A DNA stretch of 61,706 nucleotides, filler included. It is 5 parts of 5 records of this genome, joined end to end, with 100 filler letters (N's around TTAATTAATTAA, not from the genome) between each part and the next. Parts side by side here need not be neighbours in the genome. Positions count along the whole stretch, not along the records: positions 1 to 13,593 come from DRR723986_8366; 4 more parts are not named here. One strand, 5' to 3'. Below the pieces are notes generated by a model that saw nothing but the letters and a program-made list of their open reading frames with translations, ran no database searches and had not been told where the DNA came from. The position numbers and the translations under genes were made by a program. Positions 1-61,706 of this stretch are shown here, one piece after another; positions within the stretch are counted from its first letter, which is position 1, and each line of letters begins with the position of its first letter.

Positions 1-702
1 GTCCCAGAACCACCAGCCGCCCCAGCCAAGTTCGTAATAGGCCCAGTAGGATCCGAGCGCGATGCCGAAGGTCAGCGGCACAAAGGCGGCGAGCGACCAG
101 CGCCGGGCTTCCTTCGCCCACACCCGGTCTATACGCCCATCCATCATGCCCGCCGCAGCGAGCGCGAAGACGAAGGAGTATCCGACATAGCCGAGATACA
201 ACATCGGCGGATGGAAGGAGAGTGCCGGGTCCTGCAGAAGCGGGTTCAGCCCTGCCCCCTGAAAGGGTGCCGGGTCGAGGCGCAGATAGGGTGAGGACGC
301 AAACAGCAGATAGCCCATCGCCCCCGCCGTCAGGAACCCCTGTACGCCGAGCGCATGGGCCTCGAAACTCACACGTCCTGTCTTCATCAGCGCAGCCGCC
401 GCTGCGCCGAAAGCAAAGGTCACCAGGGCCCAGAGCGCCATGGAGCCCTCATGGTTCCCCCACGTGCCGGCAATCTTGTAGAGCATCGGTTTCAGCGTGT
501 GGGAGTTGTTCGCCACGAGCAGGAGCGAAAAGTCCGATACGGCAAAGGCATGCACCAGCGTGAGGAACGAAAACGCCATCAGACCAAAACCGGTCACGGC
601 GGACATCCCTGCCCACCGGCGATCCCCCTTCAGGCCGAAGATCGTCTGCGCCAGCGCGGCGCCGAGCGCCAGGAAGGCCGCCAAATGCCCGGCTTCGATC
701 AT
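1..702 (-). CDS. ccmF: Cytochrome c heme lyase CcmF/CycK, 5' part (runs off the window)
   Basis: Not in the ORF track. Manual translation from ATG 702 gives MIEAGHLAAFLALG...SDFS...NSH...YKIAGTWGNHEGS...ALGSYWAYYELGWGGWWFWD (WWD motif). ATGA overlap with the ccmE stop. Confidence 0.95.
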   Translation of the reverse strand, partial: MIEAGHLAAFLALGAALAQTIFGLKGDRRWAGMSAVTGFGLMAFSFLTLVHAFAVSDFSLLLVANNSHTLKPMLYKIAGTWGNHEGSMALWALVTFAFGAAAAALMKTGRVSFEAHALGVQGFLTAGAMGYLLFASSPYLRLDPAPFQGAGLNPLLQDPALSFHPPMLYLGYVGYSFVFALAAAGMMDGRIDRVWAKEARRWSLAAFVPLTFGIALGSYWAYYELGWGGWWFWD

Positions 703-1124
703 CCGCCGATTGCCTCGGGGCGCAGTTCGCGCGGTTGGTAATTCTCGTCATGCTTCGCCAGGATCTGGCGGGCGGTGAACGTCCCGTCGGGACTGAACTG
801 GCCGATGGCAACGACGCCCTGGCCTTCGCGGAACAGGTCCGGCGCGATACCGGTGAATGCGACCTTGATGTCAGCATCGCTGTTGTCCATCACGGTGAAC
901 ATCATGGTCGCGCCATCCGCAGAATAGGTTAGCGACCCCGGCTCGACCCAGCCGCCGACTTTCACCTCACGCCCCTCCTGGGGCAGGCCTTTCTCGGCCA
1001 GCGTCTGAGGTGTGTAGAACAGGTTGGCATTCTGGCGCAGGGCCATGAAGGCAAGCCCCGCCGCAGCCAACAGCAGGACGGCGGCGATGCCAAACGTGTA
1101 GAGTCGTCGAGTGCGTGCGCGCAT
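699..1124 (-). CDS. ccmE: Heme chaperone CcmE/CycJ
   Basis: N-terminal TM, PDLFREGQGVV, and LAKHDENY with the heme-binding His. Confidence 0.97.
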   Translation of the reverse strand: MRARTRRLYTFGIAAVLLLAAAGLAFMALRQNANLFYTPQTLAEKGLPQEGREVKVGGWVEPGSLTYSADGATMMFTVMDNSDADIKVAFTGIAPDLFREGQGVVAIGQFSPDGTFTARQILAKHDENYQPRELRPEAIGG

Positions 1125-1311
1125 GCCGGTCTTATAGAGCGACCCGCGCCAAATTGGGAGTGCGGCAGATGCATCCGGTGCCGGCGAGGTCCTGGCGCCC
1201 GAATGGGCAGGCTGGAAAGGCCTGAACCCAATAGAGACGTGGCTGTCTAATTGCGAGCTATGCGTTTATAGTTGGGACTATGACGCCTGCAGCATTTGAG
1301 ATCTTTTTCGG

Positions 1312-3384
1312 ATGATCGAACTGACGATCAACGGGCGGCTGGTCCAAATCGCCGAGGGCGCGACGTTGCTCGACGCTGCCAGTAAAGCTGGCATTCATAT
1401 CCCCACACTTTGCCATTATCCGGGCCTGCCGTCCCATTCGGTCTGCCGGATGTGCCTGGTCGAAGTTGACGGCGAGGCAAAGCCGCAGCCAGCCTGCACG
1501 ACTCTGGCGAAACAAGGCGACGTCGTCGAAACCTGTTCAGAAGCACTTCGGGCATTCCGTCGGAGCAATGGAGAGTGGCTGTTAGCCCGCCACCCGAACG
1601 ATTGCATGCGATGCGAGGTCAATGGGTCCTGCAAACTGCAGAGCCTTGTCGCCGAAAACCAGTGGGAAGAGCGCTGGGAGGAAATTCCCCCGGGATCTGC
1701 CGCACATCCTGAGCATCCATCGGCTGACCACACATCGCCCAGCATATGGCGGGACCTGTCCAAATGTATCGAATGCGGCCTGTGTGCCGAAGCCTGCGGA
1801 GAGGCCGGCCAGCAGCAATACGTGATCGGCTTTGCGGAACGCGGTGACGAACGCCTGCCCGTCACCGTCTTCGACGACCCATTGTCTGAAACCCAGTGCA
1901 TTTCCTGCGGTCAATGCACTCTGGTCTGTCCGGTCGGCGCCTTGATAGAGGCGCCGCACTGGCACGACGTTTTGCATACGCTCGACTCGCGCAGACGCAT
2001 CTCCGTCGTCCAGGTTGCACCAGCCACCCGTATCGCGATCAGCGAAGAGTTCGGCATGGCGCCCGGGACCGTCAGCACCGGCAGGCTGATCAACGCGCTG
2101 AGGCAGCTCGGGTTCGACTATGTCTTCGATACGAATTTTACAGCTGACCTGACCATCATGGAGGAAGGGACGGAGCTGCTGGCCCGTCTGGAGACGCAGA
2201 CCGACCTTCCGCTCTTCACATCATGCTGTCCGGGGTGGGTGAACTGGCTTGAGCTCAACCGGCCCGATCTTCTTCCGCATCTCAGCACGACGAAGTCCCC
2301 CCAGCAGATGCACGGCGCGATCGCAAAGCGGGGCCATTTCGCGCGATCGCTCGGACCGGAATTCGCCGAGGGAAAAACGGAGCCCTACGTTGTCAGCGTC
2401 ATGCCGTGTACGGCCAAAAAAGACGAGGCCTTGCGGCCGGGCATGTCCGGCGATGTGGATCATGTGATGACCACACGGGAACTCGCCCGGATGATCCGCT
2501 CTCGCGGCATTGGGTTTGGCGCCCTTTCCGAAGACGGCAGTTTTGACAGCCCGCTCGGCGAGAGCACAGGCGCAGCGCAGATCTTCGGCGCCTCCGGCGG
2601 TGTGATGGAGGCGATGGCGCGCACTGCAGCGCACCTCACAGGGCAGGAAGACCAGGTTCCGCTGGAGTGGCAGCAATTGCGCGACGTCCGTGAAGCCGTG
2701 AAGACAGCGACCATTCCCGGTATCGGAACGGTGGCTGTCTGCAACGGCATTGCCGCGGCTCAGCGCATGCTGGAGACAGAAGCATGGCGCACGGAATATG
2801 TGGCCATCGAGGTCATGGCCTGTTCGGGCGGATGTCTTGGCGGCGGCGGTGAACCGAAATCCATGGATCCGGATGTCCTGAAAAAACGCAGCAAGGCGAT
2901 CTACGACATCGATGCCAAAGCCCCGCGCAGGCGCTCCTATGAGAATCCTGACGTCCGGAAACTGTACGACACAGAACTTGGGGAGCCGAACTCGAAGGCC
3001 GCGCACGCCCTGCTGCACACCACCCACATCGCAAGGCGCTCAGACCGATCGCTGCTGGCGCGGTTTCTCGATTGCGTGGACCGGCGCGATGCCGAGGCCG
3101 CCGCAAGCCTGTTCCATCCGGACGGCGTCTGGTCCACCGCCTCGCCCTTCGGCGATATCCGGGGCGCAAACAACATAGCGGCGCTCATCCGCAACGACCT
3201 GCCACCCAGGAAAATCGGCCCTCATTTTGTGCGGCATCGTCTGGAGCCGCCTGCCGGGCCAGATGATCTCGTCGTCGTTACGCCTGATGGCCAGCGATGC
3301 CGGTTCACCATGGAAACATGTCCGGTAGATGCGGATGGACGATCCTCGGTCCGGATCAGAACCCTCGAACGCCACGCCCTCTAA
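1312..3384 (+). CDS. hydA: [FeFe]-hydrogenase, group A-like (2Fe-2S, His-ligated 4Fe-4S, 2x4Fe-4S, H-cluster, small-subunit domain) with a C-terminal SnoaL/NTF2-like domain
   Basis: IPTLC..CRMC..PAC; HPNDCMRCEVNGSC; CIECGLCAEAC and CISCGQCTLVCP; H-cluster motifs FTSCCPGW, MPCTAKKDE, EVMACSGGCLGGGG; SSU motif RRSYENPDVRKLY..LGEP..AHALLHT; about 110 extra C-terminal residues. Confidence 0.95.
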   Translation: MIELTINGRLVQIAEGATLLDAASKAGIHIPTLCHYPGLPSHSVCRMCLVEVDGEAKPQPACTTLAKQGDVVETCSEALRAFRRSNGEWLLARHPNDCMRCEVNGSCKLQSLVAENQWEERWEEIPPGSAAHPEHPSADHTSPSIWRDLSKCIECGLCAEACGEAGQQQYVIGFAERGDERLPVTVFDDPLSETQCISCGQCTLVCPVGALIEAPHWHDVLHTLDSRRRISVVQVAPATRIAISEEFGMAPGTVSTGRLINALRQLGFDYVFDTNFTADLTIMEEGTELLARLETQTDLPLFTSCCPGWVNWLELNRPDLLPHLSTTKSPQQMHGAIAKRGHFARSLGPEFAEGKTEPYVVSVMPCTAKKDEALRPGMSGDVDHVMTTRELARMIRSRGIGFGALSEDGSFDSPLGESTGAAQIFGASGGVMEAMARTAAHLTGQEDQVPLEWQQLRDVREAVKTATIPGIGTVAVCNGIAAAQRMLETEAWRTEYVAIEVMACSGGCLGGGGEPKSMDPDVLKKRSKAIYDIDAKAPRRRSYENPDVRKLYDTELGEPNSKAAHALLHTTHIARRSDRSLLARFLDCVDRRDAEAAASLFHPDGVWSTASPFGDIRGANNIAALIRNDLPPRKIGPHFVRHRLEPPAGPDDLVVVTPDGQRCRFTMETCPVDADGRSSVRIRTLERHAL

Positions 3385-3483
3385 AACAGGCTGGCGCCAA
3401 CGCTCCGAACCACTCCATCACAGCTCGCGTGGCACGCGAATTGCTACTGGTTTCCCTTTCCGCTTCGGTCTGGGAGCCCCGTA

Positions 3484-5247
3484 TTGCGCCAGCTTAGAAT
3501 CTTTGGCGATCTCACCGTCCAGGTAGGGATCATCCTGATCAGTGTGGCAGCCCTGTTGTCCCTGATGCGGGATGGATTTCACATCTACGTCCATGACAGC
3601 TTCGCCTGGTTGATCACCGCAAAGCAGGCCGCCCTCGAAGCCCTGCTGGACCAACCCGTCGTATCGGCAACAGTCGAACTCGCTGCTGCCATCCTCAGGC
3701 GTGTATTCGCACTTCTGGGCGTGGAGGTAAATTTCTCTCCAGATTCCCATTGGATCTATGTATTCATCCTGCTCGCCGTCGCGTTGGGCGGATACGCCCA
3801 CACGCTCAGGAACTTCAAAACCCAGCCTGCCGTCAGCGTATTTCGTTACGGTAACGCCATCATTTGCGCCTTCGTCGGCGGCTTGCTTGCAGGATCTGCC
3901 CCCTTGGCCCATCCGGGCATGTTTGCCTGGCCCATTGCATCGCTGCTCGCATTCATCGGGCTAAACGCAATCTGGTGGGCATCGTTCGGTCGCAAACCGG
4001 ACCAGCGGCAGGTGGCGGCACGCGCAGCCTTGCTGACCATCTGCGCAGCCATCCTGACCGCCCGGATCGCTTTCGAGCTGGAGCCGGAAGGCGGAGTGAT
4101 CCATCCGCACTCAAGTCCGGGACTGATCCTGCTCGCTTTGCTCGCAGCCGGGTTCGGCGGTTGGTTCATGCGATTTGGTCTAGGCGCTACGCGCGCCGAC
4201 GAAATGGGACAGCGTCTCGGAACGCAGGTTCTCGCCGTCTTTGGTGTCGCAGCCATGGTGATTGTCGCAAGTCAGGCGACATTCTGGATGGGACGCGCCA
4301 CGGATGGTACCAATGTCCCGTCCGCCGGAGCGGTGTTCCAGGATTGTGCGGACTGTCCAGACATGGTGGCGATCCAGGCTGGGCGGTTCCTGATGGGAAC
4401 GACTTTTGAGGAAGCCGAGCTGCTGAAATCCGCTGAGCTCTGGAAACCGGCGCGCCACACTCAGGAAATGCCTTCTGCTGAACGGGAAACCACCAGCTTT
4501 GCGTTGGCCCGCACCGAAGTCACCGTCGCTCAATTCAAAGCGTTCATGGACGCCACAGGCTACAAACCGGCAGGCTGGTGCTGGGGCCTGCGCGACGGCA
4601 GCCTGGATTTCTCCGCGGACGTGACCTGGGACGCCCCCGGCTTTGCTCAGGAACCCGACCATCCGGTCGTTTGTGTGAACTGGCTCGACGCGCAGGCCTA
4701 TGTGCGCTGGCTCAGCCTACGGACGGGCGAGACCTATCGGCTACCGACCGAAGCGGAGTGGGAATATGCCGCGCGGGCTGGCTCACGGTCGGTCCATGCC
4801 TTGAGCGAAAATGCGCAGGCGGACTGTTTGCTGAGAAACGCTGCAGATGTATCGGCCAAGCAGAACTTTCCGGATTGGAACACATTCAATTGCGACGATG
4901 GTGCTGCCTTCACGGCGCCGGTGGGGTCCTACGCTCCGAACGGATTTGGCCTTTTCGACATGACAGGCAATGTCTGGGAATGGGTGCAGGACTGCTATGG
5001 CCCCCTACGGACCGCAGACCTGGATGGCGACACGCAACAACTCGATTGCTCCAACCGGGTGATACGCGGTGGTTCCTGGAACTACGGACCGGGCGAAGTG
5101 CGCGAGGCGACCCGCGATGTTCACGCTCCGGCTACACGAGGCAGCGGCCTGGGATTTCGGGTCGCCCGGGAGTTGGCCTTGCCCTCCCCTGAAATTGCTT
5201 ATTCCGAAGGTGCGGGCCCCGGTCCGGGCGCAGCCTCTTCCCCCTGA
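3484..5247 (+). CDS. Multi-TM membrane protein with a C-terminal FGE-sulfatase (SUMF1/EgtB/PvdO) domain
   Basis: Hydrophobic N-terminal half, then FQDCADCPDMV, HPVVCVNW, YRLPTEAEWEYAARAG, NGFGLFDMTGNVWEW, RGGSW, GFRVAR. TTG start uncertain. Confidence 0.85.
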   Translation: MRQLRIFGDLTVQVGIILISVAALLSLMRDGFHIYVHDSFAWLITAKQAALEALLDQPVVSATVELAAAILRRVFALLGVEVNFSPDSHWIYVFILLAVALGGYAHTLRNFKTQPAVSVFRYGNAIICAFVGGLLAGSAPLAHPGMFAWPIASLLAFIGLNAIWWASFGRKPDQRQVAARAALLTICAAILTARIAFELEPEGGVIHPHSSPGLILLALLAAGFGGWFMRFGLGATRADEMGQRLGTQVLAVFGVAAMVIVASQATFWMGRATDGTNVPSAGAVFQDCADCPDMVAIQAGRFLMGTTFEEAELLKSAELWKPARHTQEMPSAERETTSFALARTEVTVAQFKAFMDATGYKPAGWCWGLRDGSLDFSADVTWDAPGFAQEPDHPVVCVNWLDAQAYVRWLSLRTGETYRLPTEAEWEYAARAGSRSVHALSENAQADCLLRNAADVSAKQNFPDWNTFNCDDGAAFTAPVGSYAPNGFGLFDMTGNVWEWVQDCYGPLRTADLDGDTQQLDCSNRVIRGGSWNYGPGEVREATRDVHAPATRGSGLGFRVARELALPSPEIAYSEGAGPGPGAASSP

Positions 5248-5816
5248 CCGATGGCTTCGATCATGCCGCGGAAGCGGTCCCGGCGAGGATCGCCTTCGGG
5301 AAGGTTATTGTAGATATACCGCATGGCCTGTTCGGCCTTGTCCTGCTCGCCTGCCTGCGCGGCGCCCATTGCGGCCCACATACCGGCGCGCACCTGCGTC
5401 TCGTCCAGTTCGTAAGCACGGCCATACAGCCTCGTTGCCTGCGAGCTAACGCCACCACCTGACAGCGCCACCAGCGTATCGGCTAGCGCCACCAGCGCCG
5501 GAACGAAATTCTCGTCACGCCGCAAGGCCGACTGGTAAGCGCGCGCTGCATCCTCCGGACGACCCTCTGCGCGCAGCATCTCGCCAATGAAGAAATGCGG
5601 CTGCGGGTCGTTCGGGCGCTGCTGCGTCGCAAGCTCGAGGCGCGACAGGGTTTCCGCAGGCGTCAATGTTTCCGGCGCCGTGGCGATCTTCTGGGCGAGG
5701 CCTTCCTGACGCTTGGCCATCGGTTCGTCGGGCATACCCGGCTTGCCCACCACCAGATAGCCTGCCACGGCCACAGCGAGGCAGAGACCGGCGACAGCAA
5801 TATTCAGGCGGTTCAT
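5199..5816 (-). CDS. ccmI: Cytochrome c biogenesis TPR protein, CcmI/CycH-like
   Basis: N-terminal TM followed by YLVVGKPGMPDEP and TPR helices; lies between the feuQ-like kinase and ccmE. Confidence 0.75.
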   Translation of the reverse strand: MNRLNIAVAGLCLAVAVAGYLVVGKPGMPDEPMAKRQEGLAQKIATAPETLTPAETLSRLELATQQRPNDPQPHFFIGEMLRAEGRPEDAARAYQSALRRDENFVPALVALADTLVALSGGGVSSQATRLYGRAYELDETQVRAGMWAAMGAAQAGEQDKAEQAMRYIYNNLPEGDPRRDRFRGMIEAIGQGEEAAPGPGPAPSE

Positions 5817-7240
5817 CGTTTCGGAAACCTCAGGCGTGCGCGCAGGCCCCCGGCCGGGGCCTCATCCAATTCAAGCACGCCCTTATGCAGCTCTGCCAGC
5901 TCTGTGACAATCGACAGACCCAGTCCGGTGCCGGGGGTTGTTTCATCAAGTCGCACCCCCCGCTTGAGCGCGCCTTCGCGTTCTTCCGCGGTCAGGCCCG
6001 GGCCGTCATCATCGACTTCGATCCGCAATTCGGTGGCATCATCGAGCACGCTGACCCGCACATCAGCCTTCGCCCATTTGCAGGCATTTTCCATGAGATT
6101 GCCGACCATCTCCTCAAGGTCCTGCTGTTCTCCGCGGAAGACGGCTGCCTCGCCGCCAAAGACAGTCACATCAATGCCCTTCGCGTCATAGAGCCGGTTC
6201 ATCAGCCGGGCAATGCCATCCAGAACGGGCCGCACTTCGGCCCGTGCGCCCAGCGCTTCAGCCCGCGCGGCCATGCGGGCGCGCTTCAGATAGTGCTCCA
6301 CATTGGTCTGCATGGAATCGACCTGGCGGCGCACGACATCATCCAGCTGCGTCTTGCCTGTCGCCTCGTTACGCAGGACCGCAATCGGTGTCTTCAGGGC
6401 GTGGGCAAGATTGCCGACATGGGTGCGGGCACGTTCGACAACCTGCCGGTTGTGGTCGACCAGCTTGTTCAGTTCCTCTGTCAGTGGCTGCACTTCAGAG
6501 GGATAATCGTCCGGCAGTTTCAGCCGCGTACCTTCCCGGATCTCCGCAATGTCATGGCCGAGCTTCACCAGCGGCCGCAATGAATAGCGGATGCCGGCAA
6601 CCATCGCGGCGAACACACTGCCGAACAGGACCACCATTGTGCCGATCAGCAAATTGCGGAACCGGGTCGCCGCGGCGTCGTTCTGTGCCCTGTCTGCGGC
6701 AGCGACGAGCACGAGCGGCGTCGCGCGGTTCTCTACAATTATGGCCTTGGCAGCGGCGAAGATGCGCTGGCCTGCCGGCCCCGGCCCGATGCCGAATTGC
6801 GTCGTGCCTGGCGTGGCGAGCGCCCGCTTCAACAGGCGCGGCGACATCGGCACGGGTTCGTCCCACAGGCTGCGAGAGCGCAGGTCGCCAACCGCGTCGC
6901 CGTCTTCATTCACGGCGACAATCGCCCAGTAACGTCCGGAATACTGGGTCTGGTAACGGGAATCTGTCGACAGGAAGACGTGATTGTCATCCGTCACCCG
7001 GCCGTCCGGCAGGAAAGCTCCCTCGCGTGTCATGTCGCGCGTCAGGGTAACCAGGGTCTGATCCAGATCGTCAGACAGAAGGGACAGCGTCTGTGCCCTG
7101 TAAAGCGCCGACAGAGCCAGCGCCCCGCCGATCAGCACGATCAGGCCCCAGACGGCGGCCGCCAGAATGATCCGCCGGGCCAGCGACAGGCGCGTCCAGC
7201 GGTCGAGGAATGTGACAGGTTTGGTGTCGGCGTCGCTCAT
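5813..7240 (-). CDS. Sensor histidine kinase (FeuQ/PhoQ-like)
   Basis: Two TMs, H-box LAHALKTP, N-box GNLMENACKW, DDDGPG, GTGLGL. Confidence 0.93.
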   Translation of the reverse strand: MSDADTKPVTFLDRWTRLSLARRIILAAAVWGLIVLIGGALALSALYRAQTLSLLSDDLDQTLVTLTRDMTREGAFLPDGRVTDDNHVFLSTDSRYQTQYSGRYWAIVAVNEDGDAVGDLRSRSLWDEPVPMSPRLLKRALATPGTTQFGIGPGPAGQRIFAAAKAIIVENRATPLVLVAAADRAQNDAAATRFRNLLIGTMVVLFGSVFAAMVAGIRYSLRPLVKLGHDIAEIREGTRLKLPDDYPSEVQPLTEELNKLVDHNRQVVERARTHVGNLAHALKTPIAVLRNEATGKTQLDDVVRRQVDSMQTNVEHYLKRARMAARAEALGARAEVRPVLDGIARLMNRLYDAKGIDVTVFGGEAAVFRGEQQDLEEMVGNLMENACKWAKADVRVSVLDDATELRIEVDDDGPGLTAEEREGALKRGVRLDETTPGTGLGLSIVTELAELHKGVLELDEAPAGGLRARLRFPKR

Positions 7241-7265
7241 ACCCGGCAATCAGCACGGGCCGGCA

Positions 7266-7949
7266 TCAGCCGGCCACGCGTGCTTCATTCTCCGGCACGA
7301 CCAGCCGGTAGCCAAGACCACGTTCGGTCTGGATCCGGTCCTGCCCGATCTTGCGGCGAAGACGGCCGATAAACACCTCGATCGTGTTCGAGTCGCGGTC
7401 GAAATCCTGATCATAGATGTGCTCGACCAATTCCGTACGCGGAACAACCCGGCCCTGATGGTGCATCAGGTAGGACAGGACGCGATATTCATGCGCGGTC
7501 AGCTTCACCGGCTCGCCATTGATCATGGCGCGCGCCGCGCGGGTGTCGACCATCAGCTTGCCAGCTTCCAGGGTGGCGGCGGAATGACCGGCCGCCCGGC
7601 GCAGCAGCGCCCGCAGGCGGGCCAGCAGCTCTTCGGTGATGAAGGGCTTGGTCAGGTAGTCGTCGGCCCCGGCATCGAAGCCGGCCACCTTCTCGCTCCA
7701 CGAATCGCGGGCGGTCAGGATCAGGACCGGGAAGGACTTGCCATCCGCGCGCCATTTCTTCAGCACGCTCACCCCGTCCATCTTGGGCAGGCCAAGGTCC
7801 AGGATCACCGCGTCATAGGGTTCGGTGTCACCCAGGAAGTGGCCATCCTCACCGTCTGCGGCGAGGTCGACCGCATAGCCTGACTGGCCCAGCACGTCGG
7901 CCAATTGGCGGCGCAGGTCAGCATCGTCTTCAACAACCAGGATACGCAT
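7266..7949 (-). CDS. OmpR-family response regulator (FeuP/PhoP-like)
   Basis: MRILVVEDD, LDLGLP, GADDYLTKPF, and a wHTH ending TERGLGY. Confidence 0.95.
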   Translation of the reverse strand: MRILVVEDDADLRRQLADVLGQSGYAVDLAADGEDGHFLGDTEPYDAVILDLGLPKMDGVSVLKKWRADGKSFPVLILTARDSWSEKVAGFDAGADDYLTKPFITEELLARLRALLRRAAGHSAATLEAGKLMVDTRAARAMINGEPVKLTAHEYRVLSYLMHHQGRVVPRTELVEHIYDQDFDRDSNTIEVFIGRLRRKIGQDRIQTERGLGYRLVVPENEARVAG

Positions 7950-7990
7950 GGTTCAGCTACTCCCTGAAATGGCTAGGGGCTAATGTTGGC

Positions 7991-8305
7991 TCAGGCACCG
8001 CGGCGGTCAAGGATCGCGCCCGTTTGCGCATCGACCACGAAATGCATCTTGCGGCCATCCTTGGTCATCCAGTCGATTTCGTATACCGCTTTGCCATTAC
8101 CCCGTTCATATAGGTCGGCGCTCAACTGGTAGCCGCCATATTGCCGCTTCAAATTGTTGAAAATCTGGCTCAGCGGCACGGTGCGCCCCTGATTGCGTGA
8201 ATCGCGCGCCTGTCCGGGCGAGAACTGGTTCATCCAGTCCTGCGCCGACGCGGCAGGTGCGACGACGAGGCCAAGAGCCAGGAAAAGGGCGGCAATCCGT
8301 TTCAT
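7991..8305 (-). CDS. Periplasmic PepSY-like protein
   Basis: Signal peptide; YEIDWMTKDGRKMHFVVDAQTGAIL is a PepSY pattern; typical first gene of such two-component operons. Confidence 0.8.
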   Translation of the reverse strand: MKRIAALFLALGLVVAPAASAQDWMNQFSPGQARDSRNQGRTVPLSQIFNNLKRQYGGYQLSADLYERGNGKAVYEIDWMTKDGRKMHFVVDAQTGAILDRRGA

Positions 8306-8312
8306 ACGCAGC

Positions 8313-8368
8313 GGTATAGGGGCAAAGCGCTGAATGTGAAGTGAACGATGGCGTTCAGTTTCGTTCAG
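8313..8368 (-). promoter_or_regulatory. Putative autoregulated promoter with PhoP-box-like direct repeats
   Basis: Minus strand has GTTCAC-N5-ATTCAG (8330-8346) upstream of a -10-like TATACC (8313-8318). An opposite-orientation GTTCAG-N4-GTTCAG lies at 8353-8368. Confidence 0.5.
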
Positions 8369-8428
8369 TGCCGGAGGGCTCGTCTGGTGGCATCTGGCGA
8401 TGAACCTTGTCAGGGCCCAGAGCAGGCG

Positions 8429-9307
8429 TCAGGACTTCTCCGCCCATTTGCGCAGGCTCTCGTCCTTCGGGTTCTCCAGGACGATCTCCAACCGGACATA
8501 CAGATCGCCGGGCGACGTGGTTTTCACGCCCTTCCCCTTCAGCCGCAACTGAGCGCCTGTGTTGGAGCCGGCCGGGACTTTCAGCGTCACATGGCCCGAA
8601 GGCGTCTTCACTTCCACGCTGCCGCCGAGAACGGCCTCCTTGAGGCCGATGGGCAGCTTCATGCGAAGGTCTTTGCCTTCCCGCTCCCAGATCTTCGACG
8701 GGCGAACCTCGATCTCAAGCAGTGCGTCGCCGGGCGGGCCGCCATAAGGCGATTGCTGGCCCTGGCTTTTCAGGCGCAGTGTCTGCCCGGTGTCGATCCC
8801 GGCAGGAATGTTGACGTCCAGCGCCCGGCCATCGGCCATGGTCATGCGGCGGCGCGCGCCGAGCACGGCATCCTCGAAGTCCACCTGCACACGGTAGCGG
8901 ACATCCCGGCCCTTCTGCGGGCCTGGGCCGCCACGACGCGACCGGCCACCGCCGAACATGCCGGAGAGGATGTCTTCGAACGGGTCGCCCTGCGCGCCTT
9001 CGAAGGGGCTCTGGCCGGACGTGCTTTGCCAACGGAACCCGCCAGCACCACCCGGATGGCCACCGCCAGCAAAGCCGGTGGGATTGCCGTCGCCGTCAAT
9101 CTCGCCGCGGTCGAATTTCGCTTTCTTTTCCTTGTCGCCCAGAATCTCATAGGCCGACGAGACGCGTTTGAACTCCTCGGCCTTTTTCGGGTCGTCCTTG
9201 TGCTGGTCCGGATGCAAGGCTTTCGCCTTTGCCCGGTAAGCCTTCTTAATCTCGGCCTCCGTCGCCGAGCGCGGAACGCCGAGCACGATGTAGGGATCGA
9301 TGGCCAA
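8429..9307 (-). CDS. DnaJ-class co-chaperone (class B, CbpA-like, no zinc finger)
   Basis: J domain DPY..LHPD, G/F-rich linker, DnaJ_C domain. Probable TTG start at 9307 after AAGGA. Confidence 0.9.
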   Translation of the reverse strand: MAIDPYIVLGVPRSATEAEIKKAYRAKAKALHPDQHKDDPKKAEEFKRVSSAYEILGDKEKKAKFDRGEIDGDGNPTGFAGGGHPGGAGGFRWQSTSGQSPFEGAQGDPFEDILSGMFGGGRSRRGGPGPQKGRDVRYRVQVDFEDAVLGARRRMTMADGRALDVNIPAGIDTGQTLRLKSQGQQSPYGGPPGDALLEIEVRPSKIWEREGKDLRMKLPIGLKEAVLGGSVEVKTPSGHVTLKVPAGSNTGAQLRLKGKGVKTTSPGDLYVRLEIVLENPKDESLRKWAEKS

Positions 9308-9760
9308 GTGAGTCGGATCCTTCTGGTATTTCATTTGCTGACATACAGTTAGGGTGTCCCGAGGGGGATTGGAACCCACTTGCCACTGTGGCCATCTGCG
9401 CCGTTTTAGCCACGCGCGCTGCGATCGCGCCCTCGTCCCGGCTGCCCCGGTTCAGGCCGCCCGGATCGGTCAGTGCCACCATGGGTGGAGCCGATTTCGA
9501 CTCATGCCTGTTTTTCCCGGGATCCCGTTCCACGCCATGCCGCCGCATCCGCCTCCATCGTTTGATGGCGTGAAGTCAAGATGCGGCCAAACCCCGGGGA
9601 TTGGGATTCGAATTATCCAATAATTACAAAGGAAAACATGCTTATGGCGGCGGGACAGGCGCTGCTATTTCCCACAGCTCTGCGACGTTCTGGCGTAGCC
9701 ATCAGGAGCCAAATCTGCTTTGTCTTTAGCTTCCGTTTTGAGGGGTCGAGGAGCTGAAGA

Positions 9761-10645
9761 ATGTCGGCGCGTGTGATTTCTATTGCCAATTCCAAGGGTG
9801 GCGTCGGCAAGACCACAACCACTGTCAGCCTGGCTGAAGCCTTTGCGGCTGAAGGCCGCCGCGTCCTGGTCGTCGACCTCGATACGCAGGCTAACGCCTC
9901 CCTGCTGGTCTTCGGGAATGAGGGCGACGAACACCTGTTCCAGGCCATTAATGACTACGCCACAATCTCCGACTGGCTGCTGGAGAATTTCGAGGCGAAC
10001 GAGCAGAAGCGGCTGGAAGAGTACATCGTCACCGATGCCTCCGACGTGACCGCGGGCGGCAAGCCGCTGCCGCTGGACCTGATCCCGTCGAGCCCGCGCC
10101 TGCGCAAAACCGAGAAAGAGCTGATCTATCACCTCACCGAGCAGGGCTATTCCATGGAAGCCCTGGAGAACCAGGTCGGCAGGCGCCTGCGCGACGATTT
10201 CAACCTGCTCAAGGCGAAGTATGACGTCATCCTGTGCGACTGCCCGCCTGGTATTTCCACGATGACGGAATCTGTCCTCGCCGCCAGCCACCTCGTGATC
10301 GTGCCGACCATTCCGGACTTCATGTCCACGCTTGGCCTCGACCTCTTCACCGGCGACGTGATGACCAATCTGCGCGAACGCGACGTGAAAAAGCTCCCCA
10401 TGGTGCTGGCGACCCGGTATGACAATTCTCAACACCAGCAGGTCGTGCTGAACGCGATGCGCGAAGCGGCAGCTGCCCAGGAAGCCGAGTTCACCATGTT
10501 CAAGACGGTCATCCCGATGAAGTCCGGCTTTGCCACCAACCCGATCGAGCTTGGCCCCGAGCCGACGATCGAGGCGAAATGGTCTGGCGGTGCGCTGCCG
10601 GTGATCAAGGACCTGCTGGCCGAAGTGAAGGCGGCGCTGGCATGA
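9761..10645 (+). CDS. ParA/Soj-family ATPase (orphan)
   Basis: Deviant Walker A KGGVGKTT, VDLDTQAN, DCPPG; SD GAGGAG. Confidence 0.93.
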   Translation: MSARVISIANSKGGVGKTTTTVSLAEAFAAEGRRVLVVDLDTQANASLLVFGNEGDEHLFQAINDYATISDWLLENFEANEQKRLEEYIVTDASDVTAGGKPLPLDLIPSSPRLRKTEKELIYHLTEQGYSMEALENQVGRRLRDDFNLLKAKYDVILCDCPPGISTMTESVLAASHLVIVPTIPDFMSTLGLDLFTGDVMTNLRERDVKKLPMVLATRYDNSQHQQVVLNAMREAAAAQEAEFTMFKTVIPMKSGFATNPIELGPEPTIEAKWSGGALPVIKDLLAEVKAALA

Positions 10646-11118
10646 GCGGCGACGCACACAAGGCCGGCGCCGAAGCGCTGACAGCCCTGCTGAACCAGGC
10701 CTTCAGCGCGCTGGGCGAAAAGGAATACGCCGCCGCCGCAGGCCTGCTGACCAAGAAGCTGATGATCTCCGCCGGGCAGACCATTGAGGTCATGCGCGCC
10801 TTGCGCGATGCCGTCGGCAAGGACATCTTCGAAGCCCAGCTCAAATCGCTGACGGCGCACCAGGCCCGCCTGCTCGCCCGCCGCCTCGACAAGACCGTCC
10901 CGGACATCGAAGTCTCCACCGCCGGCGCCGCCTGCGCCTGGATCCGCGACCTGATGGACGGCAAGACGCCGGTCACCGAGGCCCCCGCCGAAGAACCGGC
11001 TGTCGAAACACCCGCAGAAGCAGAAACCGAAGCCGAACCCCCGGCTGAACCGGAAGCGCCAAAGCCCGCTTCCTCCGGTTCCTACTTCGGCCGCAAGAGC
11101 TTCCGCACCGGGAACTAG
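10642..11118 (+). CDS. Hypothetical protein coupled to ParA
   Basis: ATGA overlap with the parA stop; GC3-rich codons; helical N-part and a Pro/Glu-rich tail. Confidence 0.75.
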   Translation: MSGDAHKAGAEALTALLNQAFSALGEKEYAAAAGLLTKKLMISAGQTIEVMRALRDAVGKDIFEAQLKSLTAHQARLLARRLDKTVPDIEVSTAGAACAWIRDLMDGKTPVTEAPAEEPAVETPAEAETEAEPPAEPEAPKPASSGSYFGRKSFRTGN

Positions 11119-11123
11119 GCGGC

Positions 11124-11189
11124 TCACAACTGGCGCACGCCCAGCGCGGCCTCGTCGAGCATCAGTGCCCAGACGGCCCAGACCAGTGC
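11124..11189 (-). pseudogene. Possible 3' remnant of a GTA/phage terminase large subunit gene
   Basis: Translates as ALVWAVWALMLDEAALGVRQL*, resembling the (SPDRxD)ALVWAxxxLML...VRxL C-terminus of RcGTA-like terminases. Short match. Confidence 0.4.
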
Positions 11190-11234
11190 GGAAGCCTGGT
11201 GCTGAACTGTGCCTGAAGGATCGAGGGCGCGAAT

Positions 11235-13040
11235 TCAGCTCATCTCCTGCACGCCCGCAATACACTGCGAGGGGCAAGGGTCAGAGGTCGGGTCCGTCAC
11301 CTCGCCGGTCTTCTCAATGGCCGATTTCGCACAATCATAGTCGAGATCCACGATGGCATCGAACTGATTGAGATAGACCTTGCCGGTCAGATCATCCAGG
11401 AAATGCGTGCGTTTCAGCCGGTCCATCACCGGTCCCTTCACTTCGCTGAGGTGCAGGGTGACGCCGGCATCCTTCAGGCGCCGGTTGATGGCTTCGAGGC
11501 TTTCCAGGCCGCTGACATCGATATGGTTCACCGCCGGACACATCAGGACAATGTGCTCGACGTCCGGCCGGTTCCCGAGGACACAGTAGACCGTATCCTC
11601 CAGGAAGCGGGCATTGGCAAAGTAGAGGCTTTCGTCAATCCGTATCGTGACGATGTGCTTCGGGATCACAACGGCATGCCGGTTCACATTGCGGAAATGG
11701 TGGGTGCCCGGCACCTGCCCCACAATCGCAAAGTGCGGCTTGGAGGTGACATAGAGGTGCAGGCCGATCGACACGATGATGCCGGTCGTCACGCCCAGCT
11801 CCACGCCGGCCAGCAGCGTCACGAGGATCGTGCCCAGCATGGCGGCAAAGTCCCGCTTCGAATAGCTGAGCGTGTGGACGAGTTTCTTGAGGTCAACGAG
11901 GCCCAGCACGGCGACGATCACCGTCGCGGCCAGAACGGCTTGCGGAAGGTTGTAGAGCAGCGGCGTCAGGAACAGTGCGGCAAGCGCGATGCCGACAGCG
12001 GTGAAGGCCCCGGCCGCCGGCGTCTCGGCGCCCGCGTCGAAGTTCACGGCGGAGCGGGCAAAGCCCCCGGTCACCGGATAGCCGCCGGAGAAACCTGCCC
12101 CGAGGCTGGCGGCGCCGAGCGCGATCAGTTCCTGGTCCGGGTCGATCCGCTGGCGGCGCTTGGCGGCCAGCGTCTGCGCCATGGAGACCGATTCAATAAA
12201 GCTGATCATCGCTATCAGCGCGGAGGAGCCAAGCAGCGAGCGCCAGAGGCCGGGGTCGAAATCCGGCACAGTCAGGCCCGGCAGGCCCTTCGGAATGTCG
12301 CCGACAATGCTCACGCCCTTGGCTTCCAGCCCGAAGGCCGTCACGGCCACACCGCCCAGCGCCACGGCCAGCACCGGGCCGGACCGGGCCAGCGTGCCCG
12401 CGATATGCTCCTTCAGGCCCAGTGCCAGCAACAAGGGCTTCAGGCCTTTCCTTGCCCAGAACAGGAAAGCCACCGCCGGGGCGCCGATGGAGACCGTGTA
12501 CCAGTTCACATCGACAAGGTGGCTGATGATGCTGGCCAGCGTCTCGATGATGTTGTGCCCGCTCGCCTGCACGCCCAGCAGGTATTTCAGCTGGCTGACG
12601 GCAATCAGGATGCCCGTCGCGGTGACAAAGCCGGAGACGACCGGATGGCTCAGGAAATTAGCAAGGAAGCCCAGCCGGAAGACGCCCATAACCACCAGCA
12701 TCAGGCCGGAGAGGATGGCCAGGATGATGGCGGCGGTCAGGTATTCCGGCGTGCCCTGCTCGGCCACCTTGCCCGCAGCGACGGCCGTCATCAGCGACAG
12801 GATCGCCACCGGCCCGACCGCCATCGTCCGGCTGGTGCCGAAAATGGCGTAGATCACCAGCGGCAGGATGGAGGCGTAGAGCCCCACCTGCGGCGGCAGC
12901 CCCGCCAGCATCGCATAAGCCAGCGATTGCGGGATCAGCATGACCGTCACGATCACCGCCGCCACCATGTCATTGGTGAACGTGCCGCCATTATAGGTAC
13001 GGCCCCATTGAAGAATGGGCAGGTGATCAGACAGTTTCAC
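11235..13040 (-). CDS. SulP-family sulfate/anion permease with STAS domain
   Basis: LIPQSLAYAMLAGLPPQVGLYAS, PVTGGFARSAVN, STAS RIDESLYFANA. Confidence 0.95.
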   Translation of the reverse strand: MKLSDHLPILQWGRTYNGGTFTNDMVAAVIVTVMLIPQSLAYAMLAGLPPQVGLYASILPLVIYAIFGTSRTMAVGPVAILSLMTAVAAGKVAEQGTPEYLTAAIILAILSGLMLVVMGVFRLGFLANFLSHPVVSGFVTATGILIAVSQLKYLLGVQASGHNIIETLASIISHLVDVNWYTVSIGAPAVAFLFWARKGLKPLLLALGLKEHIAGTLARSGPVLAVALGGVAVTAFGLEAKGVSIVGDIPKGLPGLTVPDFDPGLWRSLLGSSALIAMISFIESVSMAQTLAAKRRQRIDPDQELIALGAASLGAGFSGGYPVTGGFARSAVNFDAGAETPAAGAFTAVGIALAALFLTPLLYNLPQAVLAATVIVAVLGLVDLKKLVHTLSYSKRDFAAMLGTILVTLLAGVELGVTTGIIVSIGLHLYVTSKPHFAIVGQVPGTHHFRNVNRHAVVIPKHIVTIRIDESLYFANARFLEDTVYCVLGNRPDVEHIVLMCPAVNHIDVSGLESLEAINRRLKDAGVTLHLSEVKGPVMDRLKRTHFLDDLTGKVYLNQFDAIVDLDYDCAKSAIEKTGEVTDPTSDPCPSQCIAGVQEMS

Positions 13041-13067
13041 GCGTTCAGCCCCCGGCTTTTCCCGGCA

Positions 13068-13592
13068 CTATAGAGCGTTCAGCGGAATTTTCAGATAGCT
13101 GGTGCCGTTATCGTCCGGCTCCGGCATCTGGCCGGCGCGCATGTTGATCTGGATCGAGGGCAGGATCAGCCGCGGCATGTCCAGCGTCGCGTCCCGCGCT
13201 TCGCGCATGGCGACGAACTCGTCCTCGGTGACCCCGTCATGGACGTGGACATTATTTGCCCGCTCCTCGGCGACCGTCGTCTCCCATTTGTACTCGTCCC
13301 GGCCGGGCGCCTTGTAGTCATGGCACATGAACAGGCGGGTTTCAGGCGGCAGGCTCAGCACTTTCCTGATCGAACGGTAGAGCGTCCTGGCGTCTCCGCC
13401 GGGAAAGTCCGCCCGGGCGGTGCCATAGTCCGGCATGAACATGGTATCGCCCACAAAAGCCGCGTCGCCGACAACATAGGTCATGCAGGCCGGCGTGTGG
13501 CCGGGCGTGTGCATGGTATGGGCCTCGATGCTCCCGATACGGAACGTATCGTCGTCCACCATCAGCTTGTCGAACTGGCTGCCGTCGCGCTG
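13068..13592 (-). CDS. MBL-fold persulfide dioxygenase (ETHE1/Sdo/Blh-like), 5'-truncated
   Basis: RDGSQFD, HTPGHTPAC, GDTMFMPDYGTARADFPGG, MCHDY, LKIPLN. Confidence 0.9.
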   Translation of the reverse strand, partial: QRDGSQFDKLMVDDDTFRIGSIEAHTMHTPGHTPACMTYVVGDAAFVGDTMFMPDYGTARADFPGGDARTLYRSIRKVLSLPPETRLFMCHDYKAPGRDEYKWETTVAEERANNVHVHDGVTEDEFVAMREARDATLDMPRLILPSIQINMRAGQMPEPDDNGTSYLKIPLNAL

Positions 13593-13593
13593 G

Positions 13594-13693
13594 NNNNNNN
13601 NNNNNNNNNNNNNNNNNNNNNNNNNNNNNNNNNNNNNTTAATTAATTAANNNNNNNNNNNNNNNNNNNNNNNNNNNNNNNNNNNNNNNNNNNN
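13594..13693. other. Artificial contig spacer
   Basis: 44 N + TTAATTAATTAA + 44 N. Confidence 0.99.
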
Positions 13694-13694
13694 T

Positions 13695-14759
13695 GATGAC
13701 GAAGAATCTGACGAAGTCGACTCGGCTGAGAAGGCACGGGAAACCCCGCGATGGGCAAGCGACGCTGCGACGCCACTACCGGAGCAACTCTATGATGTGT
13801 TCAATACGGGAGACCGTTTGATCGCAGTTTGTCGAACGGACATTTACGAGCATCCACTATCAGACTTGAAACTGGTAGAGCAAAAGCCCAACTTCCTCGG
13901 GATGAAGATCCCTTGGATGAAGGAAGCCAGCTTCAAAAAAGTTACCCCCGAGGATTACGCCCCCGACCGCGGTGTGTCGTCCTGCCTTTCACAGGATCGC
14001 AAGTACCTTGCCACCTACTCCGGCGGCGTCATCTCGATCATGGTGTGTGATGGGCCCAAGTACGCGATCGAAACGACGCGTGAGCTCGAACCGGAAAAGG
14101 ATGAAGACAGCGATGATGCGCTCGACACCGGTGCTGGCAACGAATCAGCACTGCTGCTGCTAAATGGTCAGCACTGCGTCATTGCACGGGCCGGATCGCC
14201 GATTCAAGTATTAGATCGTGAACTGAAACTGCTCCACAGCGTCCCAATCCCAGACGGAGGTGAGCCACGCCAATTGCACTGGATGGGTGAAACGCAACAA
14301 GCCGCCATTCTGACCCATTCTGGCGAATGCTATAAACTCGACGCTGCTGCAGGCACGATTTCCGAGCTTGCACTTCCCATTGCAGGTGATGTTACCGCGA
14401 TGAATTGGCTCGATCAATCGAAAGCCTGGGTTGTGACCAAGCCAGCCAATGCCTACCTGGTTGACGTAGCGGGCGGAGAAATCATCGAGAAGAGACTCCC
14501 CCAATCGACGACTTGGTATTCAATTTTCCGCTGGGTTGTTCGACCGATCTACTACGTCAATCCTAAGCCTGCCGCACTCGACAACGCGATGAATTACTTC
14601 TTGAGTGGAAACAAGACCCAGTCTCTTTCCATCGTGGCCAACGACTTAGAAGAAGCTCAAGTTGAATTCGACGTATGGCAACCGATCGTTTCCAACACCG
14701 CCTTTGTTGTGTTTATGCTTGCCGTCGGCAGCATCTACGTGCTTCGTCGCGAATACTAA
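13695..14759 (+). CDS. Membrane protein, 5'-truncated; beta-propeller-like region plus C-terminal TM (possibly an ABC permease C-terminus)
   Basis: Frame is open from the contig start; beta-rich repeats; C-terminal TM ending LRREY. Confidence 0.6.
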   Translation, partial: DDEESDEVDSAEKARETPRWASDAATPLPEQLYDVFNTGDRLIAVCRTDIYEHPLSDLKLVEQKPNFLGMKIPWMKEASFKKVTPEDYAPDRGVSSCLSQDRKYLATYSGGVISIMVCDGPKYAIETTRELEPEKDEDSDDALDTGAGNESALLLLNGQHCVIARAGSPIQVLDRELKLLHSVPIPDGGEPRQLHWMGETQQAAILTHSGECYKLDAAAGTISELALPIAGDVTAMNWLDQSKAWVVTKPANAYLVDVAGGEIIEKRLPQSTTWYSIFRWVVRPIYYVNPKPAALDNAMNYFLSGNKTQSLSIVANDLEEAQVEFDVWQPIVSNTAFVVFMLAVGSIYVLRREY

Positions 14760-14870
14760 GGAGTTGTTTGCCAAGACTTTCTACTTCAAGCGTAGGCAGA
14801 CTGCATATTCGCCGTAAGAATCATTGCAACCCATAGAACCTGACCTTAGCCCCGCGATCCGCGGCCGGGA

Positions 14871-14955
14871 TCGGCATTCCCGCAATCGCCCCTTTGACTG
14901 GTTGTCTAAGGTATTGCAAGTTTGCGGGACGGTTTTCTTTCGACCGCCAATTACC
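14871..14955 (-). ncRNA. Candidate structured RNA resembling a c-di-GMP-I aptamer
   Basis: Minus strand reads GGTAATT-GGCGGTC GAAA GAAAACCGTC-CCGCAAA-CTTGCAAT..CCTTAG..CAAAGG..ATTGCGGG-AATGCCGA. Confidence 0.25.
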
Positions 14956-15012
14956 ACGCCCAGCCCCGCGTCGTTCTTGACGACGCGCCGATCTCGTTCG
15001 GAATAGTCGGAA

Positions 15013-16113
15013 ATGTTTTCCAATCACTCGCGACGACAGCACTTACACGGAGCCCTTAGTGGAGCCGCCATTGGTGATGCCCTTGGTCACCCACGCTGTG
15101 GACTTTCGCGATCAGCGGCTCTCGGTACCTATGGGCCGGCAAAACTTGCGTATCAATCAGCCCTTGGCGGTGTCTATTCTTGTGACACGCACCTGATGCT
15201 GATGATCGCTCAGGCGACGCTCAACTCTCGCTCTGACACTCGCGGTTTTCGGCGAGCGTTCCGCTGGCGATTGAGCATGTACCCGCTTAGCGGACCAAAA
15301 TGCCACTGGTTCATGTTACGGCCTGCTGCACGGAGCTGGCTGGCACGATTTGGAGTTACCAGTGGCGTTGCGGTCGACAATAACGTGGTTGCAGCAACCG
15401 TCGTCTTCGAGACGCTGGCCGTCCACGGCTCAGGTCACCGAACAGAACGATGGGCCGAAGACACTGCGAAACTGATTTCGATCGATCCGCAAGTTCTCGA
15501 CTGCGCCAAGATGTTATCGCGAGCCATCGCTTACGCGGCCCTTCTGAAAGAGGAAGAGTTCTCTGCGGAGAAGGCTCTCCAGGCGGCCGCAGACGGCTGT
15601 GCAACCGGCGAGCTGAAGGACAAAGTAGAACGACTCGGCGAATTCCTTCGCAGCAATACTTCACCTGCGGATGTGGCCGACGAGTTCGGGTGGAGCAAGG
15701 GGATTTCTTCGGCGATGCTCCCGCTTGCCGTCATGAGCCTTTACTGCTGGCTTCGATCACCTGACAACTTCGAAGGTGCCGTTCTACCTGCGATTGATTT
15801 GGGCGGTGATACCGCTTCCCTTGGTGCCACTACGGGCGCTTTGGTAGGTGGCTGCAAAGGCATTGATGCAATCCCGGAAAAGCTACGCGAGAAACTCGGT
15901 GGCACGCCACACAACTCGGACTGGATCGAAAAAATGGCAGCTCGACTGTCACACTGGCCACACGGCGAGCACGATCTGCACGCCGCGCCAGCTCAGCCAT
16001 CTGATCCGCTGATGCAAATCATCCGAAACAAATTCGTCTGGTTGCGATACGCGATCGCGCGAGTCGGCAGAATGCCCCGTCGCCTTGGTGGGCGGTCACG
16101 CTCGGCCAGCTAA
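15013..16113 (+). CDS. ADP-ribosylglycohydrolase family protein (degenerate motifs)
   Basis: GAAIGDALG and GGDTASLGATTGALVG...GIDAIP. Confidence 0.85.
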   Translation: MFSNHSRRQHLHGALSGAAIGDALGHPRCGLSRSAALGTYGPAKLAYQSALGGVYSCDTHLMLMIAQATLNSRSDTRGFRRAFRWRLSMYPLSGPKCHWFMLRPAARSWLARFGVTSGVAVDNNVVAATVVFETLAVHGSGHRTERWAEDTAKLISIDPQVLDCAKMLSRAIAYAALLKEEEFSAEKALQAAADGCATGELKDKVERLGEFLRSNTSPADVADEFGWSKGISSAMLPLAVMSLYCWLRSPDNFEGAVLPAIDLGGDTASLGATTGALVGGCKGIDAIPEKLREKLGGTPHNSDWIEKMAARLSHWPHGEHDLHAAPAQPSDPLMQIIRNKFVWLRYAIARVGRMPRRLGGRSRSAS

Positions 16114-16227
16114 GCCGTCCCGCTCTACCAGCTTAGGCTTCGCTGCAGAGCGTTTATCTAGATTGCGAGCCGTAACCTACAGACAGCATCTTCCTGCACG
16201 CCGAGCCTATTGTGTCTCGACGTGGCG

Positions 16228-16857
16228 TTATGCCCCGAACTGACGTTTGTAGATAGCCTGAATCAGCGTCTCGGTATCCTTCGCCTTCGCCCCGGCAGCC
16301 AGTGCGTTCTCGATCAACTGCCTAGCATCCGACTCGCCGTGCCCAAGGGCCAGCAGTGCCTGATAAGTGTCCTCGACAACACCGTCGGCCACGTCGCCAG
16401 TCTTGGGAGCATCGCGTCTGACCAAGAGCGCAAACTTGGGCATCTTTCGCCGGAGTTTCGCGATGATTCTTTCCGCTGTAGCTGGGCCGATTCCGGGCAA
16501 TCCTGACAAGCCCTTAGCATCCTGCTGTTCAATCATGACAGCCGTATCTTGCACGGGCTGCGTCATCGCTCGCAGGGCTTTCTTGACTCCGACACCATCG
16601 ACGGAACAGAACAATTCAAAAAAGTCCCGCTCGGGAGTACTTAGAAAACCAACCAACTTGGGCGTTAGCCTACCGCCGCTGGTTACATTGCCGTCCAGGT
16701 AATGCAACGTGTGCAGGGATACATCGCCGTCCAGAGAGCTTTGCAAGTGCCGCCGCGCGTACTCCGCAATCAGAACTTGATATTCCATCGGAGGCACCGA
16801 CAGCGTGGCCGCTTCATCAGTGAGTGCGACGAGCTTCCCGGTAATCTTTGTAATCAT
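16228..16857 (-). CDS. ruvA: Holliday junction branch migration protein RuvA
   Basis: MITKITGKL, HhH motifs VDGVGVKKA and LPGIGPATAERII, C-terminal domain III. Confidence 0.95.
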   Translation of the reverse strand: MITKITGKLVALTDEAATLSVPPMEYQVLIAEYARRHLQSSLDGDVSLHTLHYLDGNVTSGGRLTPKLVGFLSTPERDFFELFCSVDGVGVKKALRAMTQPVQDTAVMIEQQDAKGLSGLPGIGPATAERIIAKLRRKMPKFALLVRRDAPKTGDVADGVVEDTYQALLALGHGESDARQLIENALAAGAKAKDTETLIQAIYKRQFGA

Positions 16858-16921
16858 GTAGTCAATCTAGTGTGATGACGAGGGAGTTTGCGGTCAGGTT
16901 TTCTCGCTTGGAGCCGAGGAT

Positions 16922-17476
16922 CTATATCTGTTCCAGGCTGGACAAATCCGCCGCAGACACCTGCAGGCTGGCTGTCGAGATCGACGGGAACGCCAACGAC
17001 GTCGACCAGTAAGTGAGTGCAATTGCCAACGCGTCGGCGACATCGGCTGGCTCCGGGATCTCCTTCAGGCCCAATTGCTGCTTAACAGCAAATTGCATCT
17101 GCCCCTTGGGAGCTCGCCCGTTGCCGGTCAAGGTTTTCTTGATTTTCGTCGCCGCATAGGAGTGCGTTTGCAAGCCCGCTTGGGCGGCAGCAAGCATGAT
17201 TGCGCCGCGGGCATGCCCCATCAGAATCGCTGTGGTAGGGCGTTCATAGTGCGAATACAACTGCTCGATTGCGAAAACATCGGGCTTGAAATCGGCGATC
17301 ACGCCAGCGATACCTTCGTGCAGTTCCAACAGGCGCTCTTCTAAAGGCTTCTGGCGGCTGCATCGAATGACACCAGCATCTACCACGCTCAGATCAGTCC
17401 CCTGAGCTAAGATGACTCCGTAGCCGGTTGTCCCAAGTGCGGGGTCAATTCCCAAAATTGTGGTAGAGCTTGCCAT
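16922..17476 (-). CDS. ruvC: Crossover junction endodeoxyribonuclease RuvC
   Basis: ILGIDP..TGYG, TGNGRAPKGQM, DVADALAIA. Confidence 0.97.
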   Translation of the reverse strand: MASSTTILGIDPALGTTGYGVILAQGTDLSVVDAGVIRCSRQKPLEERLLELHEGIAGVIADFKPDVFAIEQLYSHYERPTTAILMGHARGAIMLAAAQAGLQTHSYAATKIKKTLTGNGRAPKGQMQFAVKQQLGLKEIPEPADVADALAIALTYWSTSLAFPSISTASLQVSAADLSSLEQI

Positions 17477-17528
17477 GCGAATCCGTTCGGCTCGGGTGAA
17501 GGTAGTGGGTTCGATAGATCAGCGTGCG

Positions 17529-19163
17529 TTACGCTTTCTCCCAAGTCGTCCCCTCTTTGAGGTCTTGCAACGTTATCCCTAGTGCGGCCAAACCATCGCG
17601 GATGGTGTCGGACATCTCAAAATCCTTCTTGCCTCGCGCGCTGGCTCGCAGTTCGATGACCAAGTCCATCAACCCGGAAACCGTCTCGGCACCGCCGCCC
17701 GAGTCGTTGGATTTTGGCTCCTTGATGAACAGCCCGAGGATCGCCCCAAGTTCTCGAAGCACTTTCATCGCCGCTTGCATCTCAGCCATCGATGCATCGG
17801 AACGTTTCTTGGAATCTTCTAGGTTTTCTGCATCGATAAATCGATTGATAGTGCGAGCAATCTCGAACAGGTCGCTGGTTGCGGCTGCGGTGTTAAAGTC
17901 GTCGTCCATCTTGTCGACGAACGCACTGCGAAGTTTGGCAACCTCACCCAGCATACCGCTTTTACCCGCAAGCGCAGCCTCACCTTCGGCCCGAGATCTG
18001 GCGAATGAAAGTTCTTCGTCGCCGCGTTTGTAGAACGACTGCCCAGAGAGCCGTTCGAACCGATCGATCAATCGGTAGAACGCAGCTAGCGCCTGCCCTG
18101 CTTCTTCCAGTCCATCGGGTCCGTAAACAATTGTGCTGCGGTATTGCGAACGCAACAAGAAGAACCGGATACGATCACCGGTCTGCTCTTCGATCAATCG
18201 CGCGAGCCCCCCTGCCCCTTTGCTTCGAGAGATCTTCCCGTCGGTTGGGTTCTCACCGGTATCTGCAGGAGCTTCGCGATCCGTCTTGCCACCAAGTTTT
18301 CCGGCCGCACTACCAGCTCGCATGAGGCCGTTGTGCATCCAATAGCGGACCATCGGCTTGCCGTGGCAGCAACGACTCTGAGCGAGCTCGTTTTCGTGGT
18401 GCGGGAACATCAAATCGAGACCACCACCGTGGATGTCGAAAGTCTCACCCAAGATCCTATGACTCATTGCCGAGCATTCGATGTGCCAGCCGGGACGACC
18501 ATTGCCCCACGGACTCTCCCAGCTTGGTTCACTCTGCTTGGCTTTCTTCCAAAGCGCGAAATCCCCAGGAGACCGCTTCTTGGCAGCCGCGCCACCGCCT
18601 TCGCCCTGCTGGCCTTCAACGGTTCGGTTGGAAAGCTGGCCGTATTCGGGATCTTTCATTACGTCAAAGAAGACATCACCATCGACTTCGTAGGCAAAGT
18701 CCTTCTCGACGAGCTGCTCGATGAACCGGATGATCTCATCCATGTTGTCGGTAGCACGCGGCATATAGTCGATCTGGTCGACGCCCAGTGACTGCAGATT
18801 TGCCATGTAGTCCATGGTCATCTCTGTAGCCACCTGACTCATCGGCACGCCGCGTTTGTTGGAAGCGGCGATCAGTTTGTCGTCGACATCGGTAATGTTG
18901 ACGACAAAAGTCACCTCGTATCCGGAGTAGACCAGGTAACGTTTAATGGTATCAAAGATGACTGGACCAACCATGTGGCCAATGTGTGCTTCCGCGTAGA
19001 CAGTCGGCCCGCACAAATACATTCCCACTTTGCCAGGCTGAACTGTTTGGAACGGCTCTTTTTGTCGAGTCAGCGTGTTGTACACGCGGATGCTGGATGC
19101 GGGCATGGTGTTAGATTCTGTTGATTCGAAAGTGGACGGCTCGCTTGCGGGAACGGCTGACAC
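17529..19163 (-). CDS. cysS: Cysteine--tRNA ligase
   Basis: [45 protein letters not shown]. Start uncertain. Confidence 0.97.
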
Positions 19164-19489
19164 AGTAGCTTTACTCCATTAAGCAACAATTGACTCTCAC
19201 GCGGCGGCGATGAACAATCGACCGCGATAGACAGCATCGGCACTTCGATGGGCGGGAAATTCCGTTGGTTTCGCTCAGTCGCCGTGTCGGTAGATTATAA
19301 GGGCTAATAAGTTTACCAGGTACGCCAGTTTGCCACCCCAGGCAACGCAAATCTCGGCGTTCACGAAAATCATCGAAGCCGATCACCCAAAACTTGCCGC
19401 CTCAATTGCTAGCACGACGGGTGTCAGGAGCGGTCGGTTCACCAAGCTGGCTGCCTATCCGTCCCAACAATGAAGACAACCGCTCGAAG

Positions 19490-19993
19490 ATGACTCGTCA
19501 GCTCCAACCCAGCAAACTGGATTTCATCTGGCTCACGACCTTTGTGCTGCGTTTCATGGCATGCTCCATCTGTCTGGCACTGCTGGCGATATTCTTGCCA
19601 ACCACCTGGATGCAGGCGATCCATGCCGGCATCGGGCTGGGCGAGCTGCCAGCCAAGCCGATTAACGAGTATCTAACGCGTTCTCTTTCCGCAATGTATT
19701 TCGCCCACGGCGCCTTGCTCCTAACGATAAGCTTTGACGTTCGGAGCTACCAGCGCTTGGTACTGGCCATCGGTCGACTGCACATCCTCCTCGGCGTGCT
19801 GTTCTTCGGCATAGATGTCTGGTCCAAGCTGCCGGTTCTATGGGTCATCGCAGAGGGGCCGCCCATCTGCGCAGGTGGCATCTTGCTCATTTGGTTGCAC
19901 CGGCGAATGAATTTTCAAATTGCGGCAGAGTCTAGTGCCAACGATGCACTCAGGTCTGGTATGAACAGGGAACTTGCGTCAGGCGAACCGTGA
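19490..19993 (+). CDS. Hypothetical 4-TM membrane protein
   Basis: Four hydrophobic segments; EYLTRSLSAMYFAHG. Confidence 0.7.
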   Translation: MTRQLQPSKLDFIWLTTFVLRFMACSICLALLAIFLPTTWMQAIHAGIGLGELPAKPINEYLTRSLSAMYFAHGALLLTISFDVRSYQRLVLAIGRLHILLGVLFFGIDVWSKLPVLWVIAEGPPICAGGILLIWLHRRMNFQIAAESSANDALRSGMNRELASGEP

Positions 19994-20066
19994 CCGATCT
20001 TACCGCGGTCCACATTGCCGGTGATAATCGCCTCGAACAAACACTCGAATCCCCATCCAACAAACA

Positions 20067-21578
20067 ATGGAAAGTGCAGGAATGATTGCGTACTCAATTC
20101 GGCTCGTTGCGGCCGTTGCACTAGTCGGTGTTTCCAGCCATCTTGCCATCGCCGAAGAGGTCAGTCCAAAACCAAATATCCTGTGGATCGTTGGCGAAAA
20201 CCTCAAACTGGATCTGGGGTGTTACGGAGCAGCAAACGTCAAGACGCCCGCGCTGGACAGACTGGCTGAAAAGGGTATGCGATACACGCACGTGTTCTCT
20301 ACGTCACCAGTTTGCGCACCCAGTCGAAGTGCATTTTTCGTCGGGATGTACCAGACGACCACGGACACCCACAACATGCGTTCGCACCGCAACGACGACT
20401 ATCGCCTGCCCGCGGGGGTTCGACCAATAACGCATCGCTTAGGCGACGCGGGATATTTTACAGCGAATATCAAGACGATCGGCGACGTGGAAGTTGGCTC
20501 GGGAAAACTCGATCTCAACTTCGTCAACGAAGGCAAACTGTACGATTCGCAGCGCTGGGAAGATCTCAAAAACAACCAGCCATTCTTTGCACAAATCAAT
20601 ACACTGGAAGCGGAGTACGACATCTACGACCGCCAAACTTGGCGACAACCGCGAGTGCAGTGGAAGGGCGAACAGCAACACGAGCAGATTGCGACGGCTG
20701 AAAATGTCACACCACCCCCTTACTACCCCGACCATCCACTCGTTCGCACTGAATGGGCCCGATATCTAAACAGCATCTCGGGCATGGACAAAACCATCGG
20801 AAGAATCCTCAAGCAACTTGAAGACGACGGATTGGCTGACAACACGATCGTCATTTTCTTCGGGGACAACGGCAGAATTGAACCGCGCGGCATTCATTGG
20901 TGCTATGACACCGGCCTGCATGTGCCCATGATCATTTATTGGCCCAAAGCGTTCCCCACGCCACATGGATTTGCTCAGGGCACGGTATCTGACCAGGTCA
21001 TCAGCCTGATTGACCTAACACCAACCACCCTTCAGTTTGCCGGAATTCCTCGTCCGCTCGGTATGCAAGGTCGTGCGTTTCTTGGTGAAAAACTTGGGCC
21101 ACCACGCGAATATGCATTTTCCGCTCGTGATCGAATTGATGAAACCGTGAATCGCATCCGAAGCGTTCGCGGAAAGAAATATCACTACATCAGAAACTAC
21201 TACCCTGATCGACATTTCACATCGTTGAACCGCTACAAAGAAAAGTGCTTCCCAATTAAGCCTCTCATGCGGCGAATGATGGCCGAAGGAACCCTGGTCG
21301 GTCCTCCTGCAGAACTCATGAGTGACACCGTTGCACCCGAGCAGCTATTTGACACCGAGGCAGATCCACACGAAATACACAACTTGGCAAGCTCCACAGA
21401 TCCGGCCCACCTGGCCGCGCTCGCTAGAATGCGAGAAGCGCTGGATGTGTGGATCGTGGAAACTCAAGATCAGGGCGAGTTTCCTGAATCCGAAGAAATC
21501 GTGGCACCGTTTGAGAAAGAGATGCACGATTGGTTTGGCACTCCAGCGTGGTACCAGAATGCTAATGCGGACCAATGA
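20067..21578 (+). CDS. Formylglycine-dependent (S1) sulfatase, secreted
   Basis: Signal peptide, KPNILWI, CAPSR signature, GDNG, LFDTEADPHEIHNLA. Confidence 0.95.
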   Translation: MESAGMIAYSIRLVAAVALVGVSSHLAIAEEVSPKPNILWIVGENLKLDLGCYGAANVKTPALDRLAEKGMRYTHVFSTSPVCAPSRSAFFVGMYQTTTDTHNMRSHRNDDYRLPAGVRPITHRLGDAGYFTANIKTIGDVEVGSGKLDLNFVNEGKLYDSQRWEDLKNNQPFFAQINTLEAEYDIYDRQTWRQPRVQWKGEQQHEQIATAENVTPPPYYPDHPLVRTEWARYLNSISGMDKTIGRILKQLEDDGLADNTIVIFFGDNGRIEPRGIHWCYDTGLHVPMIIYWPKAFPTPHGFAQGTVSDQVISLIDLTPTTLQFAGIPRPLGMQGRAFLGEKLGPPREYAFSARDRIDETVNRIRSVRGKKYHYIRNYYPDRHFTSLNRYKEKCFPIKPLMRRMMAEGTLVGPPAELMSDTVAPEQLFDTEADPHEIHNLASSTDPAHLAALARMREALDVWIVETQDQGEFPESEEIVAPFEKEMHDWFGTPAWYQNANADQ

Positions 21579-21704
21579 CGACCGGTCTCAAAGCGAACGA
21601 CCGCTGACTAGACGGGATTGTGCCATTGGTGTTTGGTGTCAAAATGCGCTAGAGCCGCCGCTTGTACGAAATGAAAACTACTCTTCGAAGTTGGGAAATG
21701 GTCA

Positions 21705-22589
21705 GTGGCCGATTCTGTCGAGAGAAAATCTGCTAAAGCAGTTCACCCAAACTACCTTGCCGTTTTCCTTACGTTCGCGAAGAACTCGTTCATTCGTGAC
21801 ACGATGTTCCGCGCCAATTTCATCATCGAAGCCATATCGAGTCTGTCTTGGGCGTTCATGAACGTCGGCTTCTATTGGATTATCTTCGAACACGCGACCA
21901 GCATCGGCAGCAACACGGGCTGGGGCAAGTACGAATTTTTTGTGTTCATGGGAACGACGTGGATTATCAACTCCATCGTTCAGGCATTCTTCATGCCGAA
22001 TTCCGAACAGTTTAGCGAGCTGATTCGCACCGGCGGCTTAGATTTTGCAATGCTCAAGCCGATCGATACGCAGTTCCTCATATCATTCGGAAAAGTATCC
22101 TGGCCTAGCCTCTCAAATCTACTTTTCGGGATCATGATTACGCTGCTCAGCCTATGGAAGCTGTCGGCCAGAGATACAAATCCATGGACACTAAAGCCAG
22201 AAATGCTTGTCCTGTACCCGCTCTACGTTGGCTGTGGTGTTGCCATCCTGTACAGCCTCATGACTTGCCTAGCGGCGACCAGTGTGTGGCTTGGACGCAA
22301 CCAAACCCTGTATGACTTTTGGTTCTACATAACCAATTTTTCACGTTACCCGCTCGAGATCTATTCCCGCGGATGGGGATTGCCATTGATGCTAATCTTC
22401 ACGTTCGTCATTCCGGTGCTGGTCGTCGTTAACGTACCGGCCCGAATGCTGGCAGAGCCACTTTCGCCTCGAGCTTGGTGGGAATGGCCACTGGCTGGGT
22501 TTACGCTGTTCGCAACACTGGGATGCGTATTGTTTACTCGATGGTTATTCACGAAAGCACTGCTGTCGTATCGCAGCGCAAGTAGCTAG
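21705..22589 (+). CDS. ABC-2 family permease (DUF990-like)
   Basis: FRANF, IRTGGLDFAMLKPID, SRYPLEIY, ends YRSASS. Confidence 0.88.
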   Translation: MADSVERKSAKAVHPNYLAVFLTFAKNSFIRDTMFRANFIIEAISSLSWAFMNVGFYWIIFEHATSIGSNTGWGKYEFFVFMGTTWIINSIVQAFFMPNSEQFSELIRTGGLDFAMLKPIDTQFLISFGKVSWPSLSNLLFGIMITLLSLWKLSARDTNPWTLKPEMLVLYPLYVGCGVAILYSLMTCLAATSVWLGRNQTLYDFWFYITNFSRYPLEIYSRGWGLPLMLIFTFVIPVLVVVNVPARMLAEPLSPRAWWEWPLAGFTLFATLGCVLFTRWLFTKALLSYRSASS

Positions 22590-22731
22590 CCGACGGCCCT
22601 CGATCAACTCGACATGCCGACGCTCCACTGGGAAGTGCCACATCACTTCCAAACTACACTATCGCGACGACGCCAGAACGCCGCCGCAACTCATTGATAC
22701 CTGCACCACTGATGGAGTTCTCCGCAAGGAA

Positions 22732-23970
22732 CTATTGCGACACCAAGCCATTCGACTCGAAACTGCTGAACGTTTCATCTGTCAAATCGAGGCCAACGAG
22801 ATCTGCAAGTTCTGTCCCGGCTATGTCATCCGGTTCAAGTTCGAAGTTGTTGGGAAGCTGGATGGTAAACTTAGTGCCCTGTCCAGGACGGCTTTCAACC
22901 TCGATCGTCCCCTGGTGACCATCAATGGCCAGCCGGCAGAATGCCAGACCAAGGTTGTACTCGCGAGAGCGCCCGGTCTCATCTAAGTTGTACGATGGCA
23001 GAAGTTGCTGTACATCATCGCCTGCAACCCCTTTGCCATTGTCGCTGACCTCAAACGTGGTTTGCAAGTCATCGGCAATACAGTTGACAATGACCTGCGT
23101 CCCGGGCCCACCATGTTTCAAAGCATTGTTAACCAGGTTGACTACAACGCGGCTAATGATGGATTTATCACACCACACATCGCAGTCATCGCCAACATCA
23201 AAGTACACGTTGTTGACGTCCGATAACATCGCGCGGGCGGCTCGTGCGATAATGCTAAATCGAGTTACGTGCTTGGAAACAGCCAGCGCATCGGAAAGTT
23301 GTCGCCTCTGCTCAGGCAGTCGCTTAACCATTTGAGCCATCCTTTGGCACGCGTCGACGCCCGATTCAATGCGATCCGCGACGCCATCGTGTTCAATCGG
23401 TTCATCGGAGGCCAGAGCGGACTTCATCAATTCTAGCATTTCCATGACTTCTTGCAGTGGGTTTGTCATGTCGTGAACCAGCAGCTTAGTAATGTACTGC
23501 TGCTGCCGGTCCAGCATGATCTGCTCACGAAGCAACGATTCAAAAGCAATCGCCCGCTCGCGATCTCGCTTGCGAAGTTCCTCGACTTCTAACCGAGAAC
23601 AAATGCGTGCTTCGATCTCTTCAAGAACAAATGGAGCAACCACGTAGTCAGCCGCACCACACTGAAAACCTAGCCGACGTTGTTCGGCCGAGTCATCAGC
23701 GCTAATGAAGATAATGGGGGTCGCTTCCGTATTCTCGTTCTCTTTGAGAATGCGGCAGGCTTCAAATCCATTGATCCCAGGCATATTTACATCCATCAGG
23801 ATGAGACTGGGTGGATCCAGGTCTGCTGAACGGATGGCTTCAGCCGCACTGGTTGATGCACGCACCGCAAAACCATTCAACTCTAAAAATGTAGAGAGTA
23901 GTTCCAAGTTTGCGGGGTGATCATCCACGATTAAAACCGTGGGTTCACTCTCGAGTGTGGATGGTCTCAT
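22732..23970 (-). CDS. Hybrid response regulator-histidine kinase (REC-HisKA-HATPase)
   Basis: VLIVDD, LMDVNMP, VHDMTNPL, NLVNNALKH, SDNGKG. Confidence 0.9.
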   Translation of the reverse strand: MRPSTLESEPTVLIVDDHPANLELLSTFLELNGFAVRASTSAAEAIRSADLDPPSLILMDVNMPGINGFEACRILKENENTEATPIIFISADDSAEQRRLGFQCGAADYVVAPFVLEEIEARICSRLEVEELRKRDRERAIAFESLLREQIMLDRQQQYITKLLVHDMTNPLQEVMEMLELMKSALASDEPIEHDGVADRIESGVDACQRMAQMVKRLPEQRRQLSDALAVSKHVTRFSIIARAARAMLSDVNNVYFDVGDDCDVWCDKSIISRVVVNLVNNALKHGGPGTQVIVNCIADDLQTTFEVSDNGKGVAGDDVQQLLPSYNLDETGRSREYNLGLAFCRLAIDGHQGTIEVESRPGQGTKFTIQLPNNFELEPDDIAGTELADLVGLDLTDETFSSFESNGLVSQ

Positions 23971-26564
23971 AGCTTGCTACTCACCTCTGCGATAGAAAGT
24001 TTTGATTCCAACTCTTTGAACGCGAATTGGCGTGCGAGTACCTTGAGTTCTTCTACATCTTTGCCATCTGCTTCGAGTTCGGTAAGGATGTTGATGAGCT
24101 CATTTCTCGACAGCCGTGAGGTTGCCGAGCGAAGTCGTGTCAGGGCCGCTTCAGGTAGATCGATCGCTGAAGCAGTTGCTTCACCTGAGCCTTCAACCAA
24201 CCCAAGCTCTAGTAGTTCCGCGGTAGTGTGAAACAGCTCCGCCTCCGTAACCGGCTTCCGGATAAAGCAGTCGGTTCCTGTCTCTTTTGCACTTTCTTGA
24301 TCGATGTCGAATACGCTGGCAGAGACGGTCACAATCTTGGGGTGGTCGCCGCCGGGTAGTTCACGAATTTTCCGGATCGCGGTCAGTCCATCCATCCTTG
24401 GCATGCGGATATCCATCAAGATCAATTCCGGCATCTTGATTTTACACTGCGTTACAGCTTCTACTCCGTCGCACGCATAAACCAAGTCGAGCGGCTCGTC
24501 TTCGAGCATTTGCAGGATGACTTCGCGATTGAGCTGCACGTCGTCGACGACCAGAACCGTTGGTGCATCGGCACCCTTTGGAAGCGACAGCGAGAAACCA
24601 TTCTCCGCATCCAGGCTCGACTGCTCTACCTCTTGCTGAGCTTGAGAGACCTTCAGCGGAATCTCTAGTCGGAAACAAACCCCTGGTCCAGTCTTATCGA
24701 CGGTGAAGATACGCCCACCGAGGATCTCGGCAAACTTCCGGCAAAGCGACAATCCAAGGCCACTACCAGCCTGGTCTTCGGAAGACGCCATACTCTGTTC
24801 AAAATCACCGAAGATCAGCTCGCGATCTTCTTCCGGAATTCCCGGACCAGTGTCATCAACCTCAAACCTCAAGTACCGCTTCTCGTAGTTGGCTGGATCG
24901 ACATTAATCGATAGGTACACGTGACCACGCTTGATGAATTTGAAGGAGTTCCCAAGCAGATTGACAAGAATCTGTCGCAGTTTCGCATGGTCGGAAACAA
25001 TCGTCTCTGGAATATCTGAACTGACGTCGATCGCAAACTCAATTCCAGAGCTAGAAGCCGTTTCGGTGAAGATTGCTTTGAGCTGGTCGCAGAGAGACCC
25101 GACTGAGAACGGCTTCTCATTCAGCTCCATCTTCCCGGCTTCGATCTTCGACAGCTCGAGGACATCATTTATCAGCGTAAGCAGGTGTTCTCCGCTGCTT
25201 AGAATCGCTTCAACCTGGCGTGCGCCACGCTCATCCAAATTCCGTGCCCTCCTGAGCAACTGTGCCATTCCAAGAATTGCGTTCAGAGGGGTGCGAATCT
25301 CGTGTGACATGCTCGCCAAGAATCGCGTCTTGGCAAGGTTCGCTGCATCCGCTCGTTCGCGTGCCTCAGCAACTTCGTGTTGCGTTCGCAGGCGGGCAAC
25401 CATCTCAGAAAGTGAACTAGACAATTGCCGTGCCTCAGTGGGCCCCGAGTTTGGAAGGCTCTTTTCCAAGTCGCCTTCGGCAATGCCATTTGCCGCTTCA
25501 ACAAACTGTTCGAATGAAGAAGCGATACCGTTGGATGTGTACAGGAAGAACGATACGCCAAGTACAGAACCGATCACAGCCATCGCGATGATTGTCATCC
25601 GCAATAGAATCAATGCAGAGTTCAGCGTATCGATTTGTCCAATCGCTTCCGCTTTCTCCTCGTCCGCCGAGAAAGCGAGAAGGTCCGTTAGTTTTTCGAG
25701 CGTGACGTGCTCTAGCTGATCAGCAATCTCAAGAGCAGAACTCTTGTTGCCGGGATTGTATCCGTTGAAAATGCGGTCTGCTTCGACAGCGATATCGGAG
25801 TGTAACTGCTTCAGTTCCCTAATAGCGCTCTTCTCATGGTCCTCGGTTTCAAGGAGTTCAAGACTCATCAAGACACGATCAAAACGACGACTTGCCGTCG
25901 AGAAGATTTGCCGCTCTTCCATTTCGCCAGCGACATACTCGCTGACGCTGTTGACCATGTCGCTCGCTGCGTCTGCGAGTTGCAGATACTTGAAAACGCC
26001 CGGAAGATCATCCTCGACAACCTCACGTAAATCGCTTTGCCGGAGGGCGTCTTGATACTCTTTGTCAGAATATGCGACCAACGCCTGCTCGAGTTCACGT
26101 CCGATTGTGTTCTGCAGATCGTCCGCGGCTTTGATGGCCTTTTTCTCTCGTCCAGGAGAATAGGGATCAAAAATTTCATTCTCAGCCCGCATCACATAGG
26201 TCTCAAACAATCGTGTCGCCTGATCGACGCGGTCTTGTTCAAGCGGTTGCGACACAAGTTCGCCCAAACCTTCAATGTGCTTTCGCAGCTCCTGTGTGTT
26301 CTCGACAAAGTCCTGGTGCTCATCGACTTCTCCAGCCAGATAGTCGAGCAAGTTACTGTTAAGGTCTCGCGACTTCTCAAGTGCTTGCAGGTAGAGAATA
26401 ACACCAGGAACGTCATCATTACGAACTTGGTGTGCTAACCCAATCCAGCTGGTCAGGCTGATCACTGCGTAGACAGTCGTCAGTGCCAGCGGAATGAACA
26501 GTGCCAAGAACGTAGCTAGCTGACGAGCACGAAGGCTCAACAACCAATCACTGAACGACTTCAT
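23967..26564 (-). CDS. Membrane hybrid sensor histidine kinase (duplicated helical sensor, HAMP, HisKA, HATPase, REC)
   Basis: MSHEIRTPLN, QILVNLLGNSFKF, DTGPGI, GSGLGL, LMDIRMP. Probable start MKSFSDW. Confidence 0.93.
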   Translation of the reverse strand: MKSFSDWLLSLRARQLATFLALFIPLALTTVYAVISLTSWIGLAHQVRNDDVPGVILYLQALEKSRDLNSNLLDYLAGEVDEHQDFVENTQELRKHIEGLGELVSQPLEQDRVDQATRLFETYVMRAENEIFDPYSPGREKKAIKAADDLQNTIGRELEQALVAYSDKEYQDALRQSDLREVVEDDLPGVFKYLQLADAASDMVNSVSEYVAGEMEERQIFSTASRRFDRVLMSLELLETEDHEKSAIRELKQLHSDIAVEADRIFNGYNPGNKSSALEIADQLEHVTLEKLTDLLAFSADEEKAEAIGQIDTLNSALILLRMTIIAMAVIGSVLGVSFFLYTSNGIASSFEQFVEAANGIAEGDLEKSLPNSGPTEARQLSSSLSEMVARLRTQHEVAEARERADAANLAKTRFLASMSHEIRTPLNAILGMAQLLRRARNLDERGARQVEAILSSGEHLLTLINDVLELSKIEAGKMELNEKPFSVGSLCDQLKAIFTETASSSGIEFAIDVSSDIPETIVSDHAKLRQILVNLLGNSFKFIKRGHVYLSINVDPANYEKRYLRFEVDDTGPGIPEEDRELIFGDFEQSMASSEDQAGSGLGLSLCRKFAEILGGRIFTVDKTGPGVCFRLEIPLKVSQAQQEVEQSSLDAENGFSLSLPKGADAPTVLVVDDVQLNREVILQMLEDEPLDLVYACDGVEAVTQCKIKMPELILMDIRMPRMDGLTAIRKIRELPGGDHPKIVTVSASVFDIDQESAKETGTDCFIRKPVTEAELFHTTAELLELGLVEGSGEATASAIDLPEAALTRLRSATSRLSRNELINILTELEADGKDVEELKVLARQFAFKELESKLSIAEVSSKL

Positions 26565-26871
26565 AACGATGATTTCCCTTGTGTTAGAATAGGCGTGCAC
26601 GCAAGTGTAGCCCTCAAGAAAAACCCTGACCGGACAAGCAGCGTGCGCGTTTCCGCAAAACCAACGCATGTGGCGCATATCCGCCAATCCGAAAACTAAT
26701 CTTTGACTCAGCGAAAAGTCGTAAGGTCAAGCGCCAAAGAATGCGGACTCGAATCGGCCGCAATGCGTTGAATCACTCAAGAACTCGATCAGCCAGAAAT
26801 CAGCTGGTATGGAGCTGGTAGAGAAGAAGTGAAATCGCGGAAGCTGCCGCGAAGTGACTCAGGTGGTAGAA

Positions 26872-27963
26872 CTAGGCCGCATTGCGGGAATCCACCGTCG
26901 GAATCGCCTTACCCTGCAGTTCGTATACGTACCGCAGCACTTCAGCGACGGCAGCATACTGATCAACCGGGATGGTGTCGCCAACTTCGACAATCTTGAA
27001 CAGAGCCCGAGCCAGTGGCTTGCGTTCGACAACGGGCACGCCAGCCTCTAACGCCAGCTTCCGAATCCGAGCGGCCAAGTGCCCTGAGCCCTTTGCAACG
27101 ACCAAAGGAGCCACCATCGTCTCGGCATCAAACTTGATCGCAATAGCCAACTCAGTCGGGTTGGTGATAACAACATCTGCTTCGGGGATTGCGGACGCAA
27201 GCTGCCCCATCGCCATCTGTCGTTGAATCTGCCGCCGCTTTTGCGCGACGTGCGGATCTCCATTCATCATCTTCATTTCTTCGCGGACTTCCTGATCCGT
27301 CATCCGCAAATCCTGCTCTGTCTTCCATCTTTGAAAACCGTAGTCAGCAACGGCCAGCAGCAGTAGCACGATTGCGGTTCTCATGCACAGGTCCATCGTC
27401 GTGTCCCAAACGAGCGTTCCGATCTGGCCGGCCGACAGTGTGTGCGCGCCGATGATCAGATCCCAGCGAGCCCAAAGTCCGAGGACGATGACCGCCGTCA
27501 CCAACGCAATCTTGAGAAGTCCAAAACCTAGTCTTGCAAAGTTGGGAAGCTGGAACAAACGCTTGAACCCCTTCAAGGGGTCGATATGCTTGATGTCAAA
27601 CTTCAATTTGTCGGGCAGGAACAAGAAACCGATTTGGAACCAGTTGTTGACTAAAATGACGCCGCAGATCCCAAGCATCAGCGGCAAGAGTTTTACGAGT
27701 AGTTCGTCGCCGCCCTGTGCCAGAAGAGCACTTGCCGAGCGTGCGTCTAGGTCGCGAAAGTAGTCCTGCGTCAGGCAACCTGTCATGATCGCCGCGATAC
27801 TGTTCAGCAGCGCTGGTCCTGCCCACGAAAGGAGAAATACTGCAGCCAGCAGCACCAAAGCTGACCCGAGATCCGAACTTCGCGCAACTTGCCCCTTCTC
27901 GCGCGCCTGGCGGCGGCGATATTCGGTCGGCGCGTGTTTCTTGTCTCCAGCTTCGTCCGCCAC
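26872..27963 (-). CDS. flhB: Flagellar export protein FlhB
   Basis: KKHAPTEYRRRQAREKGQVARS, four TMs, LRMTDQEVREEMK..GDP, ITNPTE, YAAVAEVL. Confidence 0.93.
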   Translation of the reverse strand: MADEAGDKKHAPTEYRRRQAREKGQVARSSDLGSALVLLAAVFLLSWAGPALLNSIAAIMTGCLTQDYFRDLDARSASALLAQGGDELLVKLLPLMLGICGVILVNNWFQIGFLFLPDKLKFDIKHIDPLKGFKRLFQLPNFARLGFGLLKIALVTAVIVLGLWARWDLIIGAHTLSAGQIGTLVWDTTMDLCMRTAIVLLLLAVADYGFQRWKTEQDLRMTDQEVREEMKMMNGDPHVAQKRRQIQRQMAMGQLASAIPEADVVITNPTELAIAIKFDAETMVAPLVVAKGSGHLAARIRKLALEAGVPVVERKPLARALFKIVEVGDTIPVDQYAAVAEVLRYVYELQGKAIPTVDSRNAA

Positions 27964-28237
27964 GTCATATCCTGATCGTCATTCCTGCAGACCACTCAAG
28001 CCCCTGCTGAGCATCGTAGTAAACAACACGAGCGCAAGCGGGCATGTCGGGTTGTCCCAGATCCTGCGGCCAACAGCAAGGTGTTTTGCATCAACGGCGT
28101 GAGCGCACCCTATCTGGCTGCTGCTATCTCTCAGCCGAGACGCTCCCTAGCTCTCAGCCGGGACGATATGTTGCCTCAAGCGAGCTTGTGAACAACAATG
28201 ATTGCTGGCATTTCCTATGGCTGCCTATGGAACACCA

Positions 28238-29464
28238 ATGCAAGCAATCATCGTTGAGAAACCTTACCAATTCGTGCCACCACACCGTGGGGATTGGATA
28301 CCATCTGCGATCCAAGCGACTCGCCTGATTGACATATATCTAAGGCGATTTGAAGGTATCGAGTCCTATGAAGTACGCGGTCGTGAATTGCTTCAACAAT
28401 CGCTGAGCGCAGAACACGGCATTCTTCTAGCACCGAACCACTGCAGGTACGCTGACCCGATTGCGATGGGTTGGCTGGCCCGCGAGGCTGGCACGCACGT
28501 CTATGCGATGGCAAGTTGGCACCTGTTCAATGCAAACTGGCTGCAGTCATTTGCGATCAGAATGTGTGGTGGCTTCAGCGTTTATCGCGAGGGCATGGAC
28601 CGTAAGTCGCTCGATACGGCCGTTGATGCGTTGGTTAGCGGCGAGCGGCCCCTGGTTGTTTTTCCCGAGGGGACTGTGCATCGGTCCAACGACGTCGTGC
28701 AGCCGCTGCTGGACGGCGTATCCTTCATCGCCCGAACAGCAGCTCGGAAACGAAGCAAAGCAGGCAATGGAAAAGTCGTCGTCCACCCAATCGCAATCAA
28801 ATACTTGCTTCGGGGCGACGTAACTGAGGTAGCCGAGCCGACCTTGAAGTTGCTCGAAGACCGCTTCTTAACTCGGAAGAACTATCGCCCGGAGAGTCTC
28901 CTTGTGCGGCTGAATCGCCTCAATGAAGCAGTCCTCTGCCTGCGCGAAACCAATTGCCTTGGCGGCCCAGGGCAAGGTGACGAAGAACAACGACGCAGGA
29001 ATCTAGTCGAGGCATTATTGCAGCCGCATGAGCGCCGATGGCTCACCGAAGCACAGAACGACCAAGCGAATCAGGGCTCAGTCATTCAACGCATCAAGCA
29101 ACTGCGAATAGAGTTGGTCCCCAAGTTACTGGGACTGTCCAAGAGAGACGAAGAGTATCGAGAGATCTGGGATTCGCTTGACGAAATATACATCGCCCAG
29201 CAAATCGGACTGTACCCAGTTGACTACCTGGACAATCCGACAGATACACGTGCCCTTGAAACGGTCGAACGTATTTACGAAGACATCACCGACAAGAACG
29301 CAGTGCACGGCAAACTGCACTGTGTCATCGAGGTCGGCGAAGCGATTGAGGTTGCTCCAACTCGTGCCGCTCGTGGTCAAGCCGACCCGCTTACCTCAGA
29401 GATCCACGGAGCTCTAAGTGCCATGCTAGAGAAGCTCAGTGGCGAAGCCAGACCGCTTGAATAG
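28238..29464 (+). CDS. PlsC-family phospholipid/glycerol acyltransferase
   Basis: NHCRYAD (HX4D) and VFPEG. Confidence 0.88.
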   Translation: MQAIIVEKPYQFVPPHRGDWIPSAIQATRLIDIYLRRFEGIESYEVRGRELLQQSLSAEHGILLAPNHCRYADPIAMGWLAREAGTHVYAMASWHLFNANWLQSFAIRMCGGFSVYREGMDRKSLDTAVDALVSGERPLVVFPEGTVHRSNDVVQPLLDGVSFIARTAARKRSKAGNGKVVVHPIAIKYLLRGDVTEVAEPTLKLLEDRFLTRKNYRPESLLVRLNRLNEAVLCLRETNCLGGPGQGDEEQRRRNLVEALLQPHERRWLTEAQNDQANQGSVIQRIKQLRIELVPKLLGLSKRDEEYREIWDSLDEIYIAQQIGLYPVDYLDNPTDTRALETVERIYEDITDKNAVHGKLHCVIEVGEAIEVAPTRAARGQADPLTSEIHGALSAMLEKLSGEARPLE

Positions 29465-29519
29465 AGCGAAAATGCCTCGCCGTGGAAGAACGACCAGTCA
29501 TCAAGTCAATGAAAGACTG

Positions 29520-30359
29520 CTACGTCGCTGCAGCAAGCTCTTCACGTTCTGAAGTTTCTTCAGCGCCATCGGTGTCACTATGGGCAACCTCCGATGTGGG
29601 CTCCGATTGATCAGGTGCTTCAACTTGCTCAACAGACGCCTTGTCTTTCGGATTGGACGCGTCTTTGTTTTCTGAATCAGGTTTGCTCTGTGAGTCAACT
29701 GTCGGCTTGGACTCCGCCACTGCACTAGTGGCCTTTGCAGACACTTCTGGGGTTGCTTCGTTGTTCACCGATGCAGTTCCACTGTTGCCACTGTCGCTGG
29801 TAGGCGTCTTTGGAGTGGCCGCGAGCATTGGATTTTGCGTTTCCACTTTCCTGCGAACTTCTACCTTCTTTGCCTCACGTTGCGTTTTGGCTGCCAAGTC
29901 ATCGGCGGCCTTCTTAACGCTACCGGTGGCTTTCTCTGTTCGCAGCACTGCAAGTTCGGCTTCCATCTGCAGCATCTTTAGCTGCAGCCTGTTGATCGAT
30001 GGCGCAAGGTGCTGCCAATAGTCTCCGTCACGGAACGCAAGCGGACGACATGCATTGTTGCTCTCTAGGTCTCGCAAATGCCGGCTGAGTCGATAGATCG
30101 GGCCAGCGAATCGGTTGCTGAGTCGCACGATGTCGAAAACGATCAGTGGCAACAGAAGCAGACTGGGCAGCCAAGGCCAGTACGCCTCAAAGAGCGCAGC
30201 AAGATGCTCAGAAGCTGCCTTGTCAGGAGATTCGAAATACTGCATGCAGCAAGCACCGACGACGCAATACGTCAGCGCAATGCCAGTGTAAATGAGCACA
30301 CGCCCAATCAACGCGCCTTGCACGTCGGGGTCGATGTAAACAATTTGTCTAAGGGCCAA
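29520..30359 (-). CDS. Hypothetical membrane protein (2 TM, HAMP-like segment, low-complexity tail)
   Basis: IDPDVQGAL, SNRFAGPIYRL, FRDGDYW; S/E/K-rich C-terminus. Confidence 0.7.
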   Translation of the reverse strand: MALRQIVYIDPDVQGALIGRVLIYTGIALTYCVVGACCMQYFESPDKAASEHLAALFEAYWPWLPSLLLLPLIVFDIVRLSNRFAGPIYRLSRHLRDLESNNACRPLAFRDGDYWQHLAPSINRLQLKMLQMEAELAVLRTEKATGSVKKAADDLAAKTQREAKKVEVRRKVETQNPMLAATPKTPTSDSGNSGTASVNNEATPEVSAKATSAVAESKPTVDSQSKPDSENKDASNPKDKASVEQVEAPDQSEPTSEVAHSDTDGAEETSEREELAAAT

Positions 30360-30377
30360 GGGAAAACGCCTTTCATC

Positions 30378-30566
30378 TTAAGGATTCAAAGCACCTTCGA
30401 TGGCATTTGACGAGGCTTCAAAGCTGTCTCCGGTAGCGGTCGCTAACGAAAAGACCGCCGCCATGCAGGACCCAACAATCAATGCAAGAATCACGGCGTA
30501 TTCAACTGCCGTAGGCCCATCTTCATCTCGGATGAGCCGCTTTAAAGCACTCTTGAACATATTCAT
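30378..30566 (-). CDS. Flp/Fap type IVb pilin
   Basis: RDEDG/PTAVEYAVILALI Flp motif; SD AGGAG. Confidence 0.9.
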   Translation of the reverse strand: MNMFKSALKRLIRDEDGPTAVEYAVILALIVGSCMAAVFSLATATGDSFEASSNAIEGALNP

Positions 30567-30989
30567 AGTGTCAGGGACTCCTAGTGCGAACCGCATGTTG
30601 CGTCGCTCTTGCGGCGATCTTTCATTGAAACCCTAGCTCTGAGAATGAGGTGCGTAAATTTAAGCCCCATGAATTGCTGACTTGGATCAATTTAGCGCTC
30701 GCAGAACATTTACGACCTCTACAATCCGACTACCGGCACACTGGGATCGACTCCGAAGCGAGAAAAGCGTCGCGGGGGTGCGACAGAGAACTTCGAGCCC
30801 AAATGCGTCGTAGTTCAATGCGACAGGCCGTACCCGGTAAAAGTGCTGCTGTTCTAGAATCGAAGCTGTGGGGTGTCGCTGGCCTCCAAACTCCTCGCCC
30901 TAGGAACTCCCTTCCCGAGGGAGTAAACTCGATTTCCTTAAGATCACCTTCAGTCCGCCACGTTCTTCACCAACCCAACTGAATTCTCA

Positions 30990-32783
30990 ATGCTTGGTCC
31001 GATTCTGGCCCGCGAATGGCTTGTTGCTCCGCGAAAACCGCGTTTTTATGCCCAGCGGGTCATTTTCGTACTAGCGCTGTTCAGTCTCGTTTGCACTGCC
31101 TGGGCACTCATGGCCGGCATCCAGCAAGTTCGCAACCTGGGAGACCTCTCTCGCTTCGGCGCGCTGGTTTTTCAGATCGTTGTGCCGCTTGAATTGATCG
31201 TGACCATGTTCTTGGCCGCCGTCACCGCTGCCAGCAGCGTTTCTCAAGAGAAGGACAAACGCACACTTATCCTTCTCCTCCTGACGAGAATGACAAGCAG
31301 CCAGATCGTCCTGGGCAAACTGGTCTCGTGTCTGATTGGTGTCACCAATCTGATACTCGCCGCCCTGCCCTTGTTGTTGCTGCTGTCGATACTTGGCGGC
31401 GTCACGGCCACACAAGTCTACCTGGCCACAGCAATCATTTTCGTCACTTCGTGTTGGACTGGAGCGTTGGCAAATGTCGTCGCGTTCTGGCGTGAGAAGA
31501 CATTCCAAACGTTGGCGGTAACACTCCTGGCCATCGTAAGCTGGCTGGTCTTCTGCGAGATCATCGCCGCCGGGGCTATTTCGGTCGTCGATCCCCGATG
31601 GGCCGATGTGCTCAGCCCAGTAAGAGCCCTTTGGGTCGTTTGCCAACCAATTCCAGCCGAGTCGTGGTTGCCTACGCCGGGCGGCCTTCCTGTAGCGCAT
31701 TGTTTGCTTGGAATTGGATTCACCATATTGTTTGCCGCAACCGCGATCACAAGATTGCGAGTTTGGAACCCATCGCGTCAGTTGAGAGCCCAAACGGCCG
31801 ACGAGGCCGAAAGTAGCGAAACAGCCGGTGAGGCCAGCAGCGGCGAAGATACCACCAAGAGCTGGAAAGTTCGCGCTCCGCGGCCAATGTGGAGCAATCC
31901 GATTCTGTGGCGCGAAGTGCGGACTTGGGCCTACGGACGAAAACTGCTCATTATTCGACTCGCCTACGTTGCATTGTTTGCGTTGGCCGTCGGTGGTACC
32001 TATTGGTCGATCGCAACTGGTGCTGCCTTGCAACGCAGCCGACTTGCCGATGAGCTCATCCCAGTAACGGCACAGATCCTTGTTCCGTTCGTGTGCGTCT
32101 CATTAGTCATGATCAACGCACTTGCCGTCAACTCTGTAACCAACGAACGCGATGGACAAGCGCTCGATCTGCTACTGGCCACGCAAATCACTCCGACGCA
32201 ATTCTTAGTTGGAAAGCTGGTCGGCGTGTTGTATGTCACCAAAGAGATGGTAATCCTGCCCATCGCGCTGACCGTCTATCTGTGGAGCCAAGGAGGTCTG
32301 ACCACGGAAAACCTGGTGTTCATCATCGGTGGTGCGATCGTCATGGACCTGTTTTCGGCCATGCTCGGCATTCATTGCGGAATGATCTACTCTCAATCGA
32401 AGACTGCAATTGGAACCAGCCTAGGAACGCTGTTCTTCTTGTTCCTTGGTATTGCAACTTGCATGATGATCATGATGAGCTTCCGTGGCTCCTTTGCACG
32501 ACAACTGCCACCGTTCTTGGCAATCATTCTTGGCGGAGGCACTGGGTTGTACGTCGCGATGGGTAGTAGAAACCCTTCTCCTGCCATTGCTCTGGCAGCA
32601 TTCGGCCTTCCGTTCTTGACCTTTTTTGCCATCACAAGCTTTATTCTTCGGAACCAGGAACTGACGGTCTTCTCTGTCATCGTTGCCGCCTACGGGTTTG
32701 CAACCACGGCCATGATCGTCCCTGCGCTCAGCGAGTTTGATTTTGCAATGGGTAAGTCTCGATCGTCTGACGACGAAGGTTAG
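30990..32783 (+). CDS. ABC-2 type permease with duplicated permease domains
   Basis: SQEKDKRTLILLLLT..IVLGK repeated as TNERDGQALDLLLAT..FLVGK. Confidence 0.85.
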   Translation: MLGPILAREWLVAPRKPRFYAQRVIFVLALFSLVCTAWALMAGIQQVRNLGDLSRFGALVFQIVVPLELIVTMFLAAVTAASSVSQEKDKRTLILLLLTRMTSSQIVLGKLVSCLIGVTNLILAALPLLLLLSILGGVTATQVYLATAIIFVTSCWTGALANVVAFWREKTFQTLAVTLLAIVSWLVFCEIIAAGAISVVDPRWADVLSPVRALWVVCQPIPAESWLPTPGGLPVAHCLLGIGFTILFAATAITRLRVWNPSRQLRAQTADEAESSETAGEASSGEDTTKSWKVRAPRPMWSNPILWREVRTWAYGRKLLIIRLAYVALFALAVGGTYWSIATGAALQRSRLADELIPVTAQILVPFVCVSLVMINALAVNSVTNERDGQALDLLLATQITPTQFLVGKLVGVLYVTKEMVILPIALTVYLWSQGGLTTENLVFIIGGAIVMDLFSAMLGIHCGMIYSQSKTAIGTSLGTLFFLFLGIATCMMIMMSFRGSFARQLPPFLAIILGGGTGLYVAMGSRNPSPAIALAAFGLPFLTFFAITSFILRNQELTVFSVIVAAYGFATTAMIVPALSEFDFAMGKSRSSDDEG

Positions 32784-32789
32784 TCATCC

Positions 32790-34079
32790 ATGCCAGACGT
32801 GGGCTTAGCCGACGAATCCATCCAAGTTCTGTGGAAGTACATTCCGGGCTTCGCCTGTCTGTTGGTCGCAAGTGGATTCTTCTCGGGCAGCGAAGCTGCG
32901 TATTTTTCGCTCAGCCCTGCGCAGCGAAGGCAGATTACCGATGCAAACCCCGACCGCGCAAGTTGGGCTGCCAGGCTCTTGGCCGAACCTGACCGGCTAC
33001 TGATGGGCATCCTGTTTTGGAACCTGGCCATCAACATCGCCTACTTCTCGCTCGTGTCACAGGCCTCAATTGCGGTCGGCGCTGGCTCAAGCGTTGCAGC
33101 AGCCCTGACGCTCACATCACTGGTGGTCATTATCGTTGTCGGAGAGTTTCTCCCCAAGAGCATCGCTGTGATGTACCCGACGGTAATCGTCGCTCTGGTC
33201 GCAGTGCCGCTAAGTATCGCGATTCGCATCCTGGCACCAGTGCTGCCGGTCATCAACGTCGTCAACGAGGCTTCGCGTCGCATCCTGTGGCCTGGCCTTG
33301 CCCCCGAGCCCTATTTGGAGCTGGCGGATCTCGATCGAGCAGTTGAGCTAAGCACTGACGACTCTCAACTCTTTGAACATGAACGTGCAGTTCTGCGCAA
33401 CATCATACAACTGAGTGAGATTCGTGTCGAAGAATGGATGCGCCCACGGACGCAGTTTCGCACTTTCACACCGCCGGTCAATATCGACTCGCTCGGTGGC
33501 CAGCGGACGCCCAGCGGTTACGTGCTAATCACAGACGCAAACGGGCATGAACCCGTCAGCGCCGTCGACCTATCGCGGCTCGGCGCTAGCCTCCAACCGG
33601 ATCTCAAACTCCTCAGCGAGCCCGTGGAAGTAGTCCCGTGGTGTGCGACAATTGCGGCAGCACTGGACAAACTCAACCAGTCAAGCCGAAGAGTTGCCGT
33701 GGTCGTCAATGAGTTTGGCGAGACAATCGGCATCATCACCTGGGACGACATACTGGAAGCCATCCTCCAGGTCCAAGAAAGTGTTTCCAAACGCGATCTC
33801 GCAAAAGCCGAGGTCAAGGATCTGGGCGATGGGATTTGGCAAGCAACCGGGATGACCAAATTGCGACGTCTAGAGCGTGTGATAGGACGCAGAATTGACG
33901 CATCAGGAAGCCTGACCGTCGGCGGCGTCATTCAAGAAGACCTGAGGCGATTGCCTGAAATTGGGGACGTTTGCTTGCTCGACGGACTGCGATTGGAGAT
34001 CGTGCAAACTGCCGCACGCGGCGAATTGCTTGTCCAGATCACTGCCACCGACGAAGACGCCGCGGAGGATGTGCAGTGA
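32790..34079 (+). CDS. CNNM/CorB (DUF21-CBS-CorC) family protein
   Basis: SGFFSGSEAAYFSL, GEFLPKSIA, VVNEFGETIGIIT. Confidence 0.9.
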   Translation: MPDVGLADESIQVLWKYIPGFACLLVASGFFSGSEAAYFSLSPAQRRQITDANPDRASWAARLLAEPDRLLMGILFWNLAINIAYFSLVSQASIAVGAGSSVAAALTLTSLVVIIVVGEFLPKSIAVMYPTVIVALVAVPLSIAIRILAPVLPVINVVNEASRRILWPGLAPEPYLELADLDRAVELSTDDSQLFEHERAVLRNIIQLSEIRVEEWMRPRTQFRTFTPPVNIDSLGGQRTPSGYVLITDANGHEPVSAVDLSRLGASLQPDLKLLSEPVEVVPWCATIAAALDKLNQSSRRVAVVVNEFGETIGIITWDDILEAILQVQESVSKRDLAKAEVKDLGDGIWQATGMTKLRRLERVIGRRIDASGSLTVGGVIQEDLRRLPEIGDVCLLDGLRLEIVQTAARGELLVQITATDEDAAEDVQ

Positions 34080-35047
34080 TTTGGATCGCCTCCGCCATCA
34101 CCATCGCTGGAATCTTACTGAGTGCATTCTTCAGTGGCAGTGAAACTGGCTTCTACCGAGTCACTCGCGTCCGCTTGGCAATTGACGCCAAAGGTGGTCG
34201 CCCTATTGCTCGAGCCCTGCACTGGTTGATCAGTCGCCCGTCGCTGGTCGTTGCCACTGTATTGATCGGCAACAACATCGCCAATTACCTGGTGTCGTTG
34301 GGACTTGTTCTCGTCGGCCAAAACTTGCTGTCGCAACAAACACAGCTTGAATCGTTGCTGCCAGTGCTGATGACCCCCGTTTTATTCGTCTACGGCGAAC
34401 TCTTACCCAAGTATCTCTTCTACCGCGTTCCGTACAAGCTCATTCGTCTGGGAGCCCCCTTTATGCTCCTGTGCACGATTTTGTTTATCCCCGTTTCGAT
34501 GCTGGTTTTGATCCTCGAAACAATCTGGAAACGGATCACGGGAACCGACGCCACCAACCCAGCCGCATCACTTGGGCGGCAAGAACTTCAACGCTACTTG
34601 GCAGAAGGGCAAGAGGCTGGCGTCTTGCTACCCATTCAGCGTGAACTCGCGCAGAACCTGTTTACGTATGGCGCTCGCCCAATTCGGCAGTTTGTCCGCC
34701 CTATTCGAGCGATACCAACCGTGGATGGACCTGCTGTTAGAGAAGAGATCCTTAGCCTAGCAAATCAGAGGCGACAAAACATCGTTGGCGTTTTGCCGAA
34801 GGGAGAGAAACAGCTTACTAGCTATTACAGCACCGCCAACGTGGCCCTTGCCCAGACGGGAGAAGTTGTTCAACCTGAGGCGTTGATGCAAGCAACCGCC
34901 GATGAGGCAAGCGTCCAAGTTCTGTCACGCATGCACAGCCAACACCAGAACATCGTCCAAGTTTCTGATAGCAATCAGCGCGTTCTGGGCGTCATCACAA
35001 AACAACGCTTGATGGCCCTACTAGTCGGTGAGCAGGCAGTTCGCTAG
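34076..35047 (+). CDS. Second CNNM/DUF21 family protein
   Basis: GTGA overlap with the upstream stop; SAFFSGSETGFY, LIGNNIAN, YGELLPK. Confidence 0.88.
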   Translation: MIWIASAITIAGILLSAFFSGSETGFYRVTRVRLAIDAKGGRPIARALHWLISRPSLVVATVLIGNNIANYLVSLGLVLVGQNLLSQQTQLESLLPVLMTPVLFVYGELLPKYLFYRVPYKLIRLGAPFMLLCTILFIPVSMLVLILETIWKRITGTDATNPAASLGRQELQRYLAEGQEAGVLLPIQRELAQNLFTYGARPIRQFVRPIRAIPTVDGPAVREEILSLANQRRQNIVGVLPKGEKQLTSYYSTANVALAQTGEVVQPEALMQATADEASVQVLSRMHSQHQNIVQVSDSNQRVLGVITKQRLMALLVGEQAVR

Positions 35048-35132
35048 CAGCAGTTTACTAGCCGTAATCCTCAGCCAGGTTGCGGTGCCCGTCGTGCAAA
35101 TCATCTAAGATCTTGCAACGCTAAGAGCGCTG

Positions 35133-35420
35133 CTACTTGTGATATCCCAACGACTGGATGACGTTGTACATCTCTTCAAACGTGATGTACCGCCTGCGAT
35201 TGTTGAGCTTGTACTGGTCGATTGCAATCGCAAGCTCCCGAGCCTCTTCGCTCAATTCGCGATGTGAATTCCCAAACTGTCGCCGTTCAGGGCCATTGTG
35301 TCCAGCGCCCCGATCAGATCCACCTCGACGCCGATCAACGAAACCTTCGGCTGACGGATTGTTAGTCGATTGGTTTTGAGTGTCCGTGCTCGGCTCTTGC
35401 ACTTCTGTAAGCGTTGACAT
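35133..35420 (-). CDS. Small hypothetical protein
   Basis: SD GAGG; DRR/ERRQF motifs and helical C-terminus AIDQYK..RRYITFEE..LGY. Confidence 0.75.
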   Translation of the reverse strand: MSTLTEVQEPSTDTQNQSTNNPSAEGFVDRRRGGSDRGAGHNGPERRQFGNSHRELSEEARELAIAIDQYKLNNRRRYITFEEMYNVIQSLGYHK

Positions 35421-35540
35421 TCATGCACCTCTTTGTTGGATCCAAGGTCGACCATAGATAGTCGGTTCCTCAGCCCAGTTTGGGCTAACGAACCAATCGA
35501 AGGTTACCTCGCAAATCAGGGAGCCGCAAAGATTTTCGTG

Positions 35541-36491
35541 CTATTTGTTCGGCGGTTGTGCCACTTCAGATGCCACCCGGCCATAGCCGACCAAAGCAGC
35601 CTTGGTCTCGTAGTCGCGGAATGCACTATCTAGACTTGTTTTGACGGCTTGAACCTGCGGATTGTAGGGATCATGCAGCATCGCACGGCCAATGCAGTGT
35701 CTGGCTGCCGCGAGATCACCAAACTGAATCTGCGACTTCGCAAGCTCTACCAGTAGTGCCGTCTCTGACTCGTCGGCCCACTTTGATGCTTCCTGAAAGC
35801 ACATCCGCGCCTCGCCGGGTTCGCCCAGATCGGCCAGGGCCTGTCCCTTCAGCAGCCATGCCTTGGCGGGAGCAGTTCGCTCGGGGATGTCCAACATACG
35901 CTTCAGCGTGTGCAAGGCTCGTTGTGATCGCCCTGTGGACTGGTAGATTTCGGCAAGGGCAAGCTGAATCTCGGGGTAGTCGCTCCGCTCATTGAGTGCG
36001 CGATGGTATGCCTCTTTCGCTTCATCGAATCGTCCGAGTTGATGAAGCACTTTCCCGCGCAGAGCCCATGCTTCGGAGTATTTCCGCTGAACATTTAGCG
36101 CTGCATCAGCCTGTTCCATCGCCTCCTCGTAACGCCCTTCGGCAAAGTGCATCTGGCCAAGACGCACTAGCAATTCTGGATTGTCACCGCTGATCTCGAC
36201 GGCCGTCGTCATGTGCTCAACAGCCTGCGCGTGCTCCGCCTGATTCCAAAGCACTTCAGCCATGCCCTTGTGAGCGCGTTCATCAGCATCGCTGTGGCGG
36301 AGCGCTTTCTGGAAGAGCAACTCGGCATCGTTGTACTTGTCTTGCTGAAGTTTGTCCGTGCCAAGCAGGGACAGGTGTCGAGCGGTTGCAAGCGCTTTCG
36401 TCTGCCGACCTCTGCGCAGCGACCTACAGCCACTTCCACTAGTGACGGCGACCAGCGCAATCAGTAGCAATCCTGTACAGTGCTGAGGCAT
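35541..36491 (-). CDS. TPR-repeat (lipo)protein
   Basis: Possible lipobox GSGC after a hydrophobic leader; many TPR repeats. Confidence 0.85.
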   Translation of the reverse strand: MPQHCTGLLLIALVAVTSGSGCRSLRRGRQTKALATARHLSLLGTDKLQQDKYNDAELLFQKALRHSDADERAHKGMAEVLWNQAEHAQAVEHMTTAVEISGDNPELLVRLGQMHFAEGRYEEAMEQADAALNVQRKYSEAWALRGKVLHQLGRFDEAKEAYHRALNERSDYPEIQLALAEIYQSTGRSQRALHTLKRMLDIPERTAPAKAWLLKGQALADLGEPGEARMCFQEASKWADESETALLVELAKSQIQFGDLAAARHCIGRAMLHDPYNPQVQAVKTSLDSAFRDYETKAALVGYGRVASEVAQPPNK

Positions 36492-36736
36492 AGGCCTTAG
36501 ATCAAAAACCCACAAACGAAACTTCACCAGGTGTTCGTAGCAGATTGCCCACTCCCAACGAAAGACATATACGCCCTTGCTAGCACCCGAAAGTTGGGGG
36601 ACCAATGCAGGTGCTCCTTGGGCGGCCTATTTGCTGGCAAAGATGGGCTGATTGGTAGCACAGCAGGGCAAACGCAGTAAAATTCGCACGATACGGTCCA
36701 CCGAGCACAACGATACTCAAGCGATAGGTTTTTGCG

Positions 36737-37159
36737 ATGCCACAGCACTACGATGGACTCGGGCTTCGGTTCTTGTATCCCGACAACTGGAAAGTTGACG
36801 ACGAGACCGAAAGCTCAGTTACAGTGGAGAGCCCTGGCGGAGCGTTCATGTCCGTCAGCCGCTTTCCTCTCGGTGTCACCGCCGAAGAGCTCCTAGCAGA
36901 AGCGACAGCGGCCATGGCGGACGAATACGAGATTAGCGAAACGGAGATGGGAAAAGTCGAGATCACGGGCCGCGAACTACCGACTCAGTCCCTTCGTTTC
37001 ACTTACCTGGACTTCGAAATTACGACGAATCTCTATGTGCTGACAACCGACACGTGGAGCTTTCTGATCGAAACCCAAGGCGAAGACCGAGAGATGGACG
37101 AACTCGCGACGGTCTTCTTAGCGATGAAAACCTCGCTTTGCCAGTCGCTAGCCGCTTAG
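36737..37159 (+). CDS. Hypothetical protein (PsbP/DcrB-like fold possible)
   Basis: GLRFLYPDNW motif; acidic, 140 aa. Confidence 0.65.
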   Translation: MPQHYDGLGLRFLYPDNWKVDDETESSVTVESPGGAFMSVSRFPLGVTAEELLAEATAAMADEYEISETEMGKVEITGRELPTQSLRFTYLDFEITTNLYVLTTDTWSFLIETQGEDREMDELATVFLAMKTSLCQSLAA

Positions 37160-37190
37160 CCTTTCGGCAGTCTCGGATGACAAGATAGAA

Positions 37191-37637
37191 CTACTCACCC
37201 ACTGTCTTGATTTTAATTTTGGTCGGGCTCTTGGCTTCGAGCTTTGGAAGAACAACCGTTAGCACTCCGAGTGAGAAAGTCGCTTCGATGGCATCGACGT
37301 CAATCTCACCAGCGATGGCAACACTTCTGCGAAAAGTGCCCTCAAAACGCTCGCTCTTGAGTGATTCTGCATCCGTTCGCGTCGCGCTCTCGCGCTTGCC
37401 ACCGATTGTCAGCACGCCTTCCTGAAACTCCACAGACACGTCTTCAGGCTTCGTGCCGGGCAAATCTATGTCGACAATGAATTGCTTCGGTGATTCTGCC
37501 AGATCGACTGCTGGAGCGTAGCCTTCGTTACTACCGGTGCGGAGAACATTACCTACCGTGCGGCCGAGAAACGAATCGAACATTCGTTCCAAGTCCTGCG
37601 ACAAATCATCCAACGCACTTGCTGCTTTTCTACTCAT
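37191..37637 (-). CDS. Hsp20/alpha-crystallin small heat shock protein
   Basis: PAVDLAE, DLPG, ERFEGTFRRS, GVLTVVLPK; SD GAGG. Confidence 0.93.
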   Translation of the reverse strand: MSRKAASALDDLSQDLERMFDSFLGRTVGNVLRTGSNEGYAPAVDLAESPKQFIVDIDLPGTKPEDVSVEFQEGVLTIGGKRESATRTDAESLKSERFEGTFRRSVAIAGEIDVDAIEATFSLGVLTVVLPKLEAKSPTKIKIKTVGE

Positions 37638-37779
37638 CGAAACACCTCTTTCATCAAATCGATCGAACGGCACGCTTCGCCGCCAGCACGTTCCACTCAC
37701 CAGCCGTTTCTTTTTTCCACCCTGCCCTACTACTATTGGCACGCTGCGGCTGGATTCTAGGCGCGCGAGCTTGACCTGT

Positions 37780-38415
37780 TTATTCAAGACCGCGACTAGC
37801 TAGCAGCATTGCTAGGTAACTCCGCTGCTCAAGCTCCACTAAACCAAGCCGATTTGCTGTCTCGCGGACCGTCGCCTGAGCTTGCTCCAGCTCAGCTTCC
37901 GACTGAGCAATCATCTCAACTTCAGCATAAGTCCCAACGCCCTCAACTTCGTCGAACGTCACCAGCGGCTGGGCGGCGTCCGCGTGGCGAAACACCTTCC
38001 GCACCTTTTGTACCTGGGTAGCGACTTCAAAACCAAGCTTCTGAAATGTCTCGGACCACTTCTCAAAATCGCCGCTGACGATTGGCAATTCGATCTCCTG
38101 CCGTGTCTTCACATTGCCGCCCTTCTTGGGCCCCTTATAGGTCATCACCGCCTGGTCATCGATTCTGCGCAGGCGGAGTGCTTCGTCCGTCTCACGAAAA
38201 TTGCGACTCGGGTGCCGAAAGTACTCGTCGCAGTTCGTTTCCGTGTGCGACAGTTCATAACCCGCCGCCGCTAACATGACCAAGAACTCATCCTGATCAG
38301 CCACACGGTATTTTTGCTCAACTTCCCAGGCACTTGCCACAACTAGATTCCCTGCAACAGAGTGAGTAGATTGCTTCCCGGACGTCGGATTCTCAGCGAA
38401 GACTATCCAGGTCAA
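37780..38415 (-). CDS. cyaB: CYTH-family class IV adenylate cyclase-like protein
   Basis: EVEQK (ExExK), DEALRLR, TYKGP, DEVEGVGTYAEVE. True start probably about 25 codons downstream. Confidence 0.85.
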   Translation of the reverse strand: MTWIVFAENPTSGKQSTHSVAGNLVVASAWEVEQKYRVADQDEFLVMLAAAGYELSHTETNCDEYFRHPSRNFRETDEALRLRRIDDQAVMTYKGPKKGGNVKTRQEIELPIVSGDFEKWSETFQKLGFEVATQVQKVRKVFRHADAAQPLVTFDEVEGVGTYAEVEMIAQSEAELEQAQATVRETANRLGLVELEQRSYLAMLLASRGLE

Positions 38416-38518
38416 AATAATGTATCAAGCTATTCGGCACGCGCCGTAACCTCAAGCTAGCAGACTTCCCTTCCCTTGCCAGTGTCGTCAGCACCTGGAC
38501 CCACAGAAGACGTTCCCA

Positions 38519-39166
38519 ATGAGCCAAGAAACTAATGCTGAAGTGACCGCCGCCGAACCGCCGTCGAACGATGCCGGCAACGGAGCCGAACCGCTACGCA
38601 CTGAGCCGCCAGGTTCAAGCAACCGTTACGTTTTCTGGTTTGGCATATTCATGCTCTGCGGCCTCGTCCTGTTGGCATGGATTGGACGACAGCCTCCATC
38701 GATCGCCGTTGGTGAACCACTCCCCCCGCTCGACTTGCAACCGCTCTCCAACGCAGAACCCATCTCGAACGAATCGCTCAGCGGCAAAGTTGTCGTGCTG
38801 CATTTTTGGGGCACATGGTGCGGCTACTGCAAGAAAGAGTTTCCTGAGTTTGCCGACATGGTCAAACGCTACCAAGACGACGAAGACATTCAAATCGTGT
38901 CCATCTCCTGTTCACCCGGCCCAGAGATGGACACGGAAGCTCTAGCGGAATCGACTCGCAGTTTTTTGCAGCAATATGATCCGGAGATGCCAACACACTG
39001 CGACAAGGCTGCAATGACTCGCCAGCAGATTGGTTTTCTCTTGAATGGTTCTTTCGGCTACCCAACCACCGTCGTCGTCGGCCCTGATGGAGTGATCGTG
39101 GATGCACTCCAAGGAGCGGGTGGGCTCGAAAGACTATCCGGCCGCCTACCGACCTACCTGAACTAG
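38519..39166 (+). CDS. TlpA-family thiol-disulfide oxidoreductase
   Basis: TM anchor, HFWGTWCGYC, GYPTT. Confidence 0.9.
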   Translation: MSQETNAEVTAAEPPSNDAGNGAEPLRTEPPGSSNRYVFWFGIFMLCGLVLLAWIGRQPPSIAVGEPLPPLDLQPLSNAEPISNESLSGKVVVLHFWGTWCGYCKKEFPEFADMVKRYQDDEDIQIVSISCSPGPEMDTEALAESTRSFLQQYDPEMPTHCDKAAMTRQQIGFLLNGSFGYPTTVVVGPDGVIVDALQGAGGLERLSGRLPTYLN

Positions 39167-39177
39167 ATGCTGGCCTG

Positions 39178-40278
39178 CTAACCGTCGCTTTCCACCATGA
39201 CTTCCTTCAGCTTCGCGGCGAACTGCTCTGCAGCAGCGACAGGGTCTGGTTCAGCGTTGATGGCGGCGGAGACGGCAACTCCGGTGCATCCACAAGCCAT
39301 CACTTCATCCAAAGATTCAAGCTGAATGCCGCCGATGGCGTAATTCGGAACCGTCGTCAGACCTGAAGCCGACTTGATGAAGTCCAACCCTGCGAAACTT
39401 TCAAACTGTTTCGTCCGCGAGGCAAACGTGGGACCGCAACCGATATAGTCCGCTCCCGAGTCGACCGCGTCCTGAACTTGCTGATCATCGTGCGTCGATA
39501 CGCCAACATACTTGCCCGCCGGCAGGATGGCTCGGGCATCGCGAATTGAAAGATCCTCTTGTCCCAGGTGCACGCCATCGGCATTCACGGCGACAGCGAC
39601 ATCAACGCGATCATTGACAATGAACAGGCTTGGTTCATCACGTTGCTTTCCGGCTGCCTTGATGGCCTGAAGGGCAATGCGCGAGTACTCGACCAAGGCA
39701 TCTGCTTCAGCATGCTTGTCACGCAACTGAAACACATCAACTCCAGCGATACTGAGTCGTTCGATCAATTCTGCGAACTGCTTCTTCGGCTGAGCACAGT
39801 CGACCAGCAGGTATAACCTTGCCGCGGTCGGAAACGCCCTATGACTCAGCCGCTGTTCTGCAAACGCGAGATCGTCGTAGGCACGGTACCTTAGGCGCTT
39901 GAAGACCTCTGCTAGTGGCACGCTGTCAGGATTCTCCTGAGCTGCCTCTTGGGGCACCTGTTTTGAAAACTCCTCTAAACACCGGAGCGACTGAGTGGTT
40001 CGTTCTGCGGCGGCGCTCACGACACCTTGCCAGGACTGCCTGGTGAATTCGCTTGGGTTCTGACTACCTGTTCCTTGGTCTAAGCGAACATTTCGGCTGG
40101 CGAGTCGGTCTAGGCGATTGAGTCTTTGACTTGCTTGCCCGAGGTCGTGACGCAGGCTCTTCACCAGTCCAGCTACTGCGTTGTCGGGACGCACGAGCCT
40201 GGCGACGTCTTCGATTGTCCGCAGACCTTCGCTGGCTCGATTGAGGTTCATGTCCAATAATTTCAGTGTTTCGTTCAT
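39178..40278 (-). CDS. thiE: Thiamine phosphate synthase with N-terminal ThiD2 domain
   Basis: DMNLNRASEGLRTIED; QLRDK, VNDRVD, GVHLGQED, STH, AIGGI. Confidence 0.93.
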   Translation of the reverse strand: MNETLKLLDMNLNRASEGLRTIEDVARLVRPDNAVAGLVKSLRHDLGQASQRLNRLDRLASRNVRLDQGTGSQNPSEFTRQSWQGVVSAAAERTTQSLRCLEEFSKQVPQEAAQENPDSVPLAEVFKRLRYRAYDDLAFAEQRLSHRAFPTAARLYLLVDCAQPKKQFAELIERLSIAGVDVFQLRDKHAEADALVEYSRIALQAIKAAGKQRDEPSLFIVNDRVDVAVAVNADGVHLGQEDLSIRDARAILPAGKYVGVSTHDDQQVQDAVDSGADYIGCGPTFASRTKQFESFAGLDFIKSASGLTTVPNYAIGGIQLESLDEVMACGCTGVAVSAAINAEPDPVAAAEQFAAKLKEVMVESDG

Positions 40279-40468
40279 AGCTTGTGTTTCTACCGCCGCC
40301 TGAGCGGCAACGCAATCTCACCGATCGATGTTCGCGGCGGGCTGAGCCAAAGAATCGCGTGCTAGCGACCAATACCATGCATGAATCGCCCTCAAGGTCG
40401 CTTTACCATCACCGCCGGACCATGTATCGTAATCAGGCCTTGAGTGTTGTTTATTGCAGACACTCTCC

Positions 40469-40528
40469 GCCCGCGTAGCTCAGGGGATAGAGCAGAGCTT
40501 TCCTAAAGCTAAGGTCGCAGGTTCGAAT
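40469..40528 (+). tRNA. tRNA-Arg(CCT), 3'-truncated by contig end
   Basis: GCCCGCG TA GCTCAGGGGATAGAGC A GAGCT TTCCTAA AGCTA AGGTC GCAGG TTCGAAT. Confidence 0.9.
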
Positions 40529-40628
40529 NNNNNNNNNNNNNNNNNNNNNNNNNNNNNNNNNNNNNNNNNNNNTTAATTAATTAANNNNNNNNNNNNNNNN
40601 NNNNNNNNNNNNNNNNNNNNNNNNNNNN
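40529..40628. other. Artificial contig spacer
   Basis: N44-TTAATTAATTAA-N44. Confidence 0.99.
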
Positions 40629-40629
40629 T

Positions 40630-40794
40630 GACCCCGGCCAGCTCAAACGCAACGTGATGTCCCCTGGCGGCACAACTGAACGCGCCATCAACACCTTCGA
40701 GGAAGGCGGCCTGCGCGATCTGGTGAAAAAAGCCTACAGCGCTGCCTTCGAGCGCTCACGCGAGATGTCCAGAGAACTGGCCGATAAACAGTAA
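40630..40794 (+). CDS. proC: Pyrroline-5-carboxylate reductase, 3' end
   Basis: Manual translation LKRNVMSPGGTTERAI...RSREM; lies upstream of yggT. Confidence 0.9.
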   Translation, partial: DPGQLKRNVMSPGGTTERAINTFEEGGLRDLVKKAYSAAFERSREMSRELADKQ

Positions 40795-40816
40795 CCGATA
40801 ACGGAGACTCAGCTTC

Positions 40817-41401
40817 ATGCTGGCAGATATTGTTATTACGATCCTGCTGATTACGTCCACTTTCTATATGACCATCGTTTTGCTGCGGTTTCTGTTGCAG
40901 CTGGCGCGGGCGGATTTCTACAATCCCATTTCACAATTTGTAGTCAAGGCCACCAACCCGCCGCTGCGTCCCCTGCGGCGTTTCATTCCGGGCTGGGGCG
41001 GCATTGACGGCGCATCCCTGGTATTGGCGGTTTTAATCCAGGCCATTACCTTCTTCCTCATTCTGGTCGCACTGAACGGCGGCATTCCCGCCATCAATCC
41101 GGTTACTCTGCTGGTTTGGGCCGTACTGAACGTGCTCAGTCTGATCGTGAAGATCTACTTCTGGTCGGTCATTGCCGTGGTGGTGGTCAGCTGGATCGCC
41201 CCCCAGAGTGGCCACCCTGCCATTCAACTGGTGGCTCAGATCACCGAACCGGTGATGCGACCCGTGCGTAATATCATGCCCTCCATGGGCGGTCTGGATC
41301 TGTCGCCAATTATCGTGTTCCTGATTCTGAACGTGATTACCGTGGTCATTGATCACATGAAAGTGGCGGCCGGGCTGGGCTCAATCGGGCTCGGAATGTA
41401 A
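40817..41401 (+). CDS. yggT: YggT family membrane protein
   Basis: RADFYNPISQFVVKATNP, GGLDLSPI. Confidence 0.95.
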   Translation: MLADIVITILLITSTFYMTIVLLRFLLQLARADFYNPISQFVVKATNPPLRPLRRFIPGWGGIDGASLVLAVLIQAITFFLILVALNGGIPAINPVTLLVWAVLNVLSLIVKIYFWSVIAVVVVSWIAPQSGHPAIQLVAQITEPVMRPVRNIMPSMGGLDLSPIIVFLILNVITVVIDHMKVAAGLGSIGLGM

Positions 41402-41662
41402 CACGCGTCTCGAATATACATTTCGTTACACAATACACTGATTTGTTACTATCCATGGCCAGCAATTCAACCCACTGAATTGCTGGCCTTTTTGATAGCA
41501 AACTCAGGCCCTTTCCCGGAAATGCCGACTCGCGCACCCTCAAACATTAACAAAACAGGTTATTATTAAACGCATTTAATCTGGGCGAGCGATTGGCGAC
41601 ACGTGTTCACCATCACTGACTCACCCAGGACATACCCGGAAGTCGCGCAGAAGGATTATCCG

Positions 41663-43627
41663 ATGAACCCGCAGGGAACTCTGTCGCAGCAGGTTGAGGC
41701 GTATCACAACTGGAAAAAGGAACTGATCCGGCAGATTGGCCGCTATCGGCTGTGGCTGCAGGATAACAACCTGTTTTCAGAAGACGTCAGCACCCGTATT
41801 CGTCACGGACTGGAGCTGCTCATTGAGGATGAGCTGACCATTGCTTTTGTTGGTGAATACTCCCGTGGCAAGACGGAGCTGATCAACGCCCTGTTTTTCT
41901 CGGAATACGGCCAGCGCATGCTGCCATCCCAGGCCGGGCGCACCACCATGTGTCCGACCGAGCTGTTTTTTGATCGCAGCGCCAACCAGAACTATCTGCT
42001 TTTGCTCCCGATCGAAACCCGCACGGGCGATCTGTCTCTGCAGCAGCTGCGCAAGAAGCCGGAACAGTGGATTCGGCATGAGCTCGACGAGCGCAATCCG
42101 GACGTCATGCGCGAAGTGCTGGCAGAAGTTGCCCGGATCAAGAGCGTGAGCCCGGAAGAGGCCCGGCAGCTGGGCTTCGACGAGGCCATGCTGGAACACG
42201 ATCGCAATAATCCCGGCAATGTGCTGGTACCGGCCTGGCGTAATGCCCAGATCAGCATTCGCCACCCCCTGTTCGAGCGCGGCCTGCGCATTCTTGATAC
42301 TCCGGGCCTGAACGCCCTTGGCTCGGAACCCGAACTGACCATCAGCATGCTGCCCCGGGCCCATGCCGTTATCTTTGTGCTCAGCGCGGATACTGGCGTC
42401 ACAGCCAGTGACATGACTATCTGGAAAGAGCATATCGATACCGAGCACGCCGACCACCGGGCCGGCCGGTTTGCAGTTCTCAACAAGATCGACGTTCTAT
42501 GGGACGACCTTCAGGGCGAGAAGCACACCCAGGAATCCATTGACCGTGTTCGCAACTACACCGCGGACCATCTGGGCATCCGCCAGCAGGACGTTATTCC
42601 TCTCTCTGCAAAACAGGGATTGCTGGCACGGGTTCGCAAAGACAACAACCTGTTCGACCGCTCCAACATCGGTAAGCTGGAGCAGCTGATCATTCAGCGC
42701 ATCCTGATGCATAAGGAGCAGCTGATTACCCAGAACCTGATCAACGACTTGCTGGGAATGCTACAGAACAGCCAGGCGGCCATGCAGTACCGCCTGGATG
42801 CCCTGGAAGAAGAACGCCAGGCCTGCGCCGGCGCCACCCTCGACAAGGCCGCGCTGTCCCGGCTCGCGGAACGGGCCCAGAAGGATTATGACTTCTACTA
42901 CAAGAAGCTGATCACTCTGCGTTCATCGCGTCGGCTGATGGAATCCCAGGGTGACATGCTCACCAAGCTGGTCAGCGAAGATCGCTTTGAGCAGCACGCC
43001 AGCCAGGTACGGAAAATGATGTCGAAAAGCTGGACCACGGCCGGCATGAACCGGGCCATGGAACACTTTTTCGAACTCCTGGAGAGCGACCTCACTAACC
43101 TGCTGAGCGAAGGGCGGCTCGCGGAGAAAATGGTAGGCGCCATCTATCGCAGATACAACGAAGACACCCGCGCCCGGCACCTGGAGCCCATTCCGCTACG
43201 GGCCGGCCGGCATGTGATTGCCATTCGTGAATTGCGCAAGAAAGCCCGGCGTTTCCGCAATAACCCGAAGAATCTGCTGTCGGAACAGTCAACGGTGGTC
43301 CGCCGCTTCTTCAATGTGATGGTGAGCGAGGCCCGCACGCTGCATGGCCGGGTGCGAAAAGATGTAGAGCGCTGGCCACACGAAGCCCTGCTGCCAATCA
43401 TGCAGTTCTCCATGGAACAGAAACAGCTGCTTGAGCACCAGATCCGCCGCCTGCGCGACATGGTTCGCACCGATCGGGACAGCCGGGCCGAACGCCAGCG
43501 TCTGGATCATGCCACGGCAGACCTGCGCAAGCAGCTGGAACTGGCCGACGCCATGATGCGCCAGATTCGCAAGCCGGCACCCACGATGATCCAGCAAAAA
43601 GTCGTCAATATTTCCGGCGCCATGTAA
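41663..43627 (+). CDS. Bacterial dynamin-like GTPase
   Basis: G1 GEYSRGKT, G2 GRTTMCP, G3 DTPG, G4 NKID; long helical C-terminus. Confidence 0.88.
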   Translation: MNPQGTLSQQVEAYHNWKKELIRQIGRYRLWLQDNNLFSEDVSTRIRHGLELLIEDELTIAFVGEYSRGKTELINALFFSEYGQRMLPSQAGRTTMCPTELFFDRSANQNYLLLLPIETRTGDLSLQQLRKKPEQWIRHELDERNPDVMREVLAEVARIKSVSPEEARQLGFDEAMLEHDRNNPGNVLVPAWRNAQISIRHPLFERGLRILDTPGLNALGSEPELTISMLPRAHAVIFVLSADTGVTASDMTIWKEHIDTEHADHRAGRFAVLNKIDVLWDDLQGEKHTQESIDRVRNYTADHLGIRQQDVIPLSAKQGLLARVRKDNNLFDRSNIGKLEQLIIQRILMHKEQLITQNLINDLLGMLQNSQAAMQYRLDALEEERQACAGATLDKAALSRLAERAQKDYDFYYKKLITLRSSRRLMESQGDMLTKLVSEDRFEQHASQVRKMMSKSWTTAGMNRAMEHFFELLESDLTNLLSEGRLAEKMVGAIYRRYNEDTRARHLEPIPLRAGRHVIAIRELRKKARRFRNNPKNLLSEQSTVVRRFFNVMVSEARTLHGRVRKDVERWPHEALLPIMQFSMEQKQLLEHQIRRLRDMVRTDRDSRAERQRLDHATADLRKQLELADAMMRQIRKPAPTMIQQKVVNISGAM

Positions 43628-43634
43628 CCAGGCA

Positions 43635-43669
43635 CTGGCGAGCCGCACTACTTTGGTGCGACTCGCCAG
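43635..43669. terminator. Strong hairpin after the dynamin gene (terminator or processing site)
   Basis: CTGGCGAG-C-CGCAC / GTGCG-A-CTCGCCAG inverted repeat; no U-tract. Confidence 0.4.
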
Positions 43670-43798
43670 ACAGGCACCCTAAACGCCGGTTGCAGCAACC
43701 TCCCCCCGCCTTTAAACTGCAGTGCTGGCGCCAGTTCCGGTGCCAGCCAAGGCCTGTGGCCAGACACCAGTGGACCGAACCAGGAACTCATCACACCC

Positions 43799-44947
43799 AT
43801 GCCTGATTCCCTGCCCTCGGATTCCGTGGGCCTTGTAAGCCCGAAGACCATCCACTTCGACAAGCCGTTGGAGCTGGCCTGCGGCCAGACGCTGGAAAGC
43901 TACGATCTGGTGGTGGAAACCTATGGCAAACTCAACGCCGATGCCAGCAATGCGGTACTGATCTGCCACGCACTCAGCGGCCATCACCATGCCGCTGGCT
44001 ACCACTCGCTGGATGACCGCAAGCCGGGCTGGTGGGACAGCTGTATCGGCCCCGGCAAGCCCATTGATACCAATCGGTTTTTCGTGGTCAGCCTGAACAA
44101 TCTCGGTGGCTGCCACGGCAGCACCGGCCCCAACTCCAACAACCCGGAAACCGGCAAACCCTATGGTCCGGATTTCCCGGTCGTTACCGTGGCTGACTGG
44201 GTCGCCAGCCAGGCCCGACTGGAGGATCATCTGGGCATTCAGCAATGGGCCGCTGTGGTTGGCGGCTCCCTCGGAGGCATGCAGGCCCTGCAGTGGAGCC
44301 TGGACTACCCGGACCGGCTACGGCATTCCGTGGTCATCGCCTCGACTCCACGCCTGACCGCACAGAACATCGCCTTCAACGAAGTCGCACGGCAAGCCAT
44401 CACTTCGGACCGGGAATTTTTCGAAGGCCGCTATTACGACGAGAATCTGGTGCCGAAGCGCGGCCTGATGCTGGCCCGGATGGTTGGCCACATCACCTAT
44501 CTTTCAGACGCCTCCATGGGCGAAAAATTCGGCCGTGAACTGCGTGAGGAAGCCTACAAGTTCGGTTTCGACGCCGAGTTCCAGGTGGAAAGCTACCTGC
44601 GTTACCAGGGCGAGCGCTTTTCCGAAACCTTCGACGCCAACACCTATCTGTTGATGACCCGGGCACTGGACTACTTTGACCCCGCCTACGACTTCGGCGG
44701 CGATCTGTCCAAGGCCCTGGCACCGGCACAATGTGAATACCTGGTACTGTCCTTCAGCACCGACTGGCGATTCTCGCCAGCGCGCTCCGAGGAAATGGTC
44801 AATGCCATGATTTCCGCCAGAAAGCGCGTAAGCTATGCCGAAATTGATGCACCCTGGGGCCATGATGCCTTCCTGATCCCGACCCCCAGATACACCGACA
44901 TCTTTACTGCGTATATGGACCGGGTAGCACGGGAGGTCGGCGCATGA
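43799..44947 (+). CDS. metX: Homoserine O-acyl(succinyl/acetyl)transferase
   Basis: [21 protein letters not shown]. Confidence 0.96.
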
Positions 44948-45546
44948 GAGCAGATCTTGAGATTATTCAACAGTGGGTGCGCCCGGGCCACCACATTCTG
45001 GACCTGGGTTGCGGCGACGGCACCCTGCTGGATTTCCTGCAACGGGAGCGCAATGCCACCGGATTTGGCCTTGAGATCAACCCGGACCACATCACCACCT
45101 GTATGGGCCGCGGCGTACGGGTGATCGAGCAGAACCTGGATACCCAGGGCCTCGACAACTTCGATGATGGCATGTTCGATATTGTCCTGATGACCCAGGC
45201 CCTGCAGGCGGTACGCCGCCCGGACAAGGTCATTGATGAAATGCTGAGGGTGGGTCGCGAAGGTATCGTCACCTTCCCCAACTTTGCCCACTGGCGACTG
45301 CGCTGGGGCCTGGCGCTGAGCGGCCGAATGCCCGAATCCGATGCACTGCCGTATAAATGGTATAACACCCCCAATATCCGCCTTTGCACCTTCAAGGATT
45401 TTGAAGCGCTGTGCCGGCAGAAAGGCATCAAGATCAAAAGCCGCCGGGTAGTGGACGGGCAGCATCAGAACAGCTGGCTGGCGCGGCTCTGGCCCAATCT
45501 GTTGGGGGAAATCGCCATATACCGCATCACACGGGAGAGCACATGA
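44944..45546 (+). CDS. metW: Methionine biosynthesis protein MetW
   Basis: [19 protein letters not shown]; overlaps the metX stop. Confidence 0.96.
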
Positions 45547-45995
45547 TGAAACTTCTGACTGCAAGCAAGACACTGTTTCTGGCGTTCGGGCTCATGCTGG
45601 TATCGATCACCAGCCAGGCCGGGCAAAAGGATTTCGGAGAATATCAGGTGCACTGGAGCGTGCTCCCCAGCACCTTCCTGGCGCCGGAAGTGGCACAGGC
45701 CAACAATCTGCAACGCAGCCGGGGCATCGGCATCGTTAACATCTCGATCATGACCGAAGACGAGCACGGCCAGATCCAGCCCGTCAGTGGGCAGGTGGAA
45801 GGCCAGGTCTCCAACGATATCCAGCAGGTGAACTTTCTGGCGTTCCGCCGCATTCAGGAAGGTGATGCCGTGTACTTCATTGCCCAGTACCAGTATCAAT
45901 CCGGAGATCTGATGACGTTCAACGTCACGGCGCGCCCCAGCGGCCACCAGGAAGACCTTCCGATCCGTTTTTCCCATACCCTGTTCAACGACTGA
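45543..45995 (+). CDS. DUF4426 family periplasmic protein
   Basis: Signal peptide, [18 protein letters not shown]; conserved position before rdgB. Confidence 0.85.
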
Positions 45996-45999
45996 CACC

Positions 46000-46599
46000 A
46001 TGGCCCGCAAACTCGTCATCGCCAGCAACAACAAAGGCAAGATCGCCGAACTGACTGATCTGCTCGCGCCACTTGGCTTGCAGCCGGTCGCCCAGGGTGA
46101 GCTTGGGGTATCAGAGGCCGAAGAACCGGCCGTTACCTTCGTTGAGAATGCCATTATCAAAGCCCGCCATGCAGCGAGAGTCACTGGCCTGCCTGCGCTG
46201 GCCGACGACAGTGGCCTGGCCGTGGATGCCCTGGACGGCCGCCCGGGCGTTCGCTCCGCCCGCTTTGCCGGCGAAGAGGCAACCGACAATGATAATGTCG
46301 AGGCGTTGCTGGCAGCGTTGAAAGACACGCCTGAAGCAGAGCGCAGCGCTCAGTTTCACTGCGTTCTGGTTTATCTCCGCCATGCTGACGATCCCACGCC
46401 GATCATCTGCCATGGTCGCTGGCCAGGCCGCATTCTTGCCGAGCCGCGCGGGCAAGGCGGCTTCGGTTACGACCCGGTCTTTCTGGTACCGGAGCATGGA
46501 TGCAGCGCTGCCGAGCTGACACGGGGGCAGAAAGGCAGGATCAGCCATCGGGGACGGGCTCTGGCCAGCCTTCTGGATCAACTCAGGGCGGAGCTTTGA
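46000..46599 (+). CDS. rdgB: dITP/XTP pyrophosphatase
   Basis: ASNNKGK, ADDSGL, GFGYDP, SHRG. Confidence 0.96.
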
Positions 46600-46603
46600 T
46601 ACT

Positions 46604-47752
46604 GTGACCGCCACCCTGCCCGTGGCGGTCTGCCCGCCCTTGAGTCTGTACATTCACGTGCCCTGGTGCGTGCGCAAATGCCCGTACTGCGACTTCAACT
46701 CCCACGCTGTCAAGGGAGAGATTCCCGAACACGCCTACCTGAACGCCCTTCTGGAAGACCTCGATCAGGATCTGAGCCTGGTACGGGAACGCCCCATTGA
46801 AACCGTGTTCATCGGTGGCGGAACCCCGTCCCTGATGAGCGGCGCGTTCTACCACAGCCTGTTCGAGCGGCTCCGGGAACGGCTAACATTCAGCCCCGAG
46901 GCCGAAATCACCCTGGAGGCCAATCCCGGCACGCTGGAGACTGGTCGATTCGAGAGCTTCCGGGAGGCTGGCATCAATCGGCTGTCCATCGGTGTTCAAA
47001 GCTTTGATCCGGCGCAACTGAAAACCCTGGGCCGGATTCACGACAGCGCGTCGGCCCACAGCGCCATTGAAGCCGCCCGCAAGGCCGGTTTTGATAACTT
47101 CAATGTCGACTTGATGCATGGCCTGCCCGGCCAGACACCGAGTCAGGCTCTGGATGATTTACAGGCAGCGTTGAGCTACCAGCCCCGGCACCTGTCCTGG
47201 TATCAGCTCACCATCGAGCCCAACACCGAGTTTTTCTCCCGACCACCCGCCCTGCCGGACGATGACCGGCTCTGGGAGATTTACCAGCGCGGGGGAGATC
47301 TGCTGCGCCAGGCGGGGATGGACGATTATGAAGTCTCCGCCTGGAGCCTGCCGGGCGCCCAGAGCCGGCATAACCTGAATTACTGGACCTTCGGGGATTA
47401 TCTGGCCCTTGGGGCAGGCGGCCATGGCAAGGTGAGCCTTGCCGACGGGCGCATCCTGCGATACTGGAAGACCCGGCAACCCGACGCGTATCTCAACCGG
47501 ATCGGCTCCCGCACCGCTGGCAGTGAAGCCATAGAGCCGGAAGACCGGCCCCTGGAATTCATGATGAATGCGTTGAGACTAAAAAGCGGCACCGACGAAA
47601 GACTGTACGGTGAGCGTACAGGTTTACCGCTGTCGTCCATTGCGGTAAAACTTGAACAGTTACGAAATGAAAACCTGATCGTCCCCGACCGTCTGCAGGC
47701 GACGGCAAAGGGGCAAAGATACCTGAACAGCCTGCTGGAGCACTTTCTCTGA
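46604..47752 (+). CDS. hemW: Radical SAM heme chaperone HemW
   Basis: YIHVPWCVRKCPYCDFN, GGGTPS, HNLNYW. Confidence 0.95.
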   Translation: MTATLPVAVCPPLSLYIHVPWCVRKCPYCDFNSHAVKGEIPEHAYLNALLEDLDQDLSLVRERPIETVFIGGGTPSLMSGAFYHSLFERLRERLTFSPEAEITLEANPGTLETGRFESFREAGINRLSIGVQSFDPAQLKTLGRIHDSASAHSAIEAARKAGFDNFNVDLMHGLPGQTPSQALDDLQAALSYQPRHLSWYQLTIEPNTEFFSRPPALPDDDRLWEIYQRGGDLLRQAGMDDYEVSAWSLPGAQSRHNLNYWTFGDYLALGAGGHGKVSLADGRILRYWKTRQPDAYLNRIGSRTAGSEAIEPEDRPLEFMMNALRLKSGTDERLYGERTGLPLSSIAVKLEQLRNENLIVPDRLQATAKGQRYLNSLLEHFL

Positions 47753-48303
47753 TGGACTCAGCCCAGCGCCCACCGCTTATTCCCATGCGCCCGATGAAGC
47801 TGCCCATGAAAGTTTCCCTGGTGGCTGCACTGGCACTGTGGCTGGTTCTGGTGGCGCTGAACCAGCCACTGCATACGGCCGCCGCGCCTCAGGGGATTGT
47901 CAGTTTACAGCTGGCCGGTACCGCCGAGCAGACTCACGCCATTCTGCGCAGCTGGCGGGACGGCAATCTCGCCATGGCACGGCTATCACTGTGGCTCGAC
48001 TTTGTGTTCATCGTGGTCTATCTGGCCGCGCTGCTTCAATTAACCCGCCACTTCACGCGGGACAGACCGGGTATCCGGGAACGGATGGTCGCCCGCTGGG
48101 TGCGCGCCCTGTTTGTCATCGCAGGCATCAGCGATGTAGCGGAAAACATTGTTCTGCTCAATAACTTCAATCCGCCTTCAGATTCCCTGAGCCTGACCGC
48201 CACCATTCTGGCGCTGGTGAAATTCACCGGCCTGATACTTGGCATGGCGGGCCTGGTGGTCATCCGTGCTTCCCGCCGCAGGCCCCTGACTCACTCCCAC
48301 TGA
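47752..48303 (+). CDS. Hypothetical membrane protein
   Basis: Four TMs; GIVSLQLAG, LDFVFI, DVAEN. Start uncertain. Confidence 0.7.
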   Translation: MDSAQRPPLIPMRPMKLPMKVSLVAALALWLVLVALNQPLHTAAAPQGIVSLQLAGTAEQTHAILRSWRDGNLAMARLSLWLDFVFIVVYLAALLQLTRHFTRDRPGIRERMVARWVRALFVIAGISDVAENIVLLNNFNPPSDSLSLTATILALVKFTGLILGMAGLVVIRASRRRPLTHSH

Positions 48304-48305
48304 AC

Positions 48306-49022
48306 TCAGTTGGTGCGATAAAACAACAAATCCCATACTCCGTGGCCAAGATTTTCGCCACGCTTCTCGAACTTGGTGATCGGGCGGTCATCAGGCTTGG
48401 GCGAATAACCACCTTGCTCCTGAGTATTAGCAAAGCCTTCTGACGCACTCATCACTTCCAGCATGTGCTCAGCGTAGTTCTCCCAGTCTGTGGCCAGGTG
48501 CAGAATACCGCCCACCCGCAGCTTATGGCGGATGCGCTGAACAAATTCCGGCTGGATCAAGCGGCGCTTGTGATGCTTTTTCTTGTGCCACGGGTCCGGG
48601 AAGAACACCATCACCCGATCCAGGCAGGCATCTGGCAGACACAGGTCAATCACATCATTGGCATCAATGCTGTAAACCCGCACGTTCTCGAGACCACGCG
48701 ATTCCACTTCTTTCAACAAAGCGCCGACGCCCGGCAGGTGTACTTCCACCCCGATAAAATCCTGCTCGGGTGCCGCTTCGGCCATATCGGCAAGGGATTT
48801 GCCCATCCCGAAACCGATCTCCAAGTTGAGCATGTTATCGCGGCCAAACACCTCACGGGGGTCGATCATGCCATTGTCACGGCTCAGTCCGTACTTGGCC
48901 CAGTTGCGATCGAAGGCCTTCTTCTGACCTTCGGTCATCCGTCCCTGGCGCAGTACAAAGCTGCGAACACCGCGGCGTGTGGTGACCGGATTCGTATCCT
49001 GAGTCTCGTTCTGGTCAGTCAT
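48306..49022 (-). CDS. trmB: tRNA (guanine-N7)-methyltransferase
   Basis: [31 protein letters not shown]. Confidence 0.97.
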
Positions 49023-49093
49023 TCTGTGTCCTCAAGCTTCAAAGCGGATCTCGTGGAATAAACCTGGCACACAGTTTACCAGAGTCAGTAGCT

Positions 49094-49657
49094 TCAGGCG
49101 GAGACAACCGACCCCTGGCCAGTCTGACGGTCGAGTTGGCGGTAACCCAGCGCCTCCATCAGGTGCGACTGGCTCAGGTGTTCAGCACCCTCCAGATCCG
49201 CCAGGGTGCGGGCCAGTCGTAATATTCGATGGAGCGCCCGGGCCGACAACCCCAGTCGCTCCATGGCCCGGGTCAACAACCGCTCACTGGCCGCATCCAG
49301 CCGGCAAGCCTGATCCAGCAACGCTCCCGAGAGGCCCGAGTTGAGCATCCCACGAGCCTCCTGCCGGGCCCTAGCAGCCAGAACCCTGGCCCTGACACTG
49401 GCGCTACTCTCACCGGACGCCCCGGAACCGAGCAAGACCTCTCCGGACTGCACCGGAACCTCCACATGCAGATCGAACCGATCCAGCAACGGCCCCGAGA
49501 TCTTTGCCCGATAACGCATCACCTGTGCCGGCGTGCACTGGCACTCGATATTGGGGTGACCACTGTAACCACATGGGCATGGGTTCATGGCGGCCACGAC
49601 CTGAAATCGCGCTGGGAAAGTGACCTGCCGCGCCGCCCGGCTGATGGAGATTTCGCC
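49094..49657 (-). CDS. comM: YifB/ComM Mg-chelatase-like AAA ATPase, 3' part
   Basis: FPARFQVVAAMNPCPCG, KISGPLLDRFD, LSAR..RLARTLADL. Confidence 0.92.
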   Translation of the reverse strand, partial: GEISISRAARQVTFPARFQVVAAMNPCPCGYSGHPNIECQCTPAQVMRYRAKISGPLLDRFDLHVEVPVQSGEVLLGSGASGESSASVRARVLAARARQEARGMLNSGLSGALLDQACRLDAASERLLTRAMERLGLSARALHRILRLARTLADLEGAEHLSQSHLMEALGYRQLDRQTGQGSVVSA

Positions 49658-49658
49658 A

Positions 49659-49758
49659 NNNNNNNNNNNNNNNNNNNNNNNNNNNNNNNNNNNNNNNNNN
49701 NNTTAATTAATTAANNNNNNNNNNNNNNNNNNNNNNNNNNNNNNNNNNNNNNNNNNNN
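49659..49758. other. Artificial contig spacer
   Basis: N44-TTAATTAATTAA-N44. Confidence 0.99.
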
Positions 49759-49759
49759 G

Positions 49760-50923
49760 ATCACCGGGCGCGACCTGTTGGGCTGCGCCGTTGCGGCGGC
49801 GGTTTCGGCCAGCTTTAACGCACCGATTGCCGGGGCCCTGTTTGCGCTGGAGGTGGTGCTGCGCCATTTCGCCGTTCACGCCTTTGCGCCCATTGTCATC
49901 GCCTCGGTCGCGGGCACGGTGATCAACCGGCTGGAATTCGGCGACATGACGGAATTCCACCTGGGCACCGACAGCGCGCTGGAGTTCTACGTGGAATTGC
50001 CCGCTTTCATGTTGCTTGGATTGCTGGCGGGCGTCATTGCCGCCGTCTTCATGCGCGGAGTGTTCTGGGCCGAAGACATCGGCAATGACATCCAGAGGCG
50101 CACAGGGTTGCCGCGCTGGCTGCGCCCGGCTGTTGCCGGGGCGTTTCTTGGGGCGCTGGCCATCGCCTTTCCGCATATCATCGGGGTCGGCTATGAAACG
50201 ACCTCCGCCGCGCTGACGGGTGAACTGCTGCTGCATGAGGCCATCGTGTTCGCCATGCTCAAGGTCATCGCCGTGGGCATCACCATCGGGGGTCGGATGG
50301 GGGGCGGGGTCTTTTCGCCCTCGCTGATGATCGGGGCGTTGACGGGGTTGGCCTTCGGGATGATTGCCACGGGGATCTTCCCCGATGTGTCGGGGTCCGA
50401 GACGCTCTATGCCCTTGCGGGGATGGGGGCAGTGGCGGCGGCCGTTCTGGGGGCGCCGATTTCAACGACCCTGATCGTCTTTGAACTGACAGGCGACTGG
50501 CAGACGGGGCTTGCGGTGATGGTGTCGGTATCGCTGTCGACCGCCGTTGCCAGCCGGATGGTTGACCGGTCGTTCTTCCTGACGCAACTGGAACGGCGGA
50601 ATATTCACCTGGCCGCCGGACCGCAGGCCTATCTGCTTGGCATGTTCCGGGTGGCAAAGGTGATGCGGCCGCTGGATCATGAACGGACTGCCGACAGCGA
50701 GGCACTGCTGACGTTGGTGGACCAGGGCATCTACCTTGAAATGAACGCGACGCTGGAACGTGCAATGCCTGTGTTCGAGCGGACCGGGCTCGACATGATC
50801 CCGGTGGTGACGCTGGCCCCCGGCGACGCCCCCCCGGCGCTGGAAGGGGCGCTTTTTCAGGTCGATGCGTTGAAGGCCTACAACCGGGCCCTGGCCGCGA
50901 CGGCGGCGGAAGAGCATAGCTGA
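49760..50923 (+). CDS. ClC chloride channel/antiporter, 5'-truncated
   Basis: FNAPIAGALFALEV, GGVFSPS, APISTTLIVFELTG. Confidence 0.93.
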   Translation: MTGRDLLGCAVAAAVSASFNAPIAGALFALEVVLRHFAVHAFAPIVIASVAGTVINRLEFGDMTEFHLGTDSALEFYVELPAFMLLGLLAGVIAAVFMRGVFWAEDIGNDIQRRTGLPRWLRPAVAGAFLGALAIAFPHIIGVGYETTSAALTGELLLHEAIVFAMLKVIAVGITIGGRMGGGVFSPSLMIGALTGLAFGMIATGIFPDVSGSETLYALAGMGAVAAAVLGAPISTTLIVFELTGDWQTGLAVMVSVSLSTAVASRMVDRSFFLTQLERRNIHLAAGPQAYLLGMFRVAKVMRPLDHERTADSEALLTLVDQGIYLEMNATLERAMPVFERTGLDMIPVVTLAPGDAPPALEGALFQVDALKAYNRALAATAAEEHS

Positions 50924-50993
50924 TCTGACTTCGTGACCGGCCCGGCGCGTGCTAGGATGCAGATATTGATTGTCACATTTCAAGGATGTTCCG

Positions 50994-52097
50994 ATGCCCG
51001 TTTGCCGCCGTTCCCGCGCCGTATTCAGCCTGTGCCTGTCCCTGTGTCTGGCCGCCCCGGCCCATGCGGATGCGCCCGCTGCAAGTACCGCTTTTCGCGC
51101 GATGCTGGCCGCCATACCCGATGTGGAGGACGCCCCCGAAGGCAGCTATCAGATTGATTTCGGGGATCCGCGCGCCGCGCTGGCGATGCTGGAGTTAAGC
51201 GGCGCCGCGCCTTTCGACCCGGAGGAGCGGGCGCTGGCCGCGCTGTTGCGGGGCGCGACGCAGATCTTCGAGCGTTCGGCCTCGGCAGAGGAGGCCAGCT
51301 TTCGCGCCGCCAACGGGTTCGGCTTTGCCGATGTAGACACCAACCTGCAATATGCCCGCCCGCCCATTTGGCTGAACATGATCTCGCTTGGCTTCGGCGC
51401 GGGGGCGGTGCTGGCCGAAAACCTGCCGGGGGCCGGGTTCACGATGGACGAGCGGCACGGGCAGTCGGTGTTCTGGCGCGGGGAGGACGACAACGCGGTG
51501 ATGCTGCGGGATTTGCCGCCGGACGATCTCTATGGCGGGGCGATCCGGCGGTCGACCCGGTTGGCCCTGGCGGGCGATGTCCTGGCCTTTTCAAACGCTT
51601 GGGGTGTGCTGGATACGGTTCTGACCACCGATTTTCCGCGCATGACCGAGGATGCGGAAACTGCTGCGCTGCTGGATGCGCTGGACGCGGCCGCCGAAGC
51701 CGACGAACGCCTGATCCTTGCCAGTCTGTTTGTCGATGTGCTGCCCGCTGAATACCCCGGCAACCTGCTGGTTGCGGATCTCTTCGGTGATGACGGCCAT
51801 GTCACCCTCGTCACGCTGCTGCCGCACCAGATCCTGCCGGCAGAGGATCAGGCCGCCCGGTTAAGGGCGAACTGGTCTGGTCTGGCGATCAATGACGCGG
51901 GCGACAGCTTTGCCGATCTGCTTGGGGCCGCTGCGGCGACGGCGGTGATCGATACCGGCATGCCGGTGCTGGTCATGCGGTTTGACACACCGATTGATGC
52001 ACAAGCCGACTGGCTGGTGCCGAACCAGGCCTACCGGATCGTTCAAAGCGCACTGATGCGGCGAGATTTCGAGCGGTTGCTGTCCGACCAGCCGTGA
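50994..52097 (+). CDS. Hypothetical secreted protein
   Basis: SD AAGGA; signal peptide ending AHA; acidic mature region. Confidence 0.7.
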   Translation: MPVCRRSRAVFSLCLSLCLAAPAHADAPAASTAFRAMLAAIPDVEDAPEGSYQIDFGDPRAALAMLELSGAAPFDPEERALAALLRGATQIFERSASAEEASFRAANGFGFADVDTNLQYARPPIWLNMISLGFGAGAVLAENLPGAGFTMDERHGQSVFWRGEDDNAVMLRDLPPDDLYGGAIRRSTRLALAGDVLAFSNAWGVLDTVLTTDFPRMTEDAETAALLDALDAAAEADERLILASLFVDVLPAEYPGNLLVADLFGDDGHVTLVTLLPHQILPAEDQAARLRANWSGLAINDAGDSFADLLGAAAATAVIDTGMPVLVMRFDTPIDAQADWLVPNQAYRIVQSALMRRDFERLLSDQP

Positions 52098-52439
52098 TCA
52101 GAGCTTCTCGACAGCGACCAGGTTGGGATAGAAGGCCAGATAGCCCGCGATTTCGGCCACGTCGGCGTTCGGGGTCTCATAGCTCCAGGCGGCGTTCTTG
52201 ATCACGTTCGACTTGGTCACGATCGAGAAATAGACGGCATCCCCCTTGAACGGGCAATGGCTGGTCTGTTCGGACGCATCGAGGAAGGCCATGCCGATGT
52301 CTTCGCGGGGGAAGTAGATGACGGGGGGATAATCACCCTCGGTCAATTCAAGGGCGTTCCCGGATTCCCCCAGAACGGCCCCGCCTGCGCGCACCACCCA
52401 GGTGCCTTCTGCTTTGCGAATCTTGATGTGGCTGGTCAT
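52098..52439 (-). CDS. DUF427 family protein
   Basis: YFPREDI, CPFKGDAVYF, AAWSYETP. Confidence 0.93.
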   Translation of the reverse strand: MTSHIKIRKAEGTWVVRAGGAVLGESGNALELTEGDYPPVIYFPREDIGMAFLDASEQTSHCPFKGDAVYFSIVTKSNVIKNAAWSYETPNADVAEIAGYLAFYPNLVAVEKL

Positions 52440-52514
52440 TTATACATCCCTCTCCCTCGTCCATATGCTTGTGTCTTGCGGCATCATCTGCCGATTGCCT
52501 GTAACAGGGTTATG

Positions 52515-54332
52515 TCACAGGGGTGCCGTGGCCCGATCCAGCCAATCTGCCGCGTCAGGCGGCAGGTGCGGTCGCAGATTTTCGGCGGTTCGTGCATGAT
52601 AGGCGTCAACCCAGGCGATTTCGTCTGGATTCAGCGCCTCTGCGTCAATCAGACGCCGGTCAATGGGCGCCCATGTGATGGTCTCGAACTCCAGCATCTC
52701 GCGGTCGTCGGCCCCCGGCAATGCAGCGGCATCGGTTACCACGATCAGGTTTTCGATACGGATGCCGAATGCGCCTTCGCGGTAGTAACCCGGTTCATTG
52801 GACAGGATCATACCCGGTTGCAAAGGCAGGGTAGAGACGCGGCTGATACGCTGCGGGCCTTCGTGGACGGACAGGTAGACGCCAACGCCATGCCCCGTCC
52901 CGTGGTCAAAATCGCGCCCTGCCTGCCATAGCGGCATTCGCGCCAGCGAATCCAGATCGCGCCCGGAAATCCCCTTGGGAAAGCGCGCGCGGCTGACGGC
53001 AATCATGCCGCGCAGCACCTGCGTGAAAGCGGTGCGCTCTTCCTCGCCCACGTCGCCAACGGCAATGGTGCGGGTGATGTCGGTGGTGCCGTCCTCATAC
53101 TGTGCGCCGCTGTCGACGAGATAGATCTGTCCCGGTGTTATCGTCGCGTTGGACGCGTCGGACACCCGGTAATGGGGCAAGGCGGCGTGCGGACCGGCGG
53201 CAGAGATCGTGTCGAAGGAAATATCCTTCAGCACACCGGTTTCCGCCCGGATCTGTTCCAGCTGGCGCACGCAGTCGATCTCGGTCAGGTGGCCCTTGGG
53301 GGCCTCTTCGTCAAACCAGTGAAGGAAGCGGACAAAGGCCGCGCCGTCGCGGATATGGGCAGAGGTAGTGGCCCTGATCTCGGCGGCGGTCTTGCGGGCC
53401 TTGGGCAGGATACAAGGGTCTTGCCCGGCCACGATCTCGGCCCCGGCAGCGTTCAGCACCATGCGCACCCGGTGAGGCGCGGTCGCTGGATCGACGCGAA
53501 CTGGGCCGGACAGGGCCGAAAGCGCGGCTTCGAAATCATCCCAATGCCGGAGGGTGATATCTGGATCGGGGCCAAGGGCCGTGAACTTCTCAGGGTCACT
53601 GAACAGGGTCACGTGCCCCCGGCTGTCGAGGATCGCAAAAGCCTGCACAACCGGCAGATGGGGCAGGTCACCGCCACGGATATTGAGCAGCCAGCAGATG
53701 GAATCGGGCAAGGTCAGAACAACGGCGGCCTGTCCGGCCTTGGCCAGCACACCTGCGATTTCGGCCCGCTTTTCGCCCGAGGTCTTGCCGGCAATTTCCG
53801 CCGAGTAGGCGGTTGCAGGGGCATCGGGGCTGTCCGGCTGATCGGTCCAGATGCGGTCGATCGGGTTCGCCACCGGGCGCAGCGTGATCTGCGCGGGCGT
53901 CAGCGCTGCCTCCAGCCGGTCGATCTCCTGGGTGGTGTGCAGCCACGGATCGAACCCCACCACGCCGCCTTGCGGCAAGTGTTGTTTGAGCCAGTCTTCC
54001 AGCGCGGTTTCGGGCCAGGCGACCGGAGTGAAATCGGCCAGCGCTACCTGATCCTTGACCTGCACCCGGTAGCGCCCGTCGATGAACACGCCTGCGATAT
54101 CGGGCAAAATCGCGCAGAACCCGGCAGATCCGGTAAAGCCCGTCAGCCAGGCCAGCCGTTCATCTCGTGCAGCAACGTATTCGCCCTGATGGGCATCGGC
54201 GCGCGGCACCAGAAACCCCGACAGGCCCTCCTGCGCCAGATCGGCGCGCAAGGCGGCCAACCGCGGCGGGCCTTGATCGGGGCGGGTGGCGGCGGTGAAG
54301 GATTGGAACGGGGTAGGGCTGGTGTCTGTCAT
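52515..54332 (-). CDS. Xaa-Pro aminopeptidase (M24, aminopeptidase P family)
   Basis: DAHQGEY, DSGAQYEDGTTDITRT, HGTGHGVG, EPGYY, GIRIEN. Confidence 0.95.
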   Translation of the reverse strand: MTDTSPTPFQSFTAATRPDQGPPRLAALRADLAQEGLSGFLVPRADAHQGEYVAARDERLAWLTGFTGSAGFCAILPDIAGVFIDGRYRVQVKDQVALADFTPVAWPETALEDWLKQHLPQGGVVGFDPWLHTTQEIDRLEAALTPAQITLRPVANPIDRIWTDQPDSPDAPATAYSAEIAGKTSGEKRAEIAGVLAKAGQAAVVLTLPDSICWLLNIRGGDLPHLPVVQAFAILDSRGHVTLFSDPEKFTALGPDPDITLRHWDDFEAALSALSGPVRVDPATAPHRVRMVLNAAGAEIVAGQDPCILPKARKTAAEIRATTSAHIRDGAAFVRFLHWFDEEAPKGHLTEIDCVRQLEQIRAETGVLKDISFDTISAAGPHAALPHYRVSDASNATITPGQIYLVDSGAQYEDGTTDITRTIAVGDVGEEERTAFTQVLRGMIAVSRARFPKGISGRDLDSLARMPLWQAGRDFDHGTGHGVGVYLSVHEGPQRISRVSTLPLQPGMILSNEPGYYREGAFGIRIENLIVVTDAAALPGADDREMLEFETITWAPIDRRLIDAEALNPDEIAWVDAYHARTAENLRPHLPPDAADWLDRATAPL

Positions 54333-54410
54333 CGCGCGGAGCCTGCACCGGCGCGCGGGAATTGTCCATCGCTGCCGTTGCGACCCGGCGGCCCGGTGGG
54401 GCGCAATAGT

Positions 54411-55586
54411 CTAGCCGTCGTCGGCCGCCAGAAACCCGAGCAAGGTGGCAAGATAGTCTGGATAGGCGGCGTTTCCGGGCAACGGCATGTGGTTCGCCGT
54501 CTCCAGCACCACCAATTCAGCCCCTTTGATGCCAGCGGCCATCTTGCGGGCCTCTGACAGCGGGTGGATTGCATCGTGACGGGCGTGAAAGATCAGTGTG
54601 GGACAGTGAACGCGCGGCAATAGATCGGCGACCGAAGCAGTGTTGATCGAATCCCTGTGCGCGAGCGCAAAATCGCGCGATGTCGCTCCTTGCATGGCGG
54701 CGACAATATCGCGAACGGCGTCGAGCGGCCCTTCCGGGAAGTAGCTGAGCAGATAGCCCGACGCGAGCCCGCTGCGCGGCGCGTCCCAGCCGGCGTCGAT
54801 CATGCCCCGGATCGGCTCTGACGTCTCCGGGCTGCCGCGCCGCAGACGCCCGTCGACATAGCCGCCGGTGATTGCCAGCCGCGTCACCCGTTCGGGGTGG
54901 CGCGCTGCGAAGTGGATGGCCCGCAAACAGCCGCCGGAATCCGTGTGCAAGGCAAAGCGGTCGAGGCCCGCCGCATCGGCCACGATCTTCATATGCTCTG
55001 CCAGGGCGTCGAAATCGAACGTGGCTCCGTCGCGGCTCGACGCGCCAGACCCGAGCGCGTCGAAGCGCAGGAACGTGTTTTGACGCGCAATGGCGTCATA
55101 GGTTTCCCGCAGCGCGGGGATGCGCCCGTTGGAATCCAGATCCGTGGACATGACCGGGTTGGAATGCACGACTGGCGGGCCACTGCCGGTGACGGAATAG
55201 GCGATCTGGTGGCCCTCGGGCGTCGCGGCGTAGCGGATGCGCTGAACCGTCGGAGCGGTCTGGGGCGCGGGGTCTGGCGTTGCCTCTAGCCGTGCCACCC
55301 ATTGCAGGCCGCGCCGCGCAACAGTGCGGATCACCGCCTGCCGCTTGCCATCATCGCCCACGGCCTTGCGCGCCGCCGCGATGCGGGCGGAAATGGCGCT
55401 GTCGCTGACGATGCGGCCCTTCCAGACGGTCTCGATGATCTCATCGCGGGTCACGACGCGGCCCGCGTTGTCCACCAGCAGGCGGATCAGGTCGAAGACC
55501 TGTGGTTCAATGGTCACGGGCTGGCCCGCCCGGGTCAGGGTCAGGCTGTCGGTGTCCAGTTCGCAATCGGTAAATACGTGGCGCAT
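54411..55586 (-). CDS. CadC-like winged-helix regulator fused to an alpha/beta hydrolase
   Basis: EPQVFDLI..RVVTRDE..IRTVARRG; hydrolase elbow TDSGG, HARHD, NH. Confidence 0.88.
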   Translation of the reverse strand: MRHVFTDCELDTDSLTLTRAGQPVTIEPQVFDLIRLLVDNAGRVVTRDEIIETVWKGRIVSDSAISARIAAARKAVGDDGKRQAVIRTVARRGLQWVARLEATPDPAPQTAPTVQRIRYAATPEGHQIAYSVTGSGPPVVHSNPVMSTDLDSNGRIPALRETYDAIARQNTFLRFDALGSGASSRDGATFDFDALAEHMKIVADAAGLDRFALHTDSGGCLRAIHFAARHPERVTRLAITGGYVDGRLRRGSPETSEPIRGMIDAGWDAPRSGLASGYLLSYFPEGPLDAVRDIVAAMQGATSRDFALAHRDSINTASVADLLPRVHCPTLIFHARHDAIHPLSEARKMAAGIKGAELVVLETANHMPLPGNAAYPDYLATLLGFLAADDG

Positions 55587-55727
55587 GGCCGATTTAAGCC
55601 TCGCCACAAGGGTTTGCGCAAGCGTTGGATGCAACCACAGGGGTTTCTAAGGGATATCACAGGGCGGCCTTCAAGCGGGGTGGGTGGGCCAGTGTCAAAT
55701 TGGGCGACAGCAAAGGGAGACACCGCC

Positions 55728-55922
55728 ATGATAATCCAGCTCGACACCCGCATCACCCGGACACCGCCCCGTCATCTGACGCCGCCGACCGACCACGAGC
55801 GTAGCGCGGCAAAGCTGCGGCGCGAGGCCCGCCGCGCGCTGTGGCACCGGCTGGCTGTCCGGCTGTTCGATGTGGCGAAGCGTGGCCCGAAGGCCACCGC
55901 CCCCCTCAGCCCGCCTTCCTGA
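55728..55922 (+). CDS. Small basic hypothetical protein (64 aa)
   Basis: Strong SD AAAGGGAGA before ATG; divergent from the regulator. Confidence 0.55.
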
Positions 55923-56169
55923 TCCCCAGTAATCGCGCCCGCGCGCGGGGGTCGCTGTCAAACAACGATGCCAGTTGCTCGGTCATCGCGCCGGCCAGCT
56001 GTTCGGCATCGGTGATGGTGACGGCCCGGTCGTAATATCGGGTCACGTCATGGCCGATGCCGATCGCCAGCAGCTCCACCGCCTTGCGCTTTTCGACCAT
56101 GGCAATCACGTCGCGCAGGTGCTTTTCCAGATAGTTCGACGGGTTCACCGACAGGGTGGAATCATCCAC
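55906..56169 (-). CDS. cobT: Cobaltochelatase subunit CobT, 3' end
   Basis: [30 protein letters not shown]. Confidence 0.93.
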
Positions 56170-56269
56170 NNNNNNNNNNNNNNNNNNNNNNNNNNNNNNN
56201 NNNNNNNNNNNNNTTAATTAATTAANNNNNNNNNNNNNNNNNNNNNNNNNNNNNNNNNNNNNNNNNNNN
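56170..56269. other. Artificial contig spacer
   Basis: N44-TTAATTAATTAA-N44. Confidence 0.99.
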
Positions 56270-56270
56270 C

Positions 56271-57137
56271 TACGCGCTTTACCCGCATATGTCGGTGCGC
56301 GGCAATATGGAATACGGGCTGCGCAACGAGGGGCGGCCGCGCGCCGAAATAAACCAGCGCATCGACGAGGCCGCGCGCATGCTGCAGCTGACAGCGCTGC
56401 TTGATCGGCACCCAAGGCAGCTGTCAGGCGGGCAACGCCAGCGCGTGGCCATGGGGCGTGCTATTGTGCGCAACCCCAAGGTATTTTTATTCGACGAACC
56501 GCTGTCAAACCTCGATGCCAAATTGCGCACCCAGCTGCGGGCCGAGCTGAAAGCGCTGCATAAAAAATTGGGCGCAACCTTTGTCTACGTCACCCATGAC
56601 CAGGTCGAGGCCATGTCGCTGGCCGATCGCATTGCCATTCTCAATGGCGGTGAAATTCAACAACTGGCCGCCCCGCTGGATATTTACCACCACCCGGCAA
56701 ACAGGTTTGTGGCAGAATTCATCGGCAACCCCGCCATGAATATTCTCGAAGGGCAGATGTCTGGCGATGGCTGCATGCTGATGGATCAGGGCCAGCCAGT
56801 GCTGCGCCTACCCACACCCCTTGCCCATAGCGCGGGCCAGCCGCTGGCCATTGGCATCCGCCCCGAACATCTGCGCACGGCGCCTTTCGAGGCGGGCAAC
56901 GAACAGCGTGGCATGGCAAGCCTGCAGGTCAGGGTAGATTTTACCGAACACCTTGGGGCCGATTGCATCGTGCACGCGCGCCTGGAAAATGGCGCCACTG
57001 TCGCGCTGCGTTTGGGGGGCAACGCGCGCGGCATCGCGGCGGGCAGCGCCCTGTCGCTTTGCGCAGATCCGCTAGATTTGCATTTCTTCGACCGGCATAG
57101 CGGCCAGCGCATCCAGGCCCGCGCTGCCCTGCTGTGA
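56271..57137 (+). CDS. Carbohydrate/G3P ABC ATPase (UgpC/MalK-like), 5'-truncated
   Basis: [40 protein letters not shown]. Confidence 0.93.
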
Positions 57138-57236
57138 CAGCGGATGATTGTCTGCGCCACGTCATGTTCAATATCGACAATCGCGCCCGCGGCTGACATC
57201 ACTGAACCATCGGCGCAGTCGGCAAAAGGATATCTG

Positions 57237-58427
57237 ATGGCAGACCCCCGCTACATCGTGCTCTTTGGGGCCTGCCTGACGCAATTTACCGTAATCGGGA
57301 TGTTGTTTTCCTTTGGCCTGTTTCTGCCCTCGTTCGAGGCCGAGCTTGGCTGGTCACGCACCTTTTTATCCAGCTGCACGGCGCTGGCCTTTTTCATCAT
57401 GGGCGTTCTGGCCATGCCGGGCGGGCGGCTCAGCGATGCGCTGGGGCCGCGCATTGTGCTGGCGGTGACAGGCACGCTTTATGGGTTCGGCTTTATGCTG
57501 ATGGGCCAGGTCAGTGCGCAGTGGCAGCTTTTGGTGATCTTCGGCACGCTCATCGGCCTTGGGCTCAGCAGCCATGACGTGGTGACGCTGTCGACCATCG
57601 CGCGCTGGTTTCCAAACCGGCGCGGCATCATGAGCGGGGTGGTCAAGGTGGGCACAGCCATTGGCCAGATTACACTGCCCCTGGGCGCGGCGCTGTTGAT
57701 TGTATCTTTTGGCTGGCGCGAGGCGCTTTTGATGCTGGGCGTCATGTCATCGGTCCTGCTACTGATTGCGGCCCTGGCCATGCGCCGCCCCCCGGCGCCC
57801 GCAACCGGCACCGCAGCCAGCGCCACTGGGGCCAGCTTTGCCGAGGCGCGCCAGGGTGTGGGCGCGCGGGTGTTCTGGACGCTATGCGCCACGCAGTTTT
57901 TGTTCTTTCCAGCACTTATGTCTGTGCCGCTGCATTTGGCGGTGCATGGTATGGATCTGGGCATGTCGCAAACGCTGGCCGCCACCATGCTGTCTGTCAT
58001 CGGGGGGGCCAGCATTGCCGGCCGTCTGCTTATGGGCGCGCTGGTCGACCGTATCGGCGGCAAACAGGCCTACAGCCTGTGCCTGCTGGTCCTGTTTGCC
58101 AGCCTGGGCGCACTATCGCTGACCAGCGCGCATGGCAGTTTGTTTGCTGTTGTGGCGGTCTATGGCTTTAGCCATGGGGCGCTGTTTGTTGTGGTCTCGC
58201 CCACGGTTGCAGAATATTTCGGCATGCGCGCGCATGGGGCCATTTTTGGCACGGTGCTGTTTTTTGGCACGCTGGGCGGCTCTGTTGGGCCCATTCTAAC
58301 GGGCTGGGTTTTTGACCAGTTTGGCAGTTACACCCCCGCCTTCATCACGCTGGCGCTATGCGCGGCCATTGCGCTTTTGCTGGTGCGCACCCTGCCCAAG
58401 CCGCAGGCCATTGCGCACAGCGGCTAA
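57237..58427 (+). CDS. MFS transporter (monocarboxylate/OFA-like)
   Basis: 12 TMs, GRLSDALGPR, GALVDRIGGK; SD AAGGA. Confidence 0.92.
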   Translation: MADPRYIVLFGACLTQFTVIGMLFSFGLFLPSFEAELGWSRTFLSSCTALAFFIMGVLAMPGGRLSDALGPRIVLAVTGTLYGFGFMLMGQVSAQWQLLVIFGTLIGLGLSSHDVVTLSTIARWFPNRRGIMSGVVKVGTAIGQITLPLGAALLIVSFGWREALLMLGVMSSVLLLIAALAMRRPPAPATGTAASATGASFAEARQGVGARVFWTLCATQFLFFPALMSVPLHLAVHGMDLGMSQTLAATMLSVIGGASIAGRLLMGALVDRIGGKQAYSLCLLVLFASLGALSLTSAHGSLFAVVAVYGFSHGALFVVVSPTVAEYFGMRAHGAIFGTVLFFGTLGGSVGPILTGWVFDQFGSYTPAFITLALCAAIALLLVRTLPKPQAIAHSG

Positions 58428-58458
58428 AGACACATACCAACACGGATCACGGGGCAAA

Positions 58459-59376
58459 ATGAACGCGCTGAGTAACGGTATCGAGGGGGCACGCGCCATT
58501 TGGCACCGCCAAACGCCTGTCTTGCGCGGCATCGTGTTGATGTGCCTGTCAACCGTGGCCTTTTCCATCATGCACGGGCTGGTGCGCTTTGTGTCCGAGG
58601 TATTGCCCCCCTTTCAGATCGCCTTTTTCCGAAATATTTTCGGCCTGGCGTTTCTGCTGCCACTTTTGATGCGCTCGCGGTTTTCGATATTGCGCACAAA
58701 GCGCATCGGTTTGCATGCATTGCGGGGCATCATCAACATTATCGCGATGTTGATGTTTTTCACCGCCCTATCCATCTCGCCCATCGCCAAAGTAACTGCG
58801 CTTAGCTTTACCGCGCCCATTTTTATGGCCATTCTCGCCGTTTTTGTGCTGCGCGAACGGTTTCGCATTTACCGATGGCTGGCCATTCTATCTGGCTTTA
58901 TCGGCATGCTGATCATCCTGCGCCCCGGCCTGGTGGCCATCGATACCGGCGCATTGCTTGTCACCGCCTCGGCCGGGCTGTGGGCCATTGCCCTGCTGCT
59001 GATCAAAATCTTGTCGCGCACCGAGGCCAGCCTGACCATCGTGGCCTATATGGGCATTTTTCTGGGGGTCTTCTCGATCTTTCCGGCGCTTTGGGTATGG
59101 CAGCCTTTTGGCATGCAAACACTGTTTTGGCTGGCATTGATCGGGCTATTCGGCACAATTGCGCAAATGTCGCTTAGCCAGTCGCTAAAGGAAACAGATC
59201 CAACGGCCCTAATGCCCTTTGATTTTCTAAAACTGGTCTGGACCGCATTGATCGGCGCCTGGTTTTTTAGCGAAATTCCAGATGTTTATACGCTAATTGG
59301 GGCGGCGGTTATTTTTGCATCAGGCTTTTTCATCGCCTTGCGCGAACAAAAGGCCCCGCCGCAGGCCAATGCGTAA
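58459..59376 (+). CDS. DMT/EamA family transporter
   Basis: 10 TMs, QIAFFRN, LRER, ILRPG. Confidence 0.9.
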   Translation: MNALSNGIEGARAIWHRQTPVLRGIVLMCLSTVAFSIMHGLVRFVSEVLPPFQIAFFRNIFGLAFLLPLLMRSRFSILRTKRIGLHALRGIINIIAMLMFFTALSISPIAKVTALSFTAPIFMAILAVFVLRERFRIYRWLAILSGFIGMLIILRPGLVAIDTGALLVTASAGLWAIALLLIKILSRTEASLTIVAYMGIFLGVFSIFPALWVWQPFGMQTLFWLALIGLFGTIAQMSLSQSLKETDPTALMPFDFLKLVWTALIGAWFFSEIPDVYTLIGAAVIFASGFFIALREQKAPPQANA

Positions 59377-59437
59377 GACCACAGGTTTAGGATATTTCCG
59401 GCCCAAGGATGCGTACACCGGGTTTAGCCCAGCCCGC

Positions 59438-59638
59438 CTACCCCGCAAAGGCCCAGCGTTGCAAAACCGCCAAGGCATGCGCGCGGTTCAGCGGCTCTAG
59501 CGATGCGTTTGGGGCGGCAAAATCAAATTCAAACGGCTCTTCTGTTTGGCACAGATGACAGCCGATTTTCGTGCTGGTGTAATAAATATCCGTCGCCCCA
59601 CAGGCCGGGCAGCGGGCGGTGACATCATCGTTAAACAT
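59438..59638 (-). CDS. Small zinc-ribbon protein (66 aa)
   Basis: SD GAGGG; CPACG...CHLC. Confidence 0.6.
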   Translation of the reverse strand: MFNDDVTARCPACGATDIYYTSTKIGCHLCQTEEPFEFDFAAPNASLEPLNRAHALAVLQRWAFAG

Positions 59639-59700
59639 GGGGCCCTCATTCTTTGCCCACAACATAGGGCGCAGCGCCCGGGCTTCCATAAGCCCAGGCG

Positions 59701-60621
59701 TTATACCGGCGGGCCGGGGCGCCGGGGCAGGCTGGCGGCGCGCTCGCGGGCGAAAACATAAAGGCCCGAGGCCACGATAATGGCAATGCCCAGCCATGTC
59801 AGCCCATCGGGGAAATCTTGGAATAGCACATACCCCACAGTGACCGACCCCGCGATTTCAAGATATTGCAGCGGGGCGATGGTGGCGGCAGGCGCCAGTT
59901 TCAGCGCCGTCGACAACATCAAATGCGACAGCGTGGCCATCACCCCAACGGCCAGCAGGGTTTTCCAGGCGAAATCGCTGGGCCAAACCGGGTCAAGCCA
60001 GGGGTTGGCACTGCCATCAAAGGCCCAAATCAGCGGCACAATCAACGCGCAGGCGGCCAGCGCGGTATAGGCCTGCAGGGTGATCGGGTGCTGGCGGTCA
60101 GACATGGCGCGCGTCAGCAGCATATAAACGGCAAAAGTAACCGCCGTGCCCAAGGGAAACAGCGCCACTGCCCCCAGGCTGCTGAAACTGGGCTGTATGA
60201 CGAAAAGCGCGCCCACAAAGCCGATGACGCAGGCAATAATGCGGCGCGGGCCCACCTGTTCGCCCAAAAACAGCCCGCCTGCCAAGGTCAGGATGAAAGG
60301 CTCGACAAAGAAAATCGCCATGGCATTTGCAATGGGCATGTATCGAATGGCCGAAAAGAAGAAAAACGTGGCCAAAAGCAGCATCAAGCCGCGCAACACA
60401 TGGCCCAGCGTTTCGCGCAGCCCGGGCCGATGGGCAATGCCCATAGCCCATGCCAATGGCACCAAAACCACAACCTGAACCCCAAATCGCGCCGCCAGAA
60501 TTTGGGAAACGGGCACTTCTGTTGGGGTCAGTTTGGCCATCGCATCCATAATGGGCGCGGTCAGGCAAAACCCAAGCATGAATAAAATGCCCAAAACCGG
60601 GCGGTCAGCTGTGGCGCGCAT
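59701..60621 (-). CDS. DMT/EamA family transporter
   Basis: 10 TMs, AIFFVEPF, LGEQVG, APLQYLEI. Confidence 0.9.
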   Translation of the reverse strand: MRATADRPVLGILFMLGFCLTAPIMDAMAKLTPTEVPVSQILAARFGVQVVVLVPLAWAMGIAHRPGLRETLGHVLRGLMLLLATFFFFSAIRYMPIANAMAIFFVEPFILTLAGGLFLGEQVGPRRIIACVIGFVGALFVIQPSFSSLGAVALFPLGTAVTFAVYMLLTRAMSDRQHPITLQAYTALAACALIVPLIWAFDGSANPWLDPVWPSDFAWKTLLAVGVMATLSHLMLSTALKLAPAATIAPLQYLEIAGSVTVGYVLFQDFPDGLTWLGIAIIVASGLYVFARERAASLPRRPGPPV

Positions 60622-60760
60622 CAACGATCCGAAGGCAGGGGCGCGACGCGCCCAATGCGCACCGCCAGAGCCGCGACGATCACCCAAACTGGCACCGCAT
60701 TCAAGCGCTTTTGGCCGCTGTCACGCGCCCCGTGCCTAAGCCCCCGCCCTGCGCCTTGCG

Positions 60761-61705
60761 CTATTCCGCCAGCGCCAGCGCCTGTGCCTGTGCACGCAGG
60801 GCAAATTTTTGCACCTTGCCGGTCGATGTGCGCTGGATAGGCCCGAAAACAAAGCGTTTTGGCACTTTGTAGCCGGCCAAATTCTGGCGGCACCATGCCA
60901 TCAGATCGGCCTCGGCATCGCCCTGCCCCGGCACCAATTCAACAAAGGCGCAGGGCGTCTCGCCCCATTTTTCATGCGGCATGGCAACCACCGCGGCCAC
61001 TGCCACGGCCGGATGTTGATAGAGCACCTCTTCCACCTCGATCGACGAGATATTTTCCCCCCCGGAAATAATCACGTCTTTCGAGCGATCCTTCAGCTGG
61101 ATATAGCCATCGGGGTGGCGCACAGCCAAATCGCCCGAATGAAACCACCCGCCAGCCAGCGCCTTTTCGGTGGCGGCGGGGTTGCGGAAATACCCTTTCA
61201 TCACCACGTTGCCGCGAAACATCACCTCGCCCATGGTGGCACCATCGCGCGGCACGGGCTGCAGCGTGTCAGGATCACGCACATCCAGCTCTTCCAGCGG
61301 CAAATACCGCACGCCTTGGCGCGCCTTCAGCCGGGCTTGCTGGGGCGCGGGCAGGCTGTTCCATGCGTCGTGCCAATCGTTCACCACTGCCGGGCCATAG
61401 GTTTCTGTCAGCCCATAAAGATGGGTCACGCCAAAACCTGCCTGCGCCATCTGCGCCAGCACGGTTTCGGGTGGCGGGGCAGCGGCGGTGAAAAACTGCA
61501 CCTGTTGCGCCAGGGCGCGTTTTTCGTGGGCCTCGGCGTTGATGAGCAGCGACATCACGATGGGCGCGCCACATAGATGGGTTACACCCTCGTCTGCCAG
61601 CGCGGCCCAAATCGGGGCGGCGCGCACCTGGCGCAGGCACACATGGGTGCCCACGATGGCCGACAGCGTCCAGGGAAAGCACCAGCCGTTGCAGTGAAAC
61701 ATCGG
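60761..61705 (-). CDS. Acyl-CoA synthetase (AMP-binding), 5'-truncated
   Basis: PMFHCNGW, YGLTE, SGDL, DRSKDVIISGGENISSIEVE, TSTGKVQK. Confidence 0.95.
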   Translation of the reverse strand, partial: PMFHCNGWCFPWTLSAIVGTHVCLRQVRAAPIWAALADEGVTHLCGAPIVMSLLINAEAHEKRALAQQVQFFTAAAPPPETVLAQMAQAGFGVTHLYGLTETYGPAVVNDWHDAWNSLPAPQQARLKARQGVRYLPLEELDVRDPDTLQPVPRDGATMGEVMFRGNVVMKGYFRNPAATEKALAGGWFHSGDLAVRHPDGYIQLKDRSKDVIISGGENISSIEVEEVLYQHPAVAVAAVVAMPHEKWGETPCAFVELVPGQGDAEADLMAWCRQNLAGYKVPKRFVFGPIQRTSTGKVQKFALRAQAQALALAE

Positions 61706-61706
61706 C

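Follow-up and report, generated by a model that had tools for sequence, protein, structure and literature searches.

We found that an [FeFe]-hydrogenase gene in the window, that is, the whole 61,706-nucleotide stretch of DNA analysed here, encodes a genuine NTF2-like domain of the SnoaL_2/SnoaL_4 type in its C-terminal ~112 residues, and that this fusion defines a tight, widespread clade of [FeFe]-hydrogenases. According to the ORF listing and its translation, the gene (1312..3384, + strand) specifies an M3-type group-A [FeFe]-hydrogenase of 690 residues plus stop, and its frame contains no internal stops. The protein scored 427.8 bits against TIGR02512 (FeFe_hydrog_A; cut-off 405.95), and the gene shares 95% identity over residues 1-690 with that of Hyphomonas sp. 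CY54-11-8 (locus L001, genome G001).

Pfam searches revealed that residues 1-575 constitute a complete hydrogenase, after which the tail begins. All domains are encoded on the + strand. The protein starts with a [2Fe-2S] ferredoxin-like domain (Fer2_4, residues 1-75, 1312..1536, E 4.4e-18), a NuoG-type His/Cys [4Fe-4S] domain (NADH-G_4Fe-4S_3, residues 83-117, 1558..1662, E 8.7e-11) and two ferredoxin-type [4Fe-4S] motifs (Fer4/Fer4_7, residues 145-211, 1744..1944), continues with the catalytic H-cluster domain (Fe_hyd_lg_C, residues 231-512, 2002..2847, E 1.2e-80), and reaches the usual C-terminus of such enzymes with the small-subunit-like (SSU) domain (Fe_hyd_SSU, residues 521-575, 2872..3036, E 6.2e-19). 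In Pfam coordinates, the SSU match and the SnoaL_4 match lie three codons apart (residues 576-578, 3037..3045), and the NTF2-like domain, supported by Pfam, an AF2 model, Foldseek and VIA-align, occupies residues 579-690 (3046..3381). On this numbering, the AHALLHT segment corresponds to residues 564-570, codon 577 begins at nucleotide 3040, and the string LLARFLDCVDRRDAEAAASLFHPDGVWSTASPFGDIRGANNIAALI, quoted in the preliminary description of this DNA, covers residues 581-626. In the secondary structure of the full-length model, a helix at 562-568 is followed by about nine residues and then by the first tail helix (578-590), so that the modelled tether between the SSU-like C-terminus and the tail is very short.

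The catalytic core is intact in its cluster ligands and motifs. The H-cluster motifs of [FeFe]-hydrogenases are L1 (TSCCPxW), L2 (MPCxxKxxE) and L3 (ExMxCxxGCxxGGGxP), which include four Cys ligands. In the translation, these correspond to TSCCPGW at 303-309, MPCTAKKDE at 364-372 and EVMACSGGCLGGGGEP at 500-515, and the H-cluster motifs align with those of the solved chain 8a6t_A. Across 85 family members, L1-L3 were invariant or at least 90% conserved; specifically, C305, C366, C504, C508 and K369 were invariant and C306 was at least 90% conserved. The same 85 proteins showed invariant ligands for the [2Fe-2S] cluster (C34, C45, C48, C62), the His/Cys [4Fe-4S] cluster (H94, C98, C101, C107) and the two further [4Fe-4S] clusters (C152, C155, C158, C162, C196, C199, C202, C206), and the accessory-cluster sets (one [2Fe-2S], one His/Cys [4Fe-4S], two [4Fe-4S]) are complete in the window protein. 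None of the 20 cluster ligands has been lost from the core, and its H-cluster pocket and proton relay, with C305 as the proton-relay Cys, are kept as well. With ligands, pocket and relay preserved, the tailed protein probably still functions as a redox enzyme, either hydrogen-cycling or hydrogen-pocket-dependent, that is fed by a soluble carrier.

We then characterized the tail itself. With the whole protein as query, Pfam matched SnoaL_4 at 579-642 (E 3.3e-8, 34.0 bits, cut-off 24) and SnoaL_2 at 583-657 (E 1.4e-7, 32.5 bits, cut-off 27), and DUF4440 scored 24.9 bits, slightly below its cut-off of 25.2; with the tail alone, the scores were 35.8 for SnoaL_4, 33.5 for SnoaL_2 and 26.1 for DUF4440, the last now exceeding 25.2 bits. 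Only the N-terminal 60-70% of the SnoaL_4 and SnoaL_2 profiles aligned to the tail. The AF2 model of the tail (pLDDT 85.6, pTM 0.81) adopts an alpha+beta cone fold, in which three helices pack against a curved sheet, with helices at 3-23, 26-31 and 51-61 (model numbering) and five strands. Searching the PDB with this model, Foldseek returned 148 matches at E <= 0.001, the best being ketosteroid isomerases (E 1.6e-5; TM 0.44-0.59), and VIA-align matched 142 solved chains at Z >= 8, the best being 4i4k_B (Z 12.9, rmsd 2.4 A, 110/122 residues aligned); among the VIA-align matches listed, 50/50 were NTF2-like folds or designs on that fold. The preliminary description had claimed a SnoaL/NTF2-like domain at this position, and had called for a SnoaL_2 search and a predicted structure to examine it; SnoaL_4 and SnoaL_2 scores above cut-off, a confident NTF2-like AF2 model and Z values of up to 12.9 bear the claim out.

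Within the NTF2-like superfamily, the tail shares the cone fold of SgcE6 (4i4k), LinA (3a76), ketosteroid isomerases, NTF2 and the CaMKII hub (Z 10-12.9), but sequence identity to the solved neighbours is 5-25% among the matches listed, and the tail differs in having its own invariant motifs and in being fused, without clear free-standing relatives. Conservation among 41 tails defined the family-specific motifs FLDCVDRRD, WSTASPFGDI, LPPRK.GP, RHR and TP.G.RC.F. The tail is not a SnoaL polyketide cyclase as judged by PF07366, a model that the protein did not match (13.2 bits, cut-off 28.4). NCBIfam gave the tail three sub-cut-off matches: SgcJ/EcaC (E 0.0012) and two models of sigma-70 factors with a SnoaL_2-type extension (PRK08241, E 0.0013; TIGR02960, E 0.14). 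A profile of the 41 tails searched against PDB sequences gave significance to the SSU part only, ketosteroid isomerase reaching E 0.088 or weaker, and the ESM Atlas returned just generic NTF2/SnoaL clusters (0.84-0.85, under the tool's meaningful level). We also considered a metal site formed by C20, H34, H74 and C95 (tail numbering) and set it aside: the four residues are conserved in bacterial members, but divergent members lose differing combinations of them.

The fusion recurs widely. Tail searches yielded 141 matches among proteins of 379-1208 residues, nearly all of them of ~690 residues and with Fe_hyd domains, and a tailed hydrogenase is encoded in 114 species genomes of the Alpha-, Beta-, Gamma- and Zetaproteobacteria. 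Identity within the tailed clade amounts to 71-98%. Eukaryote-like relatives, including a choanoflagellate transcript, also carry the tail; in the tree, the bacterial tailed members form one branch and the eukaryote-like relatives lie immediately outside it. We fetched 80 loci of the tailed gene out of the 114 species genomes. In 70 of these 80 loci, which come from independent assemblies, the ORF matched that of the window in both length and tail; the remaining 10 had shorter ORFs. Contigs from metatranscriptome libraries of two studies bridged the SSU/tail junction without indels; in RNA run X17, short parts of the gene were covered and the junction lay outside them. Comparing 50 gap-free coding sequences (236 pairs) gave a median dN/dS of 0.106 for the core vs 0.199 for the tail. 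The tail is under purifying selection, although its rate of evolution is roughly double that of the core. In the closest pair, the window gene and L001, the tail has accumulated ~13 replacements vs one silent change; a compensated frameshift as the source of these replacements was ruled out by the gap-free DNA alignment. That the tail arose through loss of a stop codon, through frameshifting or through mis-assembly of two genes has a negligible probability in our view, given the recurrence of the same ORF and tail in independently assembled loci, the absence of indels relative to the nearest relative, the selection acting on a confidently folded tail and the junction-spanning contigs from other runs. 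The 141 matches, mostly of ~690 residues, and the purifying selection likewise favour the genuine fusion assumed in the preliminary description over a lost stop or an assembly error.

When the tail was searched exhaustively with phmmer in a set of 1.84 billion representatives, only 52 matches reached E <= 1e-3. Among the 14 that we inspected, 10 had preceding hydrogenase sequence, two were odd-looking fragments, and two short proteins (P0176 and P0197) were without it; these two may be free-standing versions of the tail. All 40 of 40 short-protein matches resembled C-terminal pieces of the tailed hydrogenase family: 24 contained Fe_hyd_SSU, and the others started at or barely before the tail domain. 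By these homology searches, the tail domain is essentially exclusive to the tailed hydrogenase. Members of the clade were absent from plasmid records, where all 366 matches were below 60% identity and none spanned the tail. The preliminary description knew of no NTF2-fold fusion to a hydrogenase, and our search of the literature, in which supplementary tables were outside the search, likewise found no NTF2/SnoaL fusion of this kind.

To place the enzyme among known hydrogenases, we compared it with solved and annotated proteins. The best solved match was 8a6t_A (571 residues; E 1.7e-141), whose residues 3-569 align with query residues 1-577; because this chain ends opposite query residue 577, the tail lies beyond the usual C-terminus. 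The best NCBIfam model was FeFe_hydrog_A6 (NF040763; residues 2-575), at 646.7 bits and thus under its cut-off of 765. With the HydA1 subunits of bifurcating or NADH-dependent HydABC (8a6t_A, 7q4v_A; 'group A6' in PGAP), the window protein shares the M3 domain order and the cluster motifs. It is 40-43% identical to three A6 genes, which are tail-less, and the NTF2-like domain is likewise absent from HydABC-type HydA1. Whereas NuoE- and NuoF-like genes flank the A6 gene in 3/3 loci, the tailed gene has no such neighbours, and we count the absence of HydEFG from its hosts as a further difference from the HydABC/A6 enzymes. By sequence comparison, the NuoE/NuoF-partnered HydABC-type, 'group A6' hydrogenases are the closest relatives found for the tailed clade. 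CpI-type monomeric M3 hydrogenases (4xdc_A, 1c4a_A, 'Iron hydrogenase 1') resemble the window enzyme in standing alone and in combining four accessory clusters with an H-domain, and their chains align with query residues 4-571 (E 3.8e-104); CpI stops after the SSU-like segment and comes from an anaerobe that possesses maturases. A third point of comparison is provided by maturase-less [FeFe]-hydrogenases (alphaproteobacterial ones of the Rhodospirillum rubrum type, most archaeal ones, and those of Giardia and Entamoeba), in which HydA occurs without HydE/F/G, as here. HydA genes in genomes without HydE/F/G are discussed in PMC4967309 and PMC11216029, and the portions of these two papers available to us make no mention of an NTF2-like tail in such hydrogenases.

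The genomic setting provided no partner for the enzyme. Across the 80 loci of the tailed hydrogenase, no neighbour gene was conserved: the best non-overlapping neighbour clusters reached at most 9 loci and were generic paralogues, those common to 4-9 loci encoding an ABC ATPase, a P-type ATPase, a PAS-GGDEF protein, an SDR and an AMP-binding protein, and a GltD-like gene was a neighbour in 4 of the 80. When the P. distasonis neighbours were used as tblastn queries for NuoE/F-like genes, there were 0 matches in the 80 loci and the 61.7-kb window. We infer that the tailed clade kept every catalytic residue, lost its NuoE/F partners and all maturases, and gained its unique NTF2-like domain. The gene was found in 6 of 121 genomes of the family of G001, and class labels were intermixed in the tree of tailed hydrogenases. 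In the lineage of the window, the hydrogenase gene is an insertion between ccmI and ccmE; ccmI-ccmE-ccmF are contiguous in two of five related genomes without the hydrogenase gene. The tailed hydrogenase gene is solitary and horizontally mobile. In the ORF map, the region between the divergent ccmE (-) and hydrogenase (+) genes (1125..1311) is the presumed promoter region. No FNR/FixK-type box (TTGAY-N4-RTCAA, <= 1 mismatch) was present in the 200 bases 5' of the start of the window gene. Allowing <= 2 mismatches, an FNR-type box occurred in 22 of 70 upstream regions vs 18% of control windows, a stricter FixK/FNR pattern in 7 of 70 vs 2.6% of controls, and CRP, Fur and NsrR patterns were not enriched in the 70 regions. 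An FNR/FixK enrichment this weak does not justify calling the tailed gene anaerobically regulated.

No H2 catalysts are faster than [FeFe]-hydrogenases, which are normally confined to anaerobes and depend on three dedicated maturases. Most hosts of the tailed gene, judged from the named genera, are presumably aerobes or microaerophiles; from record titles and genera we take them to be largely aerobic or microaerophilic sulfur-, iron- and ammonia-oxidisers together with marine heterotrophs. We surveyed the 80 genomes carrying the tailed gene, all of them relatives of the window and tail-bearing hosts, for the maturases. Above the curated cut-offs, HydG was present in 0/80 host genomes, including the 95%-identical G001, and the same result, 0/80, was obtained for HydE and for HydF; the built-in controls of the HydG, HydE and HydF searches were positive in two control genomes each. 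None of 5 genomes had more than one BATS-domain gene. Incomplete MAGs account for many of the 80 genomes, which also comprise the complete chromosome of Oceanicaulis alexandrii and several isolate assemblies. If the hydrogenase still works, these hosts would need to make its cofactor without HydEFG. Hansen and Perner (PMC4744846) report that three Thiomicrospira species with such genes showed no H2 consumption under the conditions used. For archaea, PMC11216029 states that most genomes with [FeFe]-hydrogenases lack maturases and proposes an alternative pathway.

Regarding the role of the tail, for which the preliminary description had suggested ligand or quinone binding, carriage of a cofactor precursor, an O2 cap or dimerisation as candidate functions, we favour, with a probability of about 0.4, a non-catalytic structural or assembly module. 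Tethered shortly beside the SSU-like C-terminus, the tail would pack against the catalytic domain in cis, pair with a second copy, or do both, so that an enzyme without partners would gain a defined and stable assembly; in this way, the tail could also govern how accessible the H-domain is. There are precedents for such functions. In ECF41-type sigma factors, a C-terminal SnoaL_2 extension acts as a non-catalytic cis regulator, and the NTF2-like beta subunits of Rieske dioxygenases form the assembly scaffold of an Fe-S enzyme. Both are precedents of mechanism only, as a specific sequence relationship to the tail is undetectable; an NTF2-like chain annotated as 'putative aromatic ring hydroxylase' is a structural neighbour of the tail (Z 12.5). 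Predicting a complex between H-domain plus SSU (215-577) and tail (578-690), without controls, gave a score of 0.00 in both runs and is neutral on whether the two pack together. Most of the residues that are invariant in the tail have polar or charged side chains (D19, D22, R23, R24, D25, W39, T41, R73 and H74, tail numbering) and would suit a ligand-binding or catalytic pocket equally well, which argues against a structural module. Similarly, the predominance of replacements over silent changes between the tails of the window and L001 (~13 vs 1) is unlike the prediction for a rigid interface. The faster evolution of the tail and the possible free-standing versions P0176 and P0197 also weigh against a structural role.

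In a different reading, which we consider unlikely, the tail is a module that senses small molecules or the redox state: its pocket would bind a metabolite, a quinone or a gas-derived ligand and regulate the hydrogenase in cis, the ligand switching either electron transfer or the accessibility of the H-cluster. The NTF2-like fold does have a pocket, ligand binders and enzymes are frequent among its top structural neighbours, and the invariant polar residues are concentrated in helix 1 and two loops; control built into the protein would plausibly be needed by an enzyme that stands alone in aerobes, and the weak NCBIfam matches to extended sigma-70 factors and SgcJ/EcaC, under their cut-offs, point in the same direction. 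However, the tail searches returned no close free-standing ligand-binding relative, and the matches behind the sigma-factor parallel are sub-threshold. The missing maturases can be read in two further ways. One, which we judge distinctly improbable, is that the scaffold is no hydrogenase at all: lacking the diiron subcluster, it would be a multi-FeS protein used for electron transfer or sensing, following a Nar1-like logic, with the NTF2 domain as the actual substrate-binding or catalytic site. The 80/80 hosts without maturases above cut-off, the many enzymes among NTF2-like domains and the nil H2 uptake of the Thiomicrospira carriers (PMC4744846) would all fit, but an empty pocket hardly explains why C305 and the residues of the diiron pocket are strictly invariant across 85 members, and the SnoaL polyketide-cyclase model is unmatched (PF07366, 13.2 vs 28.4 bits). 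The other, to which we give still less credence, makes the tail part of a HydEFG-independent route to the H-cluster, as a chaperone or lid built into the enzyme, which would receive, deliver, retain or shield the diiron subcluster or its precursor, including protection from O2. Here, the same 80 maturase-less genomes combine with an invariant H-cluster pocket and ligand set, and the alternative pathway proposed for archaeal maturase-less hydrogenases in PMC11216029 lends support. Against it, the argument is purely correlative and drawn from tail-bearing hosts only, and PMC4744846 reports no H2 consumption by the Thiomicrospira carriers. A further objection concerns the tail directly. To our knowledge, the maturase-less lineages named in PMC11216029 need no such tail.

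The solitary gene and the 80/80 host genomes without HydE/F/G both go beyond the preliminary description and change the likely meaning of the fusion: the tailed fusion marks [FeFe]-hydrogenases that stand alone, in bacteria that presumably respire oxygen for the most part and that lack the three maturases. If the enzyme is active, it would point to a maturase-independent route and possibly a new design for coping with O2; if it is inactive as a hydrogenase, a hydrogenase scaffold would have been put to other use. Should the tail serve the diiron subcluster as a chaperone or lid, the long-suspected alternative maturation would be found in organisms that are cultivable and genetically tractable, such as Hyphomonas, Thioclava, Oceanicaulis and Thiomicrorhabdus. 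The tail is the single obvious structural novelty of the clade, and both outcomes are testable in cultured hosts.

The hydrogenase gene forms one uninterrupted plus-strand frame of 690 codons (window positions 1312 to 3384; ORF listing and translation). Pfam resolves its product into Fer2_4 (residues 1-75), NADH-G_4Fe-4S_3 (83-117), two Fer4 motifs (145-211), Fe_hyd_lg_C (231-512) and Fe_hyd_SSU (521-575), followed by SnoaL_4 (579-642; E 3.3e-8, 34.0 bits, cut-off 24) and SnoaL_2 (583-657; E 1.4e-7, 32.5 bits, cut-off 27). NCBIfam TIGR02512 classifies the core as a group-A [FeFe]-hydrogenase (427.8 bits, cut-off 405.95), and the top NCBIfam model, 'NADH-dependent, group A6', covers residues 2-575 only, at 646.7 bits and under its cut-off of 765. 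The closest solved chain, the 571-residue HydA1 of an electron-bifurcating hydrogenase (8a6t_A), matches residues 1-577 and ends there, so the tail is a true extension past the normal C-terminus. The preliminary description had placed a SnoaL/NTF2-like domain behind the usual end of the small-subunit domain. The strings it quoted are present (AHALLHT at residues 564-570, LLARFLDCVDRR...NNIAALI at residues 581-626; codon 577 begins at nucleotide 3040), the SnoaL_2 match that it proposed to look for exceeds the cut-off in the whole protein, and Pfam, AlphaFold2, Foldseek and VIA-align all bear out the identification. For the tail alone (P0002, residues 569-690), SnoaL_4 and SnoaL_2 were recovered again together with DUF4440 (26.1 bits, cut-off 25.2), and the SnoaL polyketide-cyclase model PF07366 stayed below threshold (13.2 bits, cut-off 28.4).

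The AlphaFold2 model of the tail, built from 41 aligned tails, likewise gave the anticipated NTF2-like fold (mean pLDDT 85.6, pTM 0.81), with helices at tail positions 3-23, 26-31 and 51-61 and strands at 33-40, 47-49, 86-88, 94-106 and 109-121. Foldseek returned 148 PDB matches at E <= 0.001, headed by ketosteroid isomerases (E ~1.6e-5) with modest TM-scores of 0.44-0.59. An independent VIA-align scan of 48,161 chains yielded 142 at Z >= 8 (best Z 12.9, rmsd 2.4 Å over 110 residues), and among the matches listed (50 of the 142) all 50 were NTF2-like folds or designs on that fold, SgcE6, LinA, ketosteroid isomerases, NTF2, the CaMKII hub and scytalone dehydratase being represented. The VIA-align neighbours share just 5-25% sequence identity with the tail. 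The predicted fold can thus be regarded as securely assigned. The ESM Atlas contributed generic NTF2/SnoaL clusters only, at sub-threshold scores, and neither it nor Foldseek or VIA-align pointed to a particular functional subfamily.

The fusion is practically exclusive. Against proteins of 379-1208 residues the tail gave 141 matches at E <= 1e-3, nearly all of them 671-725 residues long with hydrogenase domains; Hyphomonas, Thiomicrorhabdus, Thioclava, Nitrosomonas and Sulfuriferula are among the named sources. All 40 matches among proteins of 67-214 residues, mostly from contigs of ~1-3 kb, resemble C-terminal parts of members of this family; 24 retain Fe_hyd_SSU and the remainder begin at or just ahead of the NTF2-like domain. 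An exhaustive phmmer search of 1.84 billion cluster representatives found just 52 matches at E <= 1e-3. Among 14 that were inspected, 10 plainly carry upstream hydrogenase sequence, and P0180 and P0202 resemble garbled fragments. P0176 (133 residues) and P0197 (128 residues) start just before the NTF2-like domain, lack small-subunit residues and, judged from their sequences, may represent the tail as a separate protein or as a split form. Two shorter tailed forms of 592 residues, P0108 (from a Sulfuriferula MAG, locus L048) and P0103, have neither Fer2_4 nor NADH-G_4Fe-4S_3 in the precomputed Pfam list; their architecture could be truncated, or their start could have been called wrongly.

The tail is encoded in 114 species, each represented by one genome. 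In 236 pairs with core dS of 0.05-1.5, drawn from 50 gap-free coding sequences, the median dN/dS was 0.106 for codons 1-577 and 0.199 for codons 578-690; the tail is therefore under purifying selection, though about twice as relaxed as that on the core. Metatranscriptome contigs from two studies, 90-99% identical to the window, cross the SSU/tail junction without a single indel (X15 record 6, window 1928-3384; X14 record 2, 2005-3164; X16 records 11-13, 2916-3235). As such libraries can contain DNA, these contigs indicate transcription weakly at best. The fusion proposed earlier thus stands as a conserved one rather than the product of a lost stop or assembly error, both in the architecture search and in these comparisons, and it is extremely improbable that the tail is an artefact.

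Across 85 full-length members (71-98% identity to the window's protein, mean column identity 77%), every ligand of the [2Fe-2S] cluster, of the three accessory [4Fe-4S] clusters and of the H-cluster is invariant, with C306 at >= 90%. The three H-cluster motifs are likewise invariant or at least 90% conserved, and adjoining residues such as K369 and C305, a cysteine next to a cluster ligand, do not vary; the catalytic roles of all these are presumed by assignment from CpI. The catalytic scaffold is hence intact. In 41 tails, F17, L18, D19, D22, R23, R24, D25, L32, W39, T41, G46, I54, L62, R73 and H74 (tail numbering, offset by 568 from the full protein) are invariant, and C20, H34 and C95 are among the near-invariant positions.

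In a quick maximum-likelihood tree (LG+G4, 77 rows, with the caveat that tail columns were included) rooted on three tail-less A6 enzymes (40-43% identical to the window's protein), 70 bacterial tailed sequences form a single clade (SH-aLRT 99). Just beyond it branch four eukaryote-like sequences of the same architecture: P0215 (755 residues, from the choanoflagellate Acanthoeca spectabilis in EukProt, with an N-terminal extension of ~40 residues), P0196 and P0214 (766 and 767 residues) and P0206 (785 residues). Their full-length identity to the window's protein is 52-54%, lower for P0206. Fragments P0171, P0179, P0184, P0185, P0191 and P0195 are also eukaryote-like, and low-complexity inserts occur in some of these relatives. 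The window's protein lies in a 21-row alphaproteobacterial branch beside that of Hyphomonas sp. CY54-11-8 (locus L001, genome G001). The second bacterial branch mixes Beta-, Gamma-, Zeta- and a few Alphaproteobacteria with one myxobacterial MAG; there, well-supported branches alone require the class label to change at least 4-5 times.

The gene occupies a position between ccmI and ccmE in the window, L001 and L002. The window's order is ccmE (699-1124, minus), the hydrogenase (1312-3384, plus), a 587-residue FGE-sulfatase-domain membrane protein with a hydrophobic N-terminal half (3484-5247, plus) and a CcmI/CycH-like TPR protein (5199-5816, minus); L001 shares the FGE gene and L002 lacks it. 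Of five related genomes that lack the hydrogenase, two have ccmI, ccmE and ccmF side by side, so that in the stretch from ccmE to ccmI (window 699-5816) the hydrogenase and FGE genes appear to have been inserted into the cytochrome c maturation cluster. The loci of two other Hyphomonas (L004, L006) contain no ccm gene within ~20 kb. Given this variable position, the mixed classes and the presence of the gene in just 6 of the 121 genomes sampled from G001's family, it behaves as an accessory gene, horizontally mobile on its own.

Between the window and L001, protein identity is 99% for the neighbouring CcmE, CcmF and CcmI, ~95% (94.6%) for HydA and 88.5% for the FGE protein. The tails (window 3046-3381, L001 10031-10366) differ by ~13 replacements and ~1 silent change without an indel (dN 0.058, dS 0.011; core dN 0.021, dS 0.239), which suggests that the history is mosaic, that selection on the tail was relaxed or positive in one lineage, or both. 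A histidine kinase (478 residues) and an OmpR-type response regulator (227 residues) adjoin the ccmI-like gene (window 5813-7949, minus); the pair is common to the window, L001 and L002 and absent at other hydrogenase loci. FixK/FNR-type boxes (TTGAY-N4-RTCAA) occur upstream in 7 of 70 loci compared to 2.6% of control windows, at about -75 from the start codon in L003, L021, L040 and L071 and also in L008; loci with similarly placed boxes are mostly alphaproteobacterial, and the window's hydrogenase gene has no such box upstream.

Locus analyses covered the best 80 of the 114 species' loci. All-against-all ORF clustering of these and the first 25 kb of the window left the hydrogenase as the only gene common to all: clusters in more than nine loci overlap it, and the best non-overlapping ones (nine loci or fewer) are generic paralogue families. 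GltD-like proteins partner some [FeFe]-hydrogenases, and a 469-residue GltD-like gene (Fer4_20 plus Pyr_redox_2) lies upstream on the same strand in L007, L017, L030 and L047 (three Thiomicrorhabdus, one Gallionellaceae MAG), 226 to 4183 bases away; with four loci it is not conserved across the clade. NuoE-like and NuoF-like genes flank all three tail-less A6 relatives examined, whereas tblastn with the Parabacteroides neighbours found neither in the 80 loci or the 61.7-kb window.

Maturases are missing as well from the 80 relatives' genomes, which include many MAGs, G001 (95%-identical hydrogenase), a complete chromosome of Oceanicaulis alexandrii and assemblies from isolates of Thiomicrorhabdus, Thioclava, Jannaschia, Lutimaribacter, Alloyangia, Tropicimonas and Rhodoferax. 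HydG exceeded its curated cut-off in 0/5, 0/30 and 0/45 hosts (one radical-SAM match of 19.8 bits), and HydE in 0/5 and 0/75 (four matches of 42-49 bits, cut-off 254.6). For HydF, 0/5 hosts had more than GTPase-domain matches (<= 95.9 bits, cut-off 325.55), and 0/75 had a match at E <= 1e-40. In every search 2 of 14 control genomes scored over the cut-off. In five hosts, no genome had more than one copy of the BATS domain common to BioB, ThiH, HydE and HydG.

What the tail does can be addressed tentatively. NTF2-like modules on larger proteins usually act as scaffolds or cis-regulators, as in Rieske dioxygenase beta subunits, the CaMKII hub and ECF41 sigma-factor extensions. Because of this precedent, because the tail practically never occurs outside this hydrogenase, because it starts ~9 residues past the last SSU helix in the full-length model, and because it is present in a lineage without partner subunits, we infer, with a probability of about 0.4, a non-catalytic structural or assembly module that would pack against the catalytic domain and/or join two enzyme copies. 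Against a structural or assembly role, most of the invariant tail residues are polar and might form the lining of a ligand site or active site, and the tail evolves faster than the core. A ligand-sensing cis-regulator, the other usual role of attached NTF2-like modules, is a less probable reading. It is rather unlikely that the Fe-S scaffold has been repurposed and that the real function resides in the NTF2 domain, the cluster ligands being invariant. Somewhat more doubtful still is a part in maturase-independent cofactor handling or O2 shielding, a reading to be set beside the missing HydEFG.

Three Thiomicrospira species with such genes, of which T. chilensis is among our 80 loci (L030), showed no H2 consumption in the experiments of Hansen & Perner (PMC4744846), where these hydrogenases are described as without biochemical data. 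For archaea, Greening et al. 2024 (PMC11216029) report that most genomes with [FeFe]-hydrogenases lack HydEFG and propose an alternative maturation pathway. The accessible text of these two papers and of Degli Esposti et al. does not mention the NTF2-like domain, and a full-text literature search, covering main texts rather than supplementary tables, which may list domain architectures, returned nothing relevant on a hydrogenase-NTF2/SnoaL fusion. Many members already carry precomputed Pfam SnoaL matches in the protein collection, so the fusion can be seen in databases, and the family already figures there and in hydrogenase surveys as 'group A'. As far as could be searched, the fusion is undiscussed in the literature, and what is new is the complete lack of HydEFG in all 80 hosts even though their active-site scaffold is invariant, the solitary genomic state of the tailed hydrogenase, and the NTF2-like tail as the hallmark of its clade.
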